In this document: positions 1-64,000 of the stretch, piece by piece | How the letters are laid out: each line of letters begins with the position of its first letter | How positions within the stretch are numbered: the stretch's first letter is position 1 | NCBI RefSeq assembly: GCF_050920415.1 | Contig: NZ_CP169309.1 | DNA: 64,000 bases | From: Escherichia coli | GTDB lineage: Bacteria > Pseudomonadota > Gammaproteobacteria > Enterobacterales > Enterobacteriaceae | Direction: 5' to 3' (one strand) | The notes under the pieces: model-generated | Seen by the model: the letters and a program-made list of their open reading frames with translations, nothing else | What the model was told of the DNA's origin: nothing | Databases searched by the model: none | Made by a program: the position numbers and the translations under genes

Positions 1-309
1 GACTTGTGAAGCAGCATTCGCCACTTCCTGAGTACGAATTTCGCCGCTGACATCTTCCCCTTCGAGGATCACTTCCAGATTGCCATTGGTCGACACAAAA
101 CGTACATCCAGATGGGATGCCAGCGGCACGAGCGCATCTTCCGTTGCAACATCAACATGGTGATGTAATGCCGCCAGTGCCAGTACGCGATAAATTGCAC
201 CCGAGTCCAGCAGATGCCATTGCAACGCTTCCGCCATAGCCTTACACAAGGTGCCTTTCCCTGCACCGCTTGGGCCATCAATGGTAATAACCGGGGCAAT
301 TGCCGTCAT
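1..309 (-). CDS. cmk: cytidylate kinase, 5' portion only (gene runs off the window start)
   Basis: Reverse complement of 241-309 translates [23 protein letters not shown] (P-loop); ATG at 307-309; no stop inside the window. Confidence 0.9.
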
Positions 310-481
310 CTTTATCTCCTTAAAACAGGCGTACCGTTAACATAACCGCGCGCATTATACGCGCCGACGCCACAAATCGTTAACGTTGTGTGCAAAAACC
401 AGTTTTGTCTGTATTCAGATGGGGATTTATTGCGCAATTATAGCGGGCTGGCAGAAGACCAGCCCGAAAGATGACAATGAT

Positions 482-1246
482 TTACTTACCAGAGGCGATA
501 CGATCACGGATGTGTTGCGCACGCTCTGTTGATGGTGGATGAGAGTCAAACATGGACTGGGTACGGCCGCCATCCAGGCTGGCCAATTTTTCAAAGCTGC
601 CAACCAGCCCCTGGGTGCTGATGCCACGTTTCTTCAACAGATCAAAGGAGAAATCATCTGCTTCGGACTCTTTATCGCGGGAGTATTTAGCATTGATCGC
701 GCCTTCTGCGATATCACCTAATTGTGAGCGAGAAAGCTGGGAAGCCACACCGCTGGTAGCGGAAATCGCATCACGTGCGGCAACGATCGCATAAGAAGCT
801 TTCATTTCAGCCAGCGAGTGACCCAACGCGACGTGGCCCAGTTCATGACCCAGAACGCCTTCAATTTCGTTGTCGTTCATCATGTCCATCAGGCCACTGT
901 AGACACGAACACAGCCGTTCGCCATCGCCCATGCGTTGACGTCGCTGGTCATATAAACCTTATAGTTGACCGGCGTGCCATTAATATTGTTACCCAATGC
1001 TTTGGCGATTTTTGCCAGACGTTTACCGTACTTGCTGGATTTACTTGCGACTTGATTGCCGCTGTCCATTTCGGCACAGCCCTGATTGGCAATCGCTTTT
1101 GCATCAGCATCGCTTAACGTTGCTGCTTTATAGGCATTTAAACCTGAGCTGATAGCCATATTGGTATCAATACCGTGGGTATTCTGACACCCTGTCAGTA
1201 AAGCTGCAGAGGCCGCAATCGCCAGCAGTAATTTAGTATTCTTCAT
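482..1246 (-). CDS. loiP: periplasmic/outer-membrane metalloprotease LoiP (YcaL), lipoprotein
   Basis: ORF 482..1270; internal ATG at 1244-1246 gives MKNTKLLLAIAASAALLTGC (lipobox); HELGH zinc motif. Confidence 0.88.
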   Translation of the reverse strand: MKNTKLLLAIAASAALLTGCQNTHGIDTNMAISSGLNAYKAATLSDADAKAIANQGCAEMDSGNQVASKSSKYGKRLAKIAKALGNNINGTPVNYKVYMTSDVNAWAMANGCVRVYSGLMDMMNDNEIEGVLGHELGHVALGHSLAEMKASYAIVAARDAISATSGVASQLSRSQLGDIAEGAINAKYSRDKESEADDFSFDLLKKRGISTQGLVGSFEKLASLDGGRTQSMFDSHPPSTERAQHIRDRIASGK

Positions 1247-1414
1247 GTGAATCATCCGTTGATTAATCATATATAAATATTATGTATCAATAACTTACAT
1301 CGACAAACGACGCTACCATTAATCAAAATGACTCACAAGGTCCGAAAAAAAACGCCGGCAATGTGCCGACGTATTGATAAAGAAAGATTTGGCTATTTAT
1401 TGCACGTTGTTCAT

Positions 1415-2698
1415 TCAGGCTGCCTGGCTAATCCGCGCCAGCTGCTCGAAATAATCCGGAAATGTTTTGGCCGTGCATTTGGGATCAAGAATCGTCACTG
1501 GTGTATCTGACAACGCCACCAGCGAGAAACACATCGCCATCCGGTGATCATTGTATGTTGCGATCTCGGCAAAGTTCAGTTTTTCCGGTGGAGTGATACG
1601 AATGTAATCGTGCCCCTCTTCTACTTCCGCGCCGACTTTACGTAGCTCTGTTGCCATCGCAAACAGGCGATCGGTCTCTTTAACACGCCAGTTATAGATA
1701 TTGCGCAGCGTGGTAGTGCCTTTTGCAAATAATGCCGCCGTGGCAATGGTCATCGCCGCATCGGGAATATGGTTCATATCCATATCAATAGCGTTCAGTT
1801 CACCACGCGTGCAGGAAATATAATCATCGCCCCAGCAAATGGTCGCGCCCATTTTTTCCAGCACATCAGCAAAGCGAATATCACCCTGCATACTGTTGCG
1901 TCCAATGCCGGTCACTTTTACAGTGCCGCCTTTGATTGCTGCTGCTGCCAGGAAGTAAGAAGCCGAAGATGCATCGCCTTCGACCAAATAAGTACCCGGA
2001 GACTGATAAGACTGCCCGCCTTTTACGACAAATTGTTGATAGTGCTGATTTTCAATTTCAACACCAAACGTCTTCATCAGATTGAGTGTGATGTCGATAT
2101 AAGGTTTAGAGACCAGATCGCCTTTAATACGAATCACCGTATCTTCCGGTGCAAGAGGCGCAGTCATTAACAGTGCGGTGAGGAACTGGCTGGAAACGGA
2201 GCCATCAACGTCAACGTTGCCGCCAGTAAAGCCGCCCTGTAAACGCAATGGTGGATAATTTTCTTGTTCCAGGTAAGTGATCTTCGCCCCGCCCAGGCGC
2301 AGCGCATCCACCAGATGACCAATGGGGCGTTCTTTCATACGCGGTTCACCGGTCAGCACAATATCATTGCTACCCAGACAAAGAGCTGCCGCCAGCGGAC
2401 GCATTGCCGTTCCGGCGTTACCGAGGAACAACTCCAGGGCACTTTTTGCGTGTAATGGACCGCCGTTACCGATGATTTCGCAACGCGTACGATCGGCTGA
2501 AAGCGTATAGCTTACCCCTAACGCTGTTAATGCATTCAGCATATGGCGCACGTCATCGCTATCCAGCAGATTGGTTAATACTGTTTTGCCGTGTGCTAAT
2601 GCCGCCAGCAATAAAGCGCGGTTAGAAACGCTCTTGGAACCGGGCAGATTAATGGTGCCATCGACACGAGCGATGGGTTGTAACGTCAGGGATTCCAT
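1415..2698 (-). CDS. aroA: 3-phosphoshikimate 1-carboxyvinyltransferase (EPSP synthase)
   Basis: 427-aa ORF starting [35 protein letters not shown]. Confidence 0.95.
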
Positions 2699-2768
2699 GA
2701 ACTCAACTCTCTACAACAGAAATAAAAACCCCACAGGCTGGCTGTGGGGATTAAGCAAAATTTCGGCA

Positions 2769-3857
2769 TTAGCCGTGACGGCGTTCGAACTCAATCATGA
2801 AGTCTGTCAGCGCTTTAACGCCTTCCAGAGGCATTGCGTTATAAATTGACGCACGCATACCGCCGACCACACGATGCCCTTTCAGGGCATGCAGCCCCGC
2901 AGCAAAAGACTCTTCAAGGAACAATTTGTCAAGCGCACTGTCCGCCAACTGGAACGGCACGTTCATCCGCGAACGGTTAGCTTTCGCCACGTCATTGCGG
3001 TAGAAATCGCTGTTATCAATCACCCCATACAGCAGTTCTGCTTTTTGCTGATTGATTTTATCCATTGCAGCCACGCCGCCGTTCGCTTTCAGCCATTTGA
3101 ATACCAGACCGGACAGGTACCAGGCAAATGTCGGCGGCGTGTTAAACATTGAGTCGTTATCGTTAAGGATGGAATAATCCAGAATCGACGGACAAGCGAT
3201 ATTCGCTTTACCCAGTAAGTCTTCACGAACGATGACGATTGTCAGGCCCGCCGGGCCGATATTTTTCTGTGCGCCAGCATAAATCACACCGTAACGACTG
3301 ACGTCAATTGGACGGGAAAGAATCGTTGAAGAGAAGTCGGCTGCAACCACCACTTCTTTACCAAAGTCTGGCGTTTCGTCGATGGCGATACCATCGATGG
3401 TCTCATTTGGGCAGTAATGCATATAAGCGGCATTATCAGAGAGCTGCCATTCACGCATTGGCTTAACCGCACGAAGACCATCAACAGTCACTTTGGCGTC
3501 AAAGACATTTGGCTTGCAGTATTTTTTCGCTTCTTTAATGGCACTTGCCGCCCAGTAACCGGCATCAACATAATCTGCAGTGGTTTTATCACCAAGAATA
3601 TTCAGCGGAACAGCAGCAAACTGACCGCGACCACCGCCGTGGCAGAACAATACTTTATAGTTGGAGGGGATATTAAGAAGATCGCGAAAATCCTTCTCGG
3701 CTTCCTCTGCAACCTGAATGAACTCTTTACCACGGTGGCTCACTTCCATCACCGACGTACCAAGACCGTTCCAGTCGCGCAGTTCCTGTTGAGCCTGTTT
3801 AAGCACCTCTGCCGGTAGCATTGCCGGACCAGAACTAAAATTGAAGATTTGAGCCAT
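2769..3857 (-). CDS. serC: phosphoserine aminotransferase
   Basis: 362-aa ORF starting [15 protein letters not shown]; immediately upstream of aroA (serC-aroA operon arrangement). Confidence 0.95.
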
Positions 3858-4055
3858 TTCCCCTCACCACGTTGCGTTGCCATTAACCCACGGACAATCG
3901 ATTGCGACCGCGGGTAATACATTATTCCTGTGGCTATCGGTTTTATCATTCAGTGGCGCGCATCGCAATGGGTAAAACAGTCGAGGGCAAAAATGCGGCA
4001 CGCGTCACACAATAGAATCTCTCGGATTATTGTCCAAAAACCGATTTTTTTGCTG

Positions 4056-4748
4056 TCAGGTCACCCGTTTAGCCCGACTTGCCTTCGTCCATTCTGGATT
4101 TGCACAGCGCGGACATAATTGTTTTTCCCCTGCGTTCATATGAATGATCTCACTGCAACGGATGCAAGCATAGTCCGCCGACTCAGGCACCACTTTGTAA
4201 CGCTGAGTACAGTCACTGGGTAAAATAAGTAATCCCGGTTTGACCTTGTCATCTTCAAAGAAATAGACACTGATTTGCCCGTTGGTTTCGAGAATCGCCA
4301 GACGTACCTGCCCCAACTGCTCCACTCCACGCAGTCGCAGCTCCATAAAGAACTCAAATTCCGTCATGTTGGAGTTATTAAGTTTCGACCAGGCCAGCTC
4401 ACCATCCTCAATAATGACAACCGGCTTGCCTTCCAGAAGATCCTCCAGTTTTTCACTGTGCGCCATCAACCACATTACCAGACGGTATAACAACGCCAGA
4501 GTAATAAAGACGATAAGCACCGGAACCATCGGCACATCATCATAAAACGCCACATCCCCCGCCGCTGACCCCAGCGTCAGAATGATTAACACTTCAAAAA
4601 GCGACATCTGCCGCACACCGCGTCTTCCGGTCATTTTGAGGAACAAAAAAACCAGTACAAAGGTATAAAGACTACGTAGTGCAACTTCGCCAAGGAAATC
4701 AAAAGGCACTTTATCAAGTGCCATACGGTGGAGATCGAACGCCTTCAT
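4056..4748 (-). CDS. ycaP: DUF421-family inner membrane protein YcaP
   Basis: 230-aa ORF in the conserved position between serC and ycaO; hydrophobic N-terminal half. Confidence 0.8.
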   Translation of the reverse strand: MKAFDLHRMALDKVPFDFLGEVALRSLYTFVLVFLFLKMTGRRGVRQMSLFEVLIILTLGSAAGDVAFYDDVPMVPVLIVFITLALLYRLVMWLMAHSEKLEDLLEGKPVVIIEDGELAWSKLNNSNMTEFEFFMELRLRGVEQLGQVRLAILETNGQISVYFFEDDKVKPGLLILPSDCTQRYKVVPESADYACIRCSEIIHMNAGEKQLCPRCANPEWTKASRAKRVT

Positions 4749-4877
4749 TTTTATGCTCTTATCGTGGTTTATCCACTAAAAGCATAGTCAACAGTTCATC
4801 GGCATGGCGGCGGTGATAGCGCCTTTGAGATAAAACCCGTATTATTGCGCGCTTTCCGTACGACTAAAGTGATTTTC

Positions 4878-6638
4878 ATGACGCAAACATTTATCCCCGG
4901 CAAAGATGCCGCTCTGGAAGATTCCATCGCTCGCTTCCAGCAAAAACTTTCAGACCTCGGTTTTCAGATTGAAGAGGCCTCCTGGCTGAATCCCGTGCCT
5001 AACGTCTGGTCTGTACATATTCGCGACAAAGAGTGCGCACTGTGTTTTACCAACGGTAAAGGCGCAACCAAAAAAGCGGCGCTGGCTTCTGCACTCGGTG
5101 AATATTTCGAGCGTCTGTCTACCAACTACTTTTTTGCTGACTTCTGGCTGGGCGAAACCATCGCCAACGGTCCATTCGTGCATTATCCCAACGAAAAATG
5201 GTTCCCACTGACCGAAAACGACGATGTACCAGAAGGGCTGCTCGATGACCGTCTGCGCGCATTTTACGATCCGGAGAATGAACTGACCGGCAGCATGCTG
5301 ATTGACCTACAATCTGGTAACGAAGATCGTGGTATTTGCGGTCTGCCGTTTACGCGCCAGTCCGACAATCAGATCGTTTATATTCCGATGAATATCATTG
5401 GTAACCTGTACGTTTCTAACGGTATGTCCGCTGGCAATACCCGAAACGAAGCACGCGTCCAGGGGTTGTCCGAAGTTTTCGAACGCTACGTGAAAAACCG
5501 GATTATTGCTGAAAGCATCAGCCTGCCAGAGATCCCGGCAGACGTGCTGGCGCGTTATCCAGCGGTGGTTGAAGCGATCGAAACACTGGAAGCGGAAGGT
5601 TTCCCGATCTTCGCTTATGATGCCTCGCTTGGCGGTCAATATCCGGTGATCTGCGTGGTACTGTTCAATCCAGCTAACGGTACCTGCTTTGCATCCTTCG
5701 GTGCACATCCTGATTTTGGCGTTGCACTGGAACGTACCGTGACCGAGTTGCTGCAAGGCCGCGGTCTGAAAGATTTGGATGTGTTTACTCCGCCAACCTT
5801 CGATGATGAAGAAGTCGCTGAACATACTAACCTCGAAACGCACTTTATCGATTCCAGCGGTTTAATCTCCTGGGACCTATTCAAGCAGGATGCTGATTAT
5901 CCGTTTGTGGACTGGAGCTTCTCAGGCACCACGGAAGAAGAGTTTGCTACGCTGATGGCTATCTTCAACAAAGAAGATAAAGAAGTTTATATTGCCGATT
6001 ACGAGCATCTGGGCGTTTATGCTTGCCGCATTATCGTGCCTGGCATGTCCGATATTTATCCGGCAGAAGATCTGTGGCTGGCGAATAACAGCATGGGCAG
6101 CCATTTACGTGAAACGATTCTTTCACTCCCAGGCAGCGAGTGGGAAAAAGAAGATTACCTGAACCTCATCGAGCAACTGGATGAAGAAGGTTTTGATGAC
6201 TTTACTCGCGTGCGTGAGCTGTTGGGTCTGGCGACCGGGTCGGATAACGGTTGGTACACCCTGCGTATCGGAGAATTAAAAGCCATGCTGGCGCTGGCTG
6301 GTGGCGATCTGGAACAGGCTCTGGTCTGGACCGAATGGACGATGGAGTTTAACTCATCAGTATTTAATCCGGAACGCGCCAACTATTATCGCTGTCTGCA
6401 AACGTTGTTATTACTGGCACAGGAAGAAGACCGCCAACCACTGCAATATCTGAATGCCTTCGTTCGTATGTATGGCGCAGATGCCGTAGAAGCCGCCAGT
6501 GCGGCAATGAGCGGTGAATCGGCGTTTTATGGCTTGCAACCCGTAGATAGCGATCTGCACGCGTTTGCTGCACATCAGTCGTTGTTGAAGGCCTACGAAA
6601 AGCTGCAGCGCGCCAAAGCAGCATTCTGGGCAAAATAA
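4878..6638 (+). CDS. ycaO: YcaO-family ATP-dependent protein (ribosomal protein S12 methylthiolation accessory factor)
   Basis: ORF 4845..6638; ATG at 4878 gives MTQTFIPGKDAALEDSIARFQQKL; position upstream of focA. Confidence 0.9.
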   Translation: MTQTFIPGKDAALEDSIARFQQKLSDLGFQIEEASWLNPVPNVWSVHIRDKECALCFTNGKGATKKAALASALGEYFERLSTNYFFADFWLGETIANGPFVHYPNEKWFPLTENDDVPEGLLDDRLRAFYDPENELTGSMLIDLQSGNEDRGICGLPFTRQSDNQIVYIPMNIIGNLYVSNGMSAGNTRNEARVQGLSEVFERYVKNRIIAESISLPEIPADVLARYPAVVEAIETLEAEGFPIFAYDASLGGQYPVICVVLFNPANGTCFASFGAHPDFGVALERTVTELLQGRGLKDLDVFTPPTFDDEEVAEHTNLETHFIDSSGLISWDLFKQDADYPFVDWSFSGTTEEEFATLMAIFNKEDKEVYIADYEHLGVYACRIIVPGMSDIYPAEDLWLANNSMGSHLRETILSLPGSEWEKEDYLNLIEQLDEEGFDDFTRVRELLGLATGSDNGWYTLRIGELKAMLALAGGDLEQALVWTEWTMEFNSSVFNPERANYYRCLQTLLLLAQEEDRQPLQYLNAFVRMYGADAVEAASAAMSGESAFYGLQPVDSDLHAFAAHQSLLKAYEKLQRAKAAFWAK

Positions 6639-6969
6639 AATCAAATAGCCTACGCAATGTAGGCTTAATGATTCGTCTGAGTTATATTACGGGGCGTTTT
6701 TTTAATGCCCCGCTTTACATATATTTGCATTAATAAAATAATTGTAATTATAAAGTTAAATATCGGTAATTTGTATTTAATAAATACGATCGATATTGTT
6801 ACTTTATTCGCCTGGTGCTCCCTTTTAATTAACTGTTTTAGCGGAGGATGCGGAAAAAATTCAACTCATTTGTTAATTTTTAAAATTTATTTTTATTTGG
6901 ATAATCAAATATTTACTCCGTATTTGCATAAAAACCATGCGAGTTACGGGCCTATAAGCCAGGCGAGAT

Positions 6970-6984
6970 ATGATCTATATCAAT
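6970..6984 (+). promoter_or_regulatory. candidate FNR box (aTGATctatATCAA) with a TATAAT -10 hexamer at 6993-6998, focA-pflB promoter region
   Basis: Near-match to TTGAT-N4-ATCAA in the AT-rich region upstream of focA; the focA-pflB operon is a known FNR/ArcA/IHF-controlled multi-promoter region. Confidence 0.45.
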
Positions 6985-7043
6985 TTCTCATCTATAATGC
7001 TTTGTTAGTATCTCGTCGCCGACTTAATAAAGAGAGAGTTAGT

Positions 7044-7901
7044 GTGAAAGCTGACAACCCTTTTGATCTTTTACTTCCTGCAGCAATGGCCAAAGTGGCC
7101 GAAGAGGCAGGTGTCTATAAAGCAACGAAACATCCGCTTAAGACTTTCTATCTGGCGATTACCGCCGGTGTTTTCATCTCAATCGCATTCGTCTTCTATA
7201 TCACAGCAACCACTGGCACAGGAACAATGCCCTTCGGCATGGCAAAACTGGTTGGCGGCATTTGCTTCTCTCTGGGGCTGATTCTTTGTGTTGTCTGCGG
7301 AGCCGATCTCTTTACTTCCACAGTGTTGATTGTTGTTGCTAAGGCGAGTGGGCGCATCACCTGGGGTCAGTTGGCGAAAAACTGGCTAAATGTCTATTTT
7401 GGCAACCTGGTCGGCGCACTGCTGTTTGTACTTTTAATGTGGCTTTCCGGCGAGTATATGACCGCGAATGGTCAATGGGGACTAAACGTCCTACAAACCG
7501 CCGACCACAAAGTGCACCATACTTTTATTGAGGCCGTCTGTCTTGGTATCCTGGCAAACCTGATGGTATGTCTGGCAGTATGGATGAGTTATTCTGGCCG
7601 CAGCCTGATGGATAAAGCGTTCATTATGGTGCTGCCGGTCGCGATGTTTGTTGCCAGCGGTTTTGAGCACAGTATCGCAAACATGTTTATGATCCCGATG
7701 GGTATTGTAATCCGCGACTTCGCATCTCCGGAATTCTGGACCGCTGTCGGTTCTGCACCGGAAAATTTTTCTCACCTGACCGTGATGAACTTCATCACTG
7801 ATAACCTGATTCCGGTTACGATCGGTAATATTATCGGCGGTGGTTTGTTGGTTGGGTTGACATACTGGGTCATTTACCTGCGTGAAAACGATCACCATTA
7901 A
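7044..7901 (+). CDS. focA: formate channel FocA
   Basis: GTG start at 7044 gives MKADNPFDLLLPAAMAKVAEEAG; the track ORF 6705..7901 is an upstream read-through of the AT-rich leader. Confidence 0.9.
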   Translation: MKADNPFDLLLPAAMAKVAEEAGVYKATKHPLKTFYLAITAGVFISIAFVFYITATTGTGTMPFGMAKLVGGICFSLGLILCVVCGADLFTSTVLIVVAKASGRITWGQLAKNWLNVYFGNLVGALLFVLLMWLSGEYMTANGQWGLNVLQTADHKVHHTFIEAVCLGILANLMVCLAVWMSYSGRSLMDKAFIMVLPVAMFVASGFEHSIANMFMIPMGIVIRDFASPEFWTAVGSAPENFSHLTVMNFITDNLIPVTIGNIIGGGLLVGLTYWVIYLRENDHH

Positions 7902-7955
7902 TGGTTGTCGAAGTACGCAGTAAATAAAAAATCCACTTAAGAAGGTAGGTGTTAC

Positions 7956-10238
7956 ATGTCCGAGCTTAATGAAAAGTTAGCCACAGCCTGGGAAGGTTTT
8001 ACCAAAGGTGACTGGCAGAATGAAGTAAACGTCCGTGACTTCATTCAGAAAAACTACACTCCGTACGAGGGTGACGAGTCCTTCCTGGCTGGCGCTACTG
8101 AAGCGACCACCACCCTGTGGGACAAAGTAATGGAAGGCGTTAAACTGGAAAACCGCACTCACGCGCCAGTTGACTTTGACACCGCTGTTGCTTCCACCAT
8201 CACCTCTCACGACGCTGGCTACATCAACAAAGCGTTGGAAAAAGTTGTTGGTCTGCAGACTGAAGCTCCGCTGAAACGTGCTCTTATCCCGTTCGGTGGT
8301 ATCAAAATGATCGAAGGTTCCTGCAAAGCGTACAACCGCGAACTGGACCCGATGATCAAAAAAATCTTCACTGAATACCGTAAAACTCACAACCAGGGCG
8401 TGTTCGACGTTTACACTCCGGACATCCTGCGTTGCCGTAAATCCGGTGTTCTGACCGGTCTGCCAGATGCTTATGGCCGTGGTCGTATCATCGGTGACTA
8501 CCGTCGCGTTGCGCTGTACGGTATCGACTACCTGATGAAAGACAAATACGCTCAGTTCACCTCTCTGCAGGCTGATCTGGAAAACGGCGTAAACCTGGAA
8601 CAGACTATCCGTCTGCGCGAAGAAATCGCTGAACAGCACCGCGCTCTGGGTCAGATGAAAGAAATGGCTGCGAAATACGGCTACGACATCTCTGGTCCGG
8701 CTACCAACGCTCAGGAAGCTATCCAGTGGACTTACTTCGGCTACCTGGCTGCTGTTAAGTCTCAGAACGGTGCTGCAATGTCCTTCGGTCGTACCTCCAC
8801 CTTCCTGGATGTGTACATCGAACGTGACCTGAAAGCTGGCAAGATCACCGAACAAGAAGCGCAGGAAATGGTTGACCACCTGGTCATGAAACTGCGTATG
8901 GTTCGCTTCCTGCGTACTCCGGAATACGATGAACTGTTCTCTGGCGACCCGATCTGGGCAACCGAATCTATCGGTGGTATGGGCCTCGACGGTCGTACCC
9001 TGGTTACCAAAAACAGCTTCCGTTTCCTGAACACCCTGTACACCATGGGTCCGTCTCCGGAACCGAACATGACCATTCTGTGGTCTGAAAAACTGCCGCT
9101 GAACTTCAAGAAATTCGCTGCTAAAGTGTCCATCGACACCTCTTCTCTGCAGTATGAGAACGATGACCTGATGCGTCCGGACTTCAACAACGATGACTAC
9201 GCTATCGCTTGCTGCGTAAGCCCGATGATCGTTGGTAAACAAATGCAGTTCTTCGGTGCGCGTGCAAACCTGGCGAAAACCATGCTGTACGCAATCAACG
9301 GCGGCGTTGACGAAAAACTGAAAATGCAGGTTGGTCCGAAATCTGAACCGATCAAAGGCGACGTCCTGAACTACGATGAAGTGATGGAGCGCATGGATCA
9401 CTTCATGGACTGGCTGGCTAAACAGTACATCACTGCACTGAACATCATCCACTACATGCACGACAAGTACAGCTACGAAGCCTCTCTAATGGCGCTGCAC
9501 GACCGTGACGTTATCCGCACCATGGCATGTGGTATTGCTGGTCTGTCCGTTGCTGCTGACTCCCTGTCTGCAATCAAATATGCGAAAGTTAAACCGATTC
9601 GTGACGAAGACGGTCTGGCTATCGACTTCGAAATCGAAGGCGAATACCCGCAGTTTGGTAACAACGACCCGCGTGTAGATGACCTGGCGGTTGACCTGGT
9701 AGAACGTTTCATGAAGAAAATTCAGAAACTGCACACCTACCGTGACGCAATCCCGACTCAGTCTGTTCTGACCATCACTTCTAACGTTGTGTATGGTAAG
9801 AAAACTGGTAACACCCCAGACGGTCGTCGTGCTGGCGCGCCGTTCGGACCGGGTGCTAACCCGATGCACGGTCGTGACCAGAAAGGTGCTGTAGCATCTC
9901 TGACTTCCGTTGCTAAACTGCCGTTTGCTTACGCTAAAGATGGTATCTCCTACACCTTCTCTATCGTTCCGAACGCACTGGGTAAAGACGACGAAGTTCG
10001 TAAGACCAACCTGGCTGGTCTGATGGATGGTTACTTCCACCACGAAGCATCCATCGAAGGTGGTCAGCACCTGAACGTTAACGTGATGAACCGTGAAATG
10101 CTGCTCGACGCGATGGAAAACCCGGAAAAATATCCGCAGCTGACCATCCGTGTATCTGGCTACGCAGTACGTTTCAACTCGCTGACTAAAGAACAGCAGC
10201 AGGACGTTATTACTCGTACCTTCACTCAATCTATGTAA
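7956..10238 (+). CDS. pflB: pyruvate formate-lyase (formate C-acetyltransferase 1)
   Basis: 760-aa ORF starting [15 protein letters not shown]; C-terminal glycyl-radical motif RVSGYAVRF. Confidence 0.97.
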
Positions 10239-10278
10239 TTAGTTTTGACTGAAATCGTACAGTAAAAAGCGTACAATA

Positions 10279-10306
10279 AAGGCTCCACGAAAGTGGGGCC
10301 TTTTTT
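10279..10306 (+). terminator. rho-independent terminator downstream of pflB
   Basis: GC hairpin ggctccac-gaaa-gtggggcc followed by a T-run. Confidence 0.6.
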
Positions 10307-10429
10307 AGCACGAGAGCCTTTTTTGTCAGCTATCTATACTTTAAGGTGACTGCCAAAACAGACTCGACGTAGCCTTCGAGCTGCGCACCAACACGGCCTC
10401 AGATGGGCCACATCTGGAGAAACACCGCA

Positions 10430-11170
10430 ATGTCAGTTATTGGTCGCATTCACTCCTTTGAATCCTGTGGAACCGTAGACGGCCCGGGTATTCGCTTTAT
10501 CACCTTTTTCCAGGGCTGCCTGATGCGCTGCCTGTATTGTCATAACCGCGACACCTGGGACACGCATGGCGGTAAAGAAGTTACCGTTGAAGATTTGATG
10601 AAGGAAGTGGTGACCTATCGCCACTTTATGAACGCTTCCGGCGGCGGCGTTACCGCATCCGGCGGTGAAGCAATCCTGCAAGCTGAGTTTGTTCGTGACT
10701 GGTTCCGCGCCTGCAAAAAAGAAGGCATTCATACCTGTCTGGATACCAACGGTTTTGTTCGTCGTTACGATCCGGTGATTGATGAACTGCTGGAAGTAAC
10801 CGACCTGGTAATGCTCGATCTCAAACAGATGAACGACGAGATCCACCAAAATCTGGTTGGAGTTTCCAACCACCGCACGCTGGAGTTTGCTAAATATCTG
10901 GCGAATAAAAATGTGAAGGTGTGGATCCGCTACGTTGTTGTCCCAGGCTGGTCTGACGATGACGATTCAGCGCATCGCCTCGGTGAATTTACCCGTGATA
11001 TGGGCAACGTTGAGAAAATCGAGCTTCTCCCCTACCACGAGCTGGGCAAACACAAATGGGTGGCGATGGGTGAAGAATACAAACTTGATGGTGTTAAACC
11101 ACCGAAGAAAGAGACCATGGAACGCGTGAAAGGCATTCTTGAGCAGTACGGTCATAAGGTAATGTTCTAA
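10430..11170 (+). CDS. pflA: pyruvate formate-lyase activating enzyme (radical SAM)
   Basis: ATG at 10430 gives [39 protein letters not shown] (CxxxCxxC cluster). Confidence 0.95.
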
Positions 11171-11251
11171 TTTCCCCGTAAAGCGGCAACTTTATTGAGT
11201 TGCCGCTTTGTTATTCCGCGCTTCATTCTGCTACAGCGTTTTTAACACATC

Positions 11252-11842
11252 TTATAGTGCATCTACCATATCCCGTACCTGAGATAATAACGACTGATAA
11301 TAGCTCGCGTGAAGTTCTTCCCCATCGAATACCACTGTATTACACAAGAAAGTGACATCGGCATCTTCAATACCAAGATAACTGCACATATTTATCAAAT
11401 AATCGCTTATATTTTTTTCCCAGCCTATCTGGACAAATGATTCTTTGTCTCCTCCAACCAGCGCCACCCAACGAACTTTATTGAATGGTAATTTGTGCCC
11501 ATCTCCATAAGCCAGCCCATTATTCCATACTCTGTCAATATATCCTTTTAGCATTGCTGGGAAGCTGTACCACCAGAGAGGAAAAACCACCACTAACGTG
11601 TCATGTTCAAGCAGCTCTGAATAAAGCTGATGAACCTCTGGAGAATAACGTTTATCCATATTCTTCCAGTCTGGTTCATCTTCCGGCGTCATCACCGGGT
11701 TGAAATTACGCCGATATAAATCGAGTTCCGTCACCTGTATTTTCCGCTCCATTGCCCGCTGATGGATCGCATCAGCAATATGTGCGGTCAATGAATCATG
11801 ACGAGGATGGGCCCATACCAAATAAATACGTTCAGACTGCAT
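11252..11842 (-). CDS. ycaK: NAD(P)H dehydrogenase (quinone)-like flavoprotein YcaK
   Basis: 196-aa ORF starting MQSERIYLVWAHPRHDSLTAHIADAI. Confidence 0.85.
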   Translation of the reverse strand: MQSERIYLVWAHPRHDSLTAHIADAIHQRAMERKIQVTELDLYRRNFNPVMTPEDEPDWKNMDKRYSPEVHQLYSELLEHDTLVVVFPLWWYSFPAMLKGYIDRVWNNGLAYGDGHKLPFNKVRWVALVGGDKESFVQIGWEKNISDYLINMCSYLGIEDADVTFLCNTVVFDGEELHASYYQSLLSQVRDMVDAL

Positions 11843-11941
11843 AATTTTACCTCCACGTTAAGTTCTGGAGCGCACTTTACGCAGGCGGCATCATCCTGTA
11901 AACGTGATGATTCAGGATGAGTTAATGAAGGATTTTCACTA

Positions 11942-12850
11942 ATGCGGATGAATATGTCTGACTTTGCCACTTTCTTTGCCGTGGCCCGTAATCAAAGCTT
12001 TCGTGCAGCAGGCGATGAGTTAGGCTTATCTTCGTCCGCCATTAGCCATAGTATTAAAACACTGGAACAACGTCTTAAAATTCGCTTATTCAATCGGACA
12101 ACCCGAAGCGTATCGTTAACGGAAGCGGGTTCTAATCTCTATGAACGATTGCGCCCAGCTTTCGACGAAATTCAGATCATGTTAGATGAGATGAATGATT
12201 TTCGTCTGACACCGACAGGTACGCTCAAAATCAATGCCGCCCGGGTAGCTGCACGTATATTTTTAATACCTTTACTGGTTGGTTTCACACGTGAATATCC
12301 TGATATTAAAGTCGAGCTCACAACTGACGACTCTCTTGTTGATATCGTCCAGCAGGGCTTTGACGCTGGCGTTCGACTTAGTGGCATCGTCGAAAAAGAT
12401 ATGATCAGCGTGGCGATCGGCCCGCCAGTGAAATTATGTGTAGCAGCAACGCCAGAGTACTTTGCAAGATATGGCAAACCCCGCCATCCTCATGATCTGC
12501 TTAATCATCAATGTGTTGTTTTTCGTTATCCCAGCGGCAAACCTTTCCACTGGCAATTTGCAAAGGAGCTGGAAATTGCTGTCGCAGGAAATATCATTCT
12601 GGATGATGTTGATGCTGAACTGGATGCCGTTTTGATGGGTGCTGGTATCGGGTATCTGCTCTATGAACAGATCAAGGAGTACCTTGATACCGGTCGTTTA
12701 GAATGTGTACTGGAAGACTGGATCACAGAGCGTCCAGGCTTCCAGATCTATTACCCAAACCGCCAGTATATGTCCTGCGGCTTGCGCGCATTTCTCGATT
12801 ATGTAAAAACGGGTCAGATCTGCCAGAGTCAGCGTCACCGACCACAATAA
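11942..12850 (+). CDS. ycaN: LysR-family transcriptional regulator YcaN
   Basis: 302-aa ORF; N-terminal helix-turn-helix region then LysR substrate-binding domain; divergent from ycaK. Confidence 0.85.
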   Translation: MRMNMSDFATFFAVARNQSFRAAGDELGLSSSAISHSIKTLEQRLKIRLFNRTTRSVSLTEAGSNLYERLRPAFDEIQIMLDEMNDFRLTPTGTLKINAARVAARIFLIPLLVGFTREYPDIKVELTTDDSLVDIVQQGFDAGVRLSGIVEKDMISVAIGPPVKLCVAATPEYFARYGKPRHPHDLLNHQCVVFRYPSGKPFHWQFAKELEIAVAGNIILDDVDAELDAVLMGAGIGYLLYEQIKEYLDTGRLECVLEDWITERPGFQIYYPNRQYMSCGLRAFLDYVKTGQICQSQRHRPQ

Positions 12851-14281
12851 TTATTTGCTATTCGCTTTACGCGCCAGCAGCGGGAATATCAGCCCTAATC
12901 CCACCAGCACAAACGGCGTTGCAACATTCAGCGCCAACTGGAATGTCCACTCTGCGGTGAAGGCTTCCATTTTCGGGAAAATACCCGTCAGGCAGGCAAA
13001 AGCGGTAAAGGCAAAACACCAAATTCCGACGGTCATTGCCAGCGGCTTATTACGAATAAAGACATATTCCGGCTTATATTTCTGCGCCAGGCGAACAACT
13101 GCAATAAATGCAACAAATACCCATAAATAACGCAGCGGCATCACTACCGAGTTAAGGTTCAACAGCCATTTATAGAGATTGTTCATATCACCGATGCCGA
13201 GAGTCGGCAGCATAATCAGGATCGCCACCAGCACCAGGGTCAGAAAATAGCCATTAACGGGCGTACCAGATGCGTTGGTACGACATAAACTGGCAGGAAT
13301 ATATTTGCTGTCAGCATCGCCTAATAATACTTTAAGCGGCGCATCAATCGAGAATACCAGCGCAGCTACTTGACCCAGAGTATTCGCAATGGCGTAAATC
13401 ACCATTAAAGTATTACCCATGCTGTAATACTCGCCCAGCTTCTGGAAGGCGTAATACTGGCCGTTGGTCATTAAGTCATCGGGAATATTGCGGGAGTCAA
13501 ACATCATCCCCATTGCAAGCGATCCAAGGATCGCGCACACCGCAACCATCACCGCCAGGCATAACATCCCTTTTGGAAATTCTTTTCCTGGGTTGCGCGT
13601 TTGATTAACGTAGGGAGAAATCTTCTCTGCTCCACCAACCGCAAAGACCAGCATTGAAATAGTGGTAATGTAGGTAAAGTCGATATGAGGAATAAACGTT
13701 TCCCAGGTAATGTTTGTGGTCGCAATATGCACTTCAGTAATCGCAGGCGCGGTTACCGCCATCGCCACATACAGGAGCGACATAACAAACATCGCAATCC
13801 CTGCCACAGAACCGACGATTTTCAGCGATTTCATACCGCGTGAAGCAACCCACATAAAGAAGACAAACAGCACCAGCGTTAACCCCTGTAACGCTACGAC
13901 GGAATATTCTTTGATTAGCGAACCGTCGCCTTTCATCGCCCAACCGAGCGCAATCAGTATTGCCTGGGGTTTTTGTGCCAGATAGGGAATATGCACTACC
14001 CAGTAGGTCCACGCGGCGAGGTAAGCCAGTCCGGGTCCCATCGTGTGTTTAATCCAGGTACTGACCCCGCCCTTCCCATCTTTGAAGGTCGAGCCTAACT
14101 GACCAACAATTAGCGCATAAGGTGTGAAATAGAGCGCAAAGATAAACACCCATGAAAAAACAACCACCAGCCCCTGGTTGGCGTAGTTATTAACAACGTT
14201 GCCAAAACCCCAGACAGTGATAAAAGACATCAGCGCAATGTTGTACCATCGCAGCTGTTTTTCCTGAACATTCCCAGCCAT
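12851..14281 (-). CDS. ycaM: APC-family amino acid/polyamine transporter YcaM
   Basis: ORF 12851..14473; internal ATG at 14279-14281 gives MAGNVQEKQLRWYNIALMSF; polytopic membrane protein. Confidence 0.85.
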   Translation of the reverse strand: MAGNVQEKQLRWYNIALMSFITVWGFGNVVNNYANQGLVVVFSWVFIFALYFTPYALIVGQLGSTFKDGKGGVSTWIKHTMGPGLAYLAAWTYWVVHIPYLAQKPQAILIALGWAMKGDGSLIKEYSVVALQGLTLVLFVFFMWVASRGMKSLKIVGSVAGIAMFVMSLLYVAMAVTAPAITEVHIATTNITWETFIPHIDFTYITTISMLVFAVGGAEKISPYVNQTRNPGKEFPKGMLCLAVMVAVCAILGSLAMGMMFDSRNIPDDLMTNGQYYAFQKLGEYYSMGNTLMVIYAIANTLGQVAALVFSIDAPLKVLLGDADSKYIPASLCRTNASGTPVNGYFLTLVLVAILIMLPTLGIGDMNNLYKWLLNLNSVVMPLRYLWVFVAFIAVVRLAQKYKPEYVFIRNKPLAMTVGIWCFAFTAFACLTGIFPKMEAFTAEWTFQLALNVATPFVLVGLGLIFPLLARKANSK

Positions 14282-14490
14282 AGACAAATCCTTCGCCAAA
14301 ATTAAAGGGGCATCTGTAAAACGAGGGATTATGCGCGGCAAATAAGAAGTGCGGAAATAGCGAAATGCAAAATTATAACCTGCTGCACATTTTATTTTGA
14401 AACGAATAAAATTTTGAAAAAAGCAAGTCAGAGAGAAGAAACAAAAAAGCAGAGTGTGAAACAGTAAGTTCACACTCTGCGTTAATTCAT

Positions 14491-15639
14491 TTACACGTGA
14501 GCAACGGGTTTCGGCGTATGACCGGCGTTGCGAAGCAGCATCAGCAAATAGATAAATGATACGCTGGCGATCATGATAAACAATAAATTATCGGAGAAAT
14601 TCTGCATTAGCATGGCAGTAAATGACGGACCAAGCAGGCTTCCCACAGTATAGCTCAACAGTAAGGCCTGGTTCATCGCCACCAGTTGATGATGTTCAAC
14701 TTTCTCGCAAGCCCATGCCATCGCCACCGGATATAGCGTAAAGCCAGCGGCACCGAGGATGAATAAAGCCGGGGCCATCGCCGCCTGGCTAAGCATCGCG
14801 ATACTGCCGAGAATGACGACAAAGACCTGAACACGCAACACCAGCAGTCGACCAAACTTATCCGCCAGACGTCCAATCGGCCATTGTCCAAGGATACCCG
14901 CACTGACCAGGACCGCCATCCAGAAACCAATGCTGGCATTGCTCACCCCTTTGTGATTGAGGTACAGCGGCATCAGGCCATATAGAGATCCCAGAACGAT
15001 TCCTGAGATAATGCAGCCATTCACGCCAAGCCGCGCCTGACGGAGTTTTAGCATTGACGTAATTGACGTCGAATCATGGTTTTCAGCCTGCTGATTCAGC
15101 ACACGCGTAAACAACAGCGGTAAGATCCCTGCCAACGTCAAACCTGTAACCCACGGCAATACGGACATCAGCTCGGTTGAAACTTTGCTGACCAGTAACT
15201 GGCCTAAAAACGTTCCCACGTAATAAACCATCATATACGCAGCAAGCAAACGACCACGGTTACGTGACGTCCCACTGCACATCAGCGCGCTCTCAACGAC
15301 CACCCAAATCATGGCACAGCCGACACCCGCTACAAAACGCCACGCCAACCAGCTCCAGAAACCAATCATCAGGCCAAGACCTGCACAGCCAGCGGCAAAA
15401 ATGAAGGAGGCCAGATAATAGCTGCGGTTAAAGCCAATGCGCTTAATGACATACCCTGTCAGCAATGTACCGACCAGGTTGCCGGTAAAATAGGATGAGC
15501 TGACAACGCCTACCTGCCATGTGGACATATGTTCCTGGGCGAGCCAAAGCGGCACGAGCGTATTTAACACTGCGATCGCCAAAGTCAACAAAAGCAGGCC
15601 AGACAGCAAAAGCATGACAGGCCGGGTATACGTGGACAT
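14491..15639 (-). CDS. ycaD: MFS transporter YcaD
   Basis: 382-aa hydrophobic ORF in the conserved position. Confidence 0.88.
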
Positions 15640-15953
15640 GAATTAAAACCGTGAGGAAGTTCAAATTTCATGCGCATCATGCCACCGCCAAAAACATTGT
15701 CAATGGGTGAAAATACGCGCATATCGCAGCTGAGGTATTATCGATTTATATTACTCATTCATAACGCTAATGCTGGAGAGACGATTAATCTCATCTGATT
15801 GTTTTTATTGATCTAACACAAATTTCATACGCTTCGTTCAGTCGAAAAATTTCATGGTCACAGCAAACTCATATTTCCCGTCTATGCTTTCAGAGCAATG
15901 CATCGCGTCTGACCGATTTCAGACGTACCGCTGACTCTCGAAAGGAGAAGAGG

Positions 15954-16580
15954 ATGACCAAACCGTATGTTCGTCTCGATAAAAATGATGCTGCCGTTTT
16001 GCTTGTTGATCACCAGGCTGGTTTACTTTCCCTTGTACGGGATATCGAACCCGATAAGTTTAAAAATAACGTGCTGGCGCTGGGTGATCTGGCTAAGTAT
16101 TTCAACTTATCTACTATTCTTACCACCAGTTTTGAAACCGGTCCTAACGGCCCATTAGTTCCAGAACTGAAAGCACAGTTCCCCGATGCACCTTACATTG
16201 CTCGCCCGGGAAATATTAACGCCTGGGATAACGAAGATTTTGTGAAAGCGGTAAAAGCGACAGGTAAAAAACAATTGATTATCGCTGGTGTGGTAACCGA
16301 AGTTTGCGTTGCGTTCCCGGCACTTTCGGCAATTGAAGAAGGGTTTGATGTCTTTGTCGTGACTGACGCGTCAGGGACCTTTAATGAAATTACCCGGCAT
16401 TCGGCGTGGGATCGAATGTCGCAAGCGGGTGCGCAATTGATGACATGGTTCGGCGTGGCGTGCGAGCTGCATCGCGACTGGCGTAATGATATTGAAGGAC
16501 TGGCGACGTTGTTCTCTAACCATATTCCTGATTATCGTAATTTGATGACCAGTTATGACACGTTAACGAAGCAGAAATAA
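15954..16580 (+). CDS. ycaC: isochorismatase-family hydrolase YcaC
   Basis: 208-aa ORF starting MTKPYVRLDKNDAAVLLVDHQAGL. Confidence 0.9.
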   Translation: MTKPYVRLDKNDAAVLLVDHQAGLLSLVRDIEPDKFKNNVLALGDLAKYFNLSTILTTSFETGPNGPLVPELKAQFPDAPYIARPGNINAWDNEDFVKAVKATGKKQLIIAGVVTEVCVAFPALSAIEEGFDVFVVTDASGTFNEITRHSAWDRMSQAGAQLMTWFGVACELHRDWRNDIEGLATLFSNHIPDYRNLMTSYDTLTKQK

Positions 16581-16615
16581 AAGAGAACCGGGGCCGAAAC
16601 CCCGGTTGTTACTCA

Positions 16616-17479
16616 TTAACTTGCGACGGCCATCCCCACGGTCATATGCAAACCATAGAATACGCCACGACCGATTAATTCCCCTGCCAGAAGCAGAATG
16701 AATGATACAGAAAGTAGCGGAACTGCAGGCTGATAACCTTTTAGCTGTGGGGCAATCCACAAGCACAGGGCAACAGCCAAAAGTACGATACGCCAGGACA
16801 TCAGCGCACCATAGTCCGGCACCAGCGCTGCAGCCTGCTGCACAGAGCTATGAATAGTCGCCAGCTCTGCGCCCTGCATCACTGACACCACGCCACTCAC
16901 TACCAGGGCCAGTACAGAAATAGCTGGCAGCAGACGCATCGCCCAGCCATCGACGCCAGCCAGACTCAGTAACAGGTAACCCAGTAACGGGCCGCCCATG
17001 AACATCGTCAGGAAGAAGCCCATCGGTGTCCAGATGCTGTACCAGGTGGGTACGGTATCGATGCTGTTATAAACGCGCACCATCATCCAGACAAAGACTA
17101 CGCCAAGAACCATCGTCACCACCAGCCACAGCGTACGCAGTGCTGGCGACAGCTTTTTCAGTATTGCCAGCACCCAACCGATGCCACCAACGGCAAAAAA
17201 GATCGAACCGCTGGCGATTTCGTTACTGAGTGCTGAAGCCCCTACCCGGTTGAGCGAGTTAAAAGCGCGCATCGGCGAACCAAGATGGAGCATAGAGGCG
17301 ATAAAGCCAATACCCATCAGCACCCATAAGCCAAACATACAGGCAATAACACGCTGCTGGGCTTCTGCTCGCAGGTCGCCTTTGAGCAGCGCCAAAGCCA
17401 GAACGATAAAACCACCTGCTACACATTGCCCGAAGACCGTGAAGATCATCAGCGGCCATTCATGCCATCCACTTCCCAT
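16616..17479 (-). CDS. dmsC: DMSO reductase membrane anchor subunit
   Basis: ATG at 17477-17479 gives MGSGWHEWPLMIFTVFGQCVAGGF; hydrophobic. Confidence 0.9.
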   Translation of the reverse strand: MGSGWHEWPLMIFTVFGQCVAGGFIVLALALLKGDLRAEAQQRVIACMFGLWVLMGIGFIASMLHLGSPMRAFNSLNRVGASALSNEIASGSIFFAVGGIGWVLAILKKLSPALRTLWLVVTMVLGVVFVWMMVRVYNSIDTVPTWYSIWTPMGFFLTMFMGGPLLGYLLLSLAGVDGWAMRLLPAISVLALVVSGVVSVMQGAELATIHSSVQQAAALVPDYGALMSWRIVLLAVALCLWIAPQLKGYQPAVPLLSVSFILLLAGELIGRGVFYGLHMTVGMAVAS

Positions 17480-17480
17480 C

Positions 17481-18098
17481 TCACACCTCCTTCGGGTTTG
17501 CCAGATAGCCAGTGGTATCCCCGGTCGGGCGGCTGTTGGCATTGGGTTTGATCACAATATTCGGTTTGGTAAAGTGAGCTCGCGGCAACGGCGCAACAGC
17601 CGCCAAATCGCCATGTTTTTTACGCAGCTCGTCGATAGGGCCGAAATCCAGCGCCCGCAGCGGGCAGGATTCTACGCAGATCGGTTTTTTCCCCTCCGCA
17701 ACACGGTCATAACAACCATCGCATTTGGTCATATGGCCTTTCGTTTCGTTATATTGCGGTGCGCCGTACGGGCAAGCCATATGGCAGTAACGGCAGCCAA
17801 TGCATACATCTTCATCGACCACAACAAAACCATCTTCACGTTTATGCATCGCACCGCTCGGGCAGACTTTAGTACAAGCCGGATCTTCGCAGTGGTTACA
17901 TGAAATCGACAGATAGTAGGCAAACACGTTCTGATGCCAGACACCGTTATCTTCCTGCCAGTCACCGCCAGCATATTCATAAATGCGGCGGAAGCTGACT
18001 TCCGGCGTCAGATCTTTATAGTCTTTACAGGCCAGCTCGCAGGTTTTGCAACCGGTGCAACGGCTGGAATCAATAAAAAATCCATACTGGGTTGTCAT
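17481..18098 (-). CDS. dmsB: DMSO reductase iron-sulfur subunit (4x[4Fe-4S])
   Basis: 205-aa ORF with repeated ferredoxin-type Cys clusters (CTGCKTCELACK, CIGCRYCHMACP). Confidence 0.95.
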   Translation of the reverse strand: MTTQYGFFIDSSRCTGCKTCELACKDYKDLTPEVSFRRIYEYAGGDWQEDNGVWHQNVFAYYLSISCNHCEDPACTKVCPSGAMHKREDGFVVVDEDVCIGCRYCHMACPYGAPQYNETKGHMTKCDGCYDRVAEGKKPICVESCPLRALDFGPIDELRKKHGDLAAVAPLPRAHFTKPNIVIKPNANSRPTGDTTGYLANPKEV

Positions 18099-18108
18099 CG
18101 GTTACTCC

Positions 18109-20553
18109 TTACACCTTTTCAACCTGAACCAGGTTTGTATGTGACGGATTCCCCTTAGCGAGAGGAGACGGACGTTGAGTGGTCAGTACGTTAATACAAC
18201 CGCCCTTATCGACACGTTTTGCATCCGGGTCATACCAGGCACCTTCACCCAGTGCGACCACACCCGGCATCATTCGTGGCGTCACTTTTGCCTCAATGTG
18301 AACCTCACCACGGTCGTTAAAGATCCTGACCTTATCGCCGTTGTTGATACCGCGTTTTTGTGCATCAAGCGGGTTGATCCACATTTCCTGACGGCAAGCT
18401 GCTTTCAGCACATCAACGTTGCCGTAAGTTGAGTGAACGCGAGATTTGTAGTGGAAGCCAGTAAGCTGCAGCGGATATTGTTTGTTCAGCGGATCCTGAT
18501 AACTTTCAAAGCCCGGCGTGTAGATCGGCAGTGGATCGATCACGTCGCCTTCTGGCAATTCCCAGGTCGCGGCAATGTCAGCAAGCGCCTGCGAATAAAT
18601 CTCAATTTTACCCGATGGCGTGGTCAGTGGATTTGCCTGCGGATCTTCACGGAAGGCTTTATAAGCAACGTGATGCCCTTGTGGGTCGCGCTTTTTAAAG
18701 ATCCCCTGCTTGCGGAACTCTTCAAACGTTGGCAGTTCAGGAATCGCTTCCCGCGACTGGGCATACAGATGCCGCATCCACTCTTCCTGGGTACGGCCTT
18801 CGGTGAACTGCTGCTCGACGCCAAGACGTTTTGCCAGTTCACTGGTCATCTCATAGATGGTCTTACATTCAAAGCGCGGTTTAATCACCTGGTCGTTGAA
18901 AATCACATAAGACATATTCCCGCAGGATGCATCCAGCGCAAAGTCCATCTGTTCGGAAGCAGTGCAGTCAGGCAGCAGGATGTCAGCATATTTCGCCGAT
19001 GAGGTCATGTGGCAGTCGATAACCACAATCAGCTCGCACTTCTTATCATCCTGGAGGATTTCATGAGTACGGTTGATTTCAGAATGCTGGTTAATCAGGC
19101 AGTTACCGGCATAGTTCCAGATCATTTTGATCGGCACATCAAGCTTATCTTTCCCGCGCACCCCATCACGCAGCGCTGTCATTTCCGGGCCACGTTCAAT
19201 GGCATCGGTCCACATAAACATCGAAATGCTGGTCTGGATCGGGTTTTCGAGGGTCGGCATACGGACAAAAGGTAAGCTGTATGAACCTTCACGCGCGCCG
19301 CTGTTGCCCCCGTTAATACCAACGTTACCGGTCAGAATCGCCAGCATTGAGATAGCACGGGTTGCGATTTCACCGTTAGCGTGACGCTGCGGCCCCCATC
19401 CCTGACTGATAAACGCGGGTTTAGTACTGCCGATCTCACGTGCCAGTTTGACGATTTTGTCTGCCGGAACACCGGTAATTTGCGAGGCCCATTCCGGTGT
19501 TTTGGCCACGCCATCTGGCCCTTCCCCCAGAATATAAGCTTTATAGTGACCATTTTTCGGTGCACTGGCTGGCAGGGTTTTCTCGTCGTAGCCAACGCAA
19601 TATTTATCGAGGAATTCCTGATCAACCAGATTTTCGCTGATCATGACGTACGCCAGACCATTAACCAGTGCGGCATCTGTTCCCGGACGAATGGGGATCC
19701 ACTCATCTTCACGCCCTGCACCGGTGTCGGTATAGCGCGGATCGATAATGATCATACGAGCGTTGGATTTCTGACGAGCCTGCTCAAGGTAATAAGTCAC
19801 CCCACCACCGCTCATTCGCGTTTCGCCAGGGTTATTACCAAACAGTACCACCAGCTTACTGTTTTCAATATCTGACGGGCTATTACCATCCGCCCAGCCG
19901 CCGTAGGTATAGTTCAAACCTTCCGCAATTTGCGCGGAAGAGTAGTCACCGTAATGGTTCAGATAACCGCCGCAGCAGTTCATCAGGCGAGCGACCAGGG
20001 TATTTCCCGGCGGCCAGGAGCGGGTCATGGTGCCGCCCAGCGTACCGGTACCATAGTTCAGATAGATAGACTCGTTGCCGTACTCTTTGATCAGACGCTG
20101 CATGTTCGTGGCGATAATGTCGTAGGCTTCTTCCCAGCTAATGCGCTCGAATTTGCCTTCGCCGCGCGCCCCAACTCGTTTCATCGGATATTTCAGGCGG
20201 TCAGGGTTATAAACGCGGCGACGCATGGAACGCCCACGCAGGCAGGCGCGTACCTGGTGCAGCCCGTCGTAATTATCATCGCCGGTATTGTCTGTTTCGA
20301 CATATTTGATTTCACCGTCCACTACGTGCATACGTAGCGGGCAGCGGCTACCACAGTTAACTGTACAGGCGCTCCAGATAACCTTTTCGTCTGACTTTGC
20401 CGGAAGGGCACTATCAACAGCGTGCGCAATCCGACTAAAAGGTAAGGTTAATGCGCTGCTGGCCATTGCCAGGCCGCCGATCGCTGTCGTTTTTACCAAA
20501 CCACGGCGACTCACCTCAGCAGCCAATACCGCATCAGGGATTTTCGTTTTCAT
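18109..20553 (-). CDS. dmsA: DMSO reductase molybdopterin catalytic subunit, Tat-exported
   Basis: 814-aa ORF; twin-arginine signal (SRRGLVKTTAIGGLAMA). Confidence 0.95.
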   Translation of the reverse strand: MKTKIPDAVLAAEVSRRGLVKTTAIGGLAMASSALTLPFSRIAHAVDSALPAKSDEKVIWSACTVNCGSRCPLRMHVVDGEIKYVETDNTGDDNYDGLHQVRACLRGRSMRRRVYNPDRLKYPMKRVGARGEGKFERISWEEAYDIIATNMQRLIKEYGNESIYLNYGTGTLGGTMTRSWPPGNTLVARLMNCCGGYLNHYGDYSSAQIAEGLNYTYGGWADGNSPSDIENSKLVVLFGNNPGETRMSGGGVTYYLEQARQKSNARMIIIDPRYTDTGAGREDEWIPIRPGTDAALVNGLAYVMISENLVDQEFLDKYCVGYDEKTLPASAPKNGHYKAYILGEGPDGVAKTPEWASQITGVPADKIVKLAREIGSTKPAFISQGWGPQRHANGEIATRAISMLAILTGNVGINGGNSGAREGSYSLPFVRMPTLENPIQTSISMFMWTDAIERGPEMTALRDGVRGKDKLDVPIKMIWNYAGNCLINQHSEINRTHEILQDDKKCELIVVIDCHMTSSAKYADILLPDCTASEQMDFALDASCGNMSYVIFNDQVIKPRFECKTIYEMTSELAKRLGVEQQFTEGRTQEEWMRHLYAQSREAIPELPTFEEFRKQGIFKKRDPQGHHVAYKAFREDPQANPLTTPSGKIEIYSQALADIAATWELPEGDVIDPLPIYTPGFESYQDPLNKQYPLQLTGFHYKSRVHSTYGNVDVLKAACRQEMWINPLDAQKRGINNGDKVRIFNDRGEVHIEAKVTPRMMPGVVALGEGAWYDPDAKRVDKGGCINVLTTQRPSPLAKGNPSHTNLVQVEKV

Positions 20554-20723
20554 AATGGCTCACTCAAGCTTGCTCACGATTGATTCCAGTAACAAACCGT
20601 ATTGTGTAATTATTTCTATAGCAGGTCGCTATATAGGTTTGTATACATCGAATGATTTGAAAATCAAAGAGATAGGCAGATTTTCACTCGAAAGTAGTAT
20701 TACGTGTAAGTGAGGAGTAATTA

Positions 20724-20737
20724 TTGTTCGGTATCAA
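20724..20737 (-). promoter_or_regulatory. FNR box of the dmsA promoter (TTGATaccgAACAA, minus-strand reading)
   Basis: Reverse complement of 20724-20737 is ttgataccgaacaa; dmsABC is a known FNR-activated operon. Confidence 0.6.
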
Positions 20738-20747
20738 AGGGAGACAA

Positions 20748-20773
20748 AAAAAGCGCCCGAAGGCGCTTTTTAG
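20748..20773 (-). terminator. rho-independent terminator downstream of serS (bidirectional hairpin)
   Basis: aaagcgcc-cgaa-ggcgcttt hairpin flanked by A-run and T-run. Confidence 0.7.
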
Positions 20774-20791
20774 ATTCAGAAAAATTGGGTA

Positions 20792-22105
<1,314 letters not shown>

Positions 22106-22174
22106 TTAAATGGGAGATGTGGCCACAGCCTGCGACCACAGGGATACAGTAACAACATTACCGCAACGATAACA

Positions 22175-23518
22175 TTAACGGTAGCGTTTTATGGGGCTAT
22201 TTTGATCCTGTTCAGCCAGCCAGGCGAGCTTTTCGCCAATCTTGCCTTCAAGGCCCCTGTTTGTCGGGAAATAATAGCGTGTTTGTGCTATTTCCGGCGG
22301 GAAGTAAACCTCACCGGCAGCATAAGCGTTTGCTTCATCATGAGCATAACGATATTCCTGACTGTAGCCCATTTCCTTCATTAATTTTGTCGGCGCATTA
22401 CGCAAATGAACCGGCACGTCATAATCCGGACGTTCGCGAGCATCGGCCAGCGCGGCTTTAAATGCGGTATAGACAGCGTTACTTTTTGGCGCGCAGGCCA
22501 GGTAAACAATCGCCTGAGCAATGGCACGTTCACCTTCAGCCGGACCAACTCGAGTAAAGCAATCCCAGGCCGCAATAGCCACCTGCATCGCCCGTGGGTC
22601 AGCATTACCCACATCTTCAGACGCAATCGCCAGGCAGCGACGCGCGACATATAACGGATCTCCACCGGCGGTAATAATTCGCGCATACCAGTACAGCGCC
22701 GCATCGGGTGCGCTCCCACGCACCGATTTATGCAGTGCAGAGATCAGATCGTAAAAGCGATCGCCTTTGTTATCAAAGCGGGCGCTACGCTCACCGGCGA
22801 TTTCGGTCAGTAATTCAGGCTTCAGGACCCGCTTACCGCTATCATCGACTTCGGCCATATCCGCCATCATTTCCAGCGTATTTAACGCCCGGCGCGCGTC
22901 GCCATTCACCAGTTCAGCAATGGCGCGTCGTGTTTCATCTGGCAGAACAATATCCTGACCACCATAGCCACGGGTTTTGTCTTCCATCGCCTGAGTCAGT
23001 ACTTGCTCAATATCCTCTGTACTGAGGGATTTCAGCAGATAGACACGGGCACGGGAAAGCAGCGCCGAATTAAGCTCAAACGACGGGTTTTCAGTCGTCG
23101 CACCAATAAAAGTGATGGTGCCGTCTTCAATATGTGGCAGAAATGCATCCTGCTGGCTTTTGTTGAAACGGTGAACTTCGTCAACAAAAAGAATAGTGCG
23201 GCGACCAGCATTGCGGTTTTGCCGAGCGCGCTCGATCGCCTCGCGAATCTCTTTCACGCCAGAGGTGACGGCAGAAATACGTTCCACATCAGCGTTCGCA
23301 TAACGGGCTATAACTTCAGCGAGGGTTGTTTTGCCGGTACCCGGTGGCCCCCAGAGGATCATAGAATGCAAATGCCCAGCTTCGATAGCGCGCGGCAATG
23401 GCTTCCCGGCAGCCAGCAAATGTTGCTGGCCGATATACTGTGCTAAATTTTCTGGCCGCATACGCGCGGCCAGAGGTTGAAAAGTATTATCCGAAAAATC
23501 GAGCGACAGATTGCTCAC
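22175..23518 (-). CDS. rarA: recombination-associated AAA+ ATPase RarA (MgsA)
   Basis: 447-aa ORF; Walker [12 protein letters not shown]. Confidence 0.95.
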
Positions 23519-23528
23519 TCAGGTGCCT

Positions 23529-24140
23529 CTACTTACGTTGATCATCTACCGTGACGCCTTGCGGCGGGGTGAAGGTAAATTTCGCTGCATCCACAGCCCC
23601 ATTTTGCTGGGATTTCAGCTGATAACTGCTGCGCTGATCGTCCTGCTCCACCGCGCTAAACTGATGGATTGTGCCATCACGCCCTACGTTAATGGTGAAC
23701 TGCTTCAAATTGCCATTGCTGGCTTTCGGCGTCAGGACAAAGTCATCGCCATTCTGTTTGATATTGTACTGCTGCCAGTCGCTGGACTGGTTGCGGGCAA
23801 TCAGCATAAACGGCGTATTACCGGTGGCATCTTTCAGCCAGGTTGCCGTAGCTTGCTCAACGAACGGGTTATAGAACCACAGTGTTTTACCGTCAGAAAC
23901 CAGAATGCTTTCATCAGGTTGAGTCATATGCCAGTTGAATAAGTTTGGACGTTTCACCCACAGATCGCCCTGACCTTCCTGCACCGCAGCGCCGCTACCG
24001 TCAGTCACTTTTTGTGTGAAGCTGGCGTGGAAGCTGCTGACTTTATCCAGACGGCTTTTCAGATCGCTTGCGGCATCAGCCCAAACACTGGACGCCACTA
24101 AACTTGAGAGTAATGCACAGGTGATGGCAATTTTTTTCAT
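23529..24140 (-). CDS. lolA: outer-membrane lipoprotein carrier protein LolA
   Basis: [21 protein letters not shown] signal peptide; 203 aa. Confidence 0.95.
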
Positions 24141-24252
24141 CATTGTTCCTCAAATTACGTCACTCCCGATCGGGAGTTCCCTCTACTCTCTATTCCAGGC
24201 TAATAATCAGCTTGAGGAAAGAAGAAAATACTGAATTTTCAGTTGATAGAGT

Positions 24253-24288
24253 GCCGGATGCAACGCTACCTCGCCTTATCCGGCCTAC
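24253..24288. repeat. REP (palindromic unit) element between ftsK and lolA
   Basis: gccggatgcaacgctacctcgccttatccggcctac resembles the E. coli REP consensus. Confidence 0.7.
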
Positions 24289-24298
24289 GATGCATTAA

Positions 24299-27200
24299 TT
24301 AGTCAAACGGCGGTGGGGCCAGCACTTCACGATTACCGTTGTGCCCCTGTTCGCTGACAATCCCTTGCGCTTCCATCTGTTCGATAATACGCGCTGCACG
24401 GTTATAACCAATGCGGAACTGACGCTGTACGCCTGAAATTGACGCTTTGCGTTTTTCAGTGACAAACTGCACTGCCTGATCGAACAACGGATCCAATTCT
24501 TCAGCGCCATCGAAACCACCCGCACCACCTTCGCTTTCGCTGTCGGAGGTGATGCCGTCAACATACTGTGGGCGACCACGCGCTTTCCAGTCCTGCACCA
24601 CGGCATGAACTTCCTGATCGCGAACAAAAGCACCGTGGACACGTACTGGCAGCGTGGAGTTCGGCCCAGAGTAGAGCATATCCCCCATACCCAGCAGGGA
24701 TTCCGCGCCAGCCTGATCAAGAATGGTACGTGAGTCAATCTTACTGGATACGGTAAAGGCGATACGGGTCGGAATATTCGCTTTAATCAGACCAGTAATA
24801 ACATCAACCGATGGACGCTGAGTTGCCAGTACGAGGTGGATACCTGCAGCACGGGCTTTTTGCGCCAGACGTGCTATCAGCTCTTCCACTTTTTTACCTA
24901 CCGTCATCATCAGGTCGGCAAATTCGTCCACCAACACCACAATGTACGGTTCTTTTTTCAGCACCGGATGCTGGGCATCCATACTGTCACCCGGCTTCCA
25001 GTACGGGTCTGGAATCGGACGCATCATGCGATCGGCTTCAGCAATTTTTTCGTTATAACCCGCCAGATTACGCACACCCAGCGCAGACATCAGTTTGTAA
25101 CGACGCTCCATCTCGTTAACACACCAGCGCAGCGCGTTGGCGGCATCTTTCATATCGGTAACAACTTCCGTTAACAGGTGCGGAATGCCTTCATAAACCG
25201 AAAGCTCCAGCATTTTCGGGTCGATCATGATGAAACGCACATCTTCTGGCTGTGCTTTATAAAGCATGCTCAGGATCATCGCGTTCACACCGACAGATTT
25301 ACCGGAACCGGTAGTCCCCGCAACCAACAAGTGCGGCATCTTCGCCAGATCGGCAACCACCGGCTCACCGGCGATATCTTTACCCAGCACCACAGTTAAT
25401 GGTGACGGATTATCGCGGAACTTCGCATTATCAAGCACTTCGCGCAGATAAACGGTTTGTCGTTTTTTATTCGGTAACTCCAGACCTACATAAGGTTTGC
25501 CAGGAATAACTTCAACGACACGCACCGCCACCGTCGAAAGTGAACGGGCAAGGTCACGAGACAAGTTAGAAATGCGCGCCGCTTTTACGCCCGGTGCCAG
25601 ATTCAATTCAAAGCGAGTGATAACCGGTCCCGGAGAGTAATTGACGACATCGGCTTTAATACGGAAATCAGCCAGACGCGCTTCCACCAGGCGCGCCATT
25701 TGTTCAAGCGCAAAGGTATCTACCGGTTCCACTTCGCTCGGTGGCGGTGTCAGCAAATCCAGAGAAGGCAGCGGCGTCGTCGGTTTATGCAACGGACGGC
25801 TGTCGCCATTGCGCATCAACAGTGGATGAAGCAGGGTATCCTGCGGCTGCGGCGCAACCGGTTGTTGTGGCTGCTGATACTGCGGCTGCGGCGCAACTGG
25901 CTGTTGCGGCTGCTGATATTGCTGCTGTGGTGCAACCGGCTGTTGTGGCTGCTGATACTGCGGCTGTGGTGCAACCGGCTGTTGCGGCTGCTGATATTGC
26001 GGCTGCTGTGCAACCGGTTGTTGCGGCTGCTGGTATTGCTGCTGCGGCGCTATCGGTTGTTGCGGCTGCTGATACTGCGGCTGCGGCACTACCGGTTGTT
26101 GCGGCTGCTGTACAGGTTCAACAATTGGCGTAAACAGCGGTTCGTGTGGCCCATCATCCAGCAAAGCTTTCATTGGCGAAAATTCGAAATCATCCAGCGA
26201 GAACGGATTCGCCCCAGCTGGTTGTTCGCCCGAATAACGTTGCTGTTGAGTTTGAGCAAACTGACGAGCCAGTTCTGCCTCTGCTACAGCATCTGTATCT
26301 TCTGCGTTGACTGGCACATCATGTTGATACTGTTCGCCATAGCGTTGCTGCTGCGTCTGGGCGAACTGACGCGCCAGTTCATCCTGCTGCATCGCATCGA
26401 TTTCATCATCGTTATACTGATCGCCGGAATCGTACTGATTGCGCTGGGCTTCACGGGCTTTTTCTTCTGCTGCACGCTGTGAGGGCAGCTTAATGCCATA
26501 TGACGCCAGTTCACGACGAGTTGGCACGCGGATACGTTTCGGTCGTGGCAACTGCGGGCCAATCCCCTCTTTAACCTGCGGACGCGGTCCACCGCTATTT
26601 GCCAGACTGAAGACTGGTGCGGCAACGGTTGCGGCAGCCCCCGTCGCCAATGTCGCTTTTTTCACGCCAGATGCCAGAGGGGAAACAGCGGCAGCGGCTT
26701 CCACTGGAGGTACTGCTGCAACAGAAGGTGCTTTCAGCGAAGATTTGATCGGTTCTGGTTCTTTAACCGGTTCAGGAATCGGTTGATACCAGGCCGCAAG
26801 TTGTTCACGTTCACGGGCACGCTTCTCTTCCACTTCTTCAAAATAGTAAAGCGGCGGACGCGCGGGTTTTGTCTCTTCTACAATGGGTTCAGGCTCCACA
26901 ACAGGCTGCTGTTCAACGGGTTGCGGCTGTTGGTACAACGGCTCCTGAGCGGCTGGCTGCTGATAAGTTTGCTCAGTCTGGTATGTAGACTGTGGAGCAA
27001 AAGTGGATTGCTGCTCTTCGGCTTGCCAGGCGTTACCTGCCATCGATTGTTCTGGCGCAGGGGCGTAATACGGCTGTTGCGCAGACTGTTCCGCCGCAGT
27101 TGTGTAATACGGCTGCTGAACAGGTTGTTCCGGCGCAGGAGCGTAGTAAGGTTGTTGCACAGGCTGTTCAGCTGCAGGCGCATAATACGGCTGCTGTGGC

Positions 27201-28405
27201 TGTACAGGTTGTTGCAGCGGCTCATTATATTGCTCTGCAGGCTGCGCATATTGTGACTGCTGTGGGTAACCTTCCGGTGCAGGTGCAATAACCGGTTCTC
27301 CCGTTTGCGGCCCCGGTACAGGCTGCCAGGCTACTGTAGGTTGCGTAGGTGGAACATCAACAGAGGCAACTGGCGGCGTCTGAGTCACAGGTTCAACCGG
27401 TGCAGCCCAGCTTTGTGTCGCCGTGGTAGCAGCAGCTGCTACAGCAACAGGTTCGGTAATTGGCGCACCGTTTAATAATGGATCGTATTCGTCATATTCT
27501 GGCTGCGTTGCACGATTGCCCGAAAAGAGGACGTCGTCAGGGTCGGCAGCCACACCGCGTGCAGTGTAGGTAATCTCTTCTTCATCATCCATCCGCTTAC
27601 CGGAGAACAACGCAGCATCTGTTTGCCGCCCCATCGGATTAATAAATTTTTCCGCCAACCGTTTACGACGCGCTAACGCGCCGCGAAGAATACGGGCACG
27701 GCGCGATTCATGCTGTTTGCCGTGATTTTCATCTTCATATTCTTCGTCGTCTTCATACTCATCTTCATCGACCCAGGTATCATCGCGACGGGTACGATTA
27801 CTGGCGAAGGTGAGAATGTTTAAAATCCAGCCGCCAAGTTTTTCAGCAATGGTCACCCATGACCAACCGGTAAACAGTGTCAGGCCCGCCGCCCAAACGC
27901 AGAGCAGCGCAATAGTTCCCCCGCTACTGTGTAGCAGTGGTTGTAGCGTAGTGCTTAGTAAGCTGCCGATGACGCCACCGGAGGCAAAATACCAGATATC
28001 GTCAGCGTTGATTGCCGCCAGACCACAAGAGGTAAGGATGAGCGCCAAAACGCCAATGATGCGTAGCGAAACGGCAAAATAATCAATGTATTCGTCACTG
28101 GACTGATGACGCCAGGCAAACCAACAGCCGCCGACGATAATGACGGGAATGGTGTAAGCCATCACGCCAAAAATAAAGAACAGCGTATCTGCCAGCCACG
28201 CACCGGGCATCCCACCTAAATTATGGATAGGTTCATGCCAGGCCGTTTGCGACCAGCTGGGGTCCGAAGGGTTAAAGCTTAGTAAGGCAGCCATCAACCA
28301 GACGGCAAACAGGACAATAAGGATCAGCAACGCCTCCAGAAGGCGGCGGCCGCTACTTAACTTTGTCAATGTGACTTCTTTGTCTTCAGTGTATTCCTGG
28401 CTCAA
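24299..28405 (-). CDS. ftsK: DNA translocase FtsK
   Basis: 1368-aa ORF; N-terminal membrane domain, long Pro/Gln-rich linker, C-terminal motor with Walker A GTTGSGKS. Confidence 0.95.
25845..26115. repeat. tandem 39-bp repeats (about 6-7 copies) in the ftsK linker, encoding [13 protein letters not shown]-type units
   Basis: Repeated ggctgctgatactgcggctgcggcgcaac(c/t)gg(c/t)tgttgc units read directly in the DNA. Confidence 0.85.
27040..27200. repeat. second tandem repeat block in the ftsK linker (about 4 copies, encoding [13 protein letters not shown]-type units)
   Basis: Repeated ggcgcagg.gcgtaatacggctg.tg.acaggttgttc units. Confidence 0.8.
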
Positions 28406-28539
28406 GAAAGGCTCTCCAGGTTACAGGCTTTTCCTGCCCGATGCTAAAACGGACAACAGTACCAGGTTACCCCAGTACTGTTGCTGTATGGATTAACAGG
28501 AGTGTAATCAAAATACGCCGATTTTGCACCTGTTCCGTG

Positions 28540-29034
28540 TTAGCGCGTCTTAATAACCAGACGATTACTCTGCTTGACTTCTTCCATAACAACGTATGTC
28601 CGCGTGTCATTGACGCCAGGCAGACGCAGCAGGGTTTCCCCCAGCAACTTACGGTAAGCTGACATATCCGGCACGCGTGTTTTCAACAGGTAGTCGAAAT
28701 CGCCGGATACTAAATGACACTCCTGAATTTCTTCAAGTTTTTGTACAGCAGTATTGAATTGTTCAAACACATCCGGTGCGCCACGATTCAGAGTAATCTC
28801 AACGAATACCAGAAGTGATGCATCCAGATAATGGGGGTTCAGCAGCGCTGTATAGCCCTGAATAAACCCTTGTCTTTCCAGCCGACGCACACGCTCAAGG
28901 CACGGCGTTGGGGAAAGTCCCACACGTTTAGAAAGCTCGACGTTAGAAATACGCCCATCCTTTTGCAACTCATTAAGAATGTTACGATCGATACGGTCGA
29001 GATCTTTGCCAGGGCGCTTCTTGCTATCTACCAT
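28540..29034 (-). CDS. lrp: leucine-responsive regulatory protein
   Basis: Internal start gives MVDSKKRPGKDLDRIDRNILNELQKDGRISNVELSKRVGLSPTPCLERV; 164 aa. Confidence 0.95.
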   Translation of the reverse strand: MVDSKKRPGKDLDRIDRNILNELQKDGRISNVELSKRVGLSPTPCLERVRRLERQGFIQGYTALLNPHYLDASLLVFVEITLNRGAPDVFEQFNTAVQKLEEIQECHLVSGDFDYLLKTRVPDMSAYRKLLGETLLRLPGVNDTRTYVVMEEVKQSNRLVIKTR

Positions 29035-29460
29035 TATTATTGTCTCTCTGTATTCCTTCCCTACTCCTGTCTGACCCTGAAACATCACTGTTCAGAGTCG
29101 CTACCCGTCACGATAGACCGAAATCATTAAGATTCACGGCGCGCAATGCCTGGTCTACGGTGAGAAGACCGTTGCCTGGTGGCAGCTATCGACATCACGA
29201 ATGGCGTCTGTCCACGCCATACGTAGATTTCACTAGCACGGTAAACATGGTATTTACATGCATGGTTATGCGCATATAAGAATACTGTTTTTTTTCTTCC
29301 TCGAATGTTTTCGCAAAACACCAGGGGATTGTCAAAGCAAAACATCGATTTTTAGTACAACATGCCAGATATTCATTAACAGGGGCGTTTATTCATCATT
29401 TAATCGGCTTATAAAGCGGGAAATTTAAGTAGCAGAGGTGATAATGACTGGAGAATTTGA

Positions 29461-30543
<1,083 letters not shown>

Positions 30544-30665
30544 TTTTACAAATCAGTAACAAAAGTAAAGAAGGCGACACCATGCGACTATGGGTCGCCT
30601 TTATTTTTTCCCCGTTGTAACATTGCTCTGCAAATAATTCTGATAACTCACCTGCTAAGCGTGCA

Positions 30666-32432
30666 ATGAATAAATCCCGTCAAAAAGAGTTAACCCGCTG
30701 GTTAAAACAGCAAAGCGTCATCTCCCAACGTTGGCTGAATATTTCTCGTCTACTGGGCTTTGTGAGCGGCATATTGATCATTGCCCAGGCCTGGTTCATG
30801 GCGCGTATTCTGCAACATATGATTATGGAGAGTATTCCCCGTGAAGCCCTGCTGCTTCCCTTTACGTTACTGGTTCTGACCTTTGTACTGCGCGCATGGG
30901 TGGTCTGGTTACGCGAACGAGTGGGTTATCACGCCGGGCAGCATATCCGCTTTGCCATCCGCCGTCAGGTTCTCGACCGTCTGCAACAAGCAGGGCCAGC
31001 GTGGATTCAGGGTAAACCGGCGGGGAGCTGGGCGACGCTGGTACTCGAGCAAATTGACGATATGCATGATTACTATGCACGCTACCTGCCGCAAATGGCG
31101 CTGGCAGTGTCGGTGCCGTTGCTGATTGTGGTGGCTATCTTCCCCTCTAACTGGGCTGCGGCGCTCATTCTGCTGGGCACTGCTCCGTTAATTCCGTTAT
31201 TTATGGCGCTGGTTGGAATGGGGGCTGCCGATGCTAACCGACGCAACTTTCTCGCTCTTGCTCGCTTAAGTGGGCATTTTCTCGATCGCCTGCGCGGCAT
31301 GGAAACATTGCGTATTTTTGGTCGTGGTGAAGCTGAAATTGAAAGTATTCGTTCTGCTTCGGAAGATTTCCGCCAACGGACAATGGAAGTGCTACGGCTG
31401 GCGTTTTTATCCTCCGGCATTCTCGAATTTTTTACCTCGCTGTCAATTGCTCTGGTCGCGGTCTACTTTGGTTTTTCCTATCTCGGTGAGCTGGATTTTG
31501 GGCACTACGATACTGGCGTGACGCTGGCTGCGGGGTTTCTGGCCCTGATCCTTGCGCCGGAGTTTTTCCAGCCATTGCGCGATCTGGGTACGTTTTATCA
31601 TGCTAAAGCCCAGGCTGTTGGCGCGGCAGACAGTCTGAAAACGTTTATGGAAACCCCGCTCGCCCATCCGCAGCGCGGTGAGGCTGAATTAACGTCGGCC
31701 GATCCGGTGACCATTGAGGCCGAGGATCTGTTTATCACGTCGCCGGAAGGTAAAACGCTGGCCGGACCGTTGAACTTTACTTTGCCAGCAGGCCAACGAG
31801 CGGTGTTGGTTGGTCGTAGCGGTTCAGGTAAAAGCTCACTACTGAATGCGCTTTCCGGTTTTCTTTCATATCAGGGATCGCTACGAATCAACGGAATAGA
31901 ATTACGTGATTTATCACCGGAATCATGGCGTAAGCATCTCTCCTGGGTTGGTCAAAATCCACAATTACCAGCAGCAACACTACGAGATAACGTACTGCTG
32001 GCACGACCTGATGCCAGCGAACAAGAGTTACAAACAGCACTGGATAACGCGTGGGTCAGTGAGTTTCTACCGCTCCTGCCACAAGGCGTTGATACGCCTG
32101 TTGGCGACCAGGCTGCCCGCCTTTCCGTAGGCCAGGCACAACGTGTGGCGGTGGCGCGTGCATTACTGAATCCCTGTTCGCTATTACTGTTGGATGAACC
32201 CGCAGCAAGCCTTGATGCTCACAGTGAACAGCGCGTAATGGAGGCGCTGAATGCCGCCTCTCTGCGCCAGACAACGTTAATGGTCACCCACCAGTTAGAA
32301 GATCTTGCTGACTGGGATGTCATTTGGGTAATGCAGGATGGTCAGATTATCGAGCAAGGACGTTACGCGGAATTAAGCGTGGCTGGTGGTCCTTTCGCCA
32401 CATTGCTGGCCCATCGTCAGGAGGAGATTTAA
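30666..32432 (+). CDS. cydD: glutathione/cysteine ABC exporter subunit CydD
   Basis: 588-aa ORF; transmembrane domain plus ABC ATPase (GRSGSGKSS). Confidence 0.95.
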   Translation: MNKSRQKELTRWLKQQSVISQRWLNISRLLGFVSGILIIAQAWFMARILQHMIMESIPREALLLPFTLLVLTFVLRAWVVWLRERVGYHAGQHIRFAIRRQVLDRLQQAGPAWIQGKPAGSWATLVLEQIDDMHDYYARYLPQMALAVSVPLLIVVAIFPSNWAAALILLGTAPLIPLFMALVGMGAADANRRNFLALARLSGHFLDRLRGMETLRIFGRGEAEIESIRSASEDFRQRTMEVLRLAFLSSGILEFFTSLSIALVAVYFGFSYLGELDFGHYDTGVTLAAGFLALILAPEFFQPLRDLGTFYHAKAQAVGAADSLKTFMETPLAHPQRGEAELTSADPVTIEAEDLFITSPEGKTLAGPLNFTLPAGQRAVLVGRSGSGKSSLLNALSGFLSYQGSLRINGIELRDLSPESWRKHLSWVGQNPQLPAATLRDNVLLARPDASEQELQTALDNAWVSEFLPLLPQGVDTPVGDQAARLSVGQAQRVAVARALLNPCSLLLLDEPAASLDAHSEQRVMEALNAASLRQTTLMVTHQLEDLADWDVIWVMQDGQIIEQGRYAELSVAGGPFATLLAHRQEEI

Positions 32433-34154
32433 ATGCGCGCTTTGCTACCCTATCTGGCACTGTATAAACGTCATAAATGGATGTTAAGTCTTGGTATTGT
32501 GCTGGCAATTGTCACGCTGCTCGCCAGTATCGGTCTGTTGACACTTTCCGGCTGGTTCCTCTCGGCCTCAGCGGTAGCGGGGGTTGCCGGACTGTACAGC
32601 TTCAACTATATGCTACCCGCTGCGGGCGTGCGTGGTGCAGCAATCACCCGTACTGCCGGGCGCTATTTTGAACGTCTGGTAAGTCACGACGCGACTTTCC
32701 GCGTGTTGCAGCATCTGCGCATTTACACCTTCAGCAAATTGCTACCCCTCTCCCCTGCCGGACTGGCGCGCTATCGTCAGGGCGAATTGCTCAACCGCGT
32801 CGTGGCGGATGTTGATACGCTCGATCATCTTTACCTGCGCGTTATCTCGCCGCTGGTAGGCGCTTTTGTAGTGATTATGGTGGTGACTATCGGGTTAAGT
32901 TTTCTTGATTTCACCCTCGCCTTTACGCTGGGTGGCATTATGTTACTGACGCTTTTCCTGATGCCACCGCTGTTTTATCGTGCGGGAAAAAGCACCGGGC
33001 AAAATCTGACTCATCTTCGCGGGCAGTATCGCCAACAACTGACAGCCTGGCTGCAAGGGCAAGCTGAGCTGACCATTTTTGGTGCCAGCGATCGTTATCG
33101 CACGCAATTAGAGAATACTGAAATTCAGTGGCTGGAAGCGCAACGCCGTCAATCTGAACTGACAGCTTTGTCGCAAGCAATAATGCTGTTAATTGGCGCG
33201 TTAGCGGTGATCCTGATGCTGTGGATGGCGTCTGGCGGCGTTGGTGGCAATACTCAACCAGGCGCGTTAATTGCCCTGTTTGTCTTCTGTGCGTTAGCCG
33301 CGTTTGAAGCACTGGCACCAGTAACGGGTGCATTTCAGCATCTGGGGCAAGTCATTGCCTCTGCCGTACGGATCACCGATTTAACGGATCAAAAACCTGA
33401 AGTCACCTTCCCTGATACCCAAACCCGTGTTGCCGATTGCGTTTCGCTGACGTTACGGGATGTTCAGTTCACTTATCCGGAGCAGTCCCAACAGGCACTT
33501 AAAGGGATTTCTCTTCAGGTAAACGCCGGAGAACATATGGCGATTCTCGGGCGAACCGGATGCGGTAAATCAACATTGTTACAACTGCTGACCCGCGCAT
33601 GGGACCCGCAACAGGGCGAGATTTTAATTAACGATAGCCCCATAGCCAGCCTGAACGAAGCAACTCTACGACAGACCATCAGCGTTGTGCCACAGCGAGT
33701 GCATCTGTTTAGCGCCACACTGCGTGATAATCTGTTACTCGCCTCGCCTGGCAGTAGTGATGAAGTTTTGGCGGAGATCTTGCGTCGAGTTGGTCTGGAG
33801 AAGCTGCTCGAGGATGCAGGTCTCAACAGTTGGTTAGGTGAAGGCGGACGCCAGCTCTCCGGTGGTGAACTGCGCCGTCTGGCTATCGCCCGTGCGCTGT
33901 TACATGATGCGCCACTGGTATTGCTGGATGAACCTACCGAAGGCTTAGATGCCACAACTGAAAGTCAGATCCTTGAATTACTTGCAGAAATGATGCGTGA
34001 GAAAACGGTGTTAATGGTCACCCATCGACTTCGCGGGCTCTCTCGTTTCCAGCAAATAATAGTGATGGACAACGGGCAAATTATTGAGCAAGGTACTCAC
34101 GCAGAACTGCTTGCCCGACAGGGGCGTTATTACCAGTTTAAGCAGGGTTTGTAA
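32433..34154 (+). CDS. cydC: glutathione/cysteine ABC exporter subunit CydC
   Basis: 573-aa ORF; ABC ATPase (GRTGCGKST); contiguous with cydD. Confidence 0.95.
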   Translation: MRALLPYLALYKRHKWMLSLGIVLAIVTLLASIGLLTLSGWFLSASAVAGVAGLYSFNYMLPAAGVRGAAITRTAGRYFERLVSHDATFRVLQHLRIYTFSKLLPLSPAGLARYRQGELLNRVVADVDTLDHLYLRVISPLVGAFVVIMVVTIGLSFLDFTLAFTLGGIMLLTLFLMPPLFYRAGKSTGQNLTHLRGQYRQQLTAWLQGQAELTIFGASDRYRTQLENTEIQWLEAQRRQSELTALSQAIMLLIGALAVILMLWMASGGVGGNTQPGALIALFVFCALAAFEALAPVTGAFQHLGQVIASAVRITDLTDQKPEVTFPDTQTRVADCVSLTLRDVQFTYPEQSQQALKGISLQVNAGEHMAILGRTGCGKSTLLQLLTRAWDPQQGEILINDSPIASLNEATLRQTISVVPQRVHLFSATLRDNLLLASPGSSDEVLAEILRRVGLEKLLEDAGLNSWLGEGGRQLSGGELRRLAIARALLHDAPLVLLDEPTEGLDATTESQILELLAEMMREKTVLMVTHRLRGLSRFQQIIVMDNGQIIEQGTHAELLARQGRYYQFKQGL

Positions 34155-34195
34155 GCTATTATTGAACGATCCGACTTGCGTGGAGTTTTGCGGTC

Positions 34196-34900
34196 ATGCG
34201 CCTGGTTCAGCTTTCTCGCCATTCAATAGCCTTCCCTTCCCCGGAAGGCGCATTACGTGAGCCTAACGGCCTGCTGGCACTGGGGGGCGATCTTAGCCCT
34301 GCGCGCCTGTTAATGGCTTATCAGCGTGGTATTTTTCCGTGGTTTTCTCCAGGCGACCCCATCCTCTGGTGGTCGCCCGATCCTCGCGCGGTACTATGGC
34401 CTGAATCATTGCATATCAGCCGTAGTATGAAACGATTTCATAAACACTCGCCCTATCGTGTCACGATGAATTACGCCTTTGGTCAGGTCATTGAAGGCTG
34501 TGCCAGCGATCGCGAAGAAGGAACCTGGATCACGCGTGGCGTGGTCGAAGCCTACCATCGCCTTCACGAACTCGGTCATGCCCACTCCATCGAAGTCTGG
34601 TGTGAAGATGAGCTTGTTGGCGGTATGTACGGCGTGGCCCAGGGAACGCTATTTTGTGGCGAGTCCATGTTCAGCCGGATGGAAAACGCGTCCAAAACGG
34701 CGCTACTGGTCTTCTGTGAGGAATTTATCCGTCACGGTGGCAAACTTATCGACTGCCAGGTCCTTAACGATCACACAGCTTCGCTTGGTGCCTGCGAAAT
34801 TCCCCGCCGGGATTATCTAAATTATCTCAATCAAATGCGCCTCGGACGATTGCCGAATAATTTCTGGGTACCACGGTGCTTGTTTTCACCACAAGAATGA
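34196..34900 (+). CDS. aat: leucyl/phenylalanyl-tRNA--protein transferase
   Basis: 234-aa ORF in the conserved position between cydC and infA. Confidence 0.9.
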
Positions 34901-35181
34901 ATGTTTTCGGCACATTTCTCCCCAGAGTGTTATAATTGCGGTCGCAGAGTTGGTTACGCTCATTACCCCGCTGCCGATAAGGAATTTTTCGCGTCAGGTA
35001 ACGCCCATCGTTTATCTCACCGCTCCCTTATACGTTGCGCTTTTGGTGCGGCTTAGCCGTGTGTTTTCGGAGTAATGTGCCGAACCTGTTTGTTGCGATT
35101 TAGCGCGCAAATCTTTACTTATTTACAGAACTTCGGCATTATCTTGCCGGTTCAAATTACGGTAGTGATACCCCAGAGGAT

Positions 35182-35403
<222 letters not shown>

Positions 35404-35444
35404 TTGTTTTACCGCCTGATGGGCGAAGAGAAAGAACGCGTAAA

Positions 35445-35467
35445 AGGTCGGTTTAACCGGCCTTTTT
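35445..35467 (+). terminator. rho-independent terminator downstream of infA
   Basis: aggtcggtt-taa-ccggcct hairpin followed by TTTTTATTTT. Confidence 0.65.
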
Positions 35468-35577
35468 ATTTTGTACGAAGAACGTTGGAAGTATAAGTAC
35501 ATAACTTGTCTCGATGTAGATATACTGCACAACTTGTTTACAGTATGAGCAAACGAGAATTGTCAGTAAAATTCTTC

Positions 35578-35606
35578 TTGACCGTTTTACTCCAACTCCC
35601 TATAGT
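35578..35606 (+). promoter_or_regulatory. candidate serW promoter (TTGACC -35, 17-bp spacer, TATAGT -10, GC-rich discriminator)
   Basis: Hexamers read at 35578-35583 and 35601-35606; gcgccccg discriminator typical of stringently controlled tRNA promoters. Confidence 0.55.
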
Positions 35607-35649
35607 AGCGCCCCGTTGCCCCCCATGAGGTCAGGCAGCAAAACAATTT

Positions 35650-35737
35650 GGTGAGGTGTCCGAGTGGCTGAAGGAGCACGCCTGGAAAGTGTGTATACGG
35701 CAACGTATCGGGGGTTCGAATCCCCCCCTCACCGCCA
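35650..35737 (+). tRNA. serW: tRNA-Ser (anticodon GGA)
   Basis: GGTGAGGTGTCCGAGTGGCTGAAGGAGCACGCCTGGAAAGTGTG...GGTTCGAATCCCCCCCTCACCGCCA; long variable arm; 88 nt. Confidence 0.95.
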
Positions 35738-35750
35738 TATTTGAAGAAGA

Positions 35751-35779
35751 GCTCGTACGAAAGTACGGGCTTTTTTTCG
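35751..35779 (+). terminator. rho-independent terminator downstream of serW
   Basis: ctcgtac-gaaa-gtacggg hairpin followed by TTTTTTT. Confidence 0.65.
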
Positions 35780-36028
35780 CATTTTATCTGCCTGTACGGC
35801 AGTGAACAAAATTACAAAGCATCAAAACCAGGGAATAGTTTTCTAAGCTGCCTGTACGGCAGTGAACTCAAATACTACACGTCTAGCCCGTTGTTAATAA
35901 AGCAAAACCATCTCATTTTCCTGCTGCCCCCCCCCCCCCCCCCCCTTTTTTATCCTTACCTTTCAGCTGCACTACTTATCAACAACTTACCATCATCATC
36001 AAAAAAAGGGTCTGAACCTCCTCCACCC

Positions 36029-36062
36029 CATAAATAAAAAGTCCGTAACCTCTTTCGAGATT
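36029..36062 (-). terminator. rho-independent terminator downstream of clpA
   Basis: gtccgtaa...ttacggac inverted repeat followed by a T-run on the minus strand. Confidence 0.6.
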
Positions 36063-36093
36063 ACGGACTTCACCAACCTACCTAACAATTAGA

Positions 36094-38370
36094 TTAATGC
36101 GCTGCTTCCGCCTTGTGCTTTTGTGCACTCTGGAATCCGTAAGTCAGCTCATTTTTCTCTTTATCCAGCGCAACCGTCACCTGACCGCCGTCCACCAGCG
36201 AACCAAACAACAGTTCGTTGGCGAGCGGTTTTTTCAGGTTGTCCTGGATGACACGCGCCATCGGACGTGCGCCCATCGCCCGGTCGTAACCTTTCTCGGC
36301 CAGCCAGTTACGCGCTTCCTGGCTCACTTCCAGAGAAACACCTTTCTGATCCAACTGAACCTGCAACTCGACGATGAACTTATCCACCACCTGATGGATC
36401 ACGTCGGTGGAGAGATGATCGAACCAGATAATGTTGTCGAGACGGTTACGGAATTCCGGTGTAAAGATCTTCTTGATCTCTTCCATCGCATCGGTGCTGT
36501 TATCCTGATGGATAAGACCAATCGATTTACGCTCAGTTTCCCGTACCCCGGCATTAGTGGTCATCACCAGCACCACGTTACGGAAGTCCGCTTTGCGTCC
36601 GTTGTTATCGGTCAGCGTACCGTTGTCCATCACCTGCAACAGAATATTGAACACGTCCGGGTGCGCTTTCTCGATTTCGTCCAGCAGCAGCACCGCATGA
36701 GGATGCTTGATGACCGCATCAGTCAGCAAACCGCCCTGATCAAAACCAACGTATCCCGGAGGCGCACCAATCAGACGGCTGACGGTATGGCGTTCCATAT
36801 ACTCGGACATATCAAAGCGTAACAGTTCAATGCCCAGAGCTTTGGAAAGCTGCACCGTCACCTCGGTTTTCCCGACCCCGGTAGGACCAGCAAACAGGAA
36901 CGAACCGACTGGTTTATGTTCGTGACCTAAACCTGCACGCGCCATCTTAATGGCTTCAGTCAGCGCCTCAATGGCTTTATCCTGACCGAAGACCAGCATT
37001 TTCAGGCGATCGCTGAGGTTTTTCAGGGTATCGCGGTCACTCTGAGAAACACTCTTCTCTGGAATGCGCGCAATACGGGCCACCACGGACTCAATATCCG
37101 CCACATTAACGGTTTTCTTGCGTTTGCTTACCGGCATCAGGCGTGCGCGAGCGCCCGCTTCGTCGATAACGTCAATAGCTTTATCCGGCAGATGACGATC
37201 GTTAATGTATTTCACCGCCAGCTCCACCGCAGCACGCACCGCTTTCGCGGTATAACGCACGTCGTGGTGCGCTTCATACTTCGGTTTCAGGCCATTGATG
37301 ATTTGAACAGTTTCTTCGATCGACGGTTCAGTAATATCAATTTTCTGGAAGCGACGCGCCAGAGCACGGTCTTTCTCGAAAATGTTGCTGAACTCCTGAT
37401 AGGTTGTCGAACCAATTACGCGAATTTTACCGCTGGAGAGCAACGGTTTGATCAGGTTAGCCGCATCAACCTGACCACCAGAGGCTGCACCCGCACCGAT
37501 AATGGTGTGGATCTCATCAATAAACAGGATGCTGTTAGTGTCCTGCTCCAGCTGCTTGAGCAACGCTTTAAAACGTTTTTCAAAGTCGCCGCGATATTTT
37601 GTGCCCGCTAACAGAGAACCGATATCGAGAGAGTAAATCGTACAGTCAGCCATCACTTCCGGCACATCGCCCTGAACAATTCGCCAGGCAAGACCTTCCG
37701 CAATCGCGGTTTTGCCGACACCGGATTCCCCCACCAGCAGCGGGTTGTTTTTACGGCGACGGCAGAGAACCTGAATAGCACGCTCCAGCTCCTTCTCACG
37801 ACCAATCAGTGGGTCGATTCCGCCCACACGCGCAAGCTGATTCAGGTTCGTCGTGAAATTCTCCATACGTTCCTCCCCACCAGCTTGTTCTTCGCTGTTT
37901 GGCTGGCTGCCAGGATCAGAAGACTGTGTCGGCTCGTCTTTACGCGTGCCATGAGAGATAAAGTTCACCACATCGAGACGGCTGACTTCATGTTTGCGCA
38001 ACAGATATGCCGCCTGCGACTCCTGTTCGCTAAAGATAGCGACCAGAACGTTTGCACCGGTAACCTCATTGCGACCGGAGGACTGGACATGGAAGACCGC
38101 ACGTTGCAGTACACGCTGAAAACTCAGCGTTGGCTGTGTGTCGCGCTCCTCTTCACTGGCAGGCAGAACGGGTGTGGTTTGTTCAATAAAGGCTTCCAGT
38201 TCCTGACGGAGCGCAACCAAATCCACAGAACACGCTTCCAGCGCCTCCCGGGCAGATGGGTTACTGAGCAGCGCCAGTAACAAGTGCTCGACGGTCATAA
38301 ACTCATGACGGTGCTCGCGCGCTCTGGCGAAAGCCATATTTAAACTGAGTTCCAGTTCTTGATTGAGCAT
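36094..38370 (-). CDS. clpA: ATP-dependent Clp protease ATP-binding subunit ClpA
   Basis: Start [31 protein letters not shown]; two AAA+ modules. Confidence 0.97.
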
Positions 38371-38400
38371 AGGCACCTCCCCCAATTTTTATGCCTGCAT

Positions 38401-38721
38401 TCAGGCTTTTTCTAGCGTACACAGCAATGGATGCTCATTCTCCCTCGCGTACTTGTTCACCATCGCCACTTTGGTTTCTGCAACCTCGGCGGTAAAGACT
38501 CCGCAAATGGCCTTCCCCTGGTAGTGAACAGCGAGCATCAATTGCGTTGCACGTTCTACATCATAAGAAAAGAATTTTTGTAACACGTCAATAACAAACT
38601 CCATCGGAGTGTAATCATCATTGACTAATATCACTTTATACATAGATGGCGGTTTTAGCGCGTCGCGAACTTTTTCTTCCGCCAGTTGATCAAAGTCCAG
38701 CCAGTCGTTCGTTTTACCCAT
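38401..38721 (-). CDS. clpS: ClpS adaptor (N-end rule)
   Basis: 106-aa [46 protein letters not shown]. Confidence 0.97.
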
Positions 38722-39043
38722 TGTCAGTTATCATCTTCGGTTACGGTTATCGGCAGAACGCCCTGCCGCTGACAAGAGCTTATTTGCCTGACCAATCTAC
38801 TCCACATGATAGATAACTATCATCTATCGTTGGCATCAGCGACATCTGTCACATTCCTGTCAATAGCGTTAACTGCTTCAAATTTTTGATTCATACCTGC
38901 CCCCTGGCCCCTGTCAAATGCTTGACGGCTCGCCCTAATTCTCTAAATTGTATTTCTAGAGTTGGCGAGGTTTTGAACAGCCCCCTCTCTGACCCCGGTT
39001 TATTCCATCTTACTTGTATAAGATTTGCGAAGGATGTCGAAGC

Positions 39044-39268
39044 ATGGAAAAGGGTACTGTTAAGTGGTTCAACAATGCCAAAGGGTTTGGTTTCATCTGC
39101 CCTGAAGGCGGCGGCGAAGATATTTTCGCTCATTATTCCACCATTCAGATGGATGGTTACAGAACGCTAAAAGCTGGACAATCCGTTCAGTTTGATGTCC
39201 ACCAGGGGCCAAAAGGCAATCACGCCAGTGTTATTGTGCCCGTCGAAGTAGAAGCGGCAGTCGCATAG
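39044..39268 (+). CDS. cspD: cold-shock-domain protein CspD (stationary phase)
   Basis: MEKGTVKWFNNAKGFGFICPEGGGEDIFAHYSTIQMDGYRTLKAGQSVQFDV; the track ORF starts 30 nt upstream. Confidence 0.93.
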   Translation: MEKGTVKWFNNAKGFGFICPEGGGEDIFAHYSTIQMDGYRTLKAGQSVQFDVHQGPKGNHASVIVPVEVEAAVA

Positions 39269-39300
39269 CTCTTCTGTCTCATTGTGTACATCCTACAGGC

Positions 39301-39330
39301 AAAATGCCAGCCCGATCGGCTGGCATTTTT
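39301..39330. terminator. bidirectional rho-independent terminator between convergent cspD and macB
   Basis: Perfect hairpin atgccagcc-cgat-cggctggcat flanked by A-run and T-run. Confidence 0.75.
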
Positions 39331-39340
39331 ATCTCAAAAA

Positions 39341-41287
39341 TTACTCTCGTGCCAGAGCATCTACTGGATCCAGTCGTGCCGCATTTCGTGCGGGTAACCA
39401 GCCAAATAAAATCCCGGTGACCGTCGAGCAGAGAAACGCCAGCAGCAGCGCCAACGGTGAAAAACCAATCTCCCAGCCGGGTAAGAAAAGCTGCAAGGTG
39501 AAAGCAATTAACAGTGACAGTGTTATTCCCAACGCGCCACCGACCAGGCAAACCAGTACGGCTTCGATCAGAAACTGTTGCAAAACATCGCTTGCTCGCG
39601 CACCTACAGCCATGCGAATGCCAATTTCCCGCGTCCGCTCGGTCACTGATACCAGCATAATATTCATTACACCAATACCGCCCACCACCAGCGAAATCAC
39701 CGCCACCAGCGTCAGAAACAGTTGTAAAGTACGTGTGGTCTTTTCAACGGTTTTCAAGACGCCGTCCATGTTCCAGGTAAAGAAATCCTTCTTACCGTGG
39801 CGCAGTGAAAGTAAACGCGTGAGTTGCTGTTCCGCCTCGGCGCTGTCAAAGCCCTCTTTCACCCTGACAGTAATAGAGTTCAGCCACGACTGGCCCATAA
39901 CTCTCCCGGACATCGTGCTGTAAGGTAACCACACGCGCAGCACTTTACTACTGCCAAACATCGACTGTTTTTCCTCTGCCACGCCGATGACTCTCGCTGG
40001 CATATTACCAACCAAGATAACCTCGCCAACCACATTTGCTTTATGGGGGAAAAGCTGACGGCGAGTATTACTGTCGAGAACCACGACTTGCGCACGGCCA
40101 TTCAGCTGTTCCTGATTAAAGGTGTTCCCTTCACTGAAGGTCATGCCATAGACATTAAAATAATCGCCGCTCACGCCATTGGCACTGGCAGCCACATCGA
40201 CATTGTTATAACGCAGGCGCAGGTTTTGCGAGACGGCAGGTGTGGCTGAGGCGACCCACGGTTGTTTTTGGATGGCGATTAAGTCGTCGTACTTCAGCGC
40301 CTGCTGATATTGCGGATCGTCATCGCCAAAATCTTTCCCGGGATAGACATCAATAGTATTCGTACCAATAGAACGAATATCCGCCAGCACCATTTGTTTG
40401 GCGGCGTCGCCGACCACGACAATGGAAACCACCGACGCAATACCGATAATAATCCCCAGCATGGTCAGTAAAGTACGCATTTTATTCGCTGCCAGCGCCC
40501 GCCACGCCATCGTCAGCGCCTCGTTAAAACCGCTGACAAACTGCCGCCAGCCAGACGCCGTGTTGATAACAGGCTCCGTCCCGCCAGCAACATTCACTTT
40601 TTCAATGGCGGGAGGATTGCGCACAATTTCGCCGTCGCGAATTTCGATCACCCGCTCGGCCTGAGCAGCGACCTGCGGATCGTGGGTAACGATAATCACC
40701 GTATGCCCGCGATCGCGCAGCTGATGCAGGATCGCCATCACCTCTTCGCCAGAATGACTGTCCAGTGCGCCGGTTGGTTCATCGGCAAGAATTACCTGAC
40801 CGCCGTTCATCAATGCCCGCGCGATGCTGACGCGCTGTTGCTGACCACCCGAAAGCTGTGCCGGGTAATACTCTGTACGGTCTTCCAGTCCCAGTCGTTG
40901 CAGTAACTCCTGGGCGCGAAGCAACCGCTGTTTCCGCTCAAGACCGGCATAGACGGCGGGTACTTCAACGTTCTGCTCGGCGGTTAAATGTGAAAGCAAA
41001 TGGTAACGCTGGAAAATAAAGCCGAAGTGTTCGCGACGCAGTTGCGCCAGCGCATCGGCGTCCAGCATGGCAACATCCTGACCGGCGACGCGATAGGTGC
41101 CGCTGGTGGCCTTATCCAGGCAGCCGAGAATATTCATCAGGGTCGATTTACCGGAACCCGAAGCGCCGACAATCGCCACCATCTCACCAGCATAAATATC
41201 GAGGGTGATGCCCTTCAGCACCTCAACTTGCTCATCACCGGCAGGATAGCTGCGACGAATATCCTTTAATTCGAGCAAGGGCGTCAT
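39341..41287 (-). CDS. macB: macrolide/enterotoxin ABC exporter ATPase-permease MacB
   Basis: 648-aa ORF; N-terminal ABC ATPase (GASGSGKST), C-terminal FtsX-like permease. Confidence 0.95.
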
Positions 41288-42399
41288 TGTGCAGCTCCTG
41301 GTTTGGCCTCACCAATCACCACTTCATCGCCCGCTTCCAGCCCTTTGACAATCTCAACATCGGTATCGTTGCGTGCGCCAATCGTCACTTCACGCTCGCG
41401 TGTTTCACCATTACGCAACAATTTGACTTTATAACGATTATCGCCAACCGGATCGCCTAACGCCGACAGAGGGATCGTCAGCACATTTTTCACATCGGTG
41501 AGCTGAATATGCACTTGCGCGGTCATATCCAGCCGCAGCAAACCATTGGGGTTTGGAACTTCAAAACGGGCGTAATAGAAAATAGCGTCATTAACCTTTT
41601 CCGGCGTCGGTAGCACATCCTTGATTTGCCCCTCGTAGCGCGTCAGCGGATCGCCAAGCACTGTAAACCAGGTTTTTTGCCCCGGCTTCAGGTGAATTAC
41701 ATCCGCTTCAGAAACCTGCGCTTTTACCAGCATGGTACTCATATCTGCCAGCGTCAAAATGTTCGGTGCTTGTTGTGCGGCAATCACCGTCTGACCTTGC
41801 AGAGTGGTGATTTGCGTGACTTCCCCAGCCATCGGGGCAACGATGCGGGTGTAATCGAGATTGGTTTTAGCCGTATCGAGAGAGGCCTGATTGCGCTTTA
41901 TTTGCGCGTCAATGGTGCCAATTTGTGCCTGTTTCACAGCCATCTCCGTCGCGGCGGTGTCGAGATCCTGTTGTGAAACAGCCTGCGTTTGGGCCAGACG
42001 TTGCTGACGTGAATACGTCACCCGTGCCAGTTTCAGTTCCGCTTCCGCCTGCTGACGCTGCGCGCGCAACTCCATCAACGTTGCTTCCACCTCCTTGATC
42101 TGGTTTTCAGCCTGTTCAGGATCAATAACACCTAAAAGTTGGTCTTTTTTTACTTTATCGCCAATCGCCACCGACAGCGTTTTCAACTGACCGCTGACCT
42201 GTGCACCCACGTCAACCTTACGCAGCGCGTCCAGCTTTCCGGTCGCCAGCACGCTTTGCTGTAAATCGCCTGGACGCACAATCAGCGTCTGATAAGTCGG
42301 CACGGGTGCGTTAAGAATTCTCCATAACGTAATCAGCCCGGCAATGACTATCACCAGCGCAATAACGTAACGCTTCTTCACGGTTTTCCGCTTTTTCAT
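41284..42399 (-). CDS. macA: periplasmic adaptor (membrane fusion protein) MacA
   Basis: Start [26 protein letters not shown]; 4-bp overlap with macB. Confidence 0.93.
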
Positions 42400-42513
42400 A
42401 AATATTCTGAATACTCCATATGCCAATCCGGGTCATTAACTTCAACGAAATATCAACAAAACCCTAAAATTTACGTTAGTAATCACACTATTGATGTTTG
42501 GTTAAGATACGCC

Positions 42514-43506
42514 ATGGTGAAATCGACGTTATGTATAACCATTGATTTCATGAATATGTCGCAGCTAACTGAACGGACCTTTACGCCATCTGACTCTCTC
42601 AGCAGCCTGTCACTTTTTCTTAGTCTGGCACGTGGACAGTGTCGGCCGGGTAAATTTTGGCATCGCCGTAGTTTTCGCCAGAAATTTTTGCTGCGCTCGT
42701 TGATTATGCCGCGTTTAAGCGTTGAGTGGATGAACGAACTTTCCCACTGGCCTAATCTCCATGTGTTGTTAACGCGCCAGCCGCGACTGCCTGTGCGTCT
42801 GCATCGCCCTTACCTTGCGGCGAATCTTAGCCGCAAGCAATTGCTGGAGGCGTTACGTTACCATTATGCATTGCTCCGTGCCTGCATGTCGGCAGAAGAA
42901 TTCAGCTTATATTTGAATACTCCCGGGCTGCAACTGGCGAAGCTGGAAGGCAAAAACGGCGAGCAGTTCACGCTTGAGCTGACCATGATGATCTCAATGG
43001 ATAAAGAAGGTGACAGCACAATCCTGTTCCGCAACTGCGAAGGTATTCCTCTGGCAGAGATCACCTTTACTCTGTGTGAATACCAGGGGAAAAGAACAAT
43101 GTTTATTGGCGGGCTGCAAGGTGCGAAATGGGAAATTCCACATCAGGAAATCCAGAATGCGACGAAAGCCTGCCACGGGCTATTTCCCAAACGTCTCGTG
43201 ATGGAAGCGGCCTGTCTGTTTGCCCAACGTTTGCAGGTAGAGCAGATCATTGCCGTCAGCAATGAAACGCATATTTACCGCAGCCTGCGTTATCGCGATA
43301 AAGAAGGCAAGATCCATGCAGATTACAACGCTTTCTGGGAGTCGGTTGGCGGCGTATGTGATGCTGAACGCCATTACCGCCTTCCGGCACAGATAGCACG
43401 AAAAGAGATTGCCGAAATCGCCAGTAAAAAACGGGCTGAATACCGTCGGCGCTATGAGATGCTCGACGCTATTCAGCCACAAATGGCCACGATGTTTCGC
43501 GGTTAA
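42514..43506 (+). CDS. ybjX: VirK/DUF535-family protein YbjX (alternative ATG at 42553)
   Basis: 330-aa ORF divergent from macA, the conserved position of ybjX. Confidence 0.8.
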   Translation: MVKSTLCITIDFMNMSQLTERTFTPSDSLSSLSLFLSLARGQCRPGKFWHRRSFRQKFLLRSLIMPRLSVEWMNELSHWPNLHVLLTRQPRLPVRLHRPYLAANLSRKQLLEALRYHYALLRACMSAEEFSLYLNTPGLQLAKLEGKNGEQFTLELTMMISMDKEGDSTILFRNCEGIPLAEITFTLCEYQGKRTMFIGGLQGAKWEIPHQEIQNATKACHGLFPKRLVMEAACLFAQRLQVEQIIAVSNETHIYRSLRYRDKEGKIHADYNAFWESVGGVCDAERHYRLPAQIARKEIAEIASKKRAEYRRRYEMLDAIQPQMATMFRG

Positions 43507-45161
43507 TCCGCGCGACCGCGCGCCAGCCACAGCACGCGTGAGAACATTTTTTTCAGCAGCGTCGGTACGGAGTCCACACCACGACGGCCGGCCTCCATTG
43601 CCACTTCAATGGCAAGATCGGGTTTGGAAGAGCGATGGATCGCTTTCGAGATAATTTTACGCAGATTCATCGGCACATTTTCCGGGATCTGCGCCACGCG
43701 GTGGAACACATCGGAAAATCCCTGGCGATACATAAAATGTTCCATATCCAGCGCCGGTAACGCCGTTAAATGTTCTCGTTCGGCTTCCCGATCGTTATTC
43801 AACAGGCTGCGTACCGTAGCGGCATACTTCTTCCCGGCTTCATCGCCATCGACCAGCACATGCCATTCAATCCCCATTCGACGGGCGAATTTAACCAGTG
43901 GCTTTAGCCCGGACTGGGCAAACTCAATGACCTTGATCCCTTCGGCATCAAAATGATGTCCACACTGACGCGCCAGTTCATTGATAACCCAGGTTTCCGT
44001 TTCGCCTTCCACCAGCAGCCAGCAGCGAGCAAACAGCGATGACGGACGATTAAAACGAATGTGGAAAGAGATGCGTCGGCTATCTTCGGTACTCAAGCCA
44101 CTCGGCCCCAGACGCCAGGCGGCAACGCGAGAGGACTCACGTACCAGTCGGCAAACATGCTCTACCGGCGTTAACGAAAGCAACTCACCCGAGTTGGTGG
44201 TGGCAATGCGCTGCAATGGCAGAAGATTCAACAGATGCCAGGCAACTGAAAGCATAATAGGGTGTAAACGCGTTTCTGGATCTTCAATCAGCAATAATGG
44301 ACGTGCGTCTTTATCGAGCCGCAATGTGCCTTTTGCCTGCAATAAAGTAGCAAACAGGCCGAGCAAAATAACCCGATACGAGCGCCCTCCAGGCCGGTCA
44401 ATCATCCGGTTGATGATATCCAGATAGCGCCAGCTTCGTTGCTCATTGCTGGCTCGCCGCCGCATTAAACGATATCGCGCCTGTCCGGCCCCCTGCTCAG
44501 AGAAATAATGCTCAAGCAGTTGCACCATTGCGGAAAGTCCCTGACGAATCTGCCCATCAGAGAGATTTTGCGGATGTGAGGATAACTCACGGGCGAGGAA
44601 ATCGAGCTGGCGCGCGGTGACTTCCACATTAGGGACATTTGGCACCGTGCCGTTACGAATACGGCGCATAAAGCGGGCATCACGCAAGCGCAGCACCGGC
44701 ATTAAACGCACCAGATGGCGTGCCTGATCGTTAATATCCTCGACATCAATCGGATGTCCGTCTTTATCGAGAAAACTGCGGAGTGTCATCACGCTGCCGT
44801 CTTCCGCACTCTCCCCTTCCAGACGATAAAAAATACGGTGATAGCCATCGGTGCATGGCGTCCAGCACGCTTCCAGCGGCCGATAGCGGCGAACCCGATG
44901 TCGGCCTGGCAGAGATTCGCGGAAGGTCAAAATAATATGCAGATGATGTTCTCGCCCGTTGATATCTCCCGGCGGGAACCAGAAATCGTCGCGCTCAAAA
45001 TGGTAGAGATCTGATTCTGGCGATAGCAGCAGAGTTAAGGCGTCCAGCAAGCTGGATTTACCCCACGCGTTCTCCCCAATCAGGACGTTGTTTTGTTCCA
45101 GCATCAACGACAAACGGTTGATACCGCGAAAACCCACAATTTCAACGCGCTCAAGAATCAT
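43503..45161 (-). CDS. ybjD: OLD-family (AAA ATPase plus TOPRIM) putative nuclease YbjD
   Basis: 552-aa ORF starting MILERVEIVGFRGINRLSLMLEQNNVLIGENAWGKSSLLDAL. Confidence 0.85.
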   Translation of the reverse strand: MILERVEIVGFRGINRLSLMLEQNNVLIGENAWGKSSLLDALTLLLSPESDLYHFERDDFWFPPGDINGREHHLHIILTFRESLPGRHRVRRYRPLEACWTPCTDGYHRIFYRLEGESAEDGSVMTLRSFLDKDGHPIDVEDINDQARHLVRLMPVLRLRDARFMRRIRNGTVPNVPNVEVTARQLDFLARELSSHPQNLSDGQIRQGLSAMVQLLEHYFSEQGAGQARYRLMRRRASNEQRSWRYLDIINRMIDRPGGRSYRVILLGLFATLLQAKGTLRLDKDARPLLLIEDPETRLHPIMLSVAWHLLNLLPLQRIATTNSGELLSLTPVEHVCRLVRESSRVAAWRLGPSGLSTEDSRRISFHIRFNRPSSLFARCWLLVEGETETWVINELARQCGHHFDAEGIKVIEFAQSGLKPLVKFARRMGIEWHVLVDGDEAGKKYAATVRSLLNNDREAEREHLTALPALDMEHFMYRQGFSDVFHRVAQIPENVPMNLRKIISKAIHRSSKPDLAIEVAMEAGRRGVDSVPTLLKKMFSRVLWLARGRAD

Positions 45162-45586
45162 ATCCCCTCCAGAAATATGTGACTTATCCTTTACGCTGGC
45201 AGTATAACGGGAAAGGCCTTGCTAATACGTGATGACATCACATTTAAGCATGGCAAATGTCTGAAAAATGAGCGAATAATCGCGTTATACTCCCTCTTGC
45301 TGATAAGTCTGCAAAAACAACAAAATCAAATAATTAGCATGATAAATTATTTTTTATTACGCCTAAAGGATTAAATCTTTTGCTTGCACTACACTGTCAA
45401 TCAGACAAATGACTATATGGGGCAACCCGCTGTTGCCCTAAATCAAATTTACTGGATTTATTTATCTGGTGAATGACTCGCCTTCGTTTTTAAAATAGCC
45501 GCGCATTATTTCCGTCGTCACTTTTTTACGACGACCCTATAAAACGACCATATTTTTCACAGGGTCAATTTTTAATTGAGGTGGAT

Positions 45587-46282
45587 ATGTTCAGAAAATT
45601 AGCAGCTGAATGTTTTGGTACTTTCTGGCTTGTTTTTGGTGGCTGTGGTAGTGCCGTACTGGCCGCAGGCTTCCCGGAATTAGGCATTGGTTTTACCGGC
45701 GTAGCGCTGGCATTCGGTTTAACCGTTCTGACGATGGCCTTCGCTGTTGGTCATATTTCTGGTGGTCATTTTAACCCGGCGGTCACTATTGGCTTATGGG
45801 CTGGCGGACGTTTTCCGGCAAAAGAAGTCGTTGGCTACGTAATTGCCCAGGTTGTCGGCGGTATTGTTGCAGCGGCGCTGCTGTATTTAATTGCCAGTGG
45901 TAAAACGGGATTTGACGCGGCAGCCAGCGGTTTTGCTTCTAACGGTTATGGCGAGCATTCACCAGGCGGTTATTCCATGCTTTCCGCGCTGGTGGTTGAA
46001 CTGGTATTGAGTGCAGGTTTCTTGCTGGTGATCCACGGCGCAACCGACAAATTCGCTCCGGCGGGTTTTGCACCAATTGCCATTGGTCTGGCATTAACGC
46101 TGATTCACTTAATCAGTATTCCGGTGACTAACACTTCCGTTAACCCGGCGCGCAGTACTGCGGTTGCCATCTTCCAGGGCGGCTGGGCGTTAGAACAACT
46201 GTGGTTCTTCTGGGTAGTGCCAATTATCGGCGGTATTATCGGTGGTCTGATTTACCGGACTCTGCTGGAAAAGCGTAATTAA
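45587..46282 (+). CDS. aqpZ: aquaporin Z
   Basis: [28 protein letters not shown]; two NPA motifs ([16 protein letters not shown]). Confidence 0.97.
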
Positions 46283-46290
46283 TTAACGCA

Positions 46291-46320
46291 GAAGGCCTGG
46301 CGCAATGTCAGGCCTTTTTT
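46291..46320 (+). terminator. rho-independent terminator downstream of aqpZ
   Basis: aggcctggcgcaatgtcaggcct hairpin followed by TTTTTT. Confidence 0.75.
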
Positions 46321-46377
46321 AAATATATAGATTCATCTTCCTGTTGCGCTCCTTGATGTGTTAAGCCACATATAGTC

Positions 46378-46608
46378 ACTGGCGCAGGGAGCGCGCAGGG
46401 GGCGGCCAATCGCCGCCGCCCCCTGCACCCCCGGGCTCTGGCGAACAAAATCGCCGCTGCGCGGTGCCCTCGACTTATCCCTTGCGGCTACCGGGTCGGG
46501 CGCGAGGTAACATCCCGGTAAAACGCGCCCTCAGCCCACATCCATGTGGGCTGCCCCGGCCTTCAGGGAACGCCTCGGCGATTTTGACGCCACCAACACC
46601 GGTGCGGT
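46378..46608. repeat. GC-rich intergenic element with nested perfect palindromes (unclassified; possibly a box C/RSA-type repeat or a structured RNA)
   Basis: 11-bp-arm palindrome 46396-46425, 9-bp-arm palindrome 46533-46552, 7-bp arms 46498-46530, long-range 11-bp inverted repeat 46446-46456 / 46577-46587. Confidence 0.5.
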
Positions 46609-46766
46609 TTGTAATTAAAGCGCAAGAACATCTTTAAATGAAAATGAATACCCTACCGATCCTTATGCATAACATTTCCTTTTAATTGCAACTTTACTCG
46701 TCCTTCCGCTTTCAGTAGTGTGTCATCGCGCATTTCGACTTATTTCTTTGCAAGGACTGGTTTTTC

Positions 46767-47666
46767 ATGTTTTCTGGGCTGTTAATCATTCTGGTTCCCC
46801 TGATTGTGGGTTACCTCATTCCGCTTCGCCAAAAAGCTGCATTAAAGGTTATTAATCAGCTATTAAGCTGGATGGTTTACCTTATTCTCTTTTTTATGGG
46901 TATCAGTCTGGCGTTTCTCGATAACCTCGCCAGTAACCTGTTGGCGATTCTGCATTATTCCGCCGTCAGTATTACCGTTATTTTACTGTGTAATATTGCC
47001 GCCCTGATGTGGCTGGAGCGAGGCCTACCGTGGCGCAACCACCATCAGCAAGAAAAACTCCCGTCACGTATTGCGATGGCGCTGGAGTCCCTCAAGCTCT
47101 GCGGTGTGGTGGTGATTGGCTTTGCTATTGGCCTTAGCGGATTAGGTTTCTTACAACACGCTACGGAAGCCAGCGAATACACGTTAATTCTGCTACTTTT
47201 CCTCGTCGGTATTCAGTTGCGTAATAATGGCATGACCTTAAAGCAGATTGTCCTTAATCGCCGGGGAATGATTGTCGCTGTGGTGGTGGTGGCCAGTTCT
47301 TTAATTGGTGGTTTAATTAACGCCTTTATTCTTGATCTTCCCATCAATACCGCGCTGGCAATGGCTTCCGGTTTCGGCTGGTATTCTCTTTCCGGTATTT
47401 TATTGACCGAATCTTTTGGTCCGGTAATCGGGAGCGCGGCGTTTTTTAATGATTTGGCCCGTGAGCTGATTGCTATTATGTTGATCCCTGGGCTGATTCG
47501 CCGTAGCCGCTCTACTGCACTGGGCTTATGCGGTGCGACGTCGATGGATTTCACACTGCCCGTTCTTCAACGTACTGGCGGACTGGATATGGTCCCGGCG
47601 GCGATTGTTCACGGTTTTATTCTTAGCCTGTTAGTGCCGATCCTCATCGCCTTTTTCTCTGCGTAA
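46767..47666 (+). CDS. lysO: L-lysine exporter LysO (YbjE)
   Basis: 299-aa hydrophobic ORF starting MFSGLLIILVPLIVGYLIPL. Confidence 0.88.
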   Translation: MFSGLLIILVPLIVGYLIPLRQKAALKVINQLLSWMVYLILFFMGISLAFLDNLASNLLAILHYSAVSITVILLCNIAALMWLERGLPWRNHHQQEKLPSRIAMALESLKLCGVVVIGFAIGLSGLGFLQHATEASEYTLILLLFLVGIQLRNNGMTLKQIVLNRRGMIVAVVVVASSLIGGLINAFILDLPINTALAMASGFGWYSLSGILLTESFGPVIGSAAFFNDLARELIAIMLIPGLIRRSRSTALGLCGATSMDFTLPVLQRTGGLDMVPAAIVHGFILSLLVPILIAFFSA

Positions 47667-47699
47667 TACCTCTCTGGCGGTAGATCCCTGCCGCCAAAA

Positions 47700-47713
47700 T
47701 TGCGCTAAATCAA
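47700..47713 (+). promoter_or_regulatory. candidate FNR box (TTGCGctaaATCAA) in the hcp promoter
   Basis: Match to TTGAT-N4-ATCAA about 100 bp upstream of the hcp ATG; hcp-hcr is a known FNR-dependent operon. Confidence 0.55.
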
Positions 47714-47770
47714 TCTCCCTTAAAGTTGCATGAAAAATCCCTTTTATCCCCGCGTTAAGCGTCTTAACCT

Positions 47771-47793
47771 TAAACATGTATATTAAATATAAC
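47771..47793 (+). promoter_or_regulatory. candidate NsrR operator (AT-rich palindrome acatgtatattaaatataact) overlapping the hcp promoter
   Basis: Imperfect inverted repeat resembling the NsrR consensus; hcp is an NsrR regulon member. Confidence 0.4.
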
Positions 47794-47809
47794 TTTAAAA
47801 GGTGTGATC

Positions 47810-64000: not shown

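Follow-up and report, generated by a model that had tools for sequence, protein, structure and literature searches.

The ycaO-focA spacer and the start of focA

Positions 6639-7043 of the window, by which we mean the entire 64-kb stretch of Escherichia coli DNA that was analysed, make up the 405-bp intergenic region between ycaO, whose stop codon ends at 6638, and focA, which begins at 7044; ycaP, pflB and pflA are also carried in the window. A first-pass annotation, made from the letters alone, had described about 400 bp of AT-rich DNA ahead of focA, and both the description and its coordinates are exact: the spacer has a G+C content of 31.1% versus 50.2% window-wide, with a minimum of 25% across 6700-6899. 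Its assignment of this DNA to the control of focA-pflB is likewise borne out by RefSeq, in which the gene order ycaO-focA-pflB-pflA is found both in an identical E. coli locus and in K-12 MG1655; in the identical locus ycaO ends 1 base before the spacer and focA starts 1 base after it. Among complete E. coli genomes the spacer is present at an identity of at least 99% in 5348 E. coli records and in 5423 of 5426 genomes, and no feature is annotated beneath the copies. Three of the 5426 genomes lack the intergenic region, at least one E. coli genome carries it twice, and five copies lie in plasmid-typed records of the E. coli genome collection. K-12 MG1655 differs from the spacer by three SNPs (window 6674, 6754 and 6815) and shows no difference from 6816 through the start codon; a further SNP at 7082 is synonymous in focA (GCA for GCT). 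An Rfam comparison of the region returned a single match, to a trypanosome rRNA model, which lies below threshold and is due to chance.

For comparison across species, 120 related loci were retrieved from other species by a degenerate pattern inside focA, and 104 of them are distinct. YcaO is encoded upstream of focA in 93 related loci, and the spacer measures 380-410 bp in 59. Spacer alignments were made with these 59 Enterobacteriaceae intergenic regions, while the region proximal to focA was compared in all 104 distinct loci. Published K-12 coordinates (x) were converted to window positions as 7044 + (953689 - x). The features discussed below are collected in the table.

Table. Features between ycaO and focA, in window coordinates, with the evidence for each
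Feature	Position	Strand	Evidence
Hairpin 1 downstream of the ycaO stop, 7-bp stem AGCCUAC/GUAGGCU	6647-6665	+	fold -12.8 kcal/mol, z -5.1
Hairpin 2, probable ycaO terminator, CGGGGCGUU-loop-AAUGCCCCG	6690-6712	+	fold -15.7 kcal/mol, z -4.3
Spurious 113 codons ahead of focA, in its reading frame	6705-7043	+	ORF list, structure alignment, cross-species frames
Candidate P7 hexamer pair TTTACA-17-AATAAT, predicted start ~6749	6714-6742	+	promoter scan
Nine NarL heptamers, starting at 6728, 6744, 6761, 6779, 6788, 6862, 6913, 6977 and 6994	6728-7000	+	database list
ArcA-P site, four direct repeats	6731-6784	+	published site, ChIP peak, matrix
IS1/IS5 insertion zone	6832-6870		published at -212, -203, -201 and -174 from the focA start
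A/T tract 6874-6897, then perfect predicted IHF core AATCAAATATTTA at 6903-6915	6874-6915	+	consensus match, conservation
Conserved G+C-rich block GGGCCTATAAGCCAGGCGAGAT	6948-6969	+	Enterobacteriaceae conservation
FNR box ATGAT-CTAT-ATCAA, centre 6976.5	6970-6983	+	matrix, published site and ChIP-seq, conservation
TATAAT, -10 of the overlapping promoter with start A7007	6993-6998	+	published TSS, conservation
TGtTAGTAT, extended -10 of the class II FNR-dependent promoter with start 7017/7018	7003-7011	+	published -40.5, geometry, conservation
Start 7007: -10 TATAAT (6993-6998) at -14 to -9, FNR box centre at -30.5	7007		
Start 7018: -10 TAGTAT (7006-7011) at -12 to -7, TG at 7003-7004, FNR box centre at -41.5	7018		
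Ribosome-binding site (GAGAGAG purine run 7032-7038) and GTG start codon (7044-7046)	7032-7046	+	RefSeq, conservation
focA, formate channel, 285 aa	7044-7901	+	ORF list, RefSeq, structure alignment

A mechanical search for open reading frames calls focA not from 7044 but as an ORF of 398 aa (6705-7901), which consists of FocA (285 aa) preceded by 113 unconserved codons. The first-pass annotation had dismissed this ORF as false and placed the start of focA at the GTG at 7044, and we reach the same result on both counts. The RefSeq start is 7044, and the FocA structure 3KCU, also 285 aa, aligns to ORF residues 114-398 only, with Met where the GTG encodes Val. The start codon is GTG in 93 of the 104 distinct related loci, and AAGAGAGAGTTAGTGTG, the block that contains the true ribosome-binding site and start codon, is invariant in the 59 species.

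An N-terminally extended FocA made from ATG 6705 in E. coli would draw on a frame that is ATG-initiated and open over 398 codons, most of which could be spanned by a transcript from an upstream promoter. The additional residues, however, have no counterpart in the solved FocA structures, and stops interrupt the frame in every other species, so that the long open frame upstream of the GTG is limited to E. coli (121 codons here versus 2-72 in other species among the 104 distinct loci). Moreover, ATG 6705 lies within the loop of the probable ycaO terminator hairpin (see below), the 15 nt that precede it (CGGGGCGTTTTTTTA) contain no purine-rich ribosome-binding site, and both mapped proximal start sites are located 3' of it. 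By inspection, the conserved blocks of the spacer are short motifs and show no sign of a coding pattern. We therefore consider an extended FocA vanishingly improbable; the longer ORF has arisen by chance, as a frame left open in AT-rich sequence, and for annotation it should not be called, with GTG 7044 taken as the start of focA. Three further small ORFs in the spacer, of 21 codons, are unsupported as well.

The GTG start seems to have misled annotators elsewhere, as illustrated by the Klebsiella pneumoniae focA orthologue KPN_00932, which is given as 816 nt versus 858 nt in E. coli (PMC3415461). KPN_00932 is 42 nt, or 14 codons, shorter than E. coli focA, and its start was probably set at the internal Met15 because the true start is a GTG. 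False upstream extensions of the same kind are seen for two neighbouring genes: the mechanical ycaO ORF runs for 597 aa from TTG 4845 and the RefSeq gene begins at window 4878, and the mechanical pflA ORF runs for 255 aa from ATG 10403 and the RefSeq gene begins at 10430. The GTG start codon itself is part of the loop in a small hairpin (7038-7055, GUUAGU-GUGAAA-GCUGAC, -6.1 kcal/mol) whose sequence is invariant across species and whose fold is not better than that of shuffled sequences (z -1.7).

The FNR box and two overlapping proximal promoters

The near-consensus pair of FNR half-sites that had been reported at 6970-6984 is found exactly there. These positions read ATGATCTATATCAAT, within which the FNR box proper is the 14-mer ATGATCTATATCAA, matching TTGAT-N4-ATCAA at 9 of 10 half-site positions. 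Since a consensus search that tolerates up to one mismatch is not informative, returning 4 matches in the 64-kb window versus 2.9 expected, we built a matrix from 62 ChIP-positive sites (Myers et al. 2013, PMC3688515, Table S6) from which the focA site was left out. The position weight matrix scan that the first-pass annotation had proposed thereby gave a clear answer: the box scores 16.6 bits, compared to a training median of 15.1, and is the top match of the window; when the spacer was shuffled with its dinucleotides preserved, 1 of 2000 sequences attained this score.

Upon coordinate conversion, the published predicted FNR site TTGATATAGATCAT at K-12 953750 (PMC3688515) coincides exactly with window 6983 to 6970, and the FNR ChIP-seq peaks are centred at K-12 953741 and 953746, no more than 15 bp away (PMC3688515); the box is thus an experimentally occupied site. 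The same study classes focA-pflB as a directly FNR-activated operon with the site at -40.5 (Myers et al. 2013, PMC3688515), and focA has a ratio of 0.145 in the published expression table for K-12, in which the sequence is identical. The box is also deeply conserved, being found at the aligned position in all 59 Enterobacteriaceae spacers and in the same location in each of the 104 distinct proximal regions, where it reads ATGATC-N3-(A/G)TCAA. Even the departure of the left half-site from the consensus (ATGAT rather than TTGAT) is invariant in the 104 loci. Invariant half-sites around a freely varying spacer are the pattern expected of a protein-binding palindrome.

This evidence also bears on whether the box could be unrelated to FNR control, either as a palindrome that AT-rich DNA produces by chance or as a CRP site. 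The consensus matches with up to one mismatch are indeed no commoner than expected by chance, and the box with its flanks agrees with the CRP consensus TGTGA-N6-TCACA at 7 of its 10 core positions. Against this stand the matrix score with its rarity among shuffles, the conservation of the half-sites across 104 loci in which the spacer varies, and above all the dependence of expression on FNR and the ChIP-seq peak that was published for FNR at this site; the published ChIP-seq already refutes such a reading, and we accord it next to no probability. With a box matching at 9 of 10 positions, a centre at -40.5/-41.5 and published FNR occupancy and dependence in vivo (K-12), the site belongs to class II of FNR-activated promoters.

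According to the FNR paper, the focA ChIP peak covers two FNR sites. With our matrix, no second site above 4 bits was detected in the E. coli spacer, and no other FNR position is common to more than 9 of the 59 species. A weak FNR-like site at 6851, ahead of a conserved TTCAAC-17-TAAAAT pair, was considered and dropped, as its score is -10.9 bits in E. coli and, in the Klebsiella group, no better than 5-7 bits. Elsewhere in the window, FNR matrix matches of 10.5-14.7 bits lie at 45433, 15808, 47700, 38621 and 20724, and the last of these (TTGTTCGGTATCAA) sits where K-12 coordinates place the dmsA promoter.

The first-pass annotation had listed a TATAAT hexamer together with the FNR box. Its coordinates are exact and the hexamer is unique in the region, but its mere occurrence is uninformative, as 70% of spacer shuffles contain one. 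That it is real is indicated by its conservation (at least 95% in the 59 species) and by a published start site 9 nt downstream: Kim et al. 2012 (PMC3415461) mapped a TSS to K-12 953726, with a 37-nt leader, and the flanking sequence that they give terminates at window A7007. In aerobic TSS sets, 7007 is the only start upstream of focA. The -40.5 spacing of Myers et al. (PMC3688515), on the other hand, puts the start at window 7017. Set against mapped start sites, a comparison that the first-pass annotation had itself suggested, its box positions hold, for the published start at 7007 and the derived start at 7017 both fit them.

Do the two features then form one promoter, in which the FNR box activates transcription with TATAAT as the -10? 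This is the simplest reading of two features listed together, and it can point to a perfect hexamer that is conserved in Enterobacteriaceae and to the fact that the only aerobic TSS sits behind it. The geometry speaks against it: the centre of TATAAT is only 19 bp from that of the FNR box (6976.5), and a start at 7007 puts the FNR centre at -30.5, outside the range of -41.5 ± 4 that holds for 19 of 23 FNR-activated promoters, whereas the published table sets the site at -40.5 from its TSS (PMC3688515). Conservation speaks against it as well. In 104 of 104 loci, Photobacterium included, the box is followed at a constant distance by a -10-like hexamer that begins with TA and ends with T, and the TG of the extended -10 is likewise present in every one, whereas TATAAT or TATACT occurs in 90 of the 104 and is lost in Photobacterium. 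Since the TG and the -10-like hexamer at class II spacing are kept more widely than TATAAT, we conclude that the FNR-dependent promoter uses TGtTAGTAT, and a single promoter appears very unlikely. On this cross-species comparison, which provides a clean sequence-based argument for TGtTAGTAT over the more eye-catching TATAAT, the latter does not serve as the -10 for activation by FNR and belongs to an overlapping promoter. Both features of the first-pass annotation are therefore real, but they belong to two overlapping promoters and not to one. The position of the -35 element for the 7007 start (ATGATC, 6970-6975) falls within the FNR box, and bound FNR should thus favour the downstream start. 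We take the overlapping promoters at 7017/7018 and 7007 to be P6 and P6A of Sawers and co-workers.

Upstream regulatory elements, the probable ycaO terminator and candidates for the distal promoter

The ArcA and IHF elements that had been anticipated for this region were recovered by matrix and consensus scans. Park et al. 2013 (PMC3798270) report a four-repeat ArcA site at K-12 953949-954002 with a ChIP peak at 953965, which correspond to window 6731-6784 and ~6768, respectively. In a matrix made from the other 114 boxes of Park et al., with the focA site excluded from training, the 18-bp core box TTGTAATTATAAAGTTAA (6742-6759) scores 17.0 bits, a value that only the cydD box exceeds in the window, and a second in-phase repeat match of 10.1 bits follows 11 bp away (6753-6770). 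The SNP at 6754 (A for G in K-12) falls within the third ArcA repeat and leaves the matrix score practically unchanged, at 17.0 bits versus 16.7 bits for the K-12 allele. TGTAAT and GTTAA of the ArcA site are conserved in the spacer alignments. The site overlaps or sits downstream of two upstream promoter candidates, an unusual position for an activator, and the ArcA paper calls its mechanism unknown. A second, weaker ArcA ChIP peak (focA1, K-12 953546, window ~7187) falls inside focA, where no ArcA site is predicted. The best ArcA match of the window, TTGTTACTGATTTGTAAA (30545-30562, minus strand, 20.1 bits), is identical to the published cydD box.

Closer to the promoters, an A/T tract is followed by a predicted IHF core that matches WATCAANNNNTTR perfectly; 5% of spacer shuffles have such a core. 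The tract is invariant in the alignments and is kept, together with ATCAA/TTA of the core, also in Serratia and Yersinia. IHF presumably binds the focA-pflB region in vitro. Its occupancy in vivo is unsupported here, because no IHF ChIP enrichment overlaps the FNR site (PMC3688515). For NarL, nine heptamers are listed for focA (PMC2718512), each of which occurs once in the region, at the start given in the table. Just upstream of the FNR box, the G+C-rich block conserved in Enterobacteriaceae is not conserved in the more distant genera Serratia and Yersinia; it holds an imperfect palindrome, GGCCTATAAGCC.

The stretch from the ArcA site to the IHF core contains a zone in which adaptation of E. 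coli to the mouse gut repeatedly selected for IS1 and IS5 insertions, with a rise in anaerobic focA expression (PMC5094792). As the region is a recurrent target of adaptive IS insertions, a map of its elements is useful for reading such mutations.

At the distal end of the spacer, two hairpins follow the ycaO stop codon. The first is followed by a T-rich run on the minus strand, where a terminator scan finds a terminator-like match, and it is not conserved beyond Escherichia and Citrobacter. The second has a conserved stem with compensatory changes in its inner part and is followed by T runs in 15 genera. Its tail in E. coli, CTTTACATATATTT, is a poor T run that the terminator scan does not call, whereas the tails in other genera are clean. 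This second hairpin is likely the intrinsic terminator of ycaO.

Two published sigma-70 ChIP peaks, at K-12 953695 and 954032 and both approximately six-fold higher without oxygen, map to window ~7038 and ~6701. The peak at ~6701 implies a promoter at the distal end of the spacer as well, presumably the one named P7. Candidates for it are three hexamer pairs. TTTACA-17-AATAAT is the best sigma-70-like pair (10 of 12 positions) and the sole scan match in the region, and it is poorly conserved in other genera; TAGGCT-17-TATATT (6660-6688) is weaker and has a conserved -10; the third is the TTCAAC-17-TAAAAT pair mentioned above. Directly before the terminator stem, TATATTAC (6683-6689) resembles a -10 element, is invariant in most genera and shows stronger conservation than do the loop and tail of the terminator. 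It is a long shot, though conceivable, that TATATTAC serves as the -10 of a promoter starting at ~6695 inside the 5' arm of the stem, whose transcripts, unable to form the hairpin, would read past the terminator at which those of ycaO end; such a promoter, which may simply be the known P7, would account for both the anaerobic sigma-70 peak at ~6701 and the conserved flank of the terminator.

Proposed control of the operon and comparison with known systems

We are nearly certain that window 6639-7043 corresponds to the known region from which E. coli controls transcription of focA-pflB, the operon for the formate channel and pyruvate formate-lyase, a region that is well studied and oxygen-responsive and in which nothing new is present. 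Without oxygen, FNR occupies 6970-6983, at -40.5/-41.5 from the 7017/7018 start, as data published for an identical sequence show, and the geometry suggests that it activates, in the class II manner, a promoter whose -35 is poor and whose -10 is the extended TGtTAGTAT. An overlapping promoter with TATAAT provides the start at A7007 that is seen in aerobic mapping, and FNR bound at the box would be expected to hinder this start in favour of 7017/7018. Further upstream, the ArcA-P site, an IHF-type bend predicted at 6903-6915 and the NarL heptamers would contribute, as would a second area bound by sigma-70 near the probable ycaO terminator, the expected location of P7. Combined, these elements would give the anaerobic, nitrate-repressible expression described for focA-pflB, with translation of focA beginning at GTG 7044 behind its purine-rich ribosome-binding site.

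The closest known system is focA-pflB of K-12 MG1655 itself, which has the same gene order and a 405-bp spacer, with identical FNR box, -10 elements of both promoters, IHF core, leader and GTG start; it differs by the three distal SNPs, of which that at 6754 shifts the ArcA score by 0.3 bit. With other class II FNR promoters (narG, dmsA, nirB, yfiD) the region shares a 14-bp box of the TTGAT-N4-ATCAA type at -40.5/-41.5 that replaces a usable -35. Here, by contrast, the left half-site reads ATGAT, the -10 is of the extended type, and 10 bp upstream there is another, nested promoter whose -35 position falls within the box. The yfiD (grcA) promoter likewise drives a gene related to pyruvate formate-lyase and is under the control of both FNR (-40.5) and ArcA, but it has two strong FNR sites in the FNR table versus the one identified here, and its ArcA site lies at -10/+22, whereas that of focA is located approximately 230-290 bp upstream of the FNR-dependent start.

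Follow-up and report, generated by a model that had tools for sequence, protein, structure and literature searches.

The window analysed here, a 64-kb stretch of Escherichia coli DNA, carries ftsK, the gene for the DNA translocase FtsK, in the usual E. coli order trxB / lrp-ftsK-lolA-rarA-serS. PGAP annotates an identical 4107-nt ftsK in NZ_CP169399.1 (E. coli MFDS1022581), a record that is 100% identical over the whole stretch, and the lrp-ftsK-lolA-rarA-serS context is annotated there and in 22 other genomes. Four Pfam domains, all scoring far above their curated cut-offs, define the architecture of the protein. These are the N-terminal 4-TM membrane domain FtsK_4TM (PF13491, aa 20-191, E = 5.4e-42), FtsK_alpha (PF17854, aa 879-979, E = 1.1e-29), the P-loop ATPase motor FtsK_SpoIIIE (PF01580, aa 987-1200, E = 8.9e-88) and FtsK_gamma, the winged helix that interacts with KOPS and XerD (PF09397, aa 1303-1363, E = 2.6e-28). 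A linker of ~690 residues is devoid of any Pfam domain. Reviews portray the FtsK linker as unstructured, Pro/Gln-rich and variable in length between species; it is required for normal activity, and parts of it contact other divisome proteins (PMC5357621; PMC3870252). Two arrays of 39-bp tandem repeats, named A and B in the order in which they occur in the protein, are embedded in this linker (Table 1).

Table 1. Coordinates in the window of ftsK, its repeat arrays and associated features
Feature	Position	Strand	Description
ftsK CDS (DNA translocase FtsK)	24299..28405	minus	TTG start, 4107 nt, 1368 aa; from the ORF list
Array A	27041..27196	minus	4 in-frame 39-bp units, aa 404-455, QQPYYAPA(A/P)EQ(P/S)x
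Array B	25838..26110	minus	7 in-frame 39-bp units, aa 766-856, QQPQQP(V/I)(A/V)(P/Q)Q(P/Q)Q(Y/D)
Degenerate relic unit	27231..27265	minus	N-terminal of array A in the protein; from the repeat search; weak
Run of TTCATC	27728-27769		6-bp tandem run x 7, 69% matches
Imperfect duplication	~26230-26390	minus	FtsK aa 674-725, two copies ~37 residues apart
Overlapping ORF, Leu/Arg-rich	25700-26482	plus	260 aa
Overlapping ORF, Leu/Arg-rich	26783-27256	plus	157 aa
ms06 primers	26928-26947 and 27287-27306		379 bp in the window, 301 bp in K-12
ms07 primers	25745-25764 and 26351-26370		626 bp in the window, 587 bp in K-12
CVN001 primers	25749-25770 and 26205-26225		around array B

The arrays had been placed at 25845-26115 and 27040-27200, with about 6-7 and about 4 copies, in a preliminary description made from the sequence, and this outline holds. 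Tandem Repeats Finder (TRF) locates array B at 25841-26110 (period 39, 6.9 copies, 88% matches, score 386) and array A at 27048-27193 (period 39, 3.7 copies, 73% matches), with borders within ~7 bp of those proposed, and counting in the reading frame gives 7 and 4 units. For array A, an alternative call has a period of 78 (1.9 copies, 81% matches), and the scores of this array range from 159 to 209. The spacing of 39 found in the repeat search is that of head-to-tail tandem copies of a fixed 39-bp unit. A fifth copy near array A, with 71% identity and lying 66 bp out of the 39-bp register, is weak and looks like a relic. In the rest of the 64-kb window no other tandem repeat scores 100 or more.

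The linker is extreme in CAG, CAA and CCG codons, and a periodicity arising from Pro/Gln codon composition in place of true repetition deserves consideration. Matches at a lag of 39 reach 0.88 in array B and 0.72 in array A. When the codons are shuffled 5000 times, the best in-frame lag averages 0.565 and 0.450, respectively, and not one shuffle attains the observed value in either array. With the TRF scores of both arrays and the exact 39-bp steps that separate strains (see below), this rules out compositional pseudo-periodicity, which has next to no probability left. Codon usage probably accounts for another feature of the region. Two plus-strand ORFs extend over the arrays and were considered as possible antisense genes. 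Stop codons are absent from the reverse complement of Gln/Pro codons; these ORFs are therefore most likely by-products and were set aside.

The units are less alike than the preliminary description held when it called them near-perfect. Any two units of array B agree at only 31-36 of 39 nt (79-92%) and any two of array A at 27-31 (69-79%); no exact direct repeat in this ftsK exceeds 26 bp. Divergence between units is mainly synonymous, with pS = 0.46 and pN = 0.05 in array B, pS = 0.75 and pN = 0.11 in array A, and pN/pS ratios of 0.11-0.15. Low pN against high pS indicates that the arrays are old duplications that preserved their peptide pattern as the DNA drifted. In array A the match at lag 78 (0.78) exceeds that at lag 39 (0.72), which fits an origin of the four-unit allele by doubling of a two-unit block.

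Comparison with K-12 locates the additional length of the protein. As stated in the preliminary description, K-12 FtsK has 1329 aa (MG1655 b0890, 3990 nt) as against 1368 aa here; the K-12 gene likewise begins with TTG. Both proteins share the same architecture and Pfam domains, with an N-terminal 4TM domain, a Pro/Gln-rich linker (~650 aa in K-12) and an alpha-beta-gamma motor, and no amino acid differs between them in the motor and gamma domains. A global alignment of the two proteins contains 11 substitutions and 39 gap columns. All 39 gap columns fall inside the two arrays, so that the extra length does lie in the linker repeats, as had been proposed. The gap in array A comprises 26 aa, or two units (~aa 430-455; 4 units here, 2 in K-12), and that in array B 13 aa, or one unit (~aa 773-785; 7 units here, 6 in K-12). 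TRF applied to K-12 ftsK returns 1.9 copies for array A and 5.7 for array B. Relative to K-12, this ftsK has two more units in A and one more in B, on DNA that is ~3.4% diverged, almost entirely at synonymous positions.

The ftsK of the window differs by ~3.3-3.9% in DNA from the genes of K-12, BL21, O157:H7, Nissle and ATCC 11775, and nearly all of these differences are synonymous. The motor and gamma domains show 0-1 amino-acid changes with respect to strains of very different backgrounds. Array B DNA aligned between strains is 10-13% different even at equal unit count. Right after the membrane domain, an acidic stretch is encoded by the run of TTCATC, which has the same length in the window and in K-12.

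The FtsK linker alignment across E. coli strains, suggested as a check in the preliminary description, reveals that both arrays differ by whole in-frame 39-bp units; identical counts across strains are clearly not what is found. Each array with its flanks was searched in 5,426 complete E. coli genomes, and match spans were taken from 60 evenly spaced hits, a sample in which clinical and laboratory strains are over-represented. Array A occurs in this sample in roughly equal thirds of 2, 3 and 4 units: spans of 473 bp (2 units) were found in 21 of the 60 records, of 512 bp (3 units) in 19 and of 551 bp (4 units) in another 19. The last record has a span of 455 bp, produced by an 18-bp deletion beside a 2-unit array and comparable with the allele of strain H22 described below. 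Array B is dominated by spans of 651 bp (7 units, 26/60) and 612 bp (6 units, 23/60), with one record of 573 bp (5 units), three of a form shortened by 24 bp (627 bp) and seven in which the span is not decisive for the unit count.

The range of alleles is wider than these spans convey. The ftsK genes of 22 further genomes were translated; they had been picked for diversity and so show range, not frequencies. Over the resulting 23 complete genomes FtsK comes in 13 lengths between 1277 and 1381 aa; array A contains 2-4 units and array B 1-8, and all alleles are in frame. The shortest protein, that of STEC1585 (1277 aa), has a single array B unit, and the longest, that of 19KM1831 (1381 aa), has eight. 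Partial changes of 5, 6 and 8 aa also occur in the 23 genomes, always in frame. Several strains, including the Nissle-derived SYNB1934 and the type strain ATCC 11775, have an additional 5-residue piece QQPQY; in ETEC1738 one unit is short by 8 residues; and H22 lacks QQPVQP immediately before array A. Such partial-unit changes are the expected outcome of misalignment between short internal repeats. The count of the window, 4 + 7 units, recurs in M24, CRE51 and N96, and K-12 derivatives and O157:H7 each have one allele per group in the samples. The allele of this strain (4 + 7 units, 1368 aa) is long but not unusual, and that of K-12 (2 + 6, 1329 aa) is short.

Tandem repeats are a classic source of mis-assembly from short reads, and the preliminary description warned that copies might have been miscounted. 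This concern is weak here. The arrays measure only 273 bp (B) and 156 bp (A) and are spanned or anchored by ordinary reads and k-mers; the longest exact repeat is the 26-bp one mentioned above; and the coding sequence is in frame. In addition, the independent complete assemblies of N96, M24 and CRE51 arrive at the same unit counts and at 1368 aa, and the amplicons predicted for the two arrays, 379 and 626 bp, coincide with published alleles sized on gels. Collapse or expansion of units during assembly is thus very unlikely to have produced the counts in this stretch, and an artefact is rejected on the grounds of repeat structure and independent assemblies. Alleles with more uniform units run a somewhat higher risk of miscounting, as in 19KM1831, where an exact repeat of 65 bp exists.

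Both arrays are established loci of multilocus variable-number typing (MLVA): array A is ms06 and array B is ms07, also called CVN001. The assignment is based on mapping the primer sequences as later papers give them. All six published primers match with 0-1 mismatch in the window and in K-12 and flank the two arrays; in this strain the ms07 and CVN001 pairs each include one primer with a single mismatch. In the E. coli/Shigella scheme ms07 is equated with CVN001, and ms06 and ms07 are both listed with 39-bp units (PMC4553163). CVN001 primers carry the label ftsK (PMC11773471), whereas PMC8215070 and PMC4553163 leave the gene of ms06 unnamed, so that its placement in ftsK comes from the present mapping. 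Later papers attribute ms07/CVN001 to Lindstedt 2007 and Gorge 2008 (as cited in PMC4553163, PMC5217547 and PMC11773471) and ms06 to Gorge 2008 (as cited in PMC8215070 and PMC4553163).

The correspondence extends to allele sizes. Published ms06 amplicons of 301-379 bp define alleles 2, 3 and 4, and ms07 amplicons of 392-821 bp define seven alleles between 1 and 12 (PMC8215070). On this scale the present strain is ms06-4 / ms07-7: its ms06 is the largest common allele (4 units), and its ms07 is allele 7 on the Gorge amplicon scale, as against allele 6 in K-12. The one-unit array B of STEC1585 is the 392-bp ms07 allele. CVN001 alleles of 4-8 repeats are reported in Swedish ESBL E. coli (PMC5217547). 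Neither locus differs in kind from its array, as unit length, location and, for ms07, whole-unit alleles agree. Thus, the variation was already known, and the view of the preliminary description, a strain-variable in-frame repeat locus, is supported as correct but is not new.

Close to array B, a further imperfect duplication is discernible at the protein level (aa 674-725), of constant length across the 23 genomes; the ms07 forward primer matches only its first copy within 3 mismatches. A counterpart of the arrays has been described in Salmonella. The ftsK VNTR known as STTR7/SENTR2, an MLVA marker, has a 39-bp unit and 9.3 copies in S. Enteritidis NCTC 13349 (PMC2430564), and S. Enteritidis strains that differ by an in-frame indel of 84 bp in the linker repeats have been described (PMC6137255). 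STTR7/SENTR2 resembles the E. coli arrays in its 39-bp unit and its position in the ftsK linker; it differs in belonging to another genus and in its higher copy number.

Taken together, these data very probably describe old in-frame minisatellites of the linker, in which units are occasionally gained or lost, are tolerated, remain stable within clones and are spread by homologous recombination. The Pro/Gln-rich unstructured linker lies between the N-terminal membrane domain, anchored at the septum, and the hexameric motor at the C-terminus, and each 39-bp unit contributes 13 residues of low-complexity spacer to this tether. Length alleles would be tolerated because such a segment acts as a flexible tether and not as a folded domain. 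In-frame gain and loss is likely to proceed by slippage during replication or by unequal recombination of adjacent units, and exchange between shorter internal repeats could yield the occasional changes of 15, 18 or 24 bp. Slippage or unequal exchange is a plausible and natural source of the alleles. As the units are diverged, with exact repeats no longer than 26 bp, slippage should be inefficient, plausible but slow. The low rate of change expected from unit divergence agrees with the constant alleles in K-12 derivatives, O157:H7 and ST131. Once formed, alleles would stay stable within clones and pass between lineages by homologous recombination.

The contribution of recombination can be appreciated by comparison with N96. 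N96 matches the window perfectly (100%) at 23138-23637, at 27388-30137 and also at 30600-34600, and diverges from it by 1-4% over ~23640-27390, a tract of ~3.7 kb with both arrays inside. Within ftsK, the first quarter of the gene shows no difference from N96, and thereafter the identity in blocks of 250 bp is 96-99.6%. Array B of N96 has the same count but another order and sequence of unit variants. Judged from this pattern, the difference in array B is part of a 3.7-kb recombination tract and not a clean unit change. The divergent tract comprises the 3' end of lolA, the intergenic region and the 3' three quarters of ftsK.

It may be asked whether strains differ mainly by import of whole ftsK alleles, unit change in situ being rare. 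The N96 tract, with identical flanks on both sides and with arrays of equal count but different unit order and sequence, speaks for such import, as does the constancy of alleles inside clonal groups, both in the present samples and in ST131, where only CVN014 and CVN004 varied and CVN001 was monomorphic (PMC5217547). However, recombination merely moves alleles, and some process must create them. Moreover, ES9, J31 and BL21 each differ from K-12 by exactly one or two units on otherwise near-identical array sequence, which points to unit changes in situ. A predominance of import is therefore a serious possibility that falls somewhat short of an even chance. The two processes are complementary, not exclusive, and occasional gain and loss of units together with spread by recombination remains the preferred reading.

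Does the number of units matter to the cell? A tuned number, with selection on linker length or on the dose of PQ repeats and an effect on division or chromosome dimer resolution, would be in line with the conservation of the unit peptide pattern against heavy synonymous divergence (pN/pS 0.11-0.15) and with the presence of the array in Salmonella as well. On the other hand, natural array B alleles of 1 to 8 units occur in the genomes studied here and of up to 12 in published work, with no sign of an optimum, and swapping the 84-bp linker indel between two S. Enteritidis strains left the phenotype unchanged in the assay used (PMC6137255). The low pN/pS may also reflect nothing more than a need for disorder and the absence of stop codons. 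Functional tuning thus appears improbable. From the tolerance of 1-12 units and the one negative allele swap in Salmonella, we infer that unit number is close to neutral.

Conservation of the peptide at near-saturated synonymous divergence (pN/pS ~0.1) nevertheless leaves room for a non-neutral role of unit number. It is tempting to speculate that the count determines how far the FtsK motor can reach from the septum, or how large a dose of a conserved 13-residue PQ motif is available to bind divisome partners, with lengths tuned by lineage; this version is slightly more doubtful still. If it were true, lineages would carry lengths fitted to cell geometry or growth habit. A phase-variable contingency locus was also considered. 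The unit is of 39 bp, a multiple of 3, and not of 1-8 bp, and the alleles of all 23 genomes are in frame. This reading is rejected, since the units keep the frame and have diverged (69-92% identical, with the longest exact repeat at 26 bp).

In practice, the array alleles explain why FtsK has unequal lengths (1277-1381 aa) among E. coli genome records: the differences reflect true alleles, not faulty annotation. Likewise, ms06 and ms07/CVN001 alleles can be read directly from a genome sequence. Beyond such bookkeeping the significance is slight, and no unanswered question about FtsK is opened.

The lineage of the strain was compared at 18000-22000, 30600-34600 and 50000-54000. Of 5,425 complete E. 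coli genomes, 5,407 reach only 90-95% identity to the poxB-hcr segment, and 17 reach 95-99%. Relatives that recur are N96 (from a Tibetan pig), 2017-02-2CC, 2013C-4282, WL297, RMDEC465, EC42405, R32_14_1F and 2020CK-00188. These identities place the strain in a rare and deep lineage of E. coli, and a cryptic-clade-like lineage would fit.

What the first reader, a model, noticed from the sequence alone, without database searches (positions are those of the whole stretch)
35927..35945. C19 homopolymer downstream of tRNA-Ser serW
Nineteen consecutive cytosines followed by TTTTTT sit between the convergent 3' ends of serW and clpA. Homopolymers this long are very unusual in E. coli chromosomes and are prone to slipped-strand length variation. 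serW is a known integration hotspot (for example SpLE1/OI-43 in O157 strains), so this could be a scar of past integration or excision. A sequencing or assembly artefact at a homopolymer is an equally serious possibility.
Basis: seen in the sequence. Interest (0 to 1): 0.5.

Follow-up and report, generated by a model that had tools for sequence, protein, structure and literature searches.

The report
Runaway poly-C in orphan CRISPR leader
The 19-cytosine run is real in the sequence; it is a slippage-grown single-base repeat that sprouted from a conserved motif in the leader of E. coli's leftover, cas-less type I-F CRISPR array, so it is a curiosity and a likely hypervariable marker, not a scar of island integration.

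Summary
C19+T6 is exactly at 35927-35945/35946-51 and is the only homopolymer longer than 8 in the window. It is not anonymous spacer DNA. It lies in the leader of the orphan type I-F CRISPR array (CRISPR4.1-2) that nearly all E. coli carry between serW and clpA.

On the crRNA strand it reads A6-G19. This is the proximal inverted-repeat motif (AAAAAAGGG) of the I-F leader with its G end expanded.

Almost all of 5,422 complete E. coli genomes have the interrupted form GGGTG(G). A small haplotype group (about 15 genomes) lost the interrupting base and shows G7, G8 and G11. The window has G19.

A near-clonal genome (5 SNPs in about 61.5 kb) differs by only one indel, at this tract (C11 against C19).

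The tract moves the motif from the conserved 61-62 nt (57 of 60 motif-bearing I-F leaders from many genera) to 75 nt from the first repeat. No cas-F genes sit at this locus, so the change is probably neutral.

The integration-scar idea is refuted. The flanks are colinear in all strains, and the serW att core occurs once, 190 bp away. The exact length cannot be verified without reads.

Low interest: a new instance of a known kind (a microsatellite in decaying DNA).

The parts
35650..35737 (+). serW, tRNA-Ser(GGA). Its last 14 bp (35724-35737, CCCCCTCACCGCCA) are the att core used by serW islands such as OI-43.
   Evidence: ARAGORN; Rfam tRNA; a single exact copy of the core; direct-repeat sequence from PMC3064760
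35742..35779 (+). serW intrinsic terminator. Its T-run is T7 here and T8-T9 in relatives.
   Evidence: alignment
35780..35807 (-). Degenerate terminal type I-F CRISPR repeat
   Evidence: Rfam CRISPR-DR4, 29.7 bits, below the gathering score; sequence
35808..35839 (-). The single 32-nt spacer of the orphan array
   Evidence: No protospacer found in phages or plasmids (the query was shifted by 2 nt and covered 30 of the 32 nt)
35840..35867 (-). Intact type I-F CRISPR repeat GTTCACTGCCGTACAGGCAGCTTAGAAA (first, leader-proximal repeat)
   Evidence: Rfam CRISPR-DR4, 50.1 bits, gathering score 35
35868..36037 (-). Leader of CRISPR4.1-2, read on the - strand from the clpA terminator towards the repeat
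   Evidence: Same sequence adjoins a cas1f-proximal array in the cas-F+ strain ExPEC XM; nomenclature from PMC3903273
35884..35896 (-). IHF_proximal-like site (TAACAACGGGCTA, positions -29 to -17; 2 mismatches to WATCAANNNNTTR)
   Evidence: Position matches the cross-genus consensus; inverted repeat I1
35927..35945 (.). The C19 tract (G19 on the crRNA strand). Its last three bases (35943-35945) are the original GGG of IR_proximal.
35943..35951 (.). IR_proximal arm, CCCTTTTTT (AAAAAAGGG on the - strand)
   Evidence: Inverted repeat I2, 9/9 complementary; conserved in 85 leaders
35977..35989 (+). IHF_distal site TATCAACAACTTA (perfect WATCAANNNNTTR)
   Evidence: Sequence. An exact consensus match starts at -108 in 21 of the 40 leaders itemised; it lies at -122 to -110 here, shifted by the tract.
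36002..36010 (.). IR_distal arm, AAAAAAGGG (CCCTTTTTT on the - strand)
   Evidence: arm gap 49 nt
36038..36071 (-). clpA intrinsic terminator
36094..36096 (-). clpA stop codon (TAA); the gene continues to higher coordinates
   Evidence: Annotation of relatives mapped onto the window

Best explanation
The tract is a lineage-specific, slippage-expanded mononucleotide microsatellite. It grew out of the G/C end of the proximal inverted-repeat motif (IR_proximal, AAAAAAGGG on the crRNA strand) in the leader of E. coli's orphan type I-F CRISPR array, CRISPR4.1-2, at the clpA-infA locus.

Shown:
- The ancestral and near-universal sequence is AAAAAA-GGG-T-G(G)-C.
- One rare leader haplotype lost the interrupting T (A to C on the + strand), giving an uninterrupted G-run.
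- On that haplotype the run is 7, 8, 11 and, here, 19.
- The flanks are otherwise identical.

Inferred:
- Once uninterrupted, the run passed the length at which replication slippage becomes frequent, and it drifted upward.
- This strain has no cas-F operon at the locus, so no Cas1-2/3 integrase reads the leader and nothing selects against the expansion.
- The expansion puts IR_proximal, IHF_distal and IR_distal 13 bp further from the first repeat (75 nt instead of the conserved 61-62). In a cas-F+ cell this should misphase the IHF/Cas1-2/3 folding of the leader and impair spacer integration.
- The tract is expected to be length-heterogeneous within cultures. The assembled value of 19 is a consensus with an uncertainty of a few bases.
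For: Context:
- Rfam CRISPR-DR4 hits on the - strand.
- The same leader plus first repeat adjoins cas1f in ExPEC XM.
- The literature places the I-F locus between clpA and infA, with every E. coli keeping at least one CRISPR4 unit (PMC3903273).

Motif identity:
- Inverted repeat CCCTTTTTT/AAAAAAGGG flanks a perfect IHF site.
- Both leaders of the cas-F+ strain have 49 nt between the arms and 62 nt from GGG to the repeat.
- 85 unique I-F leaders from many genera, stacked ungapped on the first repeat, give AAAAAAaGGGT at -72 to -61, with G at -63 in 78 of 85.
- The GGG-to-repeat distance is 61 or 62 in 57 of 60 leaders with the motif, and the G-run there is 3 in 54, 4 in 5 and 6 in 1.
- The architecture of two IHF sites and two inverted repeats matches the P. 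aeruginosa I-F integration complex (bioRxiv 10.1101/2023.05.26.542337).

Polymorphism:
- Alignments A1 and A2 and one search give GGG-to-repeat distances of 61-62 in all unexpanded haplotypes, then 63, 64, 67, 67 and 75.
- In 5,422 genomes only about 15 have a pure run, and the maximum is 11.
- Synthetic C19 queries on two other haplotypes found no expansion.

Hypermutability or isolated change:
- MFDS1022581 differs from the window by 5 SNPs and one indel (this tract) over about 61.5 kb of shared sequence.

General rule:
- Indel rate at E. coli mononucleotide runs rises exponentially with length (PMC11754648).
- Long G/C runs are the most depleted (PMC1378130).
Against: - No reads are available, so the length of 19 may be an assembly or base-calling error.
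- No other genome or metagenome contig has a run longer than 11, so the window is a singleton.
- Neutrality is inferred only from the absence of cas-F at this locus. A function for the orphan array or its leader has not been excluded.
- The predicted effect on integration rests on conservation of spacing and on a P. aeruginosa structure, not on an E. coli experiment.
- 34 of 94 leaders did not match my crude motif pattern. The ungapped consensus over the 85 leaders that remain after removing 9 with repeat remnants upstream still shows the motif.
Confidence: 0.75

Rival explanations
1. Length artefact. The strain really carries about C11 or fewer, like its relatives, and the 19 arose in base-calling, assembly or polishing at a long G/C homopolymer.
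For: The near-clonal MFDS1022581 and N96 both have C11. No other record in 5,422 genomes, JGI metagenomes or GTDB representatives has more than 11. Long G/C homopolymers are the known weak point of every sequencing platform (own knowledge).
Against: The rest of the assembly shows no homopolymer noise: there are zero other indels against MFDS1022581 in about 61.5 kb. Platform errors usually shorten long runs or shift them by 1-3 bases rather than add 8 (own knowledge). The relatives' C11 could itself be under-called.
Confidence: 0.2
2. Scar of integration or excision of a serW-targeting island or prophage.
For: serW is a documented island site, for example OI-43 (PMC3064760). Some strains carry an integrase next to serW (ETEC1738).
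Against: These islands recombine at the last 14 bp of serW and excise precisely. That core occurs once in the window, 190 bp from the tract. Sequence on both sides of the tract is colinear with all E. coli, including cas-F+ strains where it is the working CRISPR leader. The island-bearing ETEC1738 has the same leader.
Confidence: 0.02
3. Phase-variable switch. Tract length tunes transcription of the orphan crRNA, or read-through from clpA, or toggles the leader geometry for an I-F integrase supplied in trans.
For: Long G/C tracts upstream of transcription units act this way in Neisseria, Haemophilus and Campylobacter (literature; own knowledge). The tract lies on the clpA-sense and crRNA-sense strand as G19 and could form a four-layer G-quadruplex. 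Length classes of 7, 8, 11 and 19 exist.
Against: No promoter-like site was found in 35600-36200 at the scan's threshold. The tract is not in an ORF. No cas-F genes sit at the locus. A pure run is present in only about 0.3% of genomes, so it is not a maintained feature. The lengths do not cluster at helical repeats.
Confidence: 0.04

Closest known systems
Type I-F CRISPR leader with two IHF sites and two inverted repeats (Wiedenheft lab; bioRxiv 10.1101/2023.05.26.542337; Santiago-Frangos et al. 2021, as cited there)
   Same: The order repeat, IHF_proximal, IR_proximal, IHF_distal, IR_distal is the same. The AAAAAAGGG/CCCTTTTTT arms are 49 nt apart around a perfect IHF site. The ancestral E. 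coli spacing equals the cross-genus spacing.
   Different: Here the G end of IR_proximal is expanded to 19, so the upstream motifs sit 13 bp too far from the repeat. No Cas1-2/3 is encoded at the locus.
E. coli CRISPR-III locus with the orphan array CRISPR4.1-2 between clpA and infA (PMC3903273)
   Same: Same locus, same repeat and leader, single-spacer array without cas-F genes, as in most E. coli.
   Different: The long homopolymer in the leader is not mentioned in the passages of that paper that I read. It is absent from more than 99% of genomes.
Homopolymeric contingency loci (phase-variable poly-G/C tracts of Neisseria, Haemophilus, Campylobacter)
   Same: An uninterrupted G/C run long enough for frequent slipped-strand mispairing, with length polymorphism between close relatives.
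   Different: No linked ORF or recognisable promoter, no recurrence across the species, and the host has efficient mismatch repair. There is no evidence of on/off phenotypes.
tRNA-gene island junctions at serW (OI-43; PMC3064760, which places strain Sakai's single Tel-resistance island at serX)
   Same: Proximity to serW.
   Different: The att core is the tRNA 3' end. There is no direct repeat, no foreign DNA and no break in colinearity at the tract.

Membership tests
Type I-F CRISPR leader | Directly adjoins the first I-F repeat on the crRNA strand | tested here: met
   CRISPR-DR4 at 35840-35867(-), 50.1 bits. The leader is identical in kind to the one next to cas1f in ExPEC XM.
Type I-F CRISPR leader | IHF_distal site flanked by a short inverted repeat (IR_proximal and IR_distal) | tested here: met
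   TATCAACAACTTA at 35977-35989, flanked by CCCTTTTTT (35943-51) and AAAAAAGGG (36002-10). The arm gap of 49 nt matches both leaders of the cas-F+ strain.
Type I-F CRISPR leader | Phase-locked distance of IR_proximal from the first repeat (GGG 61-62 nt upstream) | tested here: not met
   The window has 75 nt. The distance is 61-62 in 57 of 60 leaders from many genera and in all unexpanded E. coli haplotypes.
Type I-F CRISPR leader | Neighbouring cas1/cas2-3 operon that uses the leader | tested here: not met
   infA, serW, array and clpA are contiguous in the window. The cas-F operon of ExPEC XM has no counterpart here. The rest of the genome was not available.
Hypermutable mononucleotide microsatellite | Uninterrupted run far above the slippage threshold, derived from an interrupted ancestor | tested here: met
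   C19 against the ancestral CCACCC or xCACCC.
Hypermutable mononucleotide microsatellite | Length polymorphism among close relatives with identical flanks | tested here: met
   Lengths 7, 8, 11, 11 and 19 on one haplotype. It is the sole indel against a near-clonal genome.
Hypermutable mononucleotide microsatellite | Length heterogeneity within one culture | not testable with these tools
   Needs reads or colony PCR.
Phase-variable contingency locus | Repeat lies in an ORF or within or next to a promoter of a regulated gene | tested here: not met
   It is intergenic, and no promoter-like site was found in 35600-36200. This is a weak test, being a consensus scan only.
Phase-variable contingency locus | Maintained across the species or lineage | tested here: not met
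   A pure run occurs in about 15 of 5,422 genomes.
Island integration scar at a tRNA gene | Duplicated att core or remnant foreign DNA at the site | tested here: not met
   Single copy of the 14-bp core; colinear flanks.

The most novel reading that the evidence does not exclude
The G-tract works as a length-variable ruler inside a CRISPR leader. By slipping, it changes the phasing between the IHF/IR module and the first repeat, and so stochastically switches the array between competent and incompetent for spacer acquisition (or crRNA transcription) whenever an I-F system is present or arrives on a mobile element. That would be a phase-variable adaptive-immunity locus in E. coli.
Probability: 0.03. 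Interest if true: 0.55.

Novelty: new member of a known kind. Interest (0 to 1): 0.2.

Why it matters
There are three modest points.

1. The tract is an exceptionally long G/C homopolymer for E. coli. It is probably the fastest-mutating site in this chromosome region, which makes it a possible high-resolution strain marker and also a trap for assemblers and SNP/indel pipelines.

2. It shows step by step (interrupted, then 7, 8, 11 and 19) how a microsatellite is born from a functional protein-binding motif once selection on that motif has lapsed.

3. The survey done here shows that IR_proximal of I-F leaders sits 61-62 nt from the first repeat across many genera. The natural series +1, +2, +5 and +13 therefore offers ready-made substrates for testing how strict the phasing requirement of the Cas1-2/3-IHF integration complex is.

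No new biology is demonstrated.

Tried and rejected
- Integration scar: rejected. There is a single att core, 190 bp away, and the flanks are colinear.
- Search for the same or longer tracts elsewhere. JGI metagenome contigs had none with C of 9 or more. All 9 contigs with the general pattern carried the 7-nt interrupted form. GTDB species representatives had none with C of 7 or more. The window's own genome is not in the RefSeq complete set at 100% identity.
- Expansion on other leader haplotypes: synthetic C19 queries with O157-type and ST131-type flanks found only the native short site.
- Protospacer for the array's spacer: only chance-level hits in phages and none in plasmids. My query was offset by 2 nt and covered 30 of the 32 spacer bases.
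- Promoter reading: the consensus scan found no sigma-70-like site in 35600-36200, so I could not place the tract relative to a promoter.
- G-quadruplex: ViennaRNA with G4 terms predicts a four-layer quadruplex for G19. This is a trivial property of any run of G15 or more and is not evidence of function.
- Literature: no top-ranked paper combines 'CRISPR leader' with homopolymeric tracts or phase variation.
- Terminator reading of C19+T6: rejected. No stem precedes the T-run, and the true serW and clpA terminators lie elsewhere.

Full report
**Observation**

The + strand of the window carries 19 consecutive C at 35927-35945, followed by T6 at 35946-35951. It is the only homopolymer longer than 8 in the 64 kb, and the next longest G/C run is 7. 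From base composition alone, about 4.5e-7 G/C runs of 19 or more are expected per window and about 3.5e-5 per 5-Mb genome. In 0.92 Mb of DNA fetched from about 90 other genomes, the longest G/C run is 9. The tract lies between serW (tRNA-Ser GGA, 35650-35737, +) and the clpA stop codon (36094-36096, - strand; mapped).

The serW-clpA spacer is not anonymous. On the - strand it holds an intact type I-F CRISPR repeat at 35840-35867 (Rfam CRISPR-DR4, 50.1 bits against a gathering score of 35). A 32-nt spacer follows at 35808-35839, and a degenerate terminal repeat at 35780-35807 (29.7 bits). The array sits between the serW terminator (35742-35779) and the clpA terminator (36038-36071).

This is the CRISPR-III locus of E. 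coli. The I-F system sits between clpA and infA, and every strain keeps at least one CRISPR4 unit. Strains without cas-F genes have one array, called CRISPR4.1-2, with a leader (PMC3903273).

In the cas-F+ strain ExPEC XM, the same first repeat and the same upstream sequence adjoin cas1f-cas3f-csy1-4. The clpA-side stretch there is the working leader of CRISPR4.1. The tract therefore lies inside a CRISPR leader, 59 nt upstream of the first repeat. On the crRNA strand it reads AAAAAA-G19-CAGCAGG.

**What the tract grew from**

Within the leader, CCCTTTTTT (35943-35951) and AAAAAAGGG (36002-36010) form a perfect 9-bp inverted repeat. The arms flank TATCAACAACTTA (35977-35989), a perfect IHF core, WATCAANNNNTTR. 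A second, weaker IHF-like site lies at 35884-35896.

This is the published architecture of I-F leaders: two IHF sites and two inverted repeats. IHF and Cas1-2/3 fold these together with about 150 bp of DNA so that the first repeat reaches the Cas1 active site. Scrambling either inverted repeat limits integration (bioRxiv 10.1101/2023.05.26.542337; PMC12259127).

I tested the assignment in two ways.

First, both leaders of the cas-F+ strain have exactly 49 nt between the arms. Both also have exactly 62 nt between the GGG of the proximal arm and the first repeat. These are the CRISPR4.1 leader next to clpA and the otherwise dissimilar CRISPR4.2 leader next to serW.

Second, I scanned species-representative genomes for the I-F repeat. 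This yielded 85 clean, unique leaders from many genera, among them Photorhabdus, Pectobacterium, Serratia, Erwinia, Hafnia, Cedecea, Providencia, Halomonas, Azomonas, Neisseriaceae and Acinetobacter.
- Stacked without gaps on the first repeat, they give aaaCCcTTTTTTT at about -133 to -119 and AAAAAAaGGGT at -72 to -61, with G at -63 in 78 of 85.
- The GGG-to-repeat distance is 61 or 62 in 57 of the 60 leaders that match the motif pattern.
- The G-run there is 3 in 54 leaders, 4 in 5 and 6 in 1.

So the last three C of the tract (35943-35945) are the original GGG of IR_proximal, and the other sixteen are an outgrowth towards the repeat.

**Comparison within E. coli**

The spacer region matches 5,422 of 5,426 complete genomes. 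Alignments of 15 representatives show that every major haplotype reads [C/T/G/-]CACCC-TTTTTT at the site, interrupted by an A (T on the crRNA strand). These include K-12, B, O157:H7, Nissle, ST131, cas-F+ ExPEC XM and others. Their GGG-to-repeat distance is 61 or 62.

An uninterrupted run occurs in only two settings:
- One rare leader haplotype, which includes the window. It shows C7 in about nine genomes (e.g. Z0117EC0005), C8 in 2017-02-2CC, and C11 in MFDS1022581 and N96.
- Independently, C8 in ETEC1738-type strains.

No genome has more than 11. Synthetic C19 queries on O157-type and ST131-type flanks found no expansion on those backgrounds. Metagenome and species-representative scans found none either. 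The series of GGG-to-repeat distances is therefore 61-62, then 63, 64, 67 and 75.

**Mutability**

MFDS1022581 is almost the same clone as the window. Over about 61.5 kb of shared sequence there are 5 SNPs and a single indel, the 8-base difference in this tract. MFDS1022581 additionally has two IS2 copies and a 10-kb island that the window lacks.

N96 shares a near-identical block of about 14 kb around the locus and also has C11.

A site that is the only indel between near-clonal genomes, on a haplotype with four length classes, behaves as a microsatellite. This fits two general findings. Indel rates at E. coli mononucleotide runs rise exponentially with length (PMC11754648). Long runs, G/C above all, are depleted in E. 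coli coding sequence, which the authors attribute to selection (PMC1378130).

**Mechanism (best explanation, confidence about 0.75)**

Shown:
- One substitution removed the interrupting base of GGGTGG in the proximal inverted repeat of a leader.
- The run then exists in progressively longer states.
- The window has no cas-F operon between serW and clpA.

Inferred:
- Growth was by replication slippage.
- It is tolerated because no integrase uses this leader.
- The 13 extra base pairs would misphase the IHF/IR module relative to the repeat if an I-F integrase were present.
- The tract is heterogeneous in culture.

**Rivals**

1. Length artefact (about 0.2). The closest genomes have C11, and long G/C runs are hard for every sequencing platform. 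Against this, the assembly shows no other homopolymer indel in 61.5 kb, and errors of +8 are unusual. Only reads can settle it.
2. Integration scar (about 0.02).
   - serW islands recombine at the last 14 bp of the tRNA and excise precisely (PMC3064760).
   - That core occurs once, at 35724-35737, 190 bp from the tract.
   - The flanks are colinear in all strains, including one with an integrase at serW.
3. Phase-variable switch (about 0.04). G19 lies on the clpA-sense and crRNA-sense strand and could form a quadruplex. However, no promoter-like site was found, no gene is linked to it, and the pure run is present in only about 0.3% of genomes.

**Novelty and interest**

The locus, the array, the leader architecture and microsatellite slippage are all known. 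The expansion itself does not appear in the passages of the E. coli CRISPR-III paper that I read. A literature search on CRISPR leaders with homopolymeric tracts or phase variation also returned nothing relevant.

I file it as a new member of a known kind, a mononucleotide microsatellite in a decaying regulatory region. Interest is low (0.2). Its main uses are as a hypervariable marker, as a warning for variant calling, and as a natural spacing series for testing the phasing rule of I-F leaders.

Noticed in passing
window 35780-35867 (- strand); L004 (2017-02-2CC), L005 (Z0117EC0005): Spacer turnover in the orphan I-F array on the expanded haplotype. Z0117EC0005 has only an older spacer (GGTATAAAAATCG...). 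2017-02-2CC has that spacer plus the window's spacer at the leader end. The window, MFDS1022581 and N96 keep only the newer one. The window's spacer has no match in the phage or plasmid collections.
   Followed up: partly
window 35771-35777: The T-run of the serW terminator is also polymorphic: T7 in the window and MFDS1022581, T8 in N96 and most strains, T9 in 2017-02-2CC. This is ordinary short-homopolymer variation 150 bp from the C tract.
   Followed up: no
window 38807-38827 (TGATAGATAACTATCATCTAT); L009 23081-33403: The near-clonal strain MFDS1022581 carries a 10.3-kb island between clpS and yljB, flanked by this 21-bp duplication, which the window lacks. The island encodes an integrase, DNA primase, Icd-like protein, major capsid protein, head decoration protein and small terminase. 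It looks like a phage satellite (PICI-like).
   Followed up: partly
window about 11627-11631 and about 57642-57646; L026 10334-11663, L027 11920-13250: MFDS1022581 has two IS2 insertions that are empty sites in the window. One disrupts an NAD(P)H oxidoreductase gene and the other a pentapeptide-repeat protein gene. Each shows a 5-bp overlap in the alignment, consistent with a target-site duplication.
   Followed up: no
L007 462-598 (LR-28), L006 460-594 (ETEC1738), L023 1-45 (strain B): Some E. coli have an element of about 135 nt, annotated by PGAP as 'RtT sRNA', inserted between serW and the CRISPR remnant. In ETEC1738 it sits next to a tyrosine recombinase gene where serW would be. The window has no such element.
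   Followed up: no
L126 (Candidatus Thiodiazotropha MAG), leader of the array starting at 4191: This is the only other I-F leader in the survey with an enlarged G-run at IR_proximal (AAAAAAGGGGGG, G6). Its GGG-to-repeat distance is still 62, so the extra G replace other bases rather than add length.
   Followed up: no
window 15740-56110 against L010 (N96): The differences from N96 are strongly clustered: 20-60 per 2 kb in some blocks and 0-1 in others, with near identity over roughly 28-42 kb. This is a mosaic typical of homologous recombination. The CRISPR/leader haplotype with C11 lies in a shared block.
   Followed up: partly
window 20644-20778 (+) and 63313-63393 (-): Rfam matches above the gathering score: STnc130 sRNA (138.8 bits) and naRNA4/CssrE (78.4 bits). 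These are ordinary enterobacterial features, unrelated to the finding.
   Followed up: no

Follow-up and report, generated by a model that had tools for sequence, protein, structure and literature searches.

It has been proposed by Touchon & Rocha that cas-less CRISPR arrays, which they named 'CRISPR3 / anti-CRISPR', inactivate incoming cognate cas genes (PMC2886076). Diez-Villasenor and Almendros call such an array CRISPR4.1-2 and the place that it occupies between clpA and infA the CRISPR-III locus (PMC3903273). As related in a summary from the Mojica group (PMC5972030), Almendros et al. 2016 (Nat Microbiol 1:16081) found orphan arrays to be constitutively expressed and, in strains other than the present one, to block the uptake of I-F systems, with the incoming cas-F DNA being degraded by its own Cas proteins and resident crRNAs serving as guides. 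Complete Escherichia coli I-F loci, as in TW10828, UTI89, and LF82, are organized as CRISPR4.1 - cas1f cas3f csy1-3 cas6f - serW - CRISPR4.2. In TW10828, the order is infA, CRISPR, serW, cas6f-csy3-csy2-csy1-cas3f-cas1f, CRISPR, and clpA, with the CRISPR-Cas parts on the clpA strand. Some strains counted as I-F-positive may be interference-defective, given that the annotation of UTI89 treats csy2 (L007 9518-10441) as a pseudogene carrying an internal stop. In addition, self-targeting spacers and CRISPR autoimmunity have reportedly been described in type I-F systems, for example in Pectobacterium, by Vercoe et al. in 2013.

The locus described here lies between serW and clpA in a 64-kb window of E. 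coli DNA, the window being the whole stretch that was analysed. An earlier note on this DNA had drawn attention to a pair of identical 20-mers, each with an internal hairpin, spaced at 60 bp in the serW-clpA interval and unaccounted for by annotation, and all of these observations hold. The 20-mer CTGCCTGTACGGCAGTGAAC is exact at 35788-35807 and 35848-35867 and has no other copy in the window; just these two sites are recovered even when up to three mismatches are allowed, and shuffled sequences lead to an expectation of 0. Each copy contains a 5-bp stem and 5-nt loop (CTGCC-TGTAC-GGCAG), and for the minus-strand RNA of either repeat the predicted folding energy is -8.6 kcal/mol, in the shape of the Cas6f stem-loop of 5-bp stem, 5-nt loop, and 8-nt 3' tail. 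The real repeat unit is 28 nt long and lies on the minus strand, with the full consensus in one copy and, in the other, an intact first 20 nt (hairpin plus 3' handle) followed on the serW side by 8 diverged nt; the weak similarity that extends past the 20-mer is not significant. The 60-bp period is therefore explained by a 28-nt repeat plus a 32-nt spacer, and the 28 + 32 + 28 nt spacing is extended in sister strains by a third repeat in the same register.

The full copy, GTTCACTGCCGTACAGGCAGCTTAGAAA, is the E. coli/Yersinia type I-F repeat, being identical at 28/28 positions to 'Repeat2' of Touchon & Rocha 2010, Table 1, the consensus published for type I-F (Ypest) arrays of E. coli (PMC2886076). 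Both units were assigned by Rfam scan to RF01317 (CRISPR-DR4) on the minus strand, and the lower score of the second copy, GTTCACTGCCGTACAGGCAGATAAAATG, is what would be expected of a degenerate terminal repeat (Table 1). A conserved leader stands on one side and the degenerate repeat at the opposite end. On sequence grounds, the repeats are thus classed as a type I-F CRISPR array reading, on the minus strand, leader, full repeat, one spacer, and degenerate terminal repeat. RefSeq places no feature under identical sequence in other genomes because two repeats fall under the thresholds of CRISPR callers. The earlier note had counted a conserved, unremarkable, and untranscribed serW-clpA interval across E. 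coli as a point against its proposals, and the element is in fact conserved, the repeat being found there in 5,342 of 5,426 complete E. coli genomes.

Table 1. Features of the serW-clpA interval and its flanks (positions in the 64-kb window).
Feature	Position	Strand	Basis or remark
serW, tRNA-Ser(GGA)	35650..35737	+	ARAGORN, Rfam tRNA
serW intrinsic terminator, abutting the terminal repeat	35742..35779	+	terminator prediction
Terminal degenerate repeat GTTCACTGCCGTACAGGCAGATAAAATG	35780..35807	-	CRISPR-DR4 29.7 bits, under the gathering score of 35
Predicted 60-nt mature crRNA, if Cas6f is supplied	35788..35847	-	Cas6f/Csy4 cleavage rule applied to the sequence
Spacer ACTATTCCCTGGTTTTGATGCTTTGTAATTTT (crRNA sense), 32 nt	35808..35839	-	matches the 3' end of cas6f (csy4)
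Leader-proximal repeat GTTCACTGCCGTACAGGCAGCTTAGAAA	35840..35867	-	exact 28-nt type I-F consensus; CRISPR-DR4 50.1 bits (gathering 35)
CRISPR leader, between clpA terminator and first repeat	35868..36037	-	alignment with TW10828 and K-12
Poly-C tract, 19 nt (poly-G on the array strand), within the leader	35927..35945	.	length varies among relatives
clpA intrinsic terminator, upstream edge of the leader	36038..36071	-	terminator prediction
clpA, flanking gene on the array strand	36094..38370	-	ORF; RefSeq annotation of homologous loci

The surroundings of the array are simple. infA lies upstream of serW, clpA converges on the minus strand and ends at 36094, and the serW-clpA region holds only terminators, array, and leader. 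Between the first repeat and clpA (35868-36093), the sequence is collinear with the TW10828 leader and with K-12, the leader being near-identical both to K-12 and to the flank of the cas1f-adjacent (clpA-side) array in the I-F-positive strain TW10828. On the array strand, a simple scan detected no match to the sigma-70 promoter consensus within the leader. The poly-C run, situated 60-78 nt upstream of the first repeat, has 19 C in the window, 11 in MFDS1022581, 8 in 2017-02-2CC, and 7 in strain 100117, while K-12 has CACCC. Strand slippage or an error in sequencing the homopolymer may account for this length variation, or the run may possibly modulate the activity of the leader, and a 19-nt homopolymer interrupting the leader could impair it. 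Identity of the serW-clpA region to most E. coli reaches just 80-90%, which is attributable to the different spacer and the poly-C expansion rather than to general divergence; the 4 kb flanking the array are 100% identical to strains MFDS1022581 and N96. Elsewhere in the window, Rfam placed two families at gathering level that are unrelated to the array, namely the STnc130 sRNA at 20644-20778 (+; 138.8 bits) and naRNA4, a REP-derived nucleoid-associated RNA, at 63313-63393 (-; 78.4 bits). An sraA match at 35433-35521 reached 30.8 bits against a gathering score of 56 and was ignored as below threshold.

The spacer ACTATTCCCTGGTTTTGATGCTTTGTAATTTT corresponds to the 3' end of cas6f, taking in its last 15 coding nucleotides (five codons), the stop, and the 14 nt that follow. 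In a search of 5,426 complete E. coli genomes, it was matched in 265, including 52 at 32/32 and 199 at 31/32, and among the matches listed nearly all lie under annotated cas6f; the cas6f genes of E. coli I-F systems account for 32/32 matches in about 40 genomes and 31/32 matches in about 200. The TW10828 protospacer (L002 2628-2659, minus strand) is on the cas6f coding strand, has 0 mismatches, and carries CC on its 5' flank, and UTI89 cas6f matches at 31/32 with its single mismatch at the PAM-distal spacer position 26 and the CC PAM kept, so that the 5'-CC of type I-F precedes the protospacer in both strains. All 265 matching genomes have a single place matching the spacer, and the spacer and its cas6f protospacer therefore never co-occur.

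Other sources of the 32 nt were considered. A plasmid or phage origin was rejected, as the plasmid and phage collections gave only partial matches to the spacer at chance level. Matches of 85.7% in RM14723 and Z1323PEC0014 were likewise treated as chance, the RM14723 one adjoining dalD in an unrelated region. The orientation of the spacer and its place near serW resemble the cas6f 3' end in I-F-positive strains, which raised the idea of a deletion scar of cas6f. This idea is contradicted by the exact 32-nt length of the fragment and by the CC PAM ahead of it in the donor; moreover, no repeat lies beside the TW10828 protospacer and the flanks do not align, from which it follows that the fragment is a genuine spacer. 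It thus appears to have been taken from the cas6f 3' end of a cognate I-F system, beside a CC PAM.

A tblastn search with six TW10828 Cas-F proteins detected no I-F cas genes in the 64-kb window, adjacent to the array or elsewhere, and no I-E repeats were found in the window. Since adjacent cas-F genes are lacking, the locus is an orphan array and not a complete CRISPR-Cas system; judging from the closest relatives, cas-F genes are probably absent from the rest of the source genome as well. With I-F repeats between clpA and infA/serW, no cas-F genes in the window, and a spacer that matches cas-F, the array can be assigned to the orphan type I-F CRISPR4.1-2 anti-cas arrays as a rare spacer variant of a described element, sharing every defining feature of the orphan CRISPR4.1-2 / CRISPR3 class that can be judged from sequence. 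The likeness extends over locus, strand, leader, 28-nt repeat, degenerate terminal repeat, and serW-terminator junction, as well as the size of one to two spacers, the cognate I-F cas target with a CC PAM, and the lack of cas-F genes. Only the spacer allele is uncommon: it hits the stop-codon region of cas6f, whereas the targets given by Touchon & Rocha are Cas1, Cas3, and Csy2 (PMC2886076).

Compared with a complete I-F locus, the repeat, the clpA-side leader, and the orientation to clpA are the same, but the window has neither cas genes nor a second array between infA and serW, holds one spacer instead of many, and differs in its terminal-repeat junction and at three positions of serW. The three differences between TW10828 serW (L002 2442-2529) and the allele shared by the window and K-12 include a compensatory G/C swap in the T-stem. 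The terminal repeats of the orphan array and of the two arrays of I-F-positive strains each end in a different stretch of 8 nt (ATAAAATG, TATTCACA, and TTTTCAAA). Taken together, the serW and terminal-repeat differences make the infA-clpA segment of I-F-positive strains look like a separate haplotype. Fusion of the two arrays of such strains was rejected as an origin of the orphan array, as serW would be lost in such an event and no two of the three terminal-repeat junctions are alike. The array resembles the self-targeting described for I-F systems of Pectobacterium in having a correct-PAM spacer against chromosome-type DNA of the same species. The difference is that here array and target never share a genome, so that the targeting would be prospective, directed at incoming DNA, and not autoimmune.

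Sister alleles give some insight into the history of the spacer. K-12 has the same two-repeat, one-spacer layout at the same position with the same serW-terminator junction, but a wholly different 32-nt spacer. About 2,300 genomes carry that spacer at 32/32 or 31/32. Its target is cas1f, to which it matches at 30/32 in LF82 and at 29/32 in TW10828; the PAM is CC, and the mismatches include PAM-proximal positions. The terminal hairpin of K-12, in contrast to that of the window, is broken (-1.4 kcal/mol in the predicted fold), and the K-12 leader lacks the expanded poly-C run. The K-12 allele thus looks decayed by sequence, and the locus can apparently also persist without obvious function. The K-12 anti-cas1 spacer was found at 2,583 places in 2,579 matching genomes, a few genomes holding two and one place being on a plasmid; the extra places could reflect duplication, misassembly, or rare co-occurrence with cas1f. 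Several E. coli 'plasmid' records contain the orphan array and are probably misassigned chromosomal sequence.

The anti-cas6f spacer occurs in an array in just 10 of the 5,426 complete genomes. Across the 88-nt unit, MFDS1022581 and N96 show no difference from the window, and the two inspected of the other eight, 2017-02-2CC and 100117 (L005 and L006), have three repeats and two spacers, with the cas6f spacer leader-proximal and a distal spacer, GCCAACCGAAAGAAAAACTCGATTTTTATACC, that matches csy3 at 30/32 with a CC PAM. Full 32/32 copies of the csy3 spacer occur in 380 genomes; among those listed none is annotated, which is consistent with orphan arrays. A CC PAM accompanies all three anti-cas protospacers (cas6f, csy3, and cas1f); chance alone would give this with a probability of about (1/16)^3, which speaks for production of the anti-cas spacers by the I-F adaptation machinery. 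New CRISPR spacers are inserted at the leader end, and the simplest history is therefore a csy3-only array that gained a cas6f spacer and later lost the csy3 unit. In the window lineage, we infer that this loss came about by repeat-repeat recombination after the cas6f spacer had been gained. The series of csy3, cas6f+csy3, and cas6f-only alleles suggests ongoing turnover of anti-cas spacers.

Given the observed repeat identity, architecture and polarity, shared leader, spacer target and PAM, a window free of cas genes, and the mutually exclusive occurrence of spacer and target, the array is very probably an orphan, cas-less I-F array whose cas6f-derived spacer would block the establishment of I-F systems by making use of their incoming Cas proteins. 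Its source cell, which apparently encodes neither Cas6f nor a Csy complex nor Cas2/3, would leave it inert. Upon entry of an I-F cas operon, the Cas6f of the invader would cut the resident transcript to a 60-nt crRNA, the incoming Csy complex would load this crRNA, and Cas2/3 would degrade the incoming cas6f-bearing DNA, with the outcome that the I-F system fails to establish. Cas6f/Csy4 cuts at the 3' base of the stem, and the predicted crRNA would accordingly consist of an 8-nt 5' handle (CUUAGAAA), the 32-nt spacer, and the 20-nt 3' hairpin of the terminal repeat. All parts for a single crRNA are intact in the window, namely the full first repeat and the terminal-repeat hairpin. The 20-mer seen twice would be exactly the portion of the terminal repeat that such a crRNA needs, and the diverged 8 nt would be dispensable. 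Transcription, processing, and interference by the window array itself would follow the pattern reported for other orphan arrays.

The main rival explanation is a neutral relic, in which an ancient I-F system targeted itself, autoimmunity led to loss of the cas operon, and the remaining scar has no present role. Such cas loss following self-targeting is credited to Diez-Villasenor et al. 2010 by Touchon & Rocha (PMC2886076), and the K-12 allele, with its broken terminal hairpin and seed-region mismatches to extant cas1f, would fit a relic, as would the presence of just two repeats and a leader in which the scan found no consensus promoter. A scar of this kind is nevertheless less easy to reconcile with the maintenance of the repeat at the locus in 5,342 of 5,426 genomes, with a window allele that is intact for one crRNA and whose spacer matches circulating cas6f alleles at 32/32, and with the leader-proximal place of the cas6f spacer in the two-spacer relatives, which indicates its acquisition after the csy3 spacer. 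The terminal junction of the orphan array is also unlike both arrays of I-F-positive strains, and interference has been reported experimentally in the Mojica-group account of orphan arrays (PMC5972030). A relic without function is regarded as improbable for the window allele, though it keeps some weight.

Two further readings, the first of them raised in the earlier note, fare considerably worse. Recombinase arm-type, att, or regulator sites tied to serW as an island integration hotspot were suggested by the adjoining tRNA gene and by direct repeats with a small palindrome. These features are better explained by an exact I-F CRISPR repeat whose intervening 32 nt match cas6f beside a PAM. For an att remnant, the serW 3' 25-mer is single-copy in the 64 kb, leaving no second serW 3' end; there is no integrase context in the window, the 88-nt unit has no phage match, and plasmid matches to the repeat are multi-copy I-F arrays of Legionella, Acinetobacter, and Serratia with 17-31 places per record. 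For a regulator, there is no gene at hand to control, the repeats being enclosed by two convergent terminators. This explanation retains next to no probability. The suggestion of a small structured RNA came closer, as the hairpin corresponds to the I-F stem-loop recognised by Cas6f and the pair encodes one potential crRNA. Solitary repeat units acting as RNA anti-CRISPRs are known in phages, and the two stable hairpins retained in the predicted fold could in principle serve a Cas-independent small regulatory RNA or an anti-CRISPR-like decoy that sequesters incoming Cas6f/Csy proteins. Neither role needs a perfect cas6f-matching spacer with the correct PAM, three independent alleles all target cas genes with CC PAMs, and no Rfam sRNA family fits, which makes a decoy or regulatory RNA very improbable.

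Within the preferred reading of an orphan anti-cas array, a more far-reaching proposal can be put forward tentatively, and we consider it rather unlikely: the array would be a natural record of orphan-array self-updating by primed adaptation, combined with phase-varying expression of anti-cas crRNA through the poly-G run. A lineage carrying an old, mismatched anti-csy3 spacer (30/32 to extant alleles) would have met an incoming I-F system; primed adaptation would have added a perfect anti-cas6f spacer at the leader end, from 656 nt away on the same strand; the invader would have been destroyed, and the older csy3 spacer lost from the lineage later. In addition, the poly-G tract of the leader, which is prone to slippage and measures 7 to 19 nt in sister strains, might subject the anti-cas crRNA to phase-variable expression. 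Almendros et al. reportedly demonstrated primed adaptation by orphan arrays in the laboratory in 2016, and if the self-updating proposal is true, its novelty would be confined to the natural trace and the homopolymer switch.

The repeats next to serW, at first unexplained, thus turn out to be a textbook-level element that usually goes unannotated and that was described in 2010 and studied experimentally in 2016. They illustrate how a genome may employ a CRISPR array to exclude a CRISPR-Cas system, a case that was made in 2010 and tested in 2016. To this picture the present locus adds a rare allele with a perfect, PAM-competent match to circulating cas6f genes, the finding that none of 5,426 complete genomes was found with both the anti-cas6f spacer and its target, and a series of csy3, cas6f+csy3, and cas6f-only alleles.

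Follow-up and report, generated by a model that had tools for sequence, protein, structure and literature searches.

ybjD of Escherichia coli: a stand-alone OLD-family core gene with a plausible native role beyond classical phage defence

Is the OLD-family protein encoded by ybjD of Escherichia coli a dedicated anti-phage protein, or does it have another native function? We approached this question from a 64,000-nucleotide stretch of E. coli DNA (hereafter the window; assembly GCF_050920415.1, contig NZ_CP169309.1), for which a preliminary description had pointed to an OLD-family ATPase/TOPRIM protein beside macAB. The open reading frame at 43503-45161 is, with near certainty, E. coli ybjD, and it is intact. 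Published ybjD cloning primers (PMC13261556) match the start and end of the gene, and the flanks, aqpZ and the convergent ybjX, are the same. The features of the locus are as follows.

43503-45161, minus strand: ybjD (proposed name oldB), a coding sequence of 552 aa from the open reading frame list, with an ATG start and a TAA stop at 43503-43505.
42514-43506, plus strand: ybjX, which separates ybjD from macAB.
43503-43506, no strand assigned: TTAA, the 4 bp over which ybjD (minus) and ybjX (plus) overlap at their convergent stop codons.
45162-45210, minus strand: proximal promoter and 5' UTR, with the -10 element TATACT at 45201-45206, a conserved G at -14 and the Shine-Dalgarno sequence GGAGG at 45166-45170.

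The preliminary description had both ends of the reading frame exactly right and left the strand unsaid; the plus-strand translation of this interval is crowded with stops, and the frame thus lies on the minus strand. The N-terminus of its translation, MILERVEIVGFRGINRL...GENAWGKSSLLDAL, agrees with that quoted previously. ybjD does not directly adjoin the macAB locus named there, as ybjX lies in between. The annotated neighbours are aqpZ, lysO, ybjX and macAB; aqpZ is oriented divergently from ybjD and ybjX convergently with it, and the ybjD-ybjX pair has been catalogued from RNA-seq as a convergent excludon (PMC12288877). The corresponding regions of E. coli contain, as annotated, housekeeping genes only, in line with the earlier remark that ybjD encodes the only defence-like fold in the window. 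The GC content of the gene is 53.5%, versus 50.2% for the whole window. Of 5426 complete E. coli genomes, 5424 carry an annotated ybjD ('ATP-dependent endonuclease') that matches the gene at 95-100% nucleotide identity. The allele in the window is 100% identical at the nucleotide level to that of only one complete genome and 95-98% identical to the others, and a protein identical to its product is encoded by several E. coli records.

The intergenic region upstream of ybjD measures 419 bp. When this region was aligned across 20 enterobacterial genera, CGcTATACT and GGAGG were the sole conserved blocks, and this conservation supports the assigned start codon. No conserved -35 element or operator was seen in the alignment, and a simple two-hexamer promoter scan, which found nothing, was uninformative. 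SOS control was considered and rejected, as nothing resembling a LexA box was found in the vicinity of the gene. The gene is transcribed in wild type, as measured by RT-qPCR (PMC13261556), and its expression would be driven by this simple conserved promoter.

That YbjD belongs to the OLD family, with an ABC-type ATPase head and a TOPRIM nuclease, is near certain from its sequence. The TOPRIM profile search, which the preliminary description had named as its check, came out positive: Pfam OLD-like_TOPRIM (PF20469) matches residues 376-440 with E=3.8e-16 and 59.8 bits, above the gathering score of 23.2, and DUF2813 (PF11398) matches residues 1-375 with E=2.1e-160. In PADLOC, the strongest models are those of GajA (7e-80), with Old at 2e-24 and an AriA match restricted to the Walker A region (aa 1-51). 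A PDB search with the single YbjD sequence was weak, and a family profile was used instead; it found TsOLD (1e-20), GajA (2e-20), Eco8 OLD and the C-terminal region of Bp OLD. The original naming as an OLD-family ATPase/TOPRIM protein is thus upheld by profile, sequence and structure searches. Both halves expected of an OLD protein are present, namely an N-terminal ABC-type ATPase with Walker A, Walker B, D-loop and H-loop position, and a C-terminal TOPRIM with the invariant Glu and DxD.

By itself, this finding restates published knowledge of an OLD-family gene already tested for phage defence. Schiltz et al. (2019) took YbjD as an OLD query and assigned it to Class 1 (PMC6755086), and the micropublication of Atahualpa et al. 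(2026) renamed the gene oldB (PMC13261556); OLD membership and phage testing were therefore known from these two reports. What we add is the core status of the gene, its synteny and dN/dS, its absence from phages and true plasmids, and the Class 2-like C-terminal region of its product. The domains and motifs on which the comparisons below depend are the following.

44682-45161, minus strand: ABC-ATPase head, N-terminal lobe (aa 1-160), with AAA_15/AAA_21/SMC_N matches on aa 1-50.
45054-45077, minus strand: Walker A, GENAWGKS (aa 29-36), coordinates checked by translation.
44307-44681, minus strand: helical insertion in the ATPase (aa 161-285), from the predicted structure.
44031-44306, minus strand: ABC-ATPase head, C-terminal lobe (aa 286-377), from TsOLD alignment and conservation.
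44259-44297, minus strand: Walker B/D-loop, LLLIEDPETRLHP (aa 289-301).
44187-44204, minus strand: H-loop position, ATTNSG (aa 320-325), where Asn323 replaces His.
43752-44030, minus strand: TOPRIM nuclease core (aa 378-470), from PF20469 and Bp OLD alignment, pLDDT 96-98.
43995-44009, minus strand: E385-G-E-T-E389 of the TOPRIM core.
43842-43850, minus strand: D438-G-D440 of the TOPRIM core.
43506-43751, minus strand: C-terminal four-helix domain (aa 471-552), from the model, pLDDT 96-98.
43740-43748, minus strand: D472-x-E474, putative metal-B ligands.
43623-43625, minus strand: K513, putative catalytic lysine.

Both the ATPase and the nuclease residues are conserved among 115 family representatives at 30-53% identity. 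In Walker A, G29, E30 and G34 are at least 97% conserved in this set, and position 35 is Lys in 101 and Arg in 10 of them; K35 is invariant in all 80 Enterobacterales. TsOLD E276/H283/H310 align with E293/H300/N323 of YbjD. A degenerate ABC-signature region, PGGRSYR (aa 257-263), lies within the helical insertion, and given this degeneracy and the Asn at the H-loop, YbjD may either hydrolyse ATP or only bind it. No other part of the protein evolves as fast as the insertion. It is modelled as long helices (180-195, 202-223, 241-255 and 259-277) plus loops of low confidence (172-178 and 224-241); by analogy with TsOLD and GajA (PMC10568477), it is likely a dimerisation domain. At the nuclease site, E385/E389 align with E400/E404 and D438/D440 with D455/D457 of Bp OLD (6nk8), and these four residues are invariant or nearly so in the 115 representatives and invariant in 80/80 Enterobacterales. 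D472, E474 and K513 are also invariant and are located where T506/E508/K562 of Bp OLD would be expected; they would provide a second metal site (D472 and E474) and a catalytic lysine (K513).

Regarding its place among the OLD classes, YbjD is Class 1 by context, while a resemblance to Class 2 (GajA/Bp OLD) is seen in its catalytic C-terminal region. First, as in Class 1, ybjD is a single gene without a conserved partner. The 'variable neighbourhood, often mobile' ascribed to that class (PMC12796447) does not describe it, however, as its neighbourhood is fixed across Enterobacterales. Nor does the protein follow TsOLD (PDB 6P74), which has no C-terminal helical domain, whereas the YbjD model has a four-helix domain there with an invariant Lys; since Class 1 is heterogeneous, lack of this domain is not required of every member. 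P2 Old, also of Class 1, requires RecBC inhibition and its own ATPase and nuclease residues, whereas YbjD acts independently of RecBC and its phage phenotype dispenses with Toprim (PMC13261556). Second, 164 YbjD residues align to the C-terminal region of the B. pseudomallei protein Bp OLD (PDB 6NK8), our Class 2 reference together with B. cereus GajA (PDB 8U7I/8SM3). The DxD-to-DxE spacing is 30-32 aa in the YbjD family as opposed to 49 in Bp OLD, and judging from this spacing YbjD probably lacks the Insert-3 helix of Class 2. Membership of Class 2/Gabija was rejected, as a GajB/UvrD/PcrA/Rep-like helicase was found neither beside ybjD of E. coli nor beside its counterparts in 80 other Enterobacterales and eight distant contexts. 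Salmonella genomic island 1 carries a gene also called 'ybjD' (S024, beside the uvrD-like S023), which is part of a Gabija-type pair and has the name alone in common. Third, Class 3/retron membership was rejected because no reverse transcriptase is found among the annotated neighbours, and Class 4/PARIS because ATPase and TOPRIM reside in one 552-aa open reading frame, not in separate AriA and AriB genes.

Enterobacterales inherit ybjD vertically as a core gene, and it is not mobile defence-island cargo. The preliminary description had called the gene solitary and its backbone position conserved, and both statements hold across the order. The slot hcr-hcp-lysO, ybjD, cspD-clpS is kept from Escherichia to Yersinia, Serratia, Hafnia and Pectobacterium, and genomes representing 80 species, as well as Yersinia, have ybjD in this slot, whereas the presence of ybjX, macAB and aqpZ varies. 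About 20 of the 80, among them Klebsiella, Raoultella, Superficieibacter and Pectobacteriaceae, lack ybjX but retain ybjD, which speaks against ybjX as a partner and led us to reject it. Neither a helicase nor a reverse transcriptase nor a split TOPRIM/AriB-like partner was found near ybjD in E. coli or in these 80 genomes and Yersinia, nor in eight contexts of distant relatives (Salinivibrio, a Vibrio-like contig and six metagenomic ones), where the relatives are solitary among metabolic genes. Relatives sharing only the C-terminal half (40-45% identity) were considered as true GajA and rejected, given their solitary contexts and the presence of DUF2813. Long relatives of 784-1867 aa were likewise rejected as helicase fusions or eukaryotic proteins, as they have the same core plus large insertions without a Pfam match. 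One long relative was located on a bacterial contig.

Selection on ybjD is at the level of its housekeeping neighbours: its dN/dS, taken out to Klebsiella, is 0.015-0.068, compared with 0.014-0.019 for ClpA, 0.023-0.062 for MacB and 0.065-0.23 for YbjX. Within the gene, dN is lowest in the TOPRIM and in the C-terminal lobe of the ATPase. All 79 full-length orthologues of the Enterobacterales set are intact (550-556 aa) with ten catalytic residues invariant, and within the family the nuclease residues do not vary across Gamma- and Betaproteobacteria, even at 30% identity. Among 50,697 phage records, no orthologue (at least 40% identity, full length) was found; the collection held only relatives at the level of P2 Old and a single 2-kb fragment encoding 98 aa of YbjD, which is probably host DNA. 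By the same definition none was found on true plasmids, and the high-identity 'plasmid' matches are almost all chromosome-sized records, chromids or apparent chromosomal fragments keeping ybjX. A mobile YbjD family was rejected on the outcome of these phage and plasmid searches.

How YbjD behaves towards phages has been reported elsewhere (PMC13261556). A ybjD knockout showed no phenotype against 68 BASEL phages and equalled the wild type. Mild, non-toxic induction from a plasmid restricted two siphoviruses, Bas18 and Bas20, and induction shrank the plaques of five T7-like phages, Bas64-68. The Toprim domain was dispensable for the phage phenotype, the K35A variant kept the phenotype with higher toxicity, and toxicity was RecBC-independent. 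The caution of the preliminary description, which called a defence role speculative, fits these data, in which the knockout is silent and effects appear only on induction. No repair or growth phenotype was found in the available portions of the literature mentioning ybjD. The Keio deletion is reportedly viable and the gene non-essential.

Taking these data together, we lean, by a little, towards YbjD being a stand-alone OLD protein (Class 1 by context) and ATP-gated nuclease, encoded by a vertically inherited core gene, with a native role beyond dedicated defence. The alternative that survives best, possible although doubtful in our view, is dedicated single-gene anti-phage defence (Class 1 OLD 'oldB'), whereby YbjD senses infection and halts the phage, perhaps through ATPase-driven abortive infection. 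Its well-studied bacterial relatives, P2 Old, Vc OLD, GajA, retron Eco8 OLD and PARIS, are all defence proteins, GajA models are its strongest PADLOC matches, and the effects on Bas18/Bas20 and Bas64-68 were obtained at a non-toxic inducer level (PMC13261556). Core status is compatible with defence, as conservation is also seen among some immune genes, and a set of 68 phages is a small sample; the silent knockout would then mean that the right phages or expression conditions were missed. Known defence genes, however, are usually accessory, patchy and island-borne, whereas ybjD is nearly universal in E. coli, keeps one slot order-wide, evolves at housekeeping-level dN/dS and has native GC, and neither phages nor true plasmids carry its family. 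The defence proteins P2 Old and Vibrio cholerae OLD, by contrast, belong to mobile or variable elements. In addition to the silent knockout, it counts against dedicated defence that the phenotype has no need of Toprim, although Toprim is among the most constrained parts of the protein.

An RNA-targeting YbjD, which cleaves tRNA or other RNA and not DNA, is unlikely. The idea draws on P2 Old, which cuts the anticodon arm of tRNA, and on AriB of PARIS, which cuts tRNA, both as reported, as well as on the active site of Bp OLD, which mirrors that of RNase M5 (PMC6755086). P2 Old is, however, only 27.8% identical to YbjD over 189 aa, and YbjD, unlike P2 Old, shows RecBC-independent toxicity (PMC13261556). 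The closest solved structures, GajA, TsOLD and Bp OLD, are moreover DNA nickases or nucleases, as is Vc OLD, which gave no structural match. Finally, that YbjD is a functionless relic whose sticky ATPase domain produces non-specific artefacts on overexpression is highly improbable: it would suit the silent knockout, the dispensability of Toprim and K35 for the sole phenotypes observed (PMC13261556), the degenerate signature motif and the Asn at the H-loop, but it is contradicted by the low dN/dS, the 79 intact orthologues with their invariant catalytic residues and the nuclease residues kept at 30% identity, which are unlike gene decay.

How, then, might YbjD work as a stand-alone OLD protein with a native role of its own? 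Most likely, it would be an ATP-gated, Mg2+-dependent nickase or nuclease, for which we infer the oligomerisation, the gating and the substrate. Its SMC/Rad50-like ABC ATPase head is split by the helical insertion, through which the protein would probably dimerise. ATP bound at the head (K35, E293, H300 and N323) would restrain the oligomer, and loss of this restraint, or a nucleic-acid or protein cue, would release the activity. The higher toxicity of K35A fits ATP binding as a restraint. Nevertheless, a nuclease-centred mechanism does not account for the phage phenotypes, because these need neither Toprim nor K35. Natively, YbjD would more likely survey or maintain the nucleic acids of the cell at a low level than serve as a dedicated defence against phages.

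A precedent is provided by the archaeal Cran1 of Sulfolobales, an order-wide OLD ATPase/nickase with a conserved neighbourhood that apparently does not serve defence (PMC12796447). By its description, it is like YbjD in showing an overexpression phenotype that is ATPase-dependent and nuclease-independent (PMC12796447). Unlike ybjD, which is dispensable in the laboratory, Cran1 is essential and cell-cycle regulated, and it has a helical insertion in its TOPRIM (PMC12796447). We tentatively raise, without expecting every part to hold, the proposal that YbjD is the bacterial counterpart of Cran1, a domesticated, vertically inherited and constitutive housekeeping OLD nuclease of Gamma- and Betaproteobacteria. 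The substrates of its conserved TOPRIM would be nucleic acids of the cell itself, such as aberrant intermediates of replication or recombination, or plasmid and foreign DNA; the anti-phage effects would be by-products of ATPase-domain overexpression, and the catalytic module a GajA-like one without helicase.

Unlike typical anti-phage genes, ybjD is a vertical core gene in one chromosomal slot across Enterobacterales, and it presents a mismatch: the nuclease site is among its most conserved parts, yet the sole known phenotypes are independent of that site. Together with the silence of the deletion against 68 phages, this mismatch points to an undiscovered native function, and a role beyond classical defence is plausible. 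ybjD offers a member of a family usually classed as 'defence' in the best-studied bacterium, with a deletion strain ready. It bears on the question, posed in a 2023 review, of whether stand-alone OLD proteins can defend alone and what else they do (PMC10568477).

The ybjD open reading frame, for which the preliminary description had given the N-terminus MILERVEIVGFRGINRL...GENAWGKSSLLDAL, is found in the ORF list of the window with exactly those ends and that N-terminus, an ATG start and 552 codons. The strand, which had been left unstated, is minus; the plus-strand reading of the same stretch is riddled with stop codons. The gene had also been placed next to macAB. The neighbourhood is the same, but direct adjacency does not hold, as ybjX intervenes. 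Of 5426 complete E. coli genomes, 5424 have an annotated ybjD (‘ATP-dependent endonuclease’) that the window DNA matches at 95–100% identity.

Features of the ybjD locus
42514..43506, plus strand: ybjX, between ybjD and macAB
43503-43506: 4-bp stop-codon overlap (palindromic TTAA) of the convergent ybjD and ybjX
43503..45161, minus strand: ybjD
45162-45580: aqpZ-ybjD divergent intergenic region, 419 bp, AT-rich (37% GC vs 50% in the window)
45166-45170, minus strand: Shine-Dalgarno GGAGG preceding the ATG of ybjD
45201-45206, minus strand: -10 element TATACT preceding the ATG of ybjD

Upstream of ybjD, conservation across 20 genera is limited to the Shine-Dalgarno and the -10 element (CGcTATACT); neither a LexA box nor a conserved operator or -35 was found in this set. 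In Edwardsiella, the nucleoid protein EnrR has one of its top ChIP peaks at the ybjD promoter (PMC9023278), a hint that nucleoid proteins exert control here, and in UPEC ybjD is up ~2.5-fold under a cathelicidin-derived peptide (PMC6737244). At the other end, ybjD and ybjX, whose transcripts overlap, were classed in an RNA-seq survey as a convergent ‘excludon’ (PMC12288877); thus, each gene may interfere with the expression of the other.

That YbjD belongs to the OLD family, as first read from its sequence, is hardly in doubt. In Pfam, DUF2813 covers residues 1–375 (E=2.1e-160) and OLD-like TOPRIM residues 376–440 (E=3.8e-16; 59.8 bits, cut-off 23.2), the latter being the profile match by which the preliminary description proposed to check its reading; partial ABC/SMC-type P-loop matches lie at the N-terminus. 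The NCBIfam scan gave nothing beyond sub-threshold Walker A matches. The top PADLOC models are for the Gabija nuclease GajA (7e-80, 8e-41, 7e-38), followed by Old (2e-24). Against known structures, a family profile of 53 members (28–53% identity) matched Thermus scotoductus OLD (TsOLD, 6P74; 1e-20, aligned 2–442) and GajA (2e-20), and further PtuA, the retron-Eco8 OLD and the C-terminal region of B. pseudomallei OLD (Bp OLD). Confidence in the AlphaFold2 model is high (mean pLDDT 87.8, pTM 0.87; nuclease half 96–98), and Foldseek ranks GajA, TsOLD and Eco8 OLD first.

Residue roles were carried over by alignment from the literature assignments for TsOLD and Bp OLD.

Functional residues of YbjD and their counterparts
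Walker A: TsOLD K34; YbjD K35
Walker B: TsOLD E276; YbjD E293
D-loop: TsOLD H283; YbjD H300
H-loop: TsOLD H310; YbjD N323
Metal A: TsOLD E377, D431, D433; Bp OLD E400, D455, D457; YbjD E385, D438, D440
Metal B: TsOLD D381; Bp OLD E404; YbjD E389

YbjD thus has the ATPase motifs, the TOPRIM Glu and the DxD expected of the OLD family, and its ATPase and nuclease motif residues vary little or not at all across 115 representatives, the 53-sequence alignment and 80/80 Enterobacterales sequences. Asn at the H-loop is a frequent Class 1 variant, and a degenerate ABC signature, seen in E. coli YbjD as PGGRSYR versus the family consensus G-S-G-A-Q-K, is common to all Class 1 OLD homologs (Schiltz 2020). 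D472-x-E474, at the start of the C-terminal helical domain, and K513, inside it, are invariant; because they occupy the same place relative to that domain, we infer that D472/E474/K513 are the counterparts of Bp OLD T506/E508/K562. The second metal site and the lysine are likely present. The protein has a complete ABC head, into which helices are inserted, and a TOPRIM site, probably complete for two metals, with a helical domain.

Its genomic context places YbjD in Class 1, whereas its catalytic module is nearer to that of GajA and Bp OLD (Class 2). The C-terminal helical domain of Class 2 is missing from TsOLD, the structural type of Class 1 (Schiltz 2020). The YbjD model has a confident four-helix domain at 473–547, bearing the invariant lysine, and 164 of the ~185 residues of its C-terminal region superpose on Bp OLD at 2.3 Å, a resemblance that accounts for the strong PADLOC GajA matches spanning 260–549. 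YbjD probably lacks the Insert-3 helix of Class 2, since the DxD-to-DxE spacing is shorter (30–32 aa in the YbjD family vs 49 in Bp OLD and 45 in TsOLD). This hybrid architecture agrees with phylogenies in which Class 2 is nested inside Class 1 (PMC12796447). YbjD shares with Class 1 the solitary state, but not its typical variable or mobile neighbourhood or the TsOLD-type C-terminal region. The contexts defining Gabija, retron OLDs and PARIS are likewise not those of ybjD, which has no GajB, no reverse transcriptase, and no split between ATPase and TOPRIM.

ybjD is a core gene with vertical inheritance. With one genome scanned per GTDB species, at least 501 species proved to have a relative; the best 80 of these are all from Enterobacterales, at 63–99% identity. 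In all of these 80 loci with enough flank, ybjD occupies one slot, between hcr-hcp-lysO(-aqpZ) and (ybjX-macAB-)cspD-clpS, as it does in Yersinia, which bears out the conserved backbone position proposed for it. The gene is kept where its neighbours are missing: ybjX in ~20/80 loci (including Klebsiella, Raoultella, Superficieibacter and Pectobacteriaceae), macAB in Pectobacterium, Brenneria, Mangrovibacter and Hafnia, and aqpZ in several. Full-length orthologues are intact in 79/79 (550–556 aa). The dN/dS of ybjD (0.015 vs E. albertii, 0.032 vs Citrobacter, 0.046–0.068 vs Enterobacter/Klebsiella) is in the range of the neighbouring genes' products ClpA (0.014–0.019), MacB (0.023–0.062) and Hcp (0.025–0.031) and well under YbjX (0.065–0.23), with the lowest dN in the TOPRIM core and the ATPase C-lobe. 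YbjX itself, of the VirK/YbjX family (DUF535), has changed far more quickly than the proteins encoded around it, with 45–60% amino acid identity where YbjD holds 80–90%.

Nor is ybjD mobile. Its GC content is 53.5% (window, 50.2%). A search of 50,697 phage records gave no orthologue (≥40% identity, full length); among true phages, the best match is P2 Old (27.8% over 189 aa). By the same thresholds, plasmid-collection orthologues are almost confined to records of chromosome size, chromids or apparent pieces of chromosome that retain ybjX; other plasmid-borne relatives reach at most ~36% identity, mostly over less than half of YbjD. In one 2,060-bp phage record (OR845570.1, ‘Escherichia phage ECO95 1-6-1’), the N-terminal 98 aa of YbjD are encoded at 91% identity; the likeliest source is host DNA carried into a phage preparation, or a fragment with the wrong label. 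Only one complete genome, NZ_CP169399.1, matches the window's ybjD at 100% of nucleotides; between yljB/cspD and clpS it has a P4-like island (integrase, Icd-like protein, DNA primase; 15523-19659 of its locus, L001), and inside the stretch matching window 1-24000 it has ~1.3 kb extra. The window is without the island (corresponding site ~38721-39014) and the extra segment, and thus comes from a near-identical strain lacking those insertions.

The whole DUF2813 clade is solitary, in line with the original description of ybjD. Its members extend to Vibrio, Salinivibrio, Photobacterium, Aeromonas, Motilimonas and the betaproteobacterium Chitinilyticum. The neighbourhood is unconserved beyond Enterobacterales (a Vibrio-like contig and Salinivibrio differ), and eight further distant contexts show genes for metabolism or transport, with neither a helicase nor a reverse transcriptase nor a separate TOPRIM gene. 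Giant DUF2813/OLD relatives (P0149, P0162, P0166, P0175 and others; loci L005 and L006; 784–1867 aa) retain the YbjD core and have large insertions without a Pfam family match, one site being after ~residue 63 of the ATPase and another in the C-terminal helical domain, in the loop ~493–498; the helix bearing K513 is kept at the extreme C-terminus. One such relative is on a bacterial contig, adjoining an MscK-like channel gene. The name ‘ybjD’ is also borne by ORF S024 of Salmonella genomic island 1, beside the uvrD-like helicase S023 (PMC9035990), which invites annotation confusion; S024/S023 is a Gabija-type pair, and S024 is not orthologous to chromosomal ybjD.

As an OLD-family, phage-tested gene, ybjD is already known. 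E. coli YbjD (b0876) was the query defining the OLD family census of Schiltz et al. 2019, who counted the E. coli gene, single and isolated, in Class 1 (PMC6755086). The window gene is also the one studied by Atahualpa et al., who reported an identical motif alignment and aqpZ/ybjX context, showed transcription in the wild type and proposed the name oldB (PMC13261556). The preliminary interpretation is therefore correct, though not new. Added here are the core and vertical status, selection, non-mobility, solitary clade, hybrid architecture and regulation.

How would YbjD act? By analogy with GajA, TsOLD, Bp OLD and Vibrio cholerae OLD, it would oligomerise via the helical insertion, ATP binding would restrain it, as ATP inhibits GajA, and the TOPRIM site would nick or cleave DNA by two-metal catalysis. 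In the published assays, induction with 0.001% arabinose reduced plating of the siphoviruses Bas18 and Bas20 and gave smaller plaques of the T7-like Bas64-68; the phenotype persisted without the Toprim domain (residues 1–377) and with K35A, which was more toxic, and was lost without the ATPase domain (PMC13261556). Unlike P2 Old, YbjD showed no RecBC dependence (PMC13261556). Since these phenotypes are nuclease-independent, yet the nuclease is what evolution guards most, the native function is probably other than the overexpression effect. We tentatively favour housekeeping or surveillance, acting on nucleic acids of the cell or of foreign origin, a reading which may well fall short of an even chance. 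Dedicated phage defence, with the right phage still to come, seems somewhat less probable: overexpression does affect a few phages, but the Keio deletion behaved as its parent against 68 BASEL phages (PMC13261556), which agrees with the caution of the preliminary description about defence. An RNA or tRNA target is improbable, and a dead relic deserves very little credence. For the favoured surveillance role, the closest functional analogy, likened by description, may be archaeal Cran1, which has order-wide conservation and a conserved neighbourhood, is apparently not a defence gene, and has an overexpression phenotype via its ATPase, not its nuclease (PMC12796447).

The value of ybjD lies in core-gene behaviour and a strongly conserved nuclease site set against a weak, Toprim-independent, overexpression-only defence phenotype, a contrast that opens the native role of a stand-alone OLD to direct testing in E. 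coli K-12.

Follow-up and report, generated by a model that had tools for sequence, protein, structure and literature searches.

Between aqpZ and lysO, the 64-kb window (the whole stretch of Escherichia coli DNA analysed here) carries a block of GC-rich, palindromic DNA, and the question is whether this block is a known intergenic repeat, a miniature inverted-repeat element, a structured RNA or something new. We assign it, with a probability of about 0.9, to the repeat TRIP1a, with a core that is RRS-lysO, one of the two replication risk sequences (RRS) of E. coli, and take the K-12 element as working model. The element is not new: its catalogue entry dates from 1999, and functional work on it, under the name RRS-lysO, from 2023 onwards. 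Our analysis adds 13 compensatory pairs, a wobble signature on the G-quadruplex (G4) strand and the probable membership of a 140-nt core in the TwoAYGGAY family.

The block starts downstream of the aqpZ terminator hairpin, which a consensus scan missed because of its 9-nt loop, and across positions 46350-46550 the GC content climbs from about 0.42-0.48 to 0.66-0.73. The boundaries of the conserved unit (Table 1) were set by aligning paralogous and inverted copies; delimited in this way, the element has 65.2% GC and is separated by 59 nt from the aqpZ stop (46282) on one side and by 152 nt from the lysO start (46767) on the other. The first-pass annotation, made from the letters alone, had bounded it at 46378-46608, which is near-exact for the 222-bp core shared by the lysO and dusC copies, while the full repeat is slightly larger (46342-46614).

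Table 1. Features of the aqpZ-lysO interval in window coordinates
Feature	Position	Strand	Basis
aqpZ CDS (upstream neighbour)	45587..46282	+	ORF; 95% identity to K-12 aqpZ; annotated aqpZ in matching RefSeq records
aqpZ terminator hairpin AAGGCCTG / CAGGCCTT (46292-46316), then T6 run	46292..46322	+	inverted-repeat search and sequence
TRIP1a, full conserved unit, 273 bp, 65% GC	46342..46614	- (strand given is the G-rich RRS-G4 strand)	paralogue identity and alignment
Third hairpin, arms GCGCTCC / GGAGCGC, long AT-richer loop; 3' arm on G4 strand AAGGAGCGCAACA	46346..46394	-	inverted-repeat search
RRS-lysO core, about 222 bp	46377..46597	-	K-12 lysO and dusC copies near-identical here; RRS definition in PMC10287960, PMC10592627
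Perfect 12-bp hairpin GCAGGGGGCGGC / GCCGCCCCCTGC, 8-nt loop; overlaps 3' half of G4 motif	46395..46426	-	inverted-repeat search
Published RRS G-quadruplex 20-mer GGGGGTGCAGGGGGCGGCGG	46413..46432	-	exact match, 0 expected by chance; sequence from PMC10592627
Y-shaped multibranch domain (TwoAYGGAY-like core): closing stem AAAATCGCCG/CGGCGATTTT and two GGA-loop hairpins	46448..46587	-	cmscan, covariation
Hairpin 2, stem GGGCGCG / CGCGCCC	46498..46530	-	sequence, alignment, consensus structure
AYGGAY hairpin 1, CAGCCCACAUGGAUGUGGGCUG on G4 strand	46532..46553	-	inverted-repeat search
lysO (ybjE) CDS (downstream neighbour)	46767..47666	+	ORF; 95% identity to K-12 lysO

Using an inverted-repeat search, perfect arms of 12 nt (46395-46406 / 46415-46426), 10 nt (46532-46541 / 46544-46553) and 7 nt (46489-46495 / 46514-46520) were found; the shortest had been read correctly at first pass, whereas the other two had been given as 11 and 9. 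The long-range repeat enclosing them (46446-46461 / 46571-46586; 16 nt, 88%) does contain the 11-nt perfect core described earlier, CAAAATCGCCG; its arms are 109 nt apart and span 141 bp in total. For the 32-nt hairpin, 0 matches were expected from shuffles. Folded as RNA, the 273-nt element reached -146 kcal/mol (z -5.25); folded as DNA, it reached -81 kcal/mol on the minus strand (z -5.9) and -79 kcal/mol on the plus strand (z -5.4), and in each case 0 of 200 shuffles were as good. Repeats, GC profile and fold z values thus confirm a GC-rich block with nested perfect inverted repeats downstream of the aqpZ terminator.

Comparison with K-12 identified this block. The window element shares 95.6% identity over 273 nt with TRIP1a in the same aqpZ-lysO interval and 93.7% over 268 nt with TRIP1c (dusC-yohP), while its matches to TRIP1b (putP-efeU) are partial (82-88%). 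TRIP1 is an intergenic repeat (Rudd 1999, Res Microbiol; Li et al. 2024, Genes 15:236, PMC10888264) of 146-273 bp and 62-65% GC, found in 0-5 copies per genome at fixed loci, and the K-12 paralogues TRIP1a, b and c are 84-94% identical to each other; TRIP1a follows the aqpZ stop at about 70 bp, with about 158 bp left to the start of ybjE/lysO (PMC10888264). In similarity, location, GC content, length and copy number, the window element agrees with this description. A clean match to a catalogued repeat had been named beforehand as the outcome that would speak against novelty, and the claim of a new element is accordingly dropped. What we report is a rediscovery, whose value is that of a positive control: from unannotated letters, the first-pass annotation had already delimited the 222-bp RRS with nearly single-base accuracy.

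The assignment of the core to RRS-lysO (Pham et al., NAR 2023, PMC10287960; NAR 2024, PMC11194060, the same work as PMC10592627; Kusi-Appauh et al. 2026, PMC13308219) is supported by two sequence properties. First, the K-12 lysO and dusC copies differ by only 2 mismatches over the stretch that maps to window positions 46377-46597, corresponding to the RRS of about 222 bp. Second, an RRS carries a G4-forming 20-mer on one strand only (PMC10592627), and exactly this 20-mer is present on the minus strand of the window, where the G4Hunter-type score at 46408-46432 is -1.84 (1.84 for the minus strand; at most 1.40 for the other).

Since 2023, RRS have been studied as elements that program post-replication gaps and shape chromosome topology around the terminus; DNA polymerase blockage, post-replication gaps, RecA and SSB loading, conditional essentiality and supercoiling effects were all described for the K-12 copies (PMC10287960, PMC10592627, PMC13308219), and the DNA-level activity was reconstituted in vitro with purified replisomes (PMC13308219). 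In the window, the plus-strand GC skew is -0.034, 14 of the 20 Chi sites are on the minus strand (6 plus) and KOPS motifs number 0 on the plus and 5 on the minus strand. Skew, Chi and KOPS together make the minus strand the leading-strand sequence and hence the lagging-strand template, as for K-12 RRS-lysO. By these indirect indicators, with origin and terminus located outside the 64-kb window, the element stands in its canonical orientation, with the G4 strand as lagging-strand template. Synteny places the locus with K-12 at 0.915 Mb. According to the RRS papers, about 650 kb separate the RRS from dif, with the dusC copy placed symmetrically, and judged by K-12 synteny the locus in the window probably occupies the same position.

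We infer that the copy of this strain behaves like the K-12 copy. Following this model, replisome unwinding would leave the G-rich minus strand, as lagging-strand template, transiently single-stranded, and the exposed strand would fold into a G-quadruplex and several very stable hairpins. Arriving from the aqpZ side, the lagging-strand polymerase would be blocked at the G4 (46413-46432), disengage and restart at the next primer, leaving up to about 2 kb on the lysO side as a temporary single-stranded gap, onto which SSB and RecA would load. The gap on the minus-strand template is predicted to extend from the G4 across lysO, a direction derived from the direction of replication and PMC10592627. 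The element and its inverted dusC partner, one on each replichore at about 650 kb from dif, are proposed to act jointly as a topological relief valve on the flanks of the Ter macrodomain.

Counting copies, as proposed in the first-pass annotation, revealed a multi-copy element with 18,857 places in 5425 of the 5426 complete E. coli genomes analysed (median 3, range 1 to 10 per genome); the same co-linear arrangement was present in 4027 of the 5426. Other host loci were dusC-yohP, putP-efeU, alx-sstT and yegH-asmA, the last being a divergent family locus outside TRIP1a-e. In K-12, the copies at putP-efeU and yegH-asmA are truncated, and in some strains (L002) copies are internally deleted. A copA-ybaP copy is also described by Li et al. 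2024 (PMC10888264), who report reversed orientation of TRIP1a in 1255 of 4703 genomes and of TRIP1c in 2789 of 5741. We observed the reversed element in records L003, L029, L004 and L030 and in O157:H7-type records. Such polymorphism in copy number, presence or absence, and orientation amounts to repeat-like dynamics. No observation speaks against the identification itself; the mechanism is where caveats arise. Since reversal occurs at the same loci in natural populations, a G4 on the lagging-strand template is not universally maintained. We found no mention of the orientation polymorphism in the RRS papers; together with allele polymorphism and the extra divergent copies, it bears on how strictly a lagging-template G4 is needed.

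Conservation of the pairing was read from an alignment of 23 copies (Escherichia, Kluyvera, Pseudocitrobacter and metagenome-assembled genomes), in which 13 of the 68 consensus pairs showed compensatory double changes. Pairing in the 12-bp hairpin is kept in other copies by double changes (GGAGGAGGC/GTCCTCC and CAGGGTGGTGGC/GCCACCCTG), and pairs 230-234/273-277 of the third hairpin are compensatory as well (GCGCTCC to GTTCAC). The 18-nt hairpin GCCCACATCCATGTGGGC is invariant in the alignment, but loci from genome contigs were retrieved by that pattern and its invariance was not counted as conservation. On the G4 strand, G·U occurred in 17 pair columns versus A·C in 1 (13 to 1 when consensus Watson-Crick pairs alone are considered), and this excess indicates that the G4 strand, which is antisense to lysO in the window, is the strand selected to fold. 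Half of the G4 20-mer is itself sequestered inside the perfect 12-bp hairpin. Moreover, the hairpin structure, and not the G4 alone, appears to be under selection, because of the compensatory changes and because the four divergent yegH-asmA copies retain the hairpins while none of them has the 20-mer (three with low G4 scores of 0.92-1.2, L016 with 1.72). That is, compensatory changes maintain pairing throughout the element, beyond the G4, and the wobble signature falls on the G4 strand.

The Y-shaped domain at the centre of the element led to a further relation. TwoAYGGAY (Rfam RF01731) is an RNA motif of unknown function, common in human-gut Clostridiales and without an assigned function since 2010 (Weinberg et al. 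2010, PMC2864571). In cmscan, the window matched RF01731 over the full model with 26.4 bits (E 0.3), below the gathering score of 43, while Kluyvera homologues exceeded this score with 54.2 and 44.6 bits, also over the full model, so that the family link rests on transitivity. In the other direction, an RRS-derived covariance model (R1) gave full-length matches in human-gut loci, and Rfam scores the loci recovered as TwoAYGGAY, one with 46 bits and the others with 74-92. The P1 stem that closes the domain and the inner stems show compensatory changes. Loop 1 is AUGGAU; loop 2, with CGGGAU in the window and AGGGAU in K-12, departs from AYGGAY in both, and for the window this deviation explains the score of only 26.4 bits. 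In Kluyvera L038 and the metagenome-assembled genome L025, loop 2 is AUGGAU (the loop of hairpin 2 reads ACCGGGAUGU in the window, ACAGGGAUGU in K-12 and ACAUGGAUGU in Kluyvera). Genuine Lachnospiraceae TwoAYGGAY RNAs and an Edaphovirga match contain the identical hairpin 1 18-mer; a search of the Weinberg alignment files for the exact hairpin string gave no match, which gap characters probably explain. In Edaphovirga, related Y-domain repeats are massively amplified and occur in arrays; they are found in Shewanella too, and TwoAYGGAY is multi-copy in Psychromonas in the original alignment (PMC2864571). The 140-nt Y-shaped core of RRS/TRIP1 is thus likely to be a diverged TwoAYGGAY member, within a wider family of gammaproteobacterial intergenic repeats, a link that we did not find in the literature searched.

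Through this family relation, the work on RRS connects with an RNA motif that occurs across phyla and whose function is unknown. As a speculation that we would not yet favour, TwoAYGGAY elements may, like RRS, fold as DNA in a manner coupled to replication; if true, 'only two known programmed-gap elements' would turn into hundreds of candidates. Three related Lachnospiraceae loci have a G-rich tract 3' of the motif, with scores of 2.4, 1.9 and 1.2. A G4 beside TwoAYGGAY was rejected as a general rule, the Thiotrichaceae and Edaphovirga elements being without a G-rich tract.

The converse is an RRS with an unrecognised RNA side and CsrA-type protein binding. The element would then act also, or instead, as RNA: the G4-strand transcript would be a TwoAYGGAY-type RNA whose GGA loops and 3' AAGGAG bind a dimeric protein, for example CsrA. 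We consider this improbable, including the proposed role as decoy or as leader for a short downstream ORF. The full-length RF01731 match, the Kluyvera scores above the gathering score and the recovery of human-gut TwoAYGGAY loci by the RRS-derived model would all fit an RNA. So would hairpin 1, whose AUGGAU hexaloop is closed by AC/GU, and hairpin 2 of K-12, UUACAGGGAUGU; both hairpins resemble the CsrA SELEX consensus RUACARGGAUGU and its ANGGAN loop (PMC7652899), but hairpin 2 of the window has ACC in place of the invariant ACA. In the CsrA tables of Potts et al. 2017, ybjE and dusC are marked 'No' in the four Yes/No columns that we took as CLIP/binding, with no significant change; this lends CsrA binding no support but, the tables being gene-centred, does not decide against it. 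The G·U excess on the G4 strand points to RNA as well, but G·T wobble pairs in single-stranded DNA explain the strand asymmetry equally well. When metagenomes were scanned for paired CAUGGAUG hairpins, many loci looked like multi-GGA sRNAs, a judgement made by eye only. An SD-like AAGGAG followed by ATG recurs on the G4 strand (19 of 26 copies, the ATG lying 2-9 nt past AAGGAGCGCAA), but the ORFs that follow are short (2-27 codons) and unrelated between loci. Against transcription of this strand, a scan of positions 46200-46800 detected neither a sigma-70-like promoter nor a terminator on either strand, both genes flanking the window copy run antisense to the motif strand, and the orientation of the element relative to its neighbours flips among strains. 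The in vitro reconstitution with purified replisomes (PMC13308219), finally, places RRS activity at the level of DNA.

Somewhat less probable again is a selfish or decaying MITE-like intergenic repeat that is functionless at this locus, the RRS phenotypes being a by-product of any strongly folding GC-rich DNA. Its copy number of 1 to 10 per genome, the variation in presence, internal deletions and orientation among strains, the truncated K-12 copies, and the Y-domain repeats of Edaphovirga, Shewanella and Psychromonas are all in keeping with such an origin. Yet at least one copy is kept in all complete E. coli genomes but one, compensatory substitutions keep the pairing across genera, and neither terminal inverted repeats nor target-site duplications were seen, nor, among the arrangement classes encountered, a clean empty aqpZ-lysO site. 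The miniature inverted-repeat element suggested at first pass was rejected on the last three of these grounds: in a non-exhaustive inspection by eye and with a repeat finder, the ends TTGTTGCGCTCC... and ...GCGGTTTGTAA were not inverted repeats, and the flanks differed without duplication.

A cis-regulatory lysO leader, riboswitch-like or attenuator-like, is very improbable. A highly structured element 152 nt before the start codon invites this reading, but the element also follows unrelated genes at dusC-yohP, putP-efeU, alx-sstT, yegH-asmA and copA-ybaP (PMC10888264), is internally deleted in some strains (L002), has no Rfam riboswitch match and bears its pairing signature on the strand antisense to lysO. 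Both orientations occur upstream of lysO, and this polymorphism effectively refutes a leader. Of the structured RNA envisaged at first pass, the embedded Rfam-type motif survives as a diverged TwoAYGGAY, while a regulator of lysO is unlikely given either orientation, the antisense strand and the lack of a promoter-like site in the scan. Box C, RSA and ERIC (IRU) are superseded by the clean TRIP1 match; a rarer intergenic repeat family had been the right kind of answer, with TRIP1/TRIP1a as its name instead of box C or RSA.

How does the element compare with known systems? REP/BIME elements have been implicated in chromosome topology (gyrase sites, supercoil barriers) and give rise to naRNA4 transcripts. 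Like them, the element is GC-rich, palindromic, intergenic and multi-copy, but there is no sequence similarity, and about 35 nt and hundreds of copies for REP stand against about 270 nt and 1-10 copies here. In line with the earlier statement that REP does not match, no naRNA4 match was obtained within 45500-47800 even at E<=10, the sole one in the window being at 63313-63393. With TwoAYGGAY, the element shares a P1 stem enclosing two hairpins, a first AUGGAU loop and multi-copy occurrence in some gammaproteobacteria; the Rfam model does not cover the RRS G4, the 12-bp hairpin or the third hairpin, and TwoAYGGAY is defined as RNA whereas for RRS an action as DNA was demonstrated. For G4-triggered programmed gaps, the one further bacterial sequence reported is the Neisseria gonorrhoeae pilE G4 (cited in PMC10592627 and PMC13308219), which is unrelated in sequence, serves pilin antigenic variation, requires an sRNA transcript and is without a Y-domain. 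From K-12 TRIP1, with its identical locus, length class (266-273 bp), GC content (62-65%), predicted 'double-Y' fold and paralogous loci, the window copy shows no essential difference, being about 4% divergent from TRIP1a with an aqpZ-side spacer that is 10 nt shorter than in K-12. Closest of all is the RRS itself, with which the window has in common the 222-bp core, the exact G4 20-mer, the lysO adjacency and a G4 strand predicted to be the lagging-strand template; compared with the RRS papers, the comparative data presented here stress the conserved hairpins and the Y-domain besides the G4, as well as the natural orientation polymorphism.

The GC-rich palindromic block between aqpZ and lysO is an already known element, namely TRIP1a, with RRS-lysO (Replication Risk Sequence) as its core. 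TRIP1 repeats were first listed by Rudd in 1999 and later described by Li et al. 2024 as sequences of 62-65% GC that occur in 0-5 copies per genome (PMC10888264). TRIP1a (266 bp) lies 70 bp past the aqpZ stop and 158 bp ahead of the ybjE/lysO start, TRIP1b, with a 125-bp internal deletion, follows putP, TRIP1c follows yohI/dusC, TRIP1d is located between alx and sstT and TRIP1e between copA and ybaP; the a and c loci are found in either orientation (PMC10888264). Independently, Pham, Cox, Goodman and colleagues came upon the copies at lysO and dusC, which give the two strongest RecA/SSB-ssDNA peaks of the genome, gave the name RRS to the 222-bp near-perfect repeat at both sites (PMC10287960) and explicitly equated it with Rudd's TRIP1. 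The window copy is 95.6% identical to K-12 TRIP1a and 93.7% to K-12 TRIP1c, and its minus strand has an exact match to the published G4 sequence GGGGGTGCAGGGGGCGGCGG (46413-46432). Judged by its sequence, it agrees with TRIP1a/RRS on all counts testable. The stretch over which copies a and c of K-12 are nearly identical corresponds to 46377-46597, essentially the interval delimited in the first-pass annotation (46378-46608), which was partly right about the kind of element but not about its name.

The gap between aqpZ and lysO spans 484 bp. Beyond the aqpZ terminator, GC content rises from about 0.45 to 0.66-0.73, and the inverted repeats are nested in one another. The initial description of this sequence was correct save for arm lengths: the 7-nt arms stood, and those given as 11 and 9 nt were off by one. 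The inverted-repeat structure is far from chance. For the 32-nt hairpin, the expected number of chance matches is 0, and the 273-nt unit folds with z = -5.3 (RNA), -5.9 (DNA, minus) and -5.4 (DNA, plus) against shuffles, none of which folded as well.

Positions of features in the window and in the loci compared
Feature	Sequence	Position	Strand	Remark
aqpZ	window	45587-46282	+	upstream neighbour
aqpZ terminator hairpin	window	46292-46316		then T-run; upstream of GC-rich block
Inverted repeat	window	46395-46406 / 46415-46426		perfect 12-nt arms
Long-range inverted repeat	window	46446-46461 / 46571-46586		11-nt perfect core
Inverted repeat	window	46489-46495 / 46514-46520		perfect 7-nt arms
Inverted repeat	window	46532-46541 / 46544-46553		perfect 10-nt arms
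lysO	window	46767-47666	+	downstream neighbour
STnc130 sRNA	window	20644-20778	+	Rfam gathering-level match, 138.8 bits
tRNA	window	35650-35734
Type I-F CRISPR repeat	window	~35783-35807		degenerate
Type I-F CRISPR repeat	window	35840-35867		Rfam CRISPR-DR4 match
Run of 19 C	window	35927-35945
naRNA4 (REP/BIME transcript)	window	63313-63393	-	Rfam gathering-level match, 78.4 bits
yegH-asmA copy	L016	8746-9018
yegH-asmA copy	L062	8477-8737		E. whittamii
yegH-asmA copy	L082	840-1112
yegH-asmA copy	L073	318-590
yegH-asmA copy	L088	3486-3759		K-12
TwoAYGGAY-passing homologue	L038	9515-9676		Kluyvera
TwoAYGGAY-passing homologue	L070	3847-4011		Kluyvera
Second small TwoAYGGAY-like element	L070	4104-4167
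Second small TwoAYGGAY-like element	L012	2218-2281
Second small TwoAYGGAY-like element	L038	9360-9423
Second small TwoAYGGAY-like element	L025	1594-1657		metagenome-assembled genome
Y-domain-like repeats	L039-L049	e.g. L047 655-1715, L045 7453-8511		Edaphovirga cremea

The comparative alignment covers 23 copies; besides two metagenome-assembled genomes, the sources are E. coli, E. albertii, E. whittamii, other Escherichia, Kluyvera and Pseudocitrobacter. RNAalifold predicted 68 pairs, 13 of them with compensatory double changes, and the 12-bp hairpin occurs in variants that keep the pairing (GGGGGCGGCGGC/GCCGCCCCC, GGGGGAGGAGGC/GTCCTCCCCC and CAGGGTGGTGGC/GCCACCCTG). Since most non-E. coli loci were retrieved with an 18-mer of hairpin 1, the invariance of this 18-mer in the alignment is by construction. 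The exact G4 20-mer is present in 14 of the 23 copies and the others hold G-rich variants, except for the three yegH-asmA copies, which score 1.0-1.2 (two copies) and 1.72 (L016) for G4 and keep the hairpins in spite of this. Read on the G-rich (G4) strand, G·U was found in 17 pair columns and A·C, which is G·U on the opposite strand, in 1; among pairs with a Watson-Crick consensus the ratio was 13 to 1. This strand-specific signature marks the G4 strand as the strand under selection for folding. Since ssDNA can form G·T wobble pairs, the signature agrees with the RRS model, and it agrees with a folding RNA equally well. A role at the RNA level is conceivable but improbable. Against such a role, no promoter was found on either strand of 46200-46800, and in the window the motif strand is antisense to both neighbours. 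The loops of the element match the CsrA/RsmE pattern (ANGGAN hexaloop, consensus RUACARGGAUGU); the one CsrA data set queried gave no CLIP signal and no support for CsrA binding.

GC skew (-0.034 on the plus strand), Chi sites (6 plus versus 14 minus) and KOPS motifs (0 versus 5) in the window indicate that the minus strand carries the leading-strand sequence and is therefore the lagging-strand template, which gives the G4 strand its canonical orientation, as described for K-12. According to the published RRS work, this strand impairs Pol III in vivo and, in vitro, blocks Pol I, II and IV, and deletion or inversion of both RRS alters genome-wide supercoiling. In the window, forks would run towards lower coordinates; synthesis of the lagging strand would arrive from the aqpZ side and stall at the G4, and a gap might be expected to extend across the Y-shaped multibranch core (Y-domain) and lysO. 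Six stretches of the 64-kb window reach a G4Hunter-type score of 1.5 or more (4547-4579, 35599-35624, 35911-35962, 46406-46437, 50493-50534 and 54032-54066), all G-rich on the minus strand and none on the plus strand. The run of 19 C has the strongest such score (minus strand); it follows a tRNA and two type I-F CRISPR repeats with a single 32-nt spacer between them, all clustered in 35650-35945.

The BLAST copy count proposed at first pass revealed a multi-copy element, with 18,857 places in 5,425 of 5,426 complete E. coli genomes (median 3 copies per genome, maximum 10). L004 has a paralogue in the dusC-yohP interval, and the aqpZ-lysO copy is reversed relative to its flanks in some strains (L003, L029) and carries an internal deletion in L002; alignment of these copies delimits the conserved unit to 46342-46614. 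Near-universal retention, compensatory evolution and the published phenotypes do not sit well with a purely selfish repeat. A lysO leader or riboswitch is ruled out, since the element is polymorphic in orientation and is found at host loci unrelated to one another; a miniature inverted-repeat element (MITE) would have defining ends, which are missing here.

For both TRIP1a and TRIP1c, the differences between forward and reverse alleles run through the whole intergenic segment, aqpZ terminator region and spacers included (window 46283-46661 versus L003 1838-2293 and L029; L087 versus L004 and L030), a pattern that resembles independent insertion or replacement of the allele more than inversion in situ. 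In O157:H7-type genomes the aqpZ-lysO allele is the reverse one. Outside TRIP1a-e, a sixth, divergent family locus with REP sequences on its flanks lies between yegH and asmA, again in either orientation; its G4 20-mer is not conserved and its hairpins are compensated. The K-12 copy is truncated and lacks the two AYGGAY hairpins, and the E. whittamii copy has an extra insertion. The G4-strand end of the element is AAGGAGCGCAACA (window 46330-46354 minus; equivalent site in 26 copies), followed after 2-9 nt by an ATG in 19 of the 26. This Shine-Dalgarno-plus-start layout has no obvious gene and opens unrelated ORFs of 2-27 codons.

The Rfam scan, likewise proposed at first pass, returned TwoAYGGAY (RF01731) as the only near-match (46448-46587 minus), aligned over the whole model and scoring 26.4 bits, below the gathering score of 43. 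Kluyvera homologues, 83-87% identical to the element and carrying the RRS G4 (exact 20-mer in L070), clear this curated threshold over the full model (54.2 and 44.6 bits). Their second loop reads ACAUGGAUGU, that of E. coli ACAGGGAUGU or ACCGGGAUGU; the E. coli loop has drifted from the ACAUGGAUGU form. The 18-nt hairpin is also found in bona fide Lachnospiraceae TwoAYGGAY RNAs (72-79 bits) and in an Edaphovirga match (47.7 bits, partial model), while a Thiotrichaceae locus (57 bits) has a different hairpin. Conversely, a covariance model built from RRS Y-domains only (A3/R1) found dozens of full-length matches in Edaphovirga (E-values down to 3e-8), often as arrays with a roughly 310-nt period, and, as R1, in Shewanella and metagenome loci, some from human gut. 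Rfam assigns six of these metagenome loci to TwoAYGGAY at 74-92 bits and a seventh at 46 bits. Weinberg's original alignment had several copies per Psychromonas genome, and very long P1 stems were remarked upon. We thus consider it likely (probability about 0.8) that in structure the core of RRS/TRIP1 is a diverged member of the TwoAYGGAY family. In the literature searched, none of the 12 papers naming TwoAYGGAY deals with RRS and no paper links the two, and the 2024 RRS paper contains neither 'Rfam' nor 'AYGGAY'.

The Edaphovirga cremea arrays comprise 3-5 units of mixed orientation within a larger composite repeat. Kluyvera, Pseudocitrobacter and one Enterobacteriaceae metagenome-assembled genome have a second small two-hairpin element, similar to TwoAYGGAY, on the strand opposite the RRS homologue and about 75-180 nt away from it; it aligns to model positions 46-112 only and scores 37-49 bits. 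Hairpin pairs of the form CACAUGGAUGUG ... CAUGGAUG occur widely in metagenomes of soil, marine and gut origin (L089-L208), often directly past a terminator T-run or as tandem units, and by eye resemble CsrB/Rsm-type multi-GGA sRNAs.

What the comparison adds is modest: the link to TwoAYGGAY, the covariation specific to one strand and the further divergent members of the family, which may be of use to those who study RRS or RNA motifs without an assigned function. In Lachnospiraceae, an imperfect palindrome occupies the entire intergenic region between convergent genes (L069 4050-4744; L024 1269-1941), with a C-rich 5' arm and a G-rich, G4-prone 3' arm. TwoAYGGAY forms the apex of this palindrome of about 700 nt, an arrangement that is absent from the other lineages looked at and is reminiscent of RRS.

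Follow-up and report, generated by a model that had tools for sequence, protein, structure and literature searches.

The stretch analysed here (hereafter the window, 64,000 nucleotides of contig NZ_CP169309.1) derives from the Escherichia coli chromosome. A 341-bp query around the site, extending over lysO and hcp, matched 5424 of the 5426 complete E. coli genomes, and the segment 47625–47844 is identical at every base (100% identity) to the lysO/hcp-hcr segment of K-12 MG1655, so that published K-12 data apply directly to the window (K-12 v3 coordinate = 961624 minus window coordinate). In K-12 v3 numbering, the sites described below fall at 913911–913924 (FNR site), 913829–913851 (NsrR site I) and 913879–913901 (NsrR-like site II). 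Within the same genome collection, 4–6 matches to the hcp promoter fell on records labelled as plasmid, and a few genomes carried two copies. The gene order around the promoter is aqpZ, lysO, hcp, hcr, poxB. The lysO gene (46767–47666, stop codon at 47664–47666) is followed by an intergenic region (47667–47809) and by hcp (47810–49462, + strand), coding for the hybrid cluster protein of 550 aa (NCBIfam NF003658, hydroxylamine reductase, 815.5 bits, with which the RefSeq annotation concurs), and then by hcr (49474–50442, + strand), coding for an NADH oxidoreductase of 322 aa (NCBIfam NF007964, 638.2 bits). A Shine-Dalgarno sequence of hcp, AAGGTG, can be read at 47799–47804 (+ strand), 5 nt before the ATG at 47810. 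The intergenic region is the known and well-studied hcp-hcr control region of E. coli, an ordinary one whose biology is established. Indeed, the E. coli K-12 hcp-hcr promoter (hcpp), reportedly described in Filenko 2005/2007 and Chismon 2010, is the same locus and shows no difference from the one in the window, the FNR site at −72.5, the NsrR operator and the transcription start being identical.

For the comparison between species, contigs representing one genome per species were searched with a pattern covering the first 23 bases of hcp, which gave 120 loci; at least 160 bp of upstream sequence was available for 118 of them, and the 104 Enterobacterales-type loci were scored. Identity to the window was obtained from an alignment with one sequence per genus (36 genera).

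Transcription of hcp-hcr starts at 47779 (+ strand), as mapped experimentally in E. coli (Rodionov 2005, PMC1274295, Fig S1; bracketed T in AAACATG(T)ATATT), leaving a 5' UTR of 31 nt, and this start reproduces the −72.5 position of the FNR site quoted independently in Myers 2013. From the start, a −10 element TAACCT can be placed at 47765–47770 (+ strand, −14 to −9), and from this element and the usual spacing a weak −35 region CTTTTATC at 47741–47748 (+ strand). Yersinia and Erwinia have TATGCT in place of TAACCT (Rodionov 2005, PMC1274295). Across the 36 genera, the first T, the A in second position and the final T of TAACCT are each conserved in at least 90% of sequences, mean identity to the window being 0.82 for the hexamer and 0.36 for the spacer at 47746–47764. 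Hexamers in the −35 region agree with TTGACA at 2 of 6 positions at most; the CCTTTT of this region is conserved across genera. The weak −35 region together with the conserved TAACCT fits an activator-dependent sigma-70 promoter, a class for which a weak consensus is normal. The best sigma-70-like pair of the intergenic region, TTAACC-18-TATAAC (47764–47793, 3/12 mismatches), has its −10 hexamer inside the main NsrR operator described below and would start transcription near 47800, unlike the mapped start at 47779.

The possibility was also considered that hcp-hcr is transcribed from an alternative-sigma promoter on which FNR and NsrR act, either of sigma-E type or, following the Vibrio arrangement with a NorR-type activator, of sigma-54 type. 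A scan of 47500–47900 for consensus sigma-70 promoters and terminators detected nothing, hcp is listed without a sigma-70 ChIP peak and with mention of a sigma-E site in Myers 2013 (PMC3688515), and hcp upstream regions of Aeromonas carry a sigma-54-like element (TGGCA-N8-TGC). On the contrary, the best matches to the corresponding patterns are poor, with 4/12 mismatches for sigma-E (GGAACTT-N15-17-TCAAA) and 3/11 for sigma-54 (TGGCAC-N5-TTGCA), the main text of the sigma-E paper cited by Myers 2013 makes no mention of hcp or ybjW, and TAACCT/TATGCT, with its conserved T1, A2 and T6, is suitably spaced from the mapped start. An alternative sigma factor is considered very unlikely.

Upstream of these elements lies the FNR binding site TTGCGCTAAATCAA (47700–47713; no strand is assigned to this or to the NsrR-type operators), whose centre at 47706.5 corresponds to −72.5 from the start at 47779, a position from which FNR can activate. 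Of the 10 positions of TTGAT-N4-ATCAA, 8 are matched, with a perfect right half and TTGCG on the left. The coordinates given for it in the original prediction were exact, and the site is a published ChIP-positive one; the consensus match taken by itself, however, is weak evidence, given that the bare consensus with up to two mismatches occurs 48 times in the 64-kb window against 35.4 ± 6.1 times in shuffled sequences, not above chance. A symmetric weight matrix was therefore built from 61 ChIP-positive sites of Myers 2013 (Table S6), leaving out hcp and the neighbouring aqpZ site. By this matrix the hcp site scores 12.7 bits and ranks fifth among ≈64,000 positions, with 1.3 positions expected in shuffles, and its score falls within the lowest 8% of the training sites.

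Published binding data cover precisely this sequence. In Myers 2013 (PMC3688515), the site is given in reverse-complement form as TTGATTTAGCGCAA, at −72.5 and beneath an FNR ChIP-seq peak, an FNR ChIP-chip peak is found at hcp as well, and hcp-hcr is classed as "direct activation"; the site, credited there to Filenko 2005, has a PatSer score of 13.11 and a ln p of −11.6, passing the authors' cut-off of −10.75. An FNR-like site upstream of hcp had also been predicted from an alignment in Rodionov 2005 (PMC1274295). Of the 5426 E. coli genomes, 5399 carry the exact 30-mer that contains the FNR site. Between species, an FNR match of at least 10 bits was found upstream of hcp in 102 of the 104 Enterobacterales loci, whereas 0.035 such matches are expected per 220 bp (estimated from 944 kb of other DNA of the same loci). 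Mean identity across the 36 genera is 0.93 for the site and 0.59 for its flanks, with the ATCAA of the right half and the TTG of the left half nearly invariant.

The FNR-like 14-mer could in principle be a chance match, the anaerobic induction of hcp being indirect. Matches at 8/10 positions are indeed about as common in the window as in shuffles, the left half-site is non-consensus and the matrix score is low among true sites. Against this stand the ChIP-seq peak lying on the site together with an FNR-dependent change in expression (Myers 2013, PMC3688515), the near-invariance of ATCAA and TTG in 36 genera while the flanks drift, and the equal spacing of the site from the NsrR operator in 102/104 species. 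A chance origin is accordingly regarded as highly improbable: the FNR site stands above chance because of its position, its conservation and the published ChIP data, and not because of the consensus match. Binding of an additional regulator at the conserved TTGCG half-site was also considered and found no support: scores of the NsrR half-site matrix do not exceed 4.4 bits at this place, and the outer stem in which TTGCGC would pair with the lysO stop codon is confined to E. coli.

As regards its position, the hcp site resembles the class I arrangement of FNR/CRP-type activation (−61.5, −71.5, −82.5), with a single FNR site far upstream of a weak −35 region, although its centre is at −72.5 and not at the class I position of −71.5. 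Class II placement at −41.5 is found in 19 of 23 FNR-activated promoters (Myers 2013, PMC3688515).

Two other FNR-type matches were observed in the window. The first, TTGCCCTAAATCAA at 45433–45446, between ybjD and aqpZ, shares 13 of its 14 bases with the hcp FNR site; with 13.75 bits it ranks third in the window, and it corresponds to the ChIP-positive aqpZ/ybjD FNR site of Myers 2013 (PMC3688515); a NarL-type 7-2-7 match with 2 mismatches lies at 45358–45373, 74 bp upstream of it. The second, ATGATCTATATCAA at 6970–6983, has the top FNR matrix score of the window (17.0 bits), a value inflated by the presence of the site in the training set, and matches the focA FNR site TTGATATAGATCAT of Myers 2013 (PMC3688515).

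The main NsrR operator (site I) is an 11-1-11 inverted repeat, AACATGTATAT-T-AAATATAACTT, at 47773–47795, with its axis at T47784. It covers −6 to +17 around the mapped start and overlaps the core promoter elements, as had been anticipated in the original prediction. Read about this axis, the two arms complement each other at 7 of 11 positions and agree with the consensus AAGATGCATTT-N-AAATGCATCTT at 16 of 22. The AT-rich imperfect palindrome originally proposed as an NsrR operator was correctly identified, but its interval, 47771–47793, should be shifted by +2 bp: it includes 21 of the 23 operator bases, and in that register only 5/11 positions are self-complementary, 7/22 match the consensus and the matrix score is −10.2. 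The 23-bp NsrR matrix was derived from the 25 other sites of Table 4 in Mehta 2015, hcp being left out. At 47773 it gives 25.4 bits, rank 1 in the window, a score reached by no shuffle (the best of 100 shuffled windows was 20.6). The weight-matrix scan that had been suggested as a check places the FNR site at rank 5 and the NsrR operator at rank 1 of the 64 kb.

Published data cover this operator as well. AAGTTATATTTAATATACATGTT, the reverse complement of 47773–47795, is the second-best 11-1-11 NsrR site of the genome in Mehta 2015 (PMC5320621), where the NsrR ChIP-seq summit lies 22 bp upstream of the hcp ATG, namely 4 bp from the centre of site I. Already in Rodionov 2005 (PMC1274295), an alignment of the hcp upstream regions of seven enterobacteria had shown the palindrome gATGyAT-N5-ATrCATc downstream of the FNR-like site, and it had been assigned to NsrR. 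Moreover, hcp is up 284-fold in a Salmonella nsrR mutant, as published, and the hcp promoter is in published use as an NsrR-dependent reporter of intracellular NO. The exact 31-mer containing site I is present in 5178 of 5426 E. coli genomes. In all 104 Enterobacterales loci, the 220 bp preceding hcp hold an NsrR match of at least 19 bits, where the same 944 kb of other DNA predicts 0.002 per 220 bp, and mean identity of the operator across the 36 genera is 0.85. Between the FNR centre and the centre of site I, 60 of 97 loci have a distance of 77.5 bp, and 90 of 97 fall within 75.5–79.5 bp. The sequences, the positions and the deep conservation of the FNR and NsrR sites and of their spacing are directly observed.

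An alternative reading of the palindrome would be that of mere AT-rich promoter or start-site DNA, or of a site for a nucleoid protein. The sequence is in fact AT-rich, its self-complementarity is limited to 7 of 11 positions, and the best sigma-70-like hexamer pair of the region overlaps with it. Nevertheless, a matrix blind to the site ranks it first of 64 kb with a score above all shuffles, the NsrR ChIP-seq signal peaks 4 bp away from the centre of the operator (Mehta 2015, PMC5320621), the operator is found in 104/104 species, and the substitutions between species follow the NsrR motif (ATGTAT to ATGCAT, ATATAA to ATGCAA); the induction in the Salmonella nsrR mutant points the same way. 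We consider that there is hardly any chance of this reading being right, and an NsrR operator is retained. Both assignments match published genome-wide binding data for this very sequence, in accord with the known nitrosative-stress regulation of hcp-hcr to which the original prediction had appealed.

The ytfE and hmp promoters, core NsrR targets of E. coli, likewise carry an 11-1-11 operator over the core promoter and are relieved by NO, and ytfE, hcp and hmp are among the best NsrR sites in Mehta 2015 (PMC5320621). They differ from hcp in that the ytfE operator is a near-perfect palindrome (AAGATGCATTT-A-AAATGCATCTT), to which the hcp operator is matched at only 16/22 positions, and in that hcp, compared with ytfE and hmp, requires an upstream FNR activator.

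A second NsrR-like 11-1-11 site (site II), AAGTTGCATGA-A-AAATCCCTTTT, which was missing from the original prediction, lies 50 bp upstream of site I at 47723–47745 (−56 to −34), in the interval that separates the FNR site from the −35 region. It matches the NsrR consensus at 16 of 22 positions and scores 17.7 bits by the leave-out matrix (rank 2 in the window; a shuffled window is expected to yield 0.06 such matches), so that ranks 1 and 2 of the 64-kb window both fall inside the hcp promoter. The left half of site II corresponds to a third half-site, AAGTTGCATTA in strain CFT073, reported under the hcp ChIP peak in Mehta 2015 (PMC5320621). NsrR probably occupies −56 to −34 as well. Two NsrR targets at the E. 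coli hcp promoter are said to have been described in Chismon 2010.

The conservation of site II differs between lineages. Its position is kept across species, 49–52 bp upstream of site I, and its strength is at least 15 bits in 23 loci and below 10 bits in 60, while in 7 more loci it is the top match. Strong versions occur in Escherichia, Kluyvera, Mangrovibacter, Trabulsiella, Pectobacterium and Yersinia, and in Salmonella and most Enterobacter the site is eroded, a pattern that would, on a reading held to be unlikely, mean that double repression is tuned per lineage. Within E. coli, a G/T polymorphism limits the exact 31-mer of site II to 4159 of 5426 genomes. The polymorphic positions are 47732 and 47740, with AAGTTGCATGA in K-12 and the window and AAGTTGCATTA in CFT073 and in locus L034 of the comparison set; the T variant lifts the NsrR matrix score from 17.7 to 21.1 bits. 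A T-to-C change was observed in locus L077.

A further NsrR-like 23-mer, ACATTTCCTTTTAATTGCAACTT, lies at 46672–46694, 73 bp upstream of the lysO start, and is the third-best match in the window (15.3 bits). It was rejected as a true NsrR operator, being probably a chance match, as the control rate predicts about one such match per 64 kb.

A candidate NarL/NarP site of the 7-2-7 type (TACCTCT-ct-GGCGGTA; 47667–47682, + strand), likewise missing from the original prediction, begins one base past the lysO stop codon. It has 2 mismatches to TACYYMT-NN-AKRRGTA, and such matches are not above chance by sequence alone, with 4 in the window against 2.9 expected. Its centre at 47674.5 falls at −104.5, the position that Filenko 2005 and Chismon 2010 reportedly gave to NarL/NarP at the hcp promoter. 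In Rodionov 2005 (PMC1274295, Fig S1), the hcp upstream region is likewise drawn with candidate NarP sites. The left heptamer is conserved in most Enterobacteriaceae, while the right heptamer lies within a conserved hairpin.

This RNA hairpin follows the lysO stop and extends over 47661–47704, with an inner stem at 47675–47697 (TGGCGGTAG-atcc-CTGCCGCCA; −21.7 kcal/mol, z = −6.1). Across Enterobacteriaceae this stem is kept, with loops that vary and some compensatory changes (top pair GC to CG or AU), and no U-run follows the hairpin on either strand. In E. coli only, an outer stem is formed in which the lysO stop codon pairs with the TTGCGC of the FNR site. The conservation of the right Nar heptamer may reflect the covarying GC-rich hairpin at the lysO 3' end, and not Nar binding. 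In Yersinia, Serratia and Providencia (for example loci L115, L041 and L071), another conserved block, reading GAATAAATTCTCATTCGCA, GTAATAATTCCCATCCGCA or GATAATAGTTCTCATT, was observed 20–40 bp upstream of the FNR site, replacing the lysO hairpin and the Nar site of E. coli; its Providencia version is somewhat Fur-box-like.

Outside the Enterobacterales, hcp upstream regions of Aeromonas (for example loci L007, L024 and L039; ≈81 and 108 bp upstream of hcp) contain a full-consensus FNR site, TTGATCTGCATCAA, at an equal distance from the ATG, and no NsrR-type operator was found in these regions, the best score being at most 13.8 bits. Most Aeromonas hcp loci have instead a sigma-54-like element, TTGGCAAATTGAATGCC (TGGCA-N8-TGC), a pattern that recalls the NorR2/sigma-54 control of Vibrionales in Rodionov 2005 (PMC1274295). 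The left FNR half-site is degenerate in all Enterobacterales and full in Aeromonas, and this comparison of sequences might, on the same unlikely reading, point to selection for weak FNR binding.

More distant bacteria control the same target, also with induction by nitrosative stress, through HcpR (Bacteroides, Clostridia, Desulfovibrio) or through NorR2/sigma-54 (Vibrionales). These systems differ from E. coli hcp in both regulators and motifs, and neither an HcpR-type site nor a sigma-54 promoter was found in the hcp promoter region of the window. A 2026 preprint on "hcp promoter" RNA was set aside, its subject being Bacteroides HcpR, which is irrelevant to E. coli hcp.

Taken as a whole, we hold with high confidence that the hcp-hcr region is one activator-dependent promoter that combines oxygen, nitric oxide and nitrate/nitrite signals. 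Occupancy by FNR and NsrR in vivo, as well as FNR- and nsrR-dependent expression, has been shown in the cited papers, while the contacts between FNR and polymerase, the steric block by NsrR and what site II and the Nar site each contribute are inferred from what is generally known of the two regulators. The most likely mechanism is the established one. In the absence of oxygen, dimeric [4Fe-4S] FNR binds TTGCGCTAAATCAA centred at −72.5 and, from this upstream class-I-type position, would recruit RNA polymerase to the weak −35 region and TAACCT. Without NO, [4Fe-4S] NsrR occupies the 11-1-11 operator at −6 to +17 and would block polymerase at the start site, and the site II operator at −56 to −34, lying between FNR and the −35 region, would hinder activation. 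Damage by NO to the NsrR cluster makes NsrR leave the DNA, with derepression of the operon, and a modest further increase in response to nitrate/nitrite probably comes through the NarL/NarP-type site at −104.5.

It is doubtful that site II, the overlap of the hairpin with the Nar site and the weak FNR half-site amount to promoter constraints beyond the textbook arrangement of FNR plus one NsrR site. Were such constraints real, the comparative angle alone would be new, two NsrR targets in E. coli having reportedly been published. The practical value of the locus is that of a positive control, in that an experimentally supported region was found, and both regulators correctly named, by a reader working from the sequence only. 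For the biology of the organism, Hcp-Hcr is part of the anaerobic defence against NO, and the present data leave this picture unchanged, the comparative data adding small refinements to it: the register of the operator, a second NsrR-type site that varies between lineages and a hairpin lying over the Nar site.
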